A stretch of DNA of 27,138 nucleotides from a virus (lineage: Duplodnaviria; Caudoviricetes). The stretch covers positions 1 through 27,138 of IMG/VR virus record IMGVR_UViG_3300017785_001210; one strand, 5' to 3'. Position numbers and translations under genes: made by a program. Every line of letters starts with the position of its first letter. Position 1 is the stretch's first letter. Below the pieces are notes generated by a model. It did no database searches and had not been told where the DNA came from. It was given only the letters and a program-made list of their open reading frames with translations. This document shows, piece after piece, positions 1 to 27,138 of this stretch.

Positions 1-22
1 CCGCAAAGCAGGAGGTGGTGGA

Positions 23-409
23 ATGAAAGAAGCATTGAAACTTGCGCTTGAGGCGTTGATGGACAATGAGCATTATGTTGCAGAGAACGAACGCCACGCC
101 TATGTTGTTCTGTACAACGAAGTCATTGATAAATGCAAAGCAGCCTTGGCACAGCCAGTACAAGAGCCTGTGGGTGTCTTTTGCGAGGATGATGATATTG
201 GTTATGTTCGCCTAATTCCTCACCAGCAAATGAAGTTGAAGGCATGGGACAAGCTCTACACCGCCAAACTACAATGCCCTTGGGAGGGGCTGACGTTTGC
301 CGAAATATGCGATGCCGAAGTGGTTGCAACGGATGGCTTTAATAATTTCTCAGAACTGAAATTCGCCCGAGCCATAGAAGCCAAACTCAAGGAGAAGAAC
401 AGTGATTGA
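23..409 (+). CDS. Phage early hypothetical protein (QPVQEPV / PWxGLT / AIEAKLKEKN modular type)
   Basis: 128-aa ORF with GGAGGT RBS at 11-16; overlaps the next start codon; motifs recalled as common in small phage early proteins. Confidence 0.8.
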   Translation: MKEALKLALEALMDNEHYVAENERHAYVVLYNEVIDKCKAALAQPVQEPVGVFCEDDDIGYVRLIPHQQMKLKAWDKLYTAKLQCPWEGLTFAEICDAEVVATDGFNNFSELKFARAIEAKLKEKNSD

Positions 410-668
410 AATTCACAAACACACTGACTGGTTAAACGCTAATAGATACACGGTAGAAGAACGCGAACGGATTTGCCGAGAACTACTTGGCGAGGCGCAA
501 TATTGGAACATACACCTATACATAAAGCACATGCACGACAGCACAAAACGCCCTTGGGTGGGGCTGACGGAGGCGCAATTCTTGGAGGCTGCACGGCTTG
601 CCGAGCATGGTAATTATTTAGTTGCGTTTAAGCGTATTCAAGAATGGCTAAAGGAACTCAACACATGA
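402..668 (+). CDS. Phage early hypothetical protein, C-terminal half related to the upstream ORF (PWVGLT...LKELNT)
   Basis: GTG start with AAGGAG RBS at 389-394; stop overlaps the next ATG (ATGA). Confidence 0.75.
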   Translation: MIEIHKHTDWLNANRYTVEERERICRELLGEAQYWNIHLYIKHMHDSTKRPWVGLTEAQFLEAARLAEHGNYLVAFKRIQEWLKELNT

Positions 669-772
669 CTTGGCCTTTCCCACCAGCCACCGGAGCCGTT
701 CCTTGGACTAAGCAACAAGAGAAGGCATATCAACAACAGAAGCAAGAGCAGCTACCCGCTGCACCGTTTTAA
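665..772 (+). CDS. Small 35-aa phage protein MTWPFPPATGAVPWTKQQEKAYQQQKQEQLPAAPF (not in the ORF track)
   Basis: Translated by hand; ATGA overlap with the upstream stop, AAAGGA upstream, fills the gap exactly, and its stop TAA forms part of the next RBS TAAGGAG. Confidence 0.75.
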   Translation: MTWPFPPATGAVPWTKQQEKAYQQQKQEQLPAAPF

Positions 773-781
773 GGAGACCAC

Positions 782-994
782 ATGAAACTAGCAGCAGGTA
801 ACCCAAACCTCATGAACAAAAAAAGCTACATCCGAGTAGAGCCATTACTTATGGAGCGTACGGAACACACTGCCACCCCTCGAACTTTTAACCACATGAA
901 AGACGGGCAGGTGTATGTACCTGAGAAGAGCGAACCTGTACGAGCAGGGGCAACGGATGCTTTGAAGTTACCGAGCCGGGGTTACCCAACGTGA
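782..994 (+). CDS. Phage hypothetical protein
   Basis: TAAGGAG RBS at 770-776; GTGA overlap with the next gene. Confidence 0.75.
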   Translation: MKLAAGNPNLMNKKSYIRVEPLLMERTEHTATPRTFNHMKDGQVYVPEKSEPVRAGATDALKLPSRGYPT

Positions 995-1293
995 GTAAGT
1001 CAAATCATCCCGACATCCGCAGGATGCTGCACCAGTATCATGACGGGCTCACCTCGCTTGAGATATCCGAGCGACTCGAACTGAAACCTGACACTGTGCG
1101 TAATGCCTTGAAGGATATGCCTGATACATACATTGACCGATGGCACCCAGTAGCTAACGAACCACCGCATGCCGTATGGTGCGCAGTAGTACCCCCTGAA
1201 GATTGTCCTAGACCTAACACGAAAGATAAACATGAACGACCTACCAAACTTCGCAGCATGGAACAACGAGAATCTAGCGAAGTTCGCTACTGA
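991..1293 (+). CDS. Putative helix-turn-helix DNA-binding protein
   Basis: DGLTSLEISERLELKPDTVRNAL fits an HTH pattern; coupled GTG start. Confidence 0.7.
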   Translation: MSKSNHPDIRRMLHQYHDGLTSLEISERLELKPDTVRNALKDMPDTYIDRWHPVANEPPHAVWCAVVPPEDCPRPNTKDKHERPTKLRSMEQRESSEVRY

Positions 1294-1402
1294 TTCGTAC
1301 CGCAAGATGCAGGAACAACAAGACCACATAGAACAACTCCAAGGCGACCTCAAGGATGCAATGATGGAGATACGCCGACTATTTTGGGAGGCTAGTAAAT
1401 GA
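1232..1402 (+). CDS. Small 56-aa coiled-coil protein MNDLPNFAAWNNENLAKFATDSYRKMQEQQDHIEQLQGDLKDAMMEIRRLFWEASK (not in the ORF track)
   Basis: Translated by hand; covers the otherwise empty 1294-1398 gap, ends in an ATGA overlap with the 1399 gene, heptad-like composition. Confidence 0.75.
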   Translation: MNDLPNFAAWNNENLAKFATDSYRKMQEQQDHIEQLQGDLKDAMMEIRRLFWEASK

Positions 1403-1596
1403 ACGAGCACGACACAAACCTACGGGACTTGGCTGCCATGTTTGCCATGGCAGGGCTGCTGATGCGTGACCGAGAGGGGGGCGTAGACTTAGTGAAATAT
1501 GCACTTGCTTACGCTGATGAATTCATGGAAGCCCGACAACCTAAAGTCGAGGAAGGGATAGCTGCCATCAAGCCAAAGGCGAGGGCTAAGAAGTGA
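1399..1596 (+). CDS. Phage hypothetical protein (LRDLAAMFAMAGLL...AYADEFMEAR type)
   Basis: GGGAGG RBS upstream; ATGA and GTGA overlaps at the two ends. Confidence 0.8.
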   Translation: MNEHDTNLRDLAAMFAMAGLLMRDREGGVDLVKYALAYADEFMEARQPKVEEGIAAIKPKARAKK

Positions 1597-1955
1597 CCCC
1601 CGAAGCCAAAGTCAAAGTGAAGATTCATGCTGCGCTCAAGGCGCAGGGTGCGTATGCTGTGAACTACATAGGCGGCTTGCATGCCAACAACGGGACACCT
1701 GATATCCTTGCATGCCTTGGTGGGCGGTTCATTGGTATCGAGGCTAAGGCAGGTACGAACAAACCCACGGACTTGCAGATACATAACCTGCGTCGCATCG
1801 AGGAGGCAGGAGGGCTTGCCTTAGTAATCAATGAAACTAACTTGGAGGAACTCAATGACCTCGGAACCCGACGATCCAATTACAGACTTTTTGAACGCGC
1901 ACATCGAACCGATGAGACAACGGGAAGCCCAACGCGTAAAAAACGTGCTGCGTAA
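1593..1955 (+). CDS. VRR-NUC / Holliday-junction-resolvase-like nuclease
   Basis: TPEAKVK...GTPDILAC..GRFIGIEAKA...PTDLQ...I..AGG is the VRR-NUC PD-(D/E)XK pattern. Confidence 0.88.
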   Translation: MTPEAKVKVKIHAALKAQGAYAVNYIGGLHANNGTPDILACLGGRFIGIEAKAGTNKPTDLQIHNLRRIEEAGGLALVINETNLEELNDLGTRRSNYRLFERAHRTDETTGSPTRKKRAA

Positions 1956-2061
1956 ACGCGCCGCATACGCTAAGAAAATTCAAGGAACAACCAATGACAC
2001 AAGAACTGAACTGCTCCGACGCTGCGAAGATGTTGATCGAGAGAATGGCAACACACCCTGA
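1855..2061 (+). CDS. Possible overlapping 68-aa protein (MTSEPDDPITDFLNAHIEPMRQ...)
   Basis: GGAGG at 1844-1848, 6 nt before ATG 1855; overlaps both neighbours. Confidence 0.45.
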   Translation: MTSEPDDPITDFLNAHIEPMRQREAQRVKNVLRKRAAYAKKIQGTTNDTRTELLRRCEDVDRENGNTP

Positions 2062-2455
2062 CGACTTCAAAACGAGCGGACGCTTTTGGAGAGTGATGCA
2101 GATCATAAATGGAGAGAGCGATATGGGGTTCGAGCCTGTTATGTCCAAGCGAGACATAGACGCACTCACTACTGCCGCACAACAACTGTTTGAAGCCACC
2201 TTCATGGAGTATGTGTTGCACAAACTACTTGTGAAGGAAGAGCGCGTACCAACCTTGGGACAAGGGATGATACAAAAAACTCACCCATCACAGATGGCAC
2301 TACAAGGTAGCTCGTTAATGAGTTCCATGACTAAAGCGGAACTACAACAGCAAATGCAAAATCTACTTCAAAACAAACTTCAAAACCAATACGCAAATGC
2401 AGCGCAAAGCATGTACCCAACCGGCACCACTACCGGTAGATTTGGCGCTAAATGA
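1994..2455 (+). CDS. Phage hypothetical protein with Gln-rich low-complexity C-terminus
   Basis: AAGGA RBS at 1982-1986; ATGA overlap with the polymerase. Confidence 0.75.
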   Translation: MTQELNCSDAAKMLIERMATHPDDFKTSGRFWRVMQIINGESDMGFEPVMSKRDIDALTTAAQQLFEATFMEYVLHKLLVKEERVPTLGQGMIQKTHPSQMALQGSSLMSSMTKAELQQQMQNLLQNKLQNQYANAAQSMYPTGTTTGRFGAK

Positions 2456-4350
2456 CACACTTAGTAACCTGCGACCTCGAGACGTTTTACAGCAAGGACT
2501 TCTCACTCACCAAAGCTACTACGGAAGAGTATGTTCGCTCCCCGCAGTTTGAGACCATCGGTATCTCGCTCAAGCTAGATGACCACCCTACGGTATGGGT
2601 GCCGCAGCCTAGGGTAGACAAGGTACTGCGCAAGACGGACTGGTCGGATAAGCTGGTCATCTGTCAGAACACTGCGTTCGATGGAGCCATACTTAACTGG
2701 CGGTACGATGTGAACCCGCTGCTGTGGATTGACATCATGGGGATGTCCCGTGCGTTGTTCCCGCATGAGCGGTCACATAGTCTCAAGTCCCAAGCGGAGC
2801 GTATGGGTGTGGGTGTCAAGGGTAACGAGGTAGCAAAGGCTATCGGCATGCGCTACAAGGACTTCAGTGAGTTGGACTTGGCTGTGTACGGTAACTACTG
2901 CTGCAACGATACAGACCTGACCAAGCTGCTGTTTGATAAGTACATGGCAATGGGGTTCCCTAAGATTGAGTTGCGGCTACTCGACCTGACCCTGCGTATG
3001 TTCATCGACCCTGTGTTGGTGCTAGACGAGCCCATGCTACGCAAACATCTGACCGAGGTACAAGACCGCAAGCAAGCCCTGATGGAATCGGTACGCGACA
3101 CGATGCTTGCAACTGCTGACCCTGACTATGTACACGCAATCTTTAGTGACGGCATGGCGGGTATCAAGAAGCTGCTGATGTCTAACGACAAGTTCGCTAC
3201 GCTGTTGAGTTCGTATGGAGTAGAGCCGCCCACCAAGATCAGCCCTACTACAGGCAAGGTAGCGTTTGCGTTTGCCAAGACAGACGAGGGGCTCAAAGCC
3301 TTGCAGGAAAGTACGGATGAGCGTGTGCAGACAATCGTGGCGGCACGGCTTGGGAACAAGTCTACGCTAGAGGAAACCCGTACACAACGATTTATAGAGA
3401 TGGCGCAGCGGGGCAAGTTCCCAGTGCCACTACGCTACTACGGTGCCCACAGCGGCAGATGGAGCGGACAGGACTCAGTTAACCTGCAGAACCTACCGTC
3501 CCGTGGCGAGAACGCAGGGCGTATTAAGAAGTCCATGCTAGCCCCACCCGGCTATGTAGTTATTGACTGTGACTCTGCGCAGATCGAGGCGCGTACGTTG
3601 GCGTGGCTTGCAGGGCAAGCAGACTTGGTACAGGCGTTTGAGAACAAAGACGATGTGTACACCATCATGGCATCGCAGATTTACGGTATCCCGCAGATAC
3701 AAGTCACGCAGGGTGCAGGTAGTCAGCGGCAGGTAGGTAAGACCGTAGTGCTTGGTGCAGGGTACGGGGTAGGTCATGCCAAGCTGAAGCTGTTCCTTAA
3801 AACTATGGCGGGTGTGGACGTGACCGAGGATGAGGCTAAGCGCATCATCAATACTTACAGAACTACTTACAGCCGAATCCCTGCGTTGTGGCGTAATGCA
3901 GAAGACGCGCTAGCTGCCTTGGCTAATGGCAATGGTAAGCAGGTGGATGCAACGGGGATTATCCACGCTGTACCGGGGAAGGGACTATCACTTCCCAACG
4001 GCCTGTTCATTCAGTACCCTGACTTGCGCAAAGTGTTTGATGAGAACGGCAAAGCCAAGTGGCTCTACACATCCAAGGGCGTGACCACGAACATCTACGG
4101 CGGCAAGGTTGTGGAGAACTTCACCCAAGCGGTAGCGCGCTGCGTGGTGGCTGAGCAGATGCTAAAGATTTCTCAGAAGTACAAGGTGGTGCTGACCGTA
4201 CACGATGCGGTGGCTTGCATAGCCAAGATTGAGGAAGCTGCGGAAGCTAAGGCGTACGTCGAGGAATGTATGTCGTGGCGACCCAAGTGGGCGCAAGGGT
4301 TACCTCTTGCATGTGAATCAGGTATAGGAGCGAGTTATGGAGACTGTTAA
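2452..4350 (+). CDS. Phage family A DNA polymerase with 3'-5' exonuclease domain
   Basis: Exo motifs CDLETF, QNTAFD, YCCND; GRWSG..VNLQNLP; motif A DSAQIEAR; motif B RQVGKTVVLGAGYG; motif C TVHDA. Confidence 0.95.
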   Translation: MTHLVTCDLETFYSKDFSLTKATTEEYVRSPQFETIGISLKLDDHPTVWVPQPRVDKVLRKTDWSDKLVICQNTAFDGAILNWRYDVNPLLWIDIMGMSRALFPHERSHSLKSQAERMGVGVKGNEVAKAIGMRYKDFSELDLAVYGNYCCNDTDLTKLLFDKYMAMGFPKIELRLLDLTLRMFIDPVLVLDEPMLRKHLTEVQDRKQALMESVRDTMLATADPDYVHAIFSDGMAGIKKLLMSNDKFATLLSSYGVEPPTKISPTTGKVAFAFAKTDEGLKALQESTDERVQTIVAARLGNKSTLEETRTQRFIEMAQRGKFPVPLRYYGAHSGRWSGQDSVNLQNLPSRGENAGRIKKSMLAPPGYVVIDCDSAQIEARTLAWLAGQADLVQAFENKDDVYTIMASQIYGIPQIQVTQGAGSQRQVGKTVVLGAGYGVGHAKLKLFLKTMAGVDVTEDEAKRIINTYRTTYSRIPALWRNAEDALAALANGNGKQVDATGIIHAVPGKGLSLPNGLFIQYPDLRKVFDENGKAKWLYTSKGVTTNIYGGKVVENFTQAVARCVVAEQMLKISQKYKVVLTVHDAVACIAKIEEAAEAKAYVEECMSWRPKWAQGLPLACESGIGASYGDC

Positions 4351-5263
4351 TAAACCCCTCATTGATTTGTTTTTTGATCGAGGTATTTCAAATGATATGG
4401 GAATACCCATTAATTTTGCATTTAATGCACCAAGAGATAAAGTACAGACATTTGTGCTGTCACCCGAGGTTGCATTAAGCGCCGAGATGCTTGTGCGCTC
4501 TAAGTCTTTTAAAATGCCGAATCTTGTAGACGTACGCATGCCATACACGCATACAGTTATCGAATACCCATTGACTGAAGACATTCGCAAGATACGCCAC
4601 AATGGCAGCATCAACGGTCTCGTAACAATAACACGCATTGGCGCGTACATACACGAGGTAGGCAAAGGTGCGTTTACATGCTTACCCTACTGGGAATTCA
4701 TTGACGGCAGAATCCAACACAGCATCTACACGTTTTTGTTTGGTATGAACGTGCCTGACGCCTTTAAGGTGTCCCTTATCTCTGTTAACGGGGACGCCGG
4801 TGTTGATTGCAACCTCATGCCATGCGCATCGTTTATCACGGCCGCAGAACAGATGGGGGTTACGCCCGAGCAGTTCCGACAAATACTCAGTGAGCCTGAT
4901 ACGCAACAACACATTAGGGAATCCGCCACGGAAATACCATGCCTCATGTTTGCGTCTTACCTCCTACTTAGCTGCAAGAGTGGGGTAGGTAAGACTAAGG
5001 TGGAGGCACGGAAACCGCCTACAGGGTTGAAGCTCGGAGCAAGAAAACAGAAGGCGTATTCTGCAAGTGCTTACACGCTACTGCATTTGGAAGAAATTGA
5101 GACGGTTACATCCGAGGGCGGTATCAGTCGGCGCTCCGATATTTCCGCGCATTATGTGCGGGGGCATTTCAAACAACGATCAAGCGGTATCTACTGGTGG
5201 AATTCATTTGTTCGGGGTAGTGGGGCTCCCCGCAAGCGCAACGCGTATCTGGTAGAGGAGTGA
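4337..5263 (+). CDS. Uncharacterised 308-aa protein with C-terminal HYVRGHFK motif (candidate AcrVA2/FinQ-like)
   Basis: Long ORF with AGGAG RBS at 4326-4330; the function call is from remembered motif similarity only. Confidence 0.8.
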   Translation: METVNKPLIDLFFDRGISNDMGIPINFAFNAPRDKVQTFVLSPEVALSAEMLVRSKSFKMPNLVDVRMPYTHTVIEYPLTEDIRKIRHNGSINGLVTITRIGAYIHEVGKGAFTCLPYWEFIDGRIQHSIYTFLFGMNVPDAFKVSLISVNGDAGVDCNLMPCASFITAAEQMGVTPEQFRQILSEPDTQQHIRESATEIPCLMFASYLLLSCKSGVGKTKVEARKPPTGLKLGARKQKAYSASAYTLLHLEEIETVTSEGGISRRSDISAHYVRGHFKQRSSGIYWWNSFVRGSGAPRKRNAYLVEE

Positions 5264-5269
5264 TAAAAT
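5261..5269 (+). promoter_or_regulatory. Possible extended -10 promoter element (TGaTAAAAT) ahead of the exonuclease
   Basis: TGnTAAAAT match about 30 nt upstream of ATG 5299; no clear -35. Confidence 0.4.
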
Positions 5270-5298
5270 ATGGGCACCCAAACCAACCAAAGAAACTC

Positions 5299-5964
5299 AT
5301 GGCACTTGCTCATTCCTACTCGTCAATCAAAGATTTCGAGGGCTGCCCCCGCAGGTACCATGAAGTTCGTATCCTTAAAAAATTCAAATCGAAAGACACC
5401 GAGGCAACACTATATGGTACTGCTGTACACAAAGCCTTTGAAGAACACATCCGTGATAAGAAACCACTACCAGAAAGTTTTGCAAACTACAAGCCATTTG
5501 TGGAGCCTCTTGCCAACGCAGAAGGCGACATCCGATGCGAAGAAAGAATGGCCATCAAGGCAGACTTCTCCCCTTGCGAGTTCTTCGACAAAGCTGTATG
5601 GTTCAGGGGTATTCCGGATTACCTCGCAATCAACCATGAGAAGGGAATTGCAAGGGTAGCTGACTACAAGACAGGGAAGTCCAGCCGGTATGCAGATACG
5701 GCGCAGCTTGAGCTTATGGCTGCTATGGTGATGCTGCATCACCCCGAGGTGAATACCGTCAAGGGCGTCCTTTTGTTTGTAGTTATCAACGACGTTATTA
5801 AGGCCGAGTTCGCTCGTGCCGACTTACCAACAATCCTATCGAAATGGGCGGGTAGGGCTGATGCGATTGAGAAAGCGGTAACTTTTGGGGTATGGAACCC
5901 ACGTAGCTCCGCACTGTGTAAATTCTGCCCAGTATCTTCATGTGAGAACCATCGTGGCAACTAA
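5299..5964 (+). CDS. PD-(D/E)XK exonuclease (RecB/Cas4-like, probable Fe-S cysteines)
   Basis: SYSSI..F..CPRRY, GTAVH..FE, GIPD, DYKTG, QLELMA, C-terminal CKFCPVSSC; ATG 5299 preferred over GTG 5260. Confidence 0.9.
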   Translation: MALAHSYSSIKDFEGCPRRYHEVRILKKFKSKDTEATLYGTAVHKAFEEHIRDKKPLPESFANYKPFVEPLANAEGDIRCEERMAIKADFSPCEFFDKAVWFRGIPDYLAINHEKGIARVADYKTGKSSRYADTAQLELMAAMVMLHHPEVNTVKGVLLFVVINDVIKAEFARADLPTILSKWAGRADAIEKAVTFGVWNPRSSALCKFCPVSSCENHRGN

Positions 5965-6238
5965 ACGTAACTACCGCGCCGAGTACGATAAGTACCAAGG
6001 CAAACCCGAACAGATTAAGAACCGTGCCGCCCGTAACAAGGCGCGTAGCGACTACGAGAAAGCCAATGGCGATCTCCCCACTACCACGGACGTAGACCAT
6101 ATCAAGCCCATGAGTAAGGGTGGCAAGTCAGCCCTAGGGAACTTGCGAGCGGCTTCACAGTCTACAAATACCAGCTTCTCCCGTACCAAAACAGGTGCGC
6201 TGAAGTCCCAAACATCCAAGCGCGAAGCTAAAAAATAA
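5954..6238 (+). CDS. HNH(N) endonuclease
   Basis: DVDHIKPMSKGG...NLR......N motif; probable GTG start at 5954 (MATKRNYRAEY) overlapping the exonuclease end. Confidence 0.85.
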   Translation: MATKRNYRAEYDKYQGKPEQIKNRAARNKARSDYEKANGDLPTTTDVDHIKPMSKGGKSALGNLRAASQSTNTSFSRTKTGALKSQTSKREAKK

Positions 6239-6251
6239 GGTAAGATTTCCC

Positions 6252-6317
6252 CGCCGAGCAATCGGTGTTCATTGTTTCTCCTTGATTTGCCGGGTAGTTT
6301 AGCTACCCGGCTTTTTT
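6252..6317 (+). ncRNA. Putative small regulatory RNA: GNRA hairpin, anti-SD/anti-AUG linker, terminator
   Basis: CGCCGA-GCAA-TCGGTG hairpin, linker TTCATTGTTTCTCCTTGATTT, terminator hairpin; TAAGAT -10-like box at 6241-6246. Confidence 0.55.
6289..6317 (+). terminator. Intrinsic terminator
   Basis: GCCGGGTAG-TTTAG-CTACCCGGC perfect 9-bp stem followed by TTTTTT. Confidence 0.88.
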
Positions 6318-6337
6318 CCATTTTCTAAAGTTCTAAT

Positions 6338-7891
6338 ATGCAAATAATTGACAACAAAGCACTGCTTTTTAATACGAGAAAGGCAGCACAGATCACCGCG
6401 CTAATCCCCAAAAGTAAGGTGATCGAGACCCAAGGGGATGTGGATAGAGTGCTGGTTAACTGGGGGTTTGACGAAGCGCAACTCCTACGCAACCTAGGTA
6501 TCAAAGACGTACCTAGCCCCATCTTGGGACGCTACGACTGGCCGGGTATGTTCACCCCATTCGACCACCAGCGCACCACTGCAGACTTCCTAACCGTATA
6601 CCCACGGTGCTTCGTATTTAACGAGGCCGGCACAGGCAAGACAAGTGCTGCAGCATGGGCAGCGGACTACCTCATGCGCTTGGGTAAAGTCAAACGGGTA
6701 CTAGTGGTGTGCCCTGTGTCCATCATGGAGACAGCGTGGCGGTCGGACTTGTTCAAGACGGTAATGCACCGCACGGTAGCCATCGCTCAAGGCACACGCA
6801 CCCAACGCCAAGCCATTATCGCCAAGGGCTACGAGTTCGTCATCATTAACTTCGACGGCGTGAAGGTTGTCAACAAAGAACTTTTAGAGGGCGGGTTTGA
6901 CCTCATCATTGTGGACGAAGCCAACGCAGTTAAGTCGGTGCAGACAGACAGGTGGAAAGCCCTTGCTTCGTTAATCAAACCATCGACTCGCTTGTGGATG
7001 ATGACGGGCACACCTGCTTCGCAGTCACCACTGGATGCCTACGGCTTAGCCAAGCTCGTCAGCCCTGACACCGTACCTAGGTTCTTCGGCGCGTGGCGCG
7101 ACAAAGTGATGCTCAAGATTTCTCAATACAAGTGGGCACCACGCAGGGAGTCGCAGCAGGTAGTACATCAAGTGCTGCAGCCAGCGATACGCTTCACCAA
7201 AGCCGAGTGCCTAGACCTGCCTGACCTGTTGTACTCCACTCGTGAGGTACCGCTTACTCCGCAGCAGATGAAGTACTACGAAGCACTACGCAAGCAGATG
7301 ATGACCATCGCAGCAGGAGCAGAGATCACCGCAGTTAACGCAGCCGCTATGCTCAACAAACTCCTGCAGGTATCCCAAGGTGCGGTGTATACGGATGATG
7401 GCGATGTAGTGGAGTTCGATGTAAGTAACCGTGTATCGGAACTCATGAACGTCATCGACGAGACGGACAACAAGGTGTTGATCTTCGTACCGTACCGACA
7501 CACGCTGAGCATGCTGCGAGAGGAGCTAATTAAGGCAGGGCATACAGTCGAGGCCATCCAAGGTGGCGTACCCCCATCACAACGTGCGGAGATCATCAAG
7601 CGCTTTCAGACTGAGGACAACCCTAGGATTCTGTTGCTAAGTCCACAGGCTACGGCACACGGGATTACCCTTACTCGAGCCGATCAAGTTGTATGGTGGG
7701 GTCCAGTATCCTCCACTGAAATCTACCTACAAGCTAACTCCCGTGCCCACCGCGCGGGGCAGGTAAATCACGTTACGGTTACGCACCTACAAGGTAGTCC
7801 CGTGGAGCGCCGCATGTACACAATGCTGCAGAGCAACATCGATTTACATTTAAGTTTGGTGGATTTATACAAACAAGTGCTTGACGAATAA
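6338..7891 (+). CDS. SNF2-family (SF2) helicase/ATPase
   Basis: NEAGTGKT, LVVCP, VDEAN, MTGTP, HGITLT.A and QANSRAHRAGQ helicase motifs. Confidence 0.93.
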   Translation: MQIIDNKALLFNTRKAAQITALIPKSKVIETQGDVDRVLVNWGFDEAQLLRNLGIKDVPSPILGRYDWPGMFTPFDHQRTTADFLTVYPRCFVFNEAGTGKTSAAAWAADYLMRLGKVKRVLVVCPVSIMETAWRSDLFKTVMHRTVAIAQGTRTQRQAIIAKGYEFVIINFDGVKVVNKELLEGGFDLIIVDEANAVKSVQTDRWKALASLIKPSTRLWMMTGTPASQSPLDAYGLAKLVSPDTVPRFFGAWRDKVMLKISQYKWAPRRESQQVVHQVLQPAIRFTKAECLDLPDLLYSTREVPLTPQQMKYYEALRKQMMTIAAGAEITAVNAAAMLNKLLQVSQGAVYTDDGDVVEFDVSNRVSELMNVIDETDNKVLIFVPYRHTLSMLREELIKAGHTVEAIQGGVPPSQRAEIIKRFQTEDNPRILLLSPQATAHGITLTRADQVVWWGPVSSTEIYLQANSRAHRAGQVNHVTVTHLQGSPVERRMYTMLQSNIDLHLSLVDLYKQVLDE

Positions 7892-7908
7892 ATTTGACAG
7901 TGTATAAT
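7881..7908 (+). promoter_or_regulatory. Sigma70-type promoter
   Basis: TTGACG (7881-7886), 16-nt spacer, TATAAT (7903-7908) upstream of ATG 7945. Confidence 0.75.
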
Positions 7909-7944
7909 TTGAATCGTTGACATCAACAACAAAAGGAAAACACA

Positions 7945-8334
7945 ATGGACGCAGACAAACTCGTGGCAGTGTATATCAAGATACGCGATGCCAAAGAAAT
8001 CAAAACAAAGCAGATGGAAGAAGAAATAAAAGTGTTGGAAGACCAACTCGATGCAGTAGCCCAAGAGCTACTCAACATCTGCAAGACTACAGGCCAAGAT
8101 GGCGGCAAGACCGCACACGGCTCATTCACACGGTCTGTAAAGACCCGATACTGGACTTCCGATTGGGACAGTATGTACAAGTTCATCCGTGAGCATGATG
8201 CACCCGAACTTCTTGAACGTCGAATTGCGCAGGGTAATTTCTCGCAGTTCCTCAAAGAGAAGCCGGACGTCATGCCCGCTGGTGTCAATGTCGAGTCGAA
8301 ATACTCGATTCTCGTTCGTCGTTCTTCTAAATAA
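7945..8334 (+). CDS. Conserved phage replication-module protein (coiled-coil N-terminus)
   Basis: AAGGA RBS; KT.HG....S.KT.Y...DWD....FI......LLE.RI pattern recalled from replication modules. Confidence 0.8.
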   Translation: MDADKLVAVYIKIRDAKEIKTKQMEEEIKVLEDQLDAVAQELLNICKTTGQDGGKTAHGSFTRSVKTRYWTSDWDSMYKFIREHDAPELLERRIAQGNFSQFLKEKPDVMPAGVNVESKYSILVRRSSK

Positions 8335-8348
8335 CTTCAAAGGTATAT

Positions 8349-9260
8349 ATGAGCAATTTAACTCTTTTCACTTCGGGCGACGCCCTCCCTGACTTTCTGC
8401 GCGAAGCGACAGACCCGTCCCTCAAGGACATTGCCGGTAACTCAGGCGGCAAGCAAATCTCCATCAAAGGTGGCGTGTGGCGCATGATGGTCGGTGGTGA
8501 GGAAGTCGCTAAAAACGAAGACCGCTCCATGAACTTCGTCATCATCTCTGCAAGCAAAGGCGTATCCCGTACGTTCTACGCTGGTAAGTATGAAGAAGGC
8601 GCAGTCGTCAAGCCCTCGTGCTGGTCGGCTGAAGGTTTGGTTCCTAACACCGAAGTGGCAAACCCACAAAGCTCTAGCTGCGCTACATGCAAGCAGAACA
8701 TCGAAGGCTCCGGTGACGGCAAGTCTCGTGCATGCCGCTATAGCAAACGCTTGGCTGTGGTTCTCGACAACGATATCGGTGGCAACATCTACCGTTTACA
8801 GATTCCAGCTAAGTCTTACTTTGGTAACGCAGTGGGCGACAAGATGCCGCTACAAGCCTACGGTAAGTTCTTATTGGGTCATGGTATTAAGACCCTCTCC
8901 GGCCTCGTAACCGAAGCGCGTTTTGATACAAGCGAAGCCGTCCCCGTGTTGAAGTTCCGTGCAGTGCGCCCATTGACTCAAGGTGAGTGGGAAGTAGCCA
9001 AGGCACAGAGCGAGACTGAGGATGCCAAGCAAGCAGTTGACTTTAAGATGACTGGCGGTAAGGATTCATCGGCTACGTTGGCATTGCCATCTGCCTTTGT
9101 GGAAACCCCTGCGTTTGCGGAATCAACCAAGGCAGCCCCTGCTGCGGATGTAGCACCTGTGGCAGAGCCAGTTAAACGGCCTAAAGCTGCAGCACCTGCG
9201 GAACCTGTCGCGACTAAAAACGTGGCCGATATCCTCAGTGATTGGTCGGTAGACGAGTAA
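8349..9260 (+). CDS. Putative ssDNA-binding/annealing protein with Cys cluster and acidic tail
   Basis: PSCWS, CATCKQN, SRACR cysteines; Pro/Ala linker; acidic-aromatic end DILSDWSVDE; position in the replication module. Function inferred. Confidence 0.65.
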   Translation: MSNLTLFTSGDALPDFLREATDPSLKDIAGNSGGKQISIKGGVWRMMVGGEEVAKNEDRSMNFVIISASKGVSRTFYAGKYEEGAVVKPSCWSAEGLVPNTEVANPQSSSCATCKQNIEGSGDGKSRACRYSKRLAVVLDNDIGGNIYRLQIPAKSYFGNAVGDKMPLQAYGKFLLGHGIKTLSGLVTEARFDTSEAVPVLKFRAVRPLTQGEWEVAKAQSETEDAKQAVDFKMTGGKDSSATLALPSAFVETPAFAESTKAAPAADVAPVAEPVKRPKAAAPAEPVATKNVADILSDWSVDE

Positions 9261-9508
9261 TGGTTCAAGCTGCTCGGGGTCATAGCACCCAGTTCATTCG
9301 CAGGGTAAACCGCAGTGACGTACCTCATGTGGTACGCATGCTTGCCATGGCGTGTATCTCTAGCGAGGCTTCCATAGCGGAAGTTGCGGGGATGTTCGAC
9401 GTGTCACGCGCTACGGTTTACAACTGGCTGAATGGAGTGTCGGTGCCTCGTGCCGCGCAGCTTGACATCATGCCCAAGATTACCTCACGCCTTAACAAGC
9501 GAAAGTAA
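9260..9508 (+). CDS. Cro/XRE-like HTH transcriptional regulator
   Basis: SIAEVAGMFDVSRATVYNWLNG HTH; TAATG overlap supports a start at 9260. Confidence 0.85.
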   Translation: MVQAARGHSTQFIRRVNRSDVPHVVRMLAMACISSEASIAEVAGMFDVSRATVYNWLNGVSVPRAAQLDIMPKITSRLNKRK

Positions 9509-9520
9509 TCCCGCCCGGTG

Positions 9521-9553
9521 GGACGGTAGGGAGACCTACCGTCCTTTTCTTTT
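9521..9553 (+). terminator. Intrinsic terminator
   Basis: GGACGGTAGG-GAGA-CCTACCGTCC perfect 10-bp stem with GNRA loop, then TTTTCTTTT. Confidence 0.9.
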
Positions 9554-9572
9554 AGCTACACCGTGAAGCTAT

Positions 9573-12407
9573 ATGACTGATTTTTTATCATCCGTACTGC
9601 CGACAACAGGCACGTACTGCACGGTGGGTATTCGGGGCGGCGTCGTTCGGCAGAATTTTCATTCCACCCTTGATGACCTTGAGGCTGCCAGTTCAGCCTA
9701 TCCAACCAAAGGGGTTGATGCTTATTATGCTCTTGCGTCCTTCCATGATGCCTCAAGCCGTAAGGCGGAAAACGCAGCGTTTCTGCGTTCATTTTTCTTA
9801 GATTTAGACTGCGGCACTGGTAAGCCCTACTCAGACCAAGCCGCCGCTGCGCAAGCCCTTAAAGCCTTCGTACAGGTCACCAAGCTGCCCGTCCCATACA
9901 TCGTTAACTCCGGTGGTGGACTGCATGTGTACTGGCCAATGACTGAGGATATCCCCGCTGATGTGTGGGCGATACATGCCAAATCTTTGAAGCGTTTGTG
10001 CGTACTGCACAACCTTCACGCTGACCCTGCGGTGACTGCGGATACTGTACGCATCTTGCGGGTACCCGGCACTACCAATTTTAAGAACGGCGTGTCTCGT
10101 CCGGTGTCAATAATGGTAGCTGGAGTACCTACTTCGCTAGAAGGGTTTATCGCCTTACTACCGGAAGCGCCCGTGGACTTGTCCGCTGCTAAGATGTTTG
10201 GGGCAGATGCAGCGATGTTGGAGCTTACTGGGGATTACCCTAAGTGTGAGTTCCGGCGTATCGTTATCCGCAGTATGAACGGCAACGGCTGCGCACAGAT
10301 TAAGCATGCGCTTGAGAACGCCGCTACCCTAGAAGAGCCGCTGTGGCGTGGGGCTTTGTCGATTGCAACTCGTTGCGAAGATGGCGCTAAGGCCATCCAT
10401 AAGTTGTCGGAGAAACACCCCGGCTACGATGCGGTGGCTACTGAGGCTAAGGCTGCGGACACCAAAGGCCCGTATACCTGCGAGTGGTACCGTGACAATA
10501 ACGGCGAGGTCTGCAAGGGCTGCACTCAGAAGGTATCTTCCCCGCTCATCCTAGGGCGCATCGTCCTAGAGGCAGAGGTCGTCAACGACCAGTACATCAT
10601 TGAGAAGCCCGAGGATGACGAATCCCCCGCCGTCTTACTTAGCGTCCCTGCCTACCCTTACCCCTACTTCCGTGGCATTCATGGCGGCGTGTTCAGGAAA
10701 GAGGAGAAGGCCGATGGTGAGGTGGTAGAGGTTGAAATCTACAAAGACGACCTGTATCTGACAGAACGATTCTTCGACGGTGACGAGCAAAACGGCGGGG
10801 ATGGAGAAATGGTAGGTATCAACCTACACATGAAGCGAGACGGTGTGCGGAGGTTCTATGCCCCTGTCACAACTATTTTTACTAAGGATAAGCTACGGGA
10901 CGTACTCGTGAAGAACGGGGTCGTTGCCTACGGCAAACATGTGGATGTACTCATGGCATATTTTGCATCAACTCTTCGCAAGCTGCAGACGCAGTTCACT
11001 GCGAATAAGACCCGGAGCCAAATGGGGTGGACTTCGGATAACACTGGCTTTGTAGTTGGTGAATTGGAATACACGACAGCCGGTCCGAAGATTGCGCCCC
11101 CCGCCAGCGGCACACGACAGCTAGCGTCCCACTTTAAACCCACGGGCACCCTGTCCGCATGGAAGGAGATTGCAAACTTCTACGATCGTCCCGGCCTTGA
11201 ACCCCACGCGTTGACCCTGTTCACAGGCTTTGGCTCCCCACTGCTGAAGTTTATCGGTGGTAGTACGGTCAAGGGCGCGTTGATTCATCTGAAGCACAAC
11301 GGTTCAGGCTCCGGTAAGTCCACGGCACAGATGATGGCTAACTCTATTTTCGGGCACCCTGATGACTTGCTGATGAAACAGGACGATACCTTTGCTTCCA
11401 AGATGCACATGCTCGGGATGATGAACAGCATCGTATTCACGATTGATGAGATTACCAATGAGAAAGCGGAGAACCTGTCCCATCTGTCGTACAGCGTCAC
11501 GAACGGTAGGGGCAAGCACCGCATGGAATCCCAGACCAATCAACTGCGAGCCAACCTTACCTCATGGTGCAACTTTACGATTACCTCGGGCAATGCGTCA
11601 ATCGTTGACAAACTACTTTCCATTAAGAGTACGGCCGATGGCGAGCTACGCAGGACGCTGGAGATTTCCGTGCCCCAGTACAAGGGCGCAACCAAGGATG
11701 AGATTGATCGAGTCTTCGGTAACCTCACAGACAACTACGGTGTGGCCGGCCCAATATATATTGAGTACATCCTGAAGAACCTCGACGAGGTAATTGCCCT
11801 GTTGAAGCAGTTCCAAGCCAAGATTGACAAGGACTTAAACCTCGATGCGTCAGACAGGTTCTACTCATGCTACGGTGCATGTGTGATGGCAGGTGGATAC
11901 ATAGCGCAGAAGTTGGGCTTGCACGATATCAACCTACGCAACATCTATGCGTACCTGCTGGAGGTAGTCGAAGCTAACCGCTCAGCCACTAAAAGCACTG
12001 TGGGCGATGCAGACCTTGTGGTGCAAGAAACGCTGGCTGGATACATCAACGACAACATCCGCAACGCACTGGTGGCTAACAGCGTCAGCAAGAGCGGGGC
12101 TCCCGAGGCTCCGATCAGAGAGCCAAGCGGTACGCTGAAGCTACGGTACTACCCTGACCTGCAAGAGCTTGCGATCCCTGCGGGAGAGTTCCGTGGTTAC
12201 TTTGCTGGTAAGCAGGTGGACGTTAAGGATGCGCTGCAACGACTGCAGAAGGCCAACTTCCTCAAGCATGACGGCAAGTCTCACCCTACCCGTATCGGTG
12301 CAGGGGCGCTAGGTGGCATGAGCGGCGTCTTGGTTCGGTGCTACATCTTGGACGCTAAGGCGCTTGGGATTGACCTGACCCCGCTGACAAGTGAAGACGC
12401 TCCTTGA
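9573..12407 (+). CDS. Primase-helicase fusion (AEP/RepB-like primase, Cys-containing middle domain, DUF927-type P-loop helicase)
   Basis: FFLDLD, VNSGGGLHVYW, RILRVPGTTN primase motifs; EPLWRGALS and PYTC...C..C; GSGSGKST, IDEIT, TSGN ATPase motifs. Confidence 0.9.
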   Translation: MTDFLSSVLPTTGTYCTVGIRGGVVRQNFHSTLDDLEAASSAYPTKGVDAYYALASFHDASSRKAENAAFLRSFFLDLDCGTGKPYSDQAAAAQALKAFVQVTKLPVPYIVNSGGGLHVYWPMTEDIPADVWAIHAKSLKRLCVLHNLHADPAVTADTVRILRVPGTTNFKNGVSRPVSIMVAGVPTSLEGFIALLPEAPVDLSAAKMFGADAAMLELTGDYPKCEFRRIVIRSMNGNGCAQIKHALENAATLEEPLWRGALSIATRCEDGAKAIHKLSEKHPGYDAVATEAKAADTKGPYTCEWYRDNNGEVCKGCTQKVSSPLILGRIVLEAEVVNDQYIIEKPEDDESPAVLLSVPAYPYPYFRGIHGGVFRKEEKADGEVVEVEIYKDDLYLTERFFDGDEQNGGDGEMVGINLHMKRDGVRRFYAPVTTIFTKDKLRDVLVKNGVVAYGKHVDVLMAYFASTLRKLQTQFTANKTRSQMGWTSDNTGFVVGELEYTTAGPKIAPPASGTRQLASHFKPTGTLSAWKEIANFYDRPGLEPHALTLFTGFGSPLLKFIGGSTVKGALIHLKHNGSGSGKSTAQMMANSIFGHPDDLLMKQDDTFASKMHMLGMMNSIVFTIDEITNEKAENLSHLSYSVTNGRGKHRMESQTNQLRANLTSWCNFTITSGNASIVDKLLSIKSTADGELRRTLEISVPQYKGATKDEIDRVFGNLTDNYGVAGPIYIEYILKNLDEVIALLKQFQAKIDKDLNLDASDRFYSCYGACVMAGGYIAQKLGLHDINLRNIYAYLLEVVEANRSATKSTVGDADLVVQETLAGYINDNIRNALVANSVSKSGAPEAPIREPSGTLKLRYYPDLQELAIPAGEFRGYFAGKQVDVKDALQRLQKANFLKHDGKSHPTRIGAGALGGMSGVLVRCYILDAKALGIDLTPLTSEDAP

Positions 12408-12621
12408 TATACCGCAGGTATTCACCCTTGTAGGGGTCGAGTACTTCCTTGACTGGGGGCAGGTTGCCCCCGGTAACTCTTTCTTTATACCAACCGTAGC
12501 CACGATCAGGCAGGTCAAATCAGTCCTTAACGAGACTTGCAAAGACCTGCCCTATACCTTCATAATCCGTACCCGCTGCGAGTACGGACGCTACGGCGTC
12601 CGCGTGTGGCGATTACTGTAG
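12391..12621 (+). CDS. Small phage protein (SFFIP...GRYGVRVWR), possibly DNA-binding
   Basis: Overlaps the primase end; last gene of the + arm; motif recalled from phage proteins. Confidence 0.7.
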   Translation: MKTLLDIPQVFTLVGVEYFLDWGQVAPGNSFFIPTVATIRQVKSVLNETCKDLPYTFIIRTRCEYGRYGVRVWRLL

Positions 12622-15600
12622 CGCGTCTGTCCTAAACTTCTTAATCGCTGGGGCTAAGTTGTTCATCATGCGCTGCTCTGACAACTTTAAAGGCCGCAAC
12701 TGAGCTTCCTTCTGGTCTTTGGTAAGGTCAGTACGAGCGCTAATTACCGCCATACCTTTACGAAGAGCCCCAAGCTGCTGTTCCATCTTGTTTACAAAAG
12801 GCCCGTATTTAATTAGGTCTATGTTCTCTTTGAGGTACTCACCGTACTCCTTGCCCCGGCCAGTGTTTTTTAGCTTGTTGGCAGTATCTACCGCCATATT
12901 TACCTTGGATGCTAAGTCGTAGAAATCCGTCTTGACTTGACTGTCAAACTCTTTGACCCCCACACGCCCCATGCCGGGTAAAGATGCAATGGTGTCCTGC
13001 ATGCTTTGGGTTGGGGTATTGTTAACCATTGAATTGGTCATCAGTATGGCCGCAGCCCCGTACATACCCATAGTGCCTTGTATGAACGCGTCGATCTTGG
13101 CGGGAGATATACCCTTACCGTCCATCCCCATTGCGTCCACTAAATCCTTAGCTCCCTGACCAATACCTTTAGCCAACGAGCTTGTACCTGCAGAGTACTG
13201 CATATAGGGCTCGAGCTTCTCCAACCCTGTGCCTACGATAGGCCGGCCTGTAAAGAAGTTGTAGTTTGTAGCCAACTCTACAGCTAGCTTAATCGGCTGC
13301 GCTACGGGAACTGGACCGCTAAACACCGCGTTTACTACGGCGTCAGACAAGCCAGCCCGAAGTTTGGCAGGGTCGTCCGCATACTTGCCCGAGAACTGCC
13401 GGACAATCGCCTCTGCTATATATTTAGGCAACAAGAACACATCGGGGCGCAGTGGAATTCCCCACCCTTGCATCCCGGGAAGCGTCAGCTTGCTAGCTTG
13501 TTCCTGCCTACTCATCTTCTCGTACTCGTCGTCGCCTACATTCATCATGGCGTTGATTACGGACATACCGAAAATCCAAGCCATGTTAGTTATCAGCGTG
13601 TTACGAGCTTCTGCACGGGCGGTAGGCGCAATGCCTTCGCTCTTTAGTACCTTTAACGCTACGCGTGACGCGGCATAGAACGCATTTAAGAACACTACGT
13701 TACGTGCCGCCGCAGCCAACTGGTTGTTTCCAACGCGGGTACGGAAGTTAATAATCTCAAACGCCCGCTCTACAGCATCTGCCTCAGATAGGCCGGAATC
13801 TTTAGCCGCCAAGTAGACTGCCTGTCGCACCGCATTGTCTGCAGTCAAGTTTAATTGCTGCATGATCGCAGGGTACTTTTCGAGTGCGCCCAGTTTGCGG
13901 AGCCCTGCTTGCACGTCAGCGTTTGATTTTGACAGCGAGGCGTCGTAGTCATGCACACCCACCACACCGAATGTGCGTAGTTCTTTATGTGCTGCGCTTG
14001 TACCCCGCATAGTTTTAACCACCTCTGCTACGGCTGTGAGTGGAATCTGAAACGCATACCGAGGCTTCAATCCGGACAAGTACGTCGCGGCCATTGAATC
14101 CATAGCCAACTGAAGCACGGGGAACAGCGGGAAGTTAACAATGGCTCCACGAAATACCCTGTTTACGCTGTCTACAAATCCGCCAATAAACGGCAACGCT
14201 GACGTAGCCATTACAGGTGCGCCCTTAAATACTTGGGCTTTGGCTGCGCTGTCAAACTCTACGTACTTGGGAGACCCCTTCTCAAGGTATGACACGGTTC
14301 GGTCGGCTGCGCGAGGGTCAGGGGTAACTACGGCTTTGGCTTGGTCAGGAATGTACTTGACTGCGGCCTGTGCTAGTTCTGTAGCCTTCTGGTTCTTGAT
14401 ACCTCGGGCCACGCTATACGCAGCCCAGTTCTCAAAGTTGTCCATCACGTCATGCACTTCCAGCATGGAACCTTTGAACTGGTGTTCTTTGGCTTTGGCC
14501 TGTAGCCCACGGATATACGCGTTGAATCCGTCTTTATCCGTATCGGCATCTGCAGAATCCCGTTGGAATGGAATCCACTCGGCGTTGTCCAACATCCACT
14601 GCCCAGTCTCCTCAGACCAAATATTTGTCTCCTGCAGAAAGGTACGCAACCACTTGCGCATGCCCTGCTTGATGTCCTCAATCTTCTTAATCTCTGGCAA
14701 GGTATTGAACAGCTTCATGCCTTCTTTAACTTGCTCAGGGCTCATGTGAAATACGTAGGACTCCGCCTTATTGCGCAATTCAGCCGCAATCTTCTTCTTA
14801 CCTTCTAGCTCTTTGGCATCGGCTTCAGCCATCATGCGATCCCGCATGCCATACAGTGCCAGCATACGTTTGGATTCCAGCGCGGTGCTCGTGAGATACC
14901 GTGCCTCGCCTAGGGTAAGCCCGTGGTTATCCATCATGCTACGGTATTCATTCCCCAACGATTTCAAGTTGTCTTTGGACTCAGAGGTCTTAAACTTGGA
15001 TGAGTTAGGGTCGTACTTAATCCCACCGTCCAACAGGGCGGTAGTAGCTAGCCCACTGTCGTGGAACGCTTGCGATGTACTCAGTGCCGCCAATAGCCGA
15101 TTAGCCTCAATGTCGGGCATGGACGCACGAACTTCCGCACGGATAGCCCGCTGCAGCGGGGCTGCAACATCTAAGGCATCCTCCGCTATATTTAGCACAC
15201 GGGTGATCGCGCCTTCTTTAGGCGTATTGGCAGTAACCGACCCCATAACCGTATCGGTTATGCGCTGCAACATTGGACGGGTATCTTCTTTGGGTGCGGT
15301 ACGCCCCATACGTTGCAGAATGTCCTTGGCGTCATCCCCACGGGAGAACCGGATATCAGGGTTTGTTGGGTCGTAGGTGCCCCGATTACCCGTAGCGGAT
15401 TTAACTTGCGTTGGTTTGTACACAACCACTTCCACCAGATCACCATCGCGGAACTGCATAAGCCCGTCATAGCCCTGAGCCAGCGCCCGGGTCATTACCT
15501 GCTTACCAATGTAGCCTTTTTCTTCGTAAGCCTTCTCAACCATTGCGGATGCTTTATCTGGGGTCATCCCAAGTTGCACCAAGGCATCGATCATTGGATC

Positions 15601-18600
15601 GCCTTTAGCACGAAGCATCAAGGGATTCTTTATGGAAGCATATACCTGCATTACGTTCTGGCCGCTTGCCTCATCCATCTCGGCGTCGCTACGGGATAGG
15701 TTGGAAGTATCCGCGTATGTACCAGCAAAATCAGGCTTGGGCGTTAGGTATATTCCTGCGCCAAGTGCGCCATCGGGGGAAAGCTTGAAAGTGTCAAAAC
15801 TTCTGCCGGTGCCGTGGTAAAGAGGTAATGGATTACCGTCCGCATCCACAACCTTGCTATCGCCAAACCACCGCTTGAACGCTTCCGTAGTAGGTGCTGT
15901 AATCTTTCCGCGTAAGTTAAACCGGGTGCCCCCGTCAGCAGCTACTGCACTGCCTCCCGACTCCACAAACGCCCGTGCTGGCAGGATGAACTTAGCGATG
16001 ATGTCGTTGTTCGTCATCTGCAGACTAGGCATGATCTTGCGAATGAACGCACGGATGGCCGCTACTGCCCGTTGAACAATACCCAGTGTCGGTTTGGTTT
16101 GCGCCAAATTAGCCAGCACTTCTTCTGCGGCTTCCGATGCTTGCTTGGGGTCGGACAAGTCCAACCCGTACTTAGCCGCCACGGCTTCCATCTCAGCTTT
16201 ATAGGTAGTCTCAATGGCTTTTAGTTCGGTATCAAGCGCAGTGCCAAATACTCCACGTAATCCAAAGTGCCCAAGGGCTTCGTGCGCAAACGTAGTTACT
16301 ACATCCGCTTCGCTGCTTACTTGGCTGGATACGATATACACCTTGCCATCATGGTAGAAACCTGCGGGAGAGCCCTTGGCTCCTCCGGCTAACTGCTCGT
16401 TGTTGTGGTCACGTACTGCTTGCGGCACTGCAGCATCGTTCATATCCCGCACAACTATCACTTCTGGCGCGTTCTTTAGTTTGGCTACGATTCCGGCAAC
16501 AATAGCCTTGACCTTCTCATGCGACATGGGCTTCGCGGGGGTTTCAGTACGCTGGAACCGGGGTTTGTTAGCTTGTTCAACTAGGAACTCAACCGCCATC
16601 TCCGCGCTAGCGGCAGGAGCTTCTTTGCTTGCAATAGCCTCTAAGTGCCGGCGGGCATCGTTCTTGACTTTCTCAGTAAATTGCGGACTCTTTACGACCT
16701 CGTTTAGCGCCCCGACAATCTGAGCGGTAGGGGGTTGGGTACGCTGCTGGTCCCGTTGCCCACGATCCGGCACAACCGTACGCTGCTCAGGGGCAGGTTT
16801 ACCCAACGCACTGGCTTGGGCTTGTTCAGCGAGTCGTGCTGCAATGTCGGCGGCTTCTTGGCGACGGGCAATCTCAGCGGTATCTACTTCAACCCGGCGC
16901 TTCAGTGTAGGGGGCTTAATTCCCGGCTGTTGAGTTCTTGTAACAACAGGTTGCTCAGGAGAAACCAATCGCTGTCCGACAGGTCCTGCAGGTTGTCCGG
17001 TGGGGGCTCCGGCTCCGGGCGCTGCTGTGTCGTCGGCGGTAGGTGGAACAGATACATCCACGCTTGGCTCACGTCCTCCGGCTCGAGGGGGCGACTGAAT
17101 TGTAGGCTGCGTACTGGGCGCATTTTGAGGCTCCTTGGGCGTTACATTGGCAACGATCTCTTTGACTACCTTCTGTATTCCTTTGTTCTCTGGCACTACC
17201 AATTGCTTGGCAGCGATCTCCATTTGAACTTGGTCAGGGGTTTTCCCTAGGAGGTTATCAGCCAACCATTGCCGGTTGGTCTTGGACATAGACGCCCCAA
17301 AGGCAGTTACTTCCGCCTCAGTTATAGGGGTGGGCATAGTCATATCTAGCCGCTGTTGACCCGCAGCTTCTAATTCTGCTTGGGTAGGCGCAATACCTGC
17401 GTCGCGTAATACGTCTGTTGTAGGGGGCAATTCCGCAGCAATTACGTCGCGCAAACCTTCTGTAGCATCGTTAGTAGGAGGTGCGGGAAGTAAGGGATTA
17501 CCACTAGCATCTACTTCAGGGGGCAACTTGCCGTCAGGCTCAGCTACACGCAATCCAATTTGTTCTTGATTGGTAGTATCTTTTTTGAACTGATCTTCTG
17601 CGGCTATATCTTTTTTAAGCGTAGCCTCACTTACCCGATTTTGAACATCCGCTGCATTGAGATCATCCATTTTTGCGGAAATTTCCGCAATAGCCGCCTT
17701 GACTATAGGGGTCTGAGGTTCTTGCCGTAGGCGTTCGCGGGCTTGCCACATGTCGCCGTAGGTAGCCTCTCCCAAAGGTGTAGTCGTAGTCTCCGTAGTA
17801 GGTTGGGTATCCACAGTTGGGGATTCACCTGAAACAGGTTTAGGCTGCGCACCCCTGCCTTGCACTGCGCTGATCGAACCCGCAGCTAAAGCACCCAGAG
17901 CCGCATCTCCTGCAGCCCGTCCGGCAACCCCTTGGAATGTATCTACATCGAACCCAGCGCGTTGTAATGCCCGGTTCTGTGCAATTTTTTCTTGGCCTCC
18001 TTGGGCACCTTCCATTGGGGCTTCGCCCAGCGCGGCGCGACCTATAGATTTCTTGGCCCCGCCTTGGACCAACTGGTTTTCCACTCCGAAACGAGCGCCT
18101 GCGGCACCTAAAATTGTGCCTCCAGCGATATCCAAAGCATTTTCTTTGTTGTATTCTTGAGCTATAGCGGCTTGCTCTCTAGCCTTGGCCTCCGGCATTG
18201 TGCCTTTTAGGCGTTCGTACACCGCGTCGTATATGGAGCCTTTGACGGAGCCCGCGCCTTGCGCAGCACCTACGATTGTGTTAATTACCCGCACCGTAGC
18301 GGGTAGAAGTTTGGCTGCTCCGCCGACAAGACCAGTAACTAAGTAGGGTACAACAGACCCAAGGGCTTGGGCAGTAGACTCGATTGGGGCTTCTACAACA
18401 GCACCCAACTCAGCGCCGACTTCATTTAAGAACCCAGTACCCTCCGCAGCTTTAATCTTGGCCTGACGTGCGGCCTGTTCGGCTTGGCGTTCAGGAGTTT
18501 TCATTTCCCCCAACGCAGACTGCCCACGTCCTAGGGCTGCTGATACGGCATTGTCTGCACCAAATACATCAGCCAACGACTTGCCGGCTCCAATGACACC

Positions 18601-18789
18601 CTGACCCAACCCTAACGCAGTATTTGCAAGGGAGAACCCAGCAGATTTAGTAGGTGCTGCAGGGGCGGCAGGGGGCGGAGCCCCCGCATTTATAGATTGG
18701 ATATATTGGGCTAGGGCTGTAGCTCCGGCAGTGTCCCCCGCTGCATCCGCATTACGAAGTGCTTGATAAAGGGACTCTAGATCAGCCAT
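12613..18789 (-). CDS. Large polyvalent internal virion/ejection protein: zincin-like metallopeptidase (MPTase), ART-PolyVal-like ADP-ribosyltransferase, LPD38-like C-terminus
   Basis: HEALGHFGLR...AAEEVLA; FKRWFGDSKVVD..G.PL..YHGT...GIYLT...GYDG...EVVVY; N.NFFTGRPIV...ISPAKID.FI.G..G..G. Confidence 0.88.
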   Translation of the reverse strand: MADLESLYQALRNADAAGDTAGATALAQYIQSINAGAPPPAAPAAPTKSAGFSLANTALGLGQGVIGAGKSLADVFGADNAVSAALGRGQSALGEMKTPERQAEQAARQAKIKAAEGTGFLNEVGAELGAVVEAPIESTAQALGSVVPYLVTGLVGGAAKLLPATVRVINTIVGAAQGAGSVKGSIYDAVYERLKGTMPEAKAREQAAIAQEYNKENALDIAGGTILGAAGARFGVENQLVQGGAKKSIGRAALGEAPMEGAQGGQEKIAQNRALQRAGFDVDTFQGVAGRAAGDAALGALAAGSISAVQGRGAQPKPVSGESPTVDTQPTTETTTTPLGEATYGDMWQARERLRQEPQTPIVKAAIAEISAKMDDLNAADVQNRVSEATLKKDIAAEDQFKKDTTNQEQIGLRVAEPDGKLPPEVDASGNPLLPAPPTNDATEGLRDVIAAELPPTTDVLRDAGIAPTQAELEAAGQQRLDMTMPTPITEAEVTAFGASMSKTNRQWLADNLLGKTPDQVQMEIAAKQLVVPENKGIQKVVKEIVANVTPKEPQNAPSTQPTIQSPPRAGGREPSVDVSVPPTADDTAAPGAGAPTGQPAGPVGQRLVSPEQPVVTRTQQPGIKPPTLKRRVEVDTAEIARRQEAADIAARLAEQAQASALGKPAPEQRTVVPDRGQRDQQRTQPPTAQIVGALNEVVKSPQFTEKVKNDARRHLEAIASKEAPAASAEMAVEFLVEQANKPRFQRTETPAKPMSHEKVKAIVAGIVAKLKNAPEVIVVRDMNDAAVPQAVRDHNNEQLAGGAKGSPAGFYHDGKVYIVSSQVSSEADVVTTFAHEALGHFGLRGVFGTALDTELKAIETTYKAEMEAVAAKYGLDLSDPKQASEAAEEVLANLAQTKPTLGIVQRAVAAIRAFIRKIMPSLQMTNNDIIAKFILPARAFVESGGSAVAADGGTRFNLRGKITAPTTEAFKRWFGDSKVVDADGNPLPLYHGTGRSFDTFKLSPDGALGAGIYLTPKPDFAGTYADTSNLSRSDAEMDEASGQNVMQVYASIKNPLMLRAKGDPMIDALVQLGMTPDKASAMVEKAYEEKGYIGKQVMTRALAQGYDGLMQFRDGDLVEVVVYKPTQVKSATGNRGTYDPTNPDIRFSRGDDAKDILQRMGRTAPKEDTRPMLQRITDTVMGSVTANTPKEGAITRVLNIAEDALDVAAPLQRAIRAEVRASMPDIEANRLLAALSTSQAFHDSGLATTALLDGGIKYDPNSSKFKTSESKDNLKSLGNEYRSMMDNHGLTLGEARYLTSTALESKRMLALYGMRDRMMAEADAKELEGKKKIAAELRNKAESYVFHMSPEQVKEGMKLFNTLPEIKKIEDIKQGMRKWLRTFLQETNIWSEETGQWMLDNAEWIPFQRDSADADTDKDGFNAYIRGLQAKAKEHQFKGSMLEVHDVMDNFENWAAYSVARGIKNQKATELAQAAVKYIPDQAKAVVTPDPRAADRTVSYLEKGSPKYVEFDSAAKAQVFKGAPVMATSALPFIGGFVDSVNRVFRGAIVNFPLFPVLQLAMDSMAATYLSGLKPRYAFQIPLTAVAEVVKTMRGTSAAHKELRTFGVVGVHDYDASLSKSNADVQAGLRKLGALEKYPAIMQQLNLTADNAVRQAVYLAAKDSGLSEADAVERAFEIINFRTRVGNNQLAAAARNVVFLNAFYAASRVALKVLKSEGIAPTARAEARNTLITNMAWIFGMSVINAMMNVGDDEYEKMSRQEQASKLTLPGMQGWGIPLRPDVFLLPKYIAEAIVRQFSGKYADDPAKLRAGLSDAVVNAVFSGPVPVAQPIKLAVELATNYNFFTGRPIVGTGLEKLEPYMQYSAGTSSLAKGIGQGAKDLVDAMGMDGKGISPAKIDAFIQGTMGMYGAAAILMTNSMVNNTPTQSMQDTIASLPGMGRVGVKEFDSQVKTDFYDLASKVNMAVDTANKLKNTGRGKEYGEYLKENIDLIKYGPFVNKMEQQLGALRKGMAVISARTDLTKDQKEAQLRPLKLSEQRMMNNLAPAIKKFRTDALQ

Positions 18790-18804
18790 AAATATTTCTC
18801 AGGG

Positions 18805-20139
18805 TTATTTTTTGCCGTACTTTTGCAGGAGGGCCGCAACTTCTGGGGGCATTGTAGTAGCTGGCGCGTCCTCACCCATACTTATCGGCACTCCGTTGCG
18901 TCTGTAGGCTTCAAGTCTGAAAATTGCTTCGTCCCGGGCCATTGCATCTATTGCTGCTTGGTCTCCCGCTGATGCCAGCAGTGCTTTCGGATGCTTAGCC
19001 ATTTGGGCTTTTACAACCAACTCCGCATTTGCGCGGGCCCGGTCTTGCTGCTCCCGCTCGTTTAGTTTAAGTTGCGCGGCTCTATAGTCTTCCTGACCCT
19101 TGGCAGCTAGTGCCCGGCTTGCAATACCTTCGCTTGAAATTTGCGCGCGGGCTGCAGCGTTATCTTTTGCAATTTGCTTACGTGTTTTGTTTGTCTCGTA
19201 GTTAGTTTCTTTCTGTGTCTGCGTCCTGCGGTTAACATCCATTACAGTAGTGCCTTGTTTGCCACCTTCCGCAATACGTGCCTTAGCTTCATCAAGTCCC
19301 GCTACAGCCGCGTTGTATGCACCAATATCATTCTCACGGATAGCTTTTTCCATGGCAATGTTTAAGCCGTCTATTGCAGTTTGGTTGGCAATATCTTGGG
19401 TTGTGTAGCCCTCTCGGGCTTTGGTAATAGCCGAAGACACCCCTTGGAATTGCTGACCGGGGAGGGCATGGACGTTTTCGCCCATACGCTGTAAACCAGT
19501 TATAAAACTGGAAGGACGTTCCGCAACCTGCCGGTCATACAACGCCTGTAGTCCAGCGGTACGAACCTTTTGGTTTTCGATGGCGGCAAGGTTACTTGCC
19601 CCAAGCCGTTTGTCGTACCGGGCCTCTCTAGATGCCGCCAAAGTTTCAGGGTCCAAGTTTTGTTCGCTCTCAATACGCGCCATGTTTCTTTGCTCAAATG
19701 CAAGTGCCTCGGGGTCCATAACGGGAGGGCCCTCGTCCTCATCATCCGGGTTTTTTACTGCGCCTGCTTTGGCAAACGCAACGATTCCACCCTCTTGATA
19801 GGACTCTGGCAGAGGAGATGGGGCGCTAGCGATACCTTGTGCAGGCGGCTGCTGGGGGGCAGGGCCTTGGGGCGCTTGCTGTTGAGCCAGTCCAGCTAAA
19901 CCTAGTTTCTGTGCAATCTCGCCACGGGCGGAATTAAGGGCTTGCTGCTCTAGGCCCTGTGCAACAGTGGGCATATTGGCTTGGCCGGCGGCAATGGCGA
20001 GCGCTCGGGCTGCCGCCTTTTTATCCTCTTCGACTTTCTGCATTGCCAGCAGATCAACCAGTTGTGCGGTAACCCCGGCTGGATTTTGTTGGGTGGGCAG
20101 CGTACCGTTGAGCGCTGATAATTGGCGGAGGTCGTACAT
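18805..20139 (-). CDS. Probable internal virion / DNA ejection protein
   Basis: Ala/Gln-rich, helical composition; AAGGA RBS; lies next to the large virion protein. Confidence 0.7.
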   Translation of the reverse strand: MYDLRQLSALNGTLPTQQNPAGVTAQLVDLLAMQKVEEDKKAAARALAIAAGQANMPTVAQGLEQQALNSARGEIAQKLGLAGLAQQQAPQGPAPQQPPAQGIASAPSPLPESYQEGGIVAFAKAGAVKNPDDEDEGPPVMDPEALAFEQRNMARIESEQNLDPETLAASREARYDKRLGASNLAAIENQKVRTAGLQALYDRQVAERPSSFITGLQRMGENVHALPGQQFQGVSSAITKAREGYTTQDIANQTAIDGLNIAMEKAIRENDIGAYNAAVAGLDEAKARIAEGGKQGTTVMDVNRRTQTQKETNYETNKTRKQIAKDNAAARAQISSEGIASRALAAKGQEDYRAAQLKLNEREQQDRARANAELVVKAQMAKHPKALLASAGDQAAIDAMARDEAIFRLEAYRRNGVPISMGEDAPATTMPPEVAALLQKYGKK

Positions 20140-20148
20140 TTTCGGTCC

Positions 20149-22236
20149 TTATGCTTTAGCTGCGGTATTAAACATGTTGTAGACACCACTTCCAGCGCTT
20201 GCTGCTGCGGCATACGGGTTGTTCGTGATGTTGTAGCTTTGGGCGTTTAATGGCAGCCCTTGCAGCAATGACTGCTGGTACTGCGCCATTTTGTATGGGT
20301 TATCACGCTCAGCTTCAAACGCAGCTTTGTCTGCTGTAACACCAGCTTGCTCGATGCCTTGCTGTGTGCCGCCTGCAGTGAGCTGCGCGTTGAGGTTTGC
20401 CAGTCCAGCAGCGTTCTGGGTAGCGCCCAGATTTCCTTGAGCCTGTGCGGCTTGTATCTGGGTGTTGAGTCCCGCCAAGCCAGTAGTCTGCTCGGTGTTG
20501 AACTGCTTAGCGGCCGCGTCGTAGGCGGACTGTAGCCCGGTAGCCTGAATCTGTCCTTGTTGCAACGCTAAGTTACGAGCAGCTTCTGCATCCATAACGG
20601 CCGCGCGCGAACCGCCAAAAGCCCCAGCTTGCGTCTGCTGTCCTTGTCGATTGGTTGCAGCAATATCTGCAGTACGCTGGGCTTCTTTTTGCTGGACGTC
20701 TACTACATTCTGCATGTAGGGGTTCATGTACGATTGAGTAGTACCCGGTGCTAGGAAGCTAGAAGTCTGCTTCTGGCCAGCAATGCCGCCCGCTGTGTCC
20801 GCAGCCTGACCAATACCCATAGGGGTTGAGATGTTGGCAGCGTTTTGAAAGCCTGTAGTCTGTAGCGCAGACGGCCCAGCAGTCAAAGGGCCTTGGTATG
20901 CTTGGTAAGGCTGCTCGCTTAGCGCCTGACCTTTGCCTAGCATATTGGTTACATAAGGCCCAACCCAATTCGACAGGTTGGACTCTTGTCCTGTAATGCC
21001 AGACGCTACTTGAGATGCAATGGTGCCTCCTTCTGCATAAGCAGCAAGGCCGTCCGGTGCAAACTTGTCGGGGTTGATCTCTTTGCCTTGCTTCTTGGTG
21101 CCAGTGCGGGCCATACGGATACGGTCCATCATCTTGTAGAGTTGCTTAGCGCCCGCGTCGGAGTTGCCGTTCCCTAAATGAGATACAACGTCCGCAGGAA
21201 CTACAAACTCTCCGTGCGCTAGGCGAGCAGGCTGCTGGCCGTCAATGGTTGCATGAATTTGATCTGCCATACCGTCGGTCTCCCCGCGTAAATAAGTGCC
21301 TTGAGGCTTAGTAGGAACGCCACCCTTGGCGTAACCCATGAGCCCACCTTCAGCGGCACCCACTGGGGGCGGGGTTGGCGCTGGCCTGTTATCCGTATCA
21401 TCAGGCATAACCCAATTTGGGCTCAATGGACCAGAAGCATTGGCGTTGTTCCATGCCATGATTTGATCGTTGTTGGTAAATATGGGGCGCTGGTTTGCAG
21501 GGATTGTTGCTTGCTGAGTTACTGGCGCAGCAGGTGCAGTATTCCGTGGAGCAGTAGCTAACCCTGCGGGGGCTTGCATGGCCTGCGATGGAGTCCGTCC
21601 AAAAAATGTATTGGATGCGGGGTCTTGATTTACTGGCGCTGCAGGAGCCACTGGGCGAGCTGCGTTTCGTTCGGTTAATGCGGTAGCTTGCGCTGCGGTA
21701 GCTGCCTGTGCGGCGGGTAATCCTGCATCTGTGGCGTACTTCATATCTGTGAAATACCGTTGGCCTCCTTGGCCCGCACGTAGTCCTTGGGTAGGTGTTA
21801 CTTGTTCCCGCACACCTGTGTAGCTTGGGATTCCACCTTGGTAGCCTGTAGGTGCAATAGGCTTACTTGCTTGGTCATACGCTTGCTTTGCCATGTACGC
21901 AGCAGCAGCGTCTTTGGCTACATTACCCCATTCGATATTTCCATTTTTTGTATATCGGTCAGTAATTGCTTTTAGCCCGGATTCCCCTATGGAAGATACC
22001 GCTCTTTTCCAGTCAAACCCAGTAGAGTCAAATGCAGCTTTTGCTTTTTGCTGTTCGATTGCATCGCCCGAAAGGCTTGTAATACTGGGTGATGTAAACT
22101 CCTCTGCAGCATTAATCTCAGCGTCAATTTCTGGGCTATAGATAGCTTGCGTATCGTAGTCAGGGTCGTTAGGAGAGTCTAACCAATACTGGTACGACTC
22201 ACCCGTCTCGTAATCTTCGTCGGTATACCATGCCAT
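20149..22236 (-). CDS. Probable DNA pilot/ejection protein
   Basis: GETDGMAD.I.A.IDG.QPARL..GEFVVPADVV domain plus YMNPYMQNVVD...AGAFGGSR Gln/Ala-rich region. Confidence 0.72.
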   Translation of the reverse strand: MAWYTDEDYETGESYQYWLDSPNDPDYDTQAIYSPEIDAEINAAEEFTSPSITSLSGDAIEQQKAKAAFDSTGFDWKRAVSSIGESGLKAITDRYTKNGNIEWGNVAKDAAAAYMAKQAYDQASKPIAPTGYQGGIPSYTGVREQVTPTQGLRAGQGGQRYFTDMKYATDAGLPAAQAATAAQATALTERNAARPVAPAAPVNQDPASNTFFGRTPSQAMQAPAGLATAPRNTAPAAPVTQQATIPANQRPIFTNNDQIMAWNNANASGPLSPNWVMPDDTDNRPAPTPPPVGAAEGGLMGYAKGGVPTKPQGTYLRGETDGMADQIHATIDGQQPARLAHGEFVVPADVVSHLGNGNSDAGAKQLYKMMDRIRMARTGTKKQGKEINPDKFAPDGLAAYAEGGTIASQVASGITGQESNLSNWVGPYVTNMLGKGQALSEQPYQAYQGPLTAGPSALQTTGFQNAANISTPMGIGQAADTAGGIAGQKQTSSFLAPGTTQSYMNPYMQNVVDVQQKEAQRTADIAATNRQGQQTQAGAFGGSRAAVMDAEAARNLALQQGQIQATGLQSAYDAAAKQFNTEQTTGLAGLNTQIQAAQAQGNLGATQNAAGLANLNAQLTAGGTQQGIEQAGVTADKAAFEAERDNPYKMAQYQQSLLQGLPLNAQSYNITNNPYAAAASAGSGVYNMFNTAAKA

Positions 22237-22237
22237 A

Positions 22238-23704
22238 TTATTTCCTTACGTAATCTAAAAGGTCGGTAATAGACCCGCCCTGCGCGGCAGTTGCCACATT
22301 GGTTTGCAAGTATTTTAGGACATCTGGCTTTGGAGTGCCAGCTTTTTGGGGCGCAAATATATTGCTCCCGCCCACGTCATACAGATAATCGATTTCCGCG
22401 CCGTTATATGGGGTAGCTGCTGCGGTGTTAACCGGGATAGCAAAACTGCTAGCGGATGGATTGGGCATCGACGGGGCAGATGCAATGGGTGCAGTTGGCG
22501 TACTCGTCATTACTAAATCATTTATGGTAGGTGCATTGGACGAACTGTTCAGAATATTGTCTACAGGGTCTAAACTTAAAGGTTGCGCCCCGGTGCCCGT
22601 AGTCCCTGCAGTTGTAGCGGAACCCGTAATAGCCCCGCCAATACCTGAAACCGCCTTGTCAATCGAGCTTGCAATAGAAGCCGTAGAAACTCCTGCTCCA
22701 GAATTTCCAATTGTGCCGTTGATAGCGCGGCTGATGGCTTGCCCAGCACCGGATTCTTTTAACCCAAATGCTACTAAGCCGCCGGGTACGCTTGAAGCCT
22801 TTGCAATACCTTGCGTAATGCTACCTAACGCCTGCGATGCAACGGCTTGGCCAAAATTACCCGCAACCATTGAGCCAAGTACAGAGGGGCTCACCCCAAG
22901 GGCCTTTGCTGCGTATGAGGTAGCAAACGAAGTAAGCGCCTGCCCAACGGTTATATCCCCACTAGCCACCTTAGCGAGGTTGTAAGCAATGGCAAAGTTA
23001 GGCACCAAGGCTGACAGCGCGGGGATGGCGTATTTGTCTACGACGGCGGCAAAGTCTTGGGCCGCCAGCATATGATCTACCGTTTGTCCCGTCAGATTAT
23101 TAGGGTTTACCCCCTCCATAGACCCCATACCAGAGTCGCTTAGTTGCGAGAGCTCGCCATAGTTAGGCTCCCGTCCTAAGATAGATGCAAGGGTAACGCC
23201 TTCTGCTTTTGATTGCTCCGCTTGGTTATGGATATTGGTAGCAGTGGTAGCGCCGTACTGCGCAAATGCGCTCTCTCCGGGCTTAACATTGGAGTACGCT
23301 GCAGGCGCACTGGAAACAGTAAAAGACCTATCCATAGAAGGTTCGCTGGAGGCAGCGTTTCCATCATCCCCGCTACGGGGATCACCACTTATGCTGGGTG
23401 TAGCACTTCCCATACCCCCTAAATTTTCACCATTGCGAACATCGCGTCCGGGATCGCTAGAAGATGGAGCAGATGTATCACCTCCAGCATCTCTACGGCC
23501 GGAACCGGGGTCACCGCCCGATGGACCGGAAGGACCCGGGGAATGACTACCGGTACCACCAAAATCCCCGCCCCCACGGGGAGAGCCCCCCTCGTCAAAA
23601 TATCGGATTGGGCCCCCATGCCGGTAGCCCCCCTCGTCAAAATATCGGATTGGGCCCCCATGCCGGTAGCCCTGCGATTCAAGGAGTTTAAATATATCGT
23701 TCAT
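22238..23704 (-). CDS. Gly/Ser/Ala-rich probable virion protein with glycine-zipper-like hydrophobic middle
   Basis: 488-aa ORF coupled to both neighbours; low-complexity ends; function inferred from context. Confidence 0.7.
   Translation of the reverse strand: MNDIFKLLESQGYRHGGPIRYFDEGGYRHGGPIRYFDEGGSPRGGGDFGGTGSHSPGPSGPSGGDPGSGRRDAGGDTSAPSSSDPGRDVRNGENLGGMGSATPSISGDPRSGDDGNAASSEPSMDRSFTVSSAPAAYSNVKPGESAFAQYGATTATNIHNQAEQSKAEGVTLASILGREPNYGELSQLSDSGMGSMEGVNPNNLTGQTVDHMLAAQDFAAVVDKYAIPALSALVPNFAIAYNLAKVASGDITVGQALTSFATSYAAKALGVSPSVLGSMVAGNFGQAVASQALGSITQGIAKASSVPGGLVAFGLKESGAGQAISRAINGTIGNSGAGVSTASIASSIDKAVSGIGGAITGSATTAGTTGTGAQPLSLDPVDNILNSSSNAPTINDLVMTSTPTAPIASAPSMPNPSASSFAIPVNTAAATPYNGAEIDYLYDVGGSNIFAPQKAGTPKPDVLKYLQTNVATAAQGGSITDLLDYVRK
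23584..23672. repeat. Perfect 42-bp tandem duplication (2 copies plus 5 bp), in frame
   Basis: AGCCCCCCTCGTCAAAATATCGGATTGGGCCCCCATGCCGGT twice; encodes GYRHGGPIRYFDEG twice on the - strand. Confidence 0.97.
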
Positions 23705-24000
23705 ACTTTTACCTTGAGTACATTACCTGCAGTTGTATCGTAATAAACGTCGCCAATACGTAGGTTGGCTACATCCGCTTGTGTTGGCAGACTAGGCCCC
23801 GAAGTCCCCGGGGTAGGCGGCGCACTTAGGGCAGCAATTATTTCTGCACCAATACGCTGTGTCGAAATGTTAATTGGGCTTTGGTTATCCAATTGGTTGA
23901 AATACAAGCGCAGCAGGTTTGTAAATTTATCTTGGTACGCCGGATCGTACACAGGAGGAGCGCTAGGCAGCCGAGGAGCTACTACATTTTTCTGGGACAT
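23701..24000 (-). CDS. Small tail-associated structural protein
   Basis: PRLP.AP..YD..YQ....N.LRLYFNQLD pattern directly after the tail gene; ATGA overlap with the next gene. Confidence 0.7.
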   Translation of the reverse strand: MSQKNVVAPRLPSAPPVYDPAYQDKFTNLLRLYFNQLDNQSPINISTQRIGAEIIAALSAPPTPGTSGPSLPTQADVANLRIGDVYYDTTAGNVLKVKV

Positions 24001-24002
24001 AC

Positions 24003-26354
24003 TTACCTTCTTCCGTCAGGCCGAATGTCAATACGGGGAGCCCCTAACTGCCACTGCGTACCCAAATCGGATGAAATAATACGCATAGACATCTGCCGAC
24101 CACGAACACGGATATTGACTTGCCCTGTAAAGGTGTCTAGGTCAATTGGGTATGTCTGCGTAGCTGTTATATATTGCGCCGCTTGCGGGTTTTCTCCGCC
24201 GAGCGATAGGGGGGAGTTGTATCCAGAACCAGAGTTCTGCAGAGGTAAAAGCTGCAGTGTCACTCTAGGCGTAGTCCCTTCTGTAGACCCCCGGAACGTT
24301 AAGTCAGGCAGCATACGCCACACAAACGCCATGTTGTGTCCGTCGCCAATATCAAACTGAGATGTTGTGACGCTCGCAATTATGGGCAATGGTTCAGCTA
24401 AAGTGCCGTCGTCTACACCGTTCTCGTGATAAACCAAATTATTAACGTATGTGGCGGCTGTTGGGTAGTTTCTGAGCGATGTGTCTAGCCATGCAGTGCG
24501 GGCCATACTTCCGTAATACCAAATATCTTCCGCGTAGTTGTACACCACATAGCGGTTAATTGTGCTGCTGGCTGCCGTACAGTAAAACCACCAGACTTCG
24601 TTGAAGCCTTCATTGGTGCTGCAGAAGATTTGAGAGAACTGAGCGCGGTTAATATCGCCATACACAAACTGCCGCAAGTCGCAGCGGAGTGTTTGAACCC
24701 GTCCATCGTATTTATAGAACTTATCCTGTCCCATCCAATAGGCAGTTCCGTTGGTGTATGCCGCAGCGTTAAGGCTGGTAATTGAAATGTTGTCACTGAG
24801 CAGTTGGGAGCTCCAAACATACGGGGCCCCGAGGTATTGCAAGGAGTAGATGGCCGCGTCAGTAAGAACCAAAATCTCTTGGCGGGCTTGTAAAACGGCT
24901 TGGATTAATGAGCCGTGTGATAAACGTATGCTACCGGACTGGTTAGTTACTGCAGGGGTCCAGTTTGTGACGCTCTCTTGGTCAGACCAACGAACCAACA
25001 TGGGGTCATACGTAGTGCTTCCAAAGTCGTTAGCCCCAAAGCAAAACGTAAACCGGCTGGCATCCGACACCAATAAAGTATTCTGCAGGAGCGGTACATC
25101 ACTAGCTCCCGCCAGTGCGGCCACAGGGATTGCCCGTATAGATAACGACTGTGTACCCGATCCCGCAGTTGAGGTGTCTATAAAAGTACCTGCCACATAG
25201 TTTGCGTAGCTGGTAGACAACTTAAACGTAGTAGCTGTAACGTATGTAACGTAATACACAATAAACGGCGCAAGCGGCAGTGGCAGCGCCCCCGTAGTCT
25301 CAAACATGATCGCTGTACCACTAAGTATCGGCGTAGTTGAGTTGCTGGCTAGGGTAGCTACCGCAGGGCTTGCGTTTGAAATAGTAATCTGTGTCGGGGC
25401 AAGTAGTGTGGGTGCGGTGCTTGCATTCCAGTAATACAATGGGCCCAATTTTGGACCGAGCAGAAGATTTTCACCAAAGTTATATTGGCTCCAGATACTT
25501 AAAGTAGCCGTTGCGTTGTACCCTACGCCACCCCAGTTTCCGCTACTCCATGTGTTTGCGCTCCAACCAGCAGCAGTGGTGGAGATTGCAGTACCGAAGT
25601 GCAGTTGATATGCCGCATAGGCTACAGAACCCCCACCTGACCCAGCGGCGTTTGCAACGGTAGCGGACGTTACTTGAAAAGAATTAGCTACGGGATTAGC
25701 TGTAATAGTGGTAGAGGCTACCGTCTGCGAAACGCTGACTGTGTAAGTACCAGTACCCCCAGTACCTGTGCCAAAGGCAACAATTTTGGTTCCTACGGTA
25801 ACACCTGTACCAGATAGCACATGACCAACGGCTAAGGCTCCCCCGGCCACCACGGTTACTGTTAAGGTATACCCAGCAATACTTCCGGTAGTAGTGACGG
25901 TAGCCAGTGTCGTAACTTCATACTCTCCACTAAGCGTCACGTTGTTTACTGTTGCAACTCCTGAAAAAATTACAAAGTCCCCGGTTACAGGGGCGTAGCT
26001 TGCATCCACTACGGTGACTGAGTTGGACCCGCTAATCGTAGTTACCGGGTTGGGTGAAAGTATGTGGCTGGAAACGATAGGGGTTATATCGTAGTAAATC
26101 CCCGTCTGCTCGATATAGAACTTTCGGTCAGTACCTACACCCATAAGGTTTGCACCTGCCAACGTAACCCAGTTCCATAAGGAACGGCAAATGCCTAAAT
26201 AAGTGTTGGCGGAAAAACGTGACCACCCTCCAATTTTTTCTGGTGTGCCCTGACGAAACCGAACTTTGTCCGATTCATAGTAGCCGCCCTCGTTGGTGTA
26301 ACGAGTGTTTTCGCGGTTAACACCGGGCTTTAGGACGACTTTTTGTAAGGGCAT
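24003..26354 (-). CDS. Tail nozzle / packaged-DNA stabilisation-type protein with inserted beta-rich modules
   Basis: [13 protein letters not shown]....[15 protein letters not shown] start, VRWSDQE, RGRQ...RI and DIRPDGRR end; beta-rich composition. Confidence 0.75.
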
Positions 26355-26372
26355 AGCTCATTTTCCCATGAA

Positions 26373-26801
26373 TCAGGCGAAAGGTCGAGTACCTGATTTG
26401 TCAATGATAAGCGCAACTCCTCTTGGTTCTGCATCTTCGGTGTTTGGAATGCTGATGTGCGTCCAACGGTCAAACTCACGGATGATCTGGTCATAGGGTA
26501 AACCCGCAGCAATCACGGCACGGACTACCTCATCAGGGGTCACTCCCGGTACTCGGAGGTCAGCCGCGCACCCCTTACGATGCTGAGACCGGTCAGAGCT
26601 TCCAACTGCATCATTGACTTGCTTACTGCGGAACGCAGAATTAATCATAATTGGCTTGCCACCAAGGGTTTCTTTGACCTGTTCCAGCAATTGCGCCAAG
26701 CGTTGCAAGTTGCTGATTTCCTCTTGGGTCGGGCTGTTGTCAAACTCCCTGTGGTCGGTGACGGTCAGTTCTGCAAGGGTGAAGTGGGGTGAGAGGTTCA
26801 T
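26373..26801 (-). CDS. Endolysin, peptidase M15-family zinc peptidase
   Basis: LSPHFTLAEL, INSAFRS..VN.AVG....SQH..G.AAD and W.HIS zinc-binding motifs; adjacent to the holin. Confidence 0.9.
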   Translation of the reverse strand: MNLSPHFTLAELTVTDHREFDNSPTQEEISNLQRLAQLLEQVKETLGGKPIMINSAFRSKQVNDAVGSSDRSQHRKGCAADLRVPGVTPDEVVRAVIAAGLPYDQIIREFDRWTHISIPNTEDAEPRGVALIIDKSGTRPFA

Positions 26802-27136
26802 TTTTTACCTTTCATATCGGCTAATTTCTCAAGCGTTCTGCCACCAAAATACGCACCCATCACGAGCATTCCCCACTGCCCAAGCAGCGTAACGTAAGAT
26901 TCGGAAATCTTGAAGCCGAAGCCGTCCAGAATAGCCAGTGTGAGGTAAGCGGTCAGGATATACACCAAAGTCATTGGGCGAACATTTTTAGACAGCCACG
27001 AATCCGAAGCCATGTCAGCAGTCCAGCGGTCTGTGGTGTTTTGCTGCTCGGCTTTAAACATCTCGGTCTCGTTTGCCATCTTCGCCAGTTCACCGTTTTG
27101 CTGCATCTGAAACAGTTCAGCTTTGGCCTTTTCAGC
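26798..27136 (-). CDS. Holin (GTA 3-TM / DUF3154-like), 5' end outside the window
   Basis: RW.ADM.SDSWLSKNVRP, two hydrophobic segments, AYFGGRTLEK; frame stays open to the window edge (AEKAKAELFQMQQ...). Confidence 0.85.
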   Translation of the reverse strand, partial: AEKAKAELFQMQQNGELAKMANETEMFKAEQQNTTDRWTADMASDSWLSKNVRPMTLVYILTAYLTLAILDGFGFKISESYVTLLGQWGMLVMGAYFGGRTLEKLADMKGKK

Positions 27137-27138
27137 AG

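Follow-up and report, generated by a model that had tools for sequence, protein, structure and literature searches.

A candidate anti-Shine-Dalgarno small RNA encoded at the HNH-helicase gap of uncultured freshwater phages

Genomic setting of the locus

The DNA analysed here, referred to as the window, is the whole record IMGVR_UViG_3300017785_001210, with a length of 27,138 bases. It carries the end of an early arm, followed by a replication block on the plus strand and by late genes on the minus strand. The replication block encodes DNA polymerase A, a PD-(D/E)XK nuclease, an HNH protein, an SNF2 helicase and a DUF927 protein, and the element described in this work separates the HNH gene from that of the helicase (Table 1). 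The element-bearing clade is formed by uncultured freshwater phages; near-complete relatives reach about 60-66 kb, and the closest cultured phages share 37-40% helicase identity. Among 19 contigs from mixed MAG bins, the element was found in one only, which bears an Aquiluna label and is probably misbinned (L176). Elsewhere in the window, a near-consensus sigma-70 promoter (TTGACG-16-TATAAT) is located at the end of the helicase gene (7881-7908), upstream of the remaining replication genes. The HTH/primase terminator at 9520-9545 has CGGTAG..CTACCG in common with the element terminator and GGAGAC in its loop, and the minus strand encodes, at 12613-18789, a 2058-aa protein with ART-PolyVal and LPD38 domains.

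Table 1. Features of the HNH-helicase gap and predicted target sites in the window.
Feature	Position	Strand	Basis
HNH-family gene, small, 94 aa	5954..6238	+	Pfam HNH E 0.0007; PHROGs HNH families
-10 box TAAGAT, sigma-70-type	6241..6246	+	sequence; TAnnnT at fixed offset in 41/42
Predicted transcription start G	6253	+	purine 7 nt past -10 box in 63/66 distinct elements
5' hairpin, 6-bp stem, one G-U, GCAA loop	6252-6267	+	folding
Unpaired linker, 21 nt, complement of Shine-Dalgarno-spacer-AUG region	6268-6288	+	folding, duplexes
UCUCC core, predicted seed, complement of GGAGA	6277..6281	+	conservation; unpaired probability 0.91
Intrinsic terminator, 10-bp stem 6289-6311 and six T 6312-6317	6289..6317	+	
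SNF2 helicase gene	6338..7891	+	Pfam SNF2-rel_dom and Helicase_C
Best predicted target: GGAGA start region, early 88-aa ORF at 402	382..405	+	accessibility rank 1
Second predicted target: start region, 153-aa ORF at 1994	1980..2000	+	accessibility rank 2
Further GGAGA start, 70-aa ORF at 782	771..787	+	outside the ten best accessible sites

Architecture of the element

A preliminary description, made from the letters of the window, had divided the gap into a TAAGAT box, a hairpin with a GCAA loop, a 21-nt linker and a terminator, and every one of these parts was recovered at the coordinates of Table 1. Counted from the predicted start, the HNH stop codon falls at -17 to -15 of the promoter. 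Of 42 distinct elements, 41 have this stop 2 nt upstream of the -10 box, and in L021 the stop itself opens the box. It had also been remarked that no good -35 box is visible. Indeed, none is present in the window and a match of 4/6 or better exists in 3 of 66 elements; the relative L280 displays a perfect one (TTGACA-17-TAGGCT). As a guess, the missing -35 may point to an activator-dependent promoter with a delayed onset.

The usual sigma-70 start pattern consists of a purine at +1, preceded by a pyrimidine, 7 nt past the -10 box. The +1 was placed at G6253 because the purine and pyrimidine positions of the element fit this pattern: a pyrimidine stands just before the predicted +1 in 54 of 66 distinct elements, and after collapse to distinct 12-mers the purine is kept in 54/57 and the pyrimidine in 45/57, with a background purine frequency of 0.47. 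The +1 purine and the preceding pyrimidine lay outside the parser; the -10 bases were parser-required or hand-placed over the 66 elements, so their invariance there is not independent evidence. From this start the predicted RNA measures 65 nt (6253-6317) and its 5' stem would form five pairs, not six.

The fold of the element has a z of -4.55, and none of 200 shuffles was equally stable. The 5' hairpin varies freely in sequence and length among relatives (34 different first-6-nt arms among 62 elements), and the nine pairs of the terminator form in 42/42 elements. The check for stem covariation suggested in the preliminary description came out in favour of the layout, with changes in both arms at six of nine terminator pairs (100% of cells paired) and at five of six pairs of the 5' hairpin, where an alignment built on sequence alone has 70.7% of cells paired. 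The longest U run is shorter than seven in 63 of 64 tails, including that of the window with its six T, which suggests a leaky termination that would also feed the helicase mRNA. The helicase leader of the window is U-rich and has no Shine-Dalgarno sequence, the gene begins 20 nt past the terminator, and the helicase is likely expressed through terminator read-through.

This arrangement brings up the possibility that the element is a cis-acting leader, in which promoter and leaky terminator, perhaps through attenuation, keep helicase mRNA at a low level and the short RNA is a by-product. Such a function would fit the position of the helicase and the short U tails, as well as the survival of promoter and terminator in core-less lineages and the presence of GGAGA before the helicase in some deep members. 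However, there is no antiterminator, giving up the terminator costs 11.6-21.6 kcal/mol in 42/42 elements, and only 13 of the 42 show more upstream capture of the terminator 5' arm than shuffled sequences do. Moreover, the core is kept in the window's subclade although it has no cis partner there, and the helicase match of L095 starts as far as 588 nt downstream. A purely cis-acting role is thus improbable. Attenuation is not supported, none of the 42 elements having an alternative fold closer than 11.6 kcal/mol. A masking of the seed in the read-through RNA was rejected: the core opens less readily there than in the short RNA, but the masking exceeds the shuffled-upstream control in only 18 of 52 cases.

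Regarding contigs assembled from RNA runs, those of run X1 span the window uniformly, and this run may contain DNA. An RNA end at 6280-6281, where contigs of runs X2 and X3 start, was considered and rejected: one contig of X8, a run whose type is not recorded, starts at 6282, and the X2 and X3 starts were therefore taken as an assembly break.

Conservation of the element among relatives

Relatives were selected by their helicase or HNH protein, independently of the element. The terminator layout appears in 52/52 loci with at least 63% helicase identity and an intact N-terminus. Those loci, together with two without helicase, provided a first set of 42 distinct elements. L092, whose contig stops within the terminator, and L020, in which the helicase N-terminus is missing, were left out. 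TCTCC is present in 36 of the 42, versus 2.9 expected from shuffles, TTCTCC in 31 and the 16S-like CCTCC in eight. A second set of 80 loci was selected with the helicase of a deeper member. Automatic parsing of 50 of them yielded 22 new elements, 21 with the -10 box and 17 with TCTCC (1.7 expected), and the 30 loci missed by the parser were judged by eye, with the layout present in 21 and absent in nine. The element is found in this manner in 71 of the 80 second-set loci, 21 of these by eye. Overall, TCTCC is kept in 52 of 66 distinct elements as the flanking hairpins change, and its losses, in the other 14, are spread across the tree. The core is also accessible, with a median opening energy of 0.8 kcal/mol over 61 rows, one of them a duplicate and another with TCTCC past the terminator. 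The conservation of the linker proposed as a check in the preliminary description was confirmed for the UCUCC core, but its anti-AUG part (CAU at 6270-6272 in the window) is restricted to 27 of 36 core-bearing elements, with CAT located 2-14 nt upstream of the core, and the flanks differ widely among relatives.

Just five strongly kept bases are insufficient to fix a target, a circumstance that would also suit a short RNA acting on a protein or on another RNA, for instance by titrating an RNA-binding protein in the manner of a decoy, or by sponging up a GGAGA-bearing host RNA. The terminator stem top, GTAG/CTAC, is nearly invariant in most members, and there are precedents of phage RNAs competing for Hfq or acting as sponges of host sRNAs (VpdS, AgvB; PMC12197685). 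Nevertheless, unrelated phages commonly employ that stem as a terminator (42 contexts), for which reason a special role of GTAG/CTAC was discarded, and the stems of deep members are different ones. TCTCC lies upstream of the identical stem in 2 of these 42 contexts versus 43 of 55 in the element. The frequent CAU just 5' of the core points to start codons, and a decoy or sponge is quite improbable. Even less credit can be given to the proposal that the linker is read on the minus strand as the RBS and start codon of a small peptide, which would have 14 aa in the window. A start codon does follow GGAGA by 3-12 nt on that strand in 29 of 36 core-bearing elements, but the remaining seven have none, the frames range from 9 to 153 codons with no peptide in common, and promoter, start-site signature and U tail all belong to the plus strand. 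In addition, the changes CAT->CGT and TCTCC->TCTCT seen in relatives keep G-U pairing and spoil the minus-strand start, although they are few and are common transitions. A minus-strand peptide is therefore not supported and is very improbable.

A search model built on 39 elements recovered a single copy per genome, including five held-out elements. It missed the divergent G029 element, so that a blank in other genomes is no proof of absence. The model gave no match in four element-less genomes, in five distant genomes or in 41.5 kb from each of two cultured phages; nor did the four element-less genomes yield a copy at another place, in a search whose model overlooks the G029 element. In a helicase tree obtained by a quick method, the element occurs in all three subclades and the element-less group is nested within them. 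Nine loci (L253, L254, L258, L260, L268, L270, L284, L289 and L305) have only a short gap before the helicase and belong to a nested subclade; six of them were placed in the tree, where they form one group. From these comparisons it is clear that the element is a conserved feature and not a chance arrangement, and they give good support to the prediction of a conserved small-RNA gene whose anti-GGAGA core is exposed.

Other structures were observed in more distant relatives. In L022, L027, L028, L030, L031, L033, L034, L036, L039, L046, L054 and L066 the HNH-helicase gap is occupied by a different, larger structured element, composed of TAAGGTAYGAGT, a hairpin, AACCRTAYCAG and more stems, often with CTCCTT in a loop, whose first stem looks compensatory. 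An Rfam scan of eleven loci, seven of them with this larger element, gave no match at the gap; L035 contains at 11349-11417 an Rfam int-alpA match with 40 bits, above the gathering score of 35.8. Intergenic TCTCC stretches are also found away from the gap, at the end of the replication arm in G011 and G012, on the minus strand in G012 and G013, and after the primase in G001 and G006. None of the stretches in these five genomes is matched by the element model. A terminator comes after those of G011-G013, and TACAAT stands ahead of the first one in G012. The occurrence of such UCUCC-plus-terminator elements in the distant G011, G012 and G013 suggests that the design recurs in the family.

Predicted targets in the window and relatives

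The pairing of the linker with 387-405 anticipated in the preliminary description was reproduced as a duplex of -22.1 kcal/mol at the start of the 88-aa ORF, which has relatives in 12 loci. Among the additional sites then proposed, the starts at 782 (-15.3 kcal/mol) and 1994 (-14.9 kcal/mol) held, but that at 7945 is weak (-12.5 kcal/mol) and its gene carries AAGGAA, not GGAGA. Further starts of the window give duplexes of -14.5 and -14.4 kcal/mol. Compared with 1000 shuffles in which TCTCC was fixed, as the use of shuffled controls had been advised, the best site has p = 0.004 and the top-three mean was reached in 0/1000. Sites were also ranked by accessibility in four genomes, using perfect 6-nt seed sites only and the best 70 per genome. 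Within the ten best accessible sites, early starts account for two in the window (ranks 1 and 2), four in G001 and three in G004, with about 0.1-0.2 expected by length, and in G003 none of the ten lies at a start.

When cognate linkers were confronted with their own genomes by permutation, p was 0.30 with 10 genomes, 0.12 and 0.04 with 15, and 0.08 in both tests when each subclade contributed a single genome. A co-evolution of linker and targets within each genome is, by these tests, not robust. The pairing of early starts was better than that of the remaining starts (p < 0.05) in only 6 genomes out of 10 and 6 out of 15, varying with the linker segment used. The best window site is a gene-junction motif that is found in element-less phages too. 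This junction, AAGGAGAAGAACAC-ATG (387-405 in the window; also in L481, L483, L484 and L485), occurs in up to four copies between small early genes and doubles as the end of one early gene and the start site of the next. The near-identical contig L486 has an extra early arm of 5.7 kb with four GGAGA starts, none of which beats that at 402. A perfect 18-nt target of the linker was sought in relatives and rejected, as the 24 viral contigs with a match correspond to the element itself (five) or to gene starts of unrelated phages (19).

GGAGA use by gene class

Genes were identified with a caller of our own that makes no use of Shine-Dalgarno scores. Across the 14 genomes with the core, 65 of 316 early genes have GGAGA ahead of them versus 23 of 488 replication and late genes, counts that are pooled, share ancestry and hence are non-independent; the motif is thus present at only about one fifth of early genes. 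In the same genomes the ratio of GGAG+A to GGAG+C/T is 67:32 in early and 19:66 in late genes. The early bias was observed in 25/25 genomes, including four without the element (31/123 vs 7/122) and five distant ones, and therefore does not depend on the element RNA. Repeated motifs were noted in several early arms, where (CTTAT)AACTTT(T)GGAGAA precedes several early genes of G001, G003, G006, G007 and G011, and AACTTTTAAGGTTAAAAG is repeated in G002 and G004. As a stand-in for the host, 16 bacterial genomes were employed from the order of a Rhodocyclaceae-labelled MAG, which may not be the order of the host. Their summed excess over a reversed-pattern control is 2220 AGGAGA starts versus 1366 AGGAGY, with about 43 excess AGGAGA starts per Mb. 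With this bacterial ratio, late genes are those that depart from the pattern. Accordingly, early genes look host-like, late genes avoid the partner of the seed, and host mRNAs may be targets as well.

Taken to its extreme, this leads to the idea that the sRNA was selected for one or few host GGAGA mRNAs, for instance of a receptor or a defence gene, and that the matches in early phage genes, whose starts resemble those of the host, are incidental. Several observations agree with it, namely the bacterial pattern of early genes, the abundance of AGGAGA starts in the stand-in bacteria, the early bias independent of the element, the fragile co-evolution with the phage's own starts, and the fact that 19 of the 24 viral contigs with the 18-nt linker complement, none of the 19 a close relative, have it as an ordinary gene start. 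On the other hand, the widely varying flanks of the linker suit many short pairings better than one fixed target, and late genes depart from the bacterial pattern precisely in the direction that avoids the seed. Selection for such dedicated host targets is consequently rather unlikely, although host targets as such are about as plausible as phage ones.

A proposed model for class-wide silencing

The reading that we favour, with arguments about evenly balanced for and against it, is that the gap locus gives rise to a 65-nt sRNA that pairs in trans with GGAGA ribosome binding sites, lowering early phage and host translation and sparing late genes. In the predicted RNA (6253-6317), the 5' hairpin and the terminator would flank an open UCUCC seed. 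By pairing over GGAGA and the start codon, this seed and the U-rich sequence around it, in which CAU is frequent, would block ribosome entry on early phage and host mRNAs, and late genes, mostly without GGAGA, would escape. The sRNA of the preliminary description is borne out in its conserved gene and anti-GGAGA core. The silencing of early genes that it proposed would fit the early GGAGA bias and the top accessible sites, but it is weakened by the existence of the bias without the element, by the cognate test, which is not robust, and by the incomplete retention of the anti-AUG part. A more ambitious version, which is possible but tentative, holds that the base after GGAG works as an address code: a single sRNA would read GGAGA and shut off early phage and host translation class-wide, with late GGAGY and AAGGA starts escaping. 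If true, a 65-nt RNA that sorts mRNAs by one Shine-Dalgarno base would provide infection timing and a turn-down of host translation without any protein. The clade itself supplies natural controls, as in some members the core is intact, in others it has a wobble form or is missing, and still others have no element at all.

Relation to known systems

Phage small RNAs with a known role are few and mostly come from temperate phages, according to PMC12197685 and PMC4933390. Rfam contains no family for the element and gave nothing at gathering level in the window. Its best weak match, below threshold, is SuhB/MmgR of Alphaproteobacteria (RF00519), with 22.5 bits vs a gathering score of 41 and E 0.015. 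Like SuhB/MmgR, the element would be a short RNA with a pyrimidine-rich anti-Shine-Dalgarno stretch 5' of a terminator; unlike it, the core is UCUCC instead of the UUCCUCCCU of the RF00519 consensus, the gene is phage-borne and the 5' hairpin falls outside the match. As reported in 10.64898/2025.12.09.693200, SuhB binds the Shine-Dalgarno region of thnR with Hfq and represses thnR. In E. coli, Hfq-binding sRNAs possess tails of seven or more U (PMC5558911), a length that the element tails do not reach in 63 of 64 cases.

The c4 antisense RNA of P1 and P7 acts in trans near the RBS on a phage mRNA (PMC12197685). The element RNA would be directed at starts as a class, whereas c4 is dedicated to ant and functions in immunity; the Rfam family of c4 has no match in the window at gathering level or at E up to 10. 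The element resembles PreS of lambda, VpdS of VP882 and sRNA1/2 of PAK_P3 in being an intergenic small RNA encoded by a phage. The lambda RNA acts on host dnaN, that of VP882 competes for Hfq and the targets of the PAK_P3 RNAs are unproven, and none of them is described as anti-GGAGA in the accessible portions of their sources; those of PAK_P3 are abundant late in a virulent infection and have been proposed as translation silencers (PMC4933390). In the literature surveyed, mostly at the level of titles and abstracts, no description of the element or of an anti-GGAGA phage RNA was found; PMC12197685 tabulates 38 uncharacterised phage sRNAs, among which it could figure. The element can be presented as a new candidate for a phage anti-Shine-Dalgarno sRNA, with a silencing function predicted from its sequence.

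A functional parallel to the address-code proposal is found in T4, where the RegB endoribonuclease, together with ribosomal protein S1, silences early mRNAs class-wide through their Shine-Dalgarno sequences; its strong sites are GGAGRAYARAA and late transcripts are resistant (PMC3014915). RegB is, however, a protein that cuts, whereas the reader encoded by the element would be an RNA that pairs, and there is no homology between them. The element belongs to neither SuhB/MmgR, T4 RegB nor c4, and, should the base after GGAG indeed act as an address, it would represent an RNA-only counterpart of T4 RegB.
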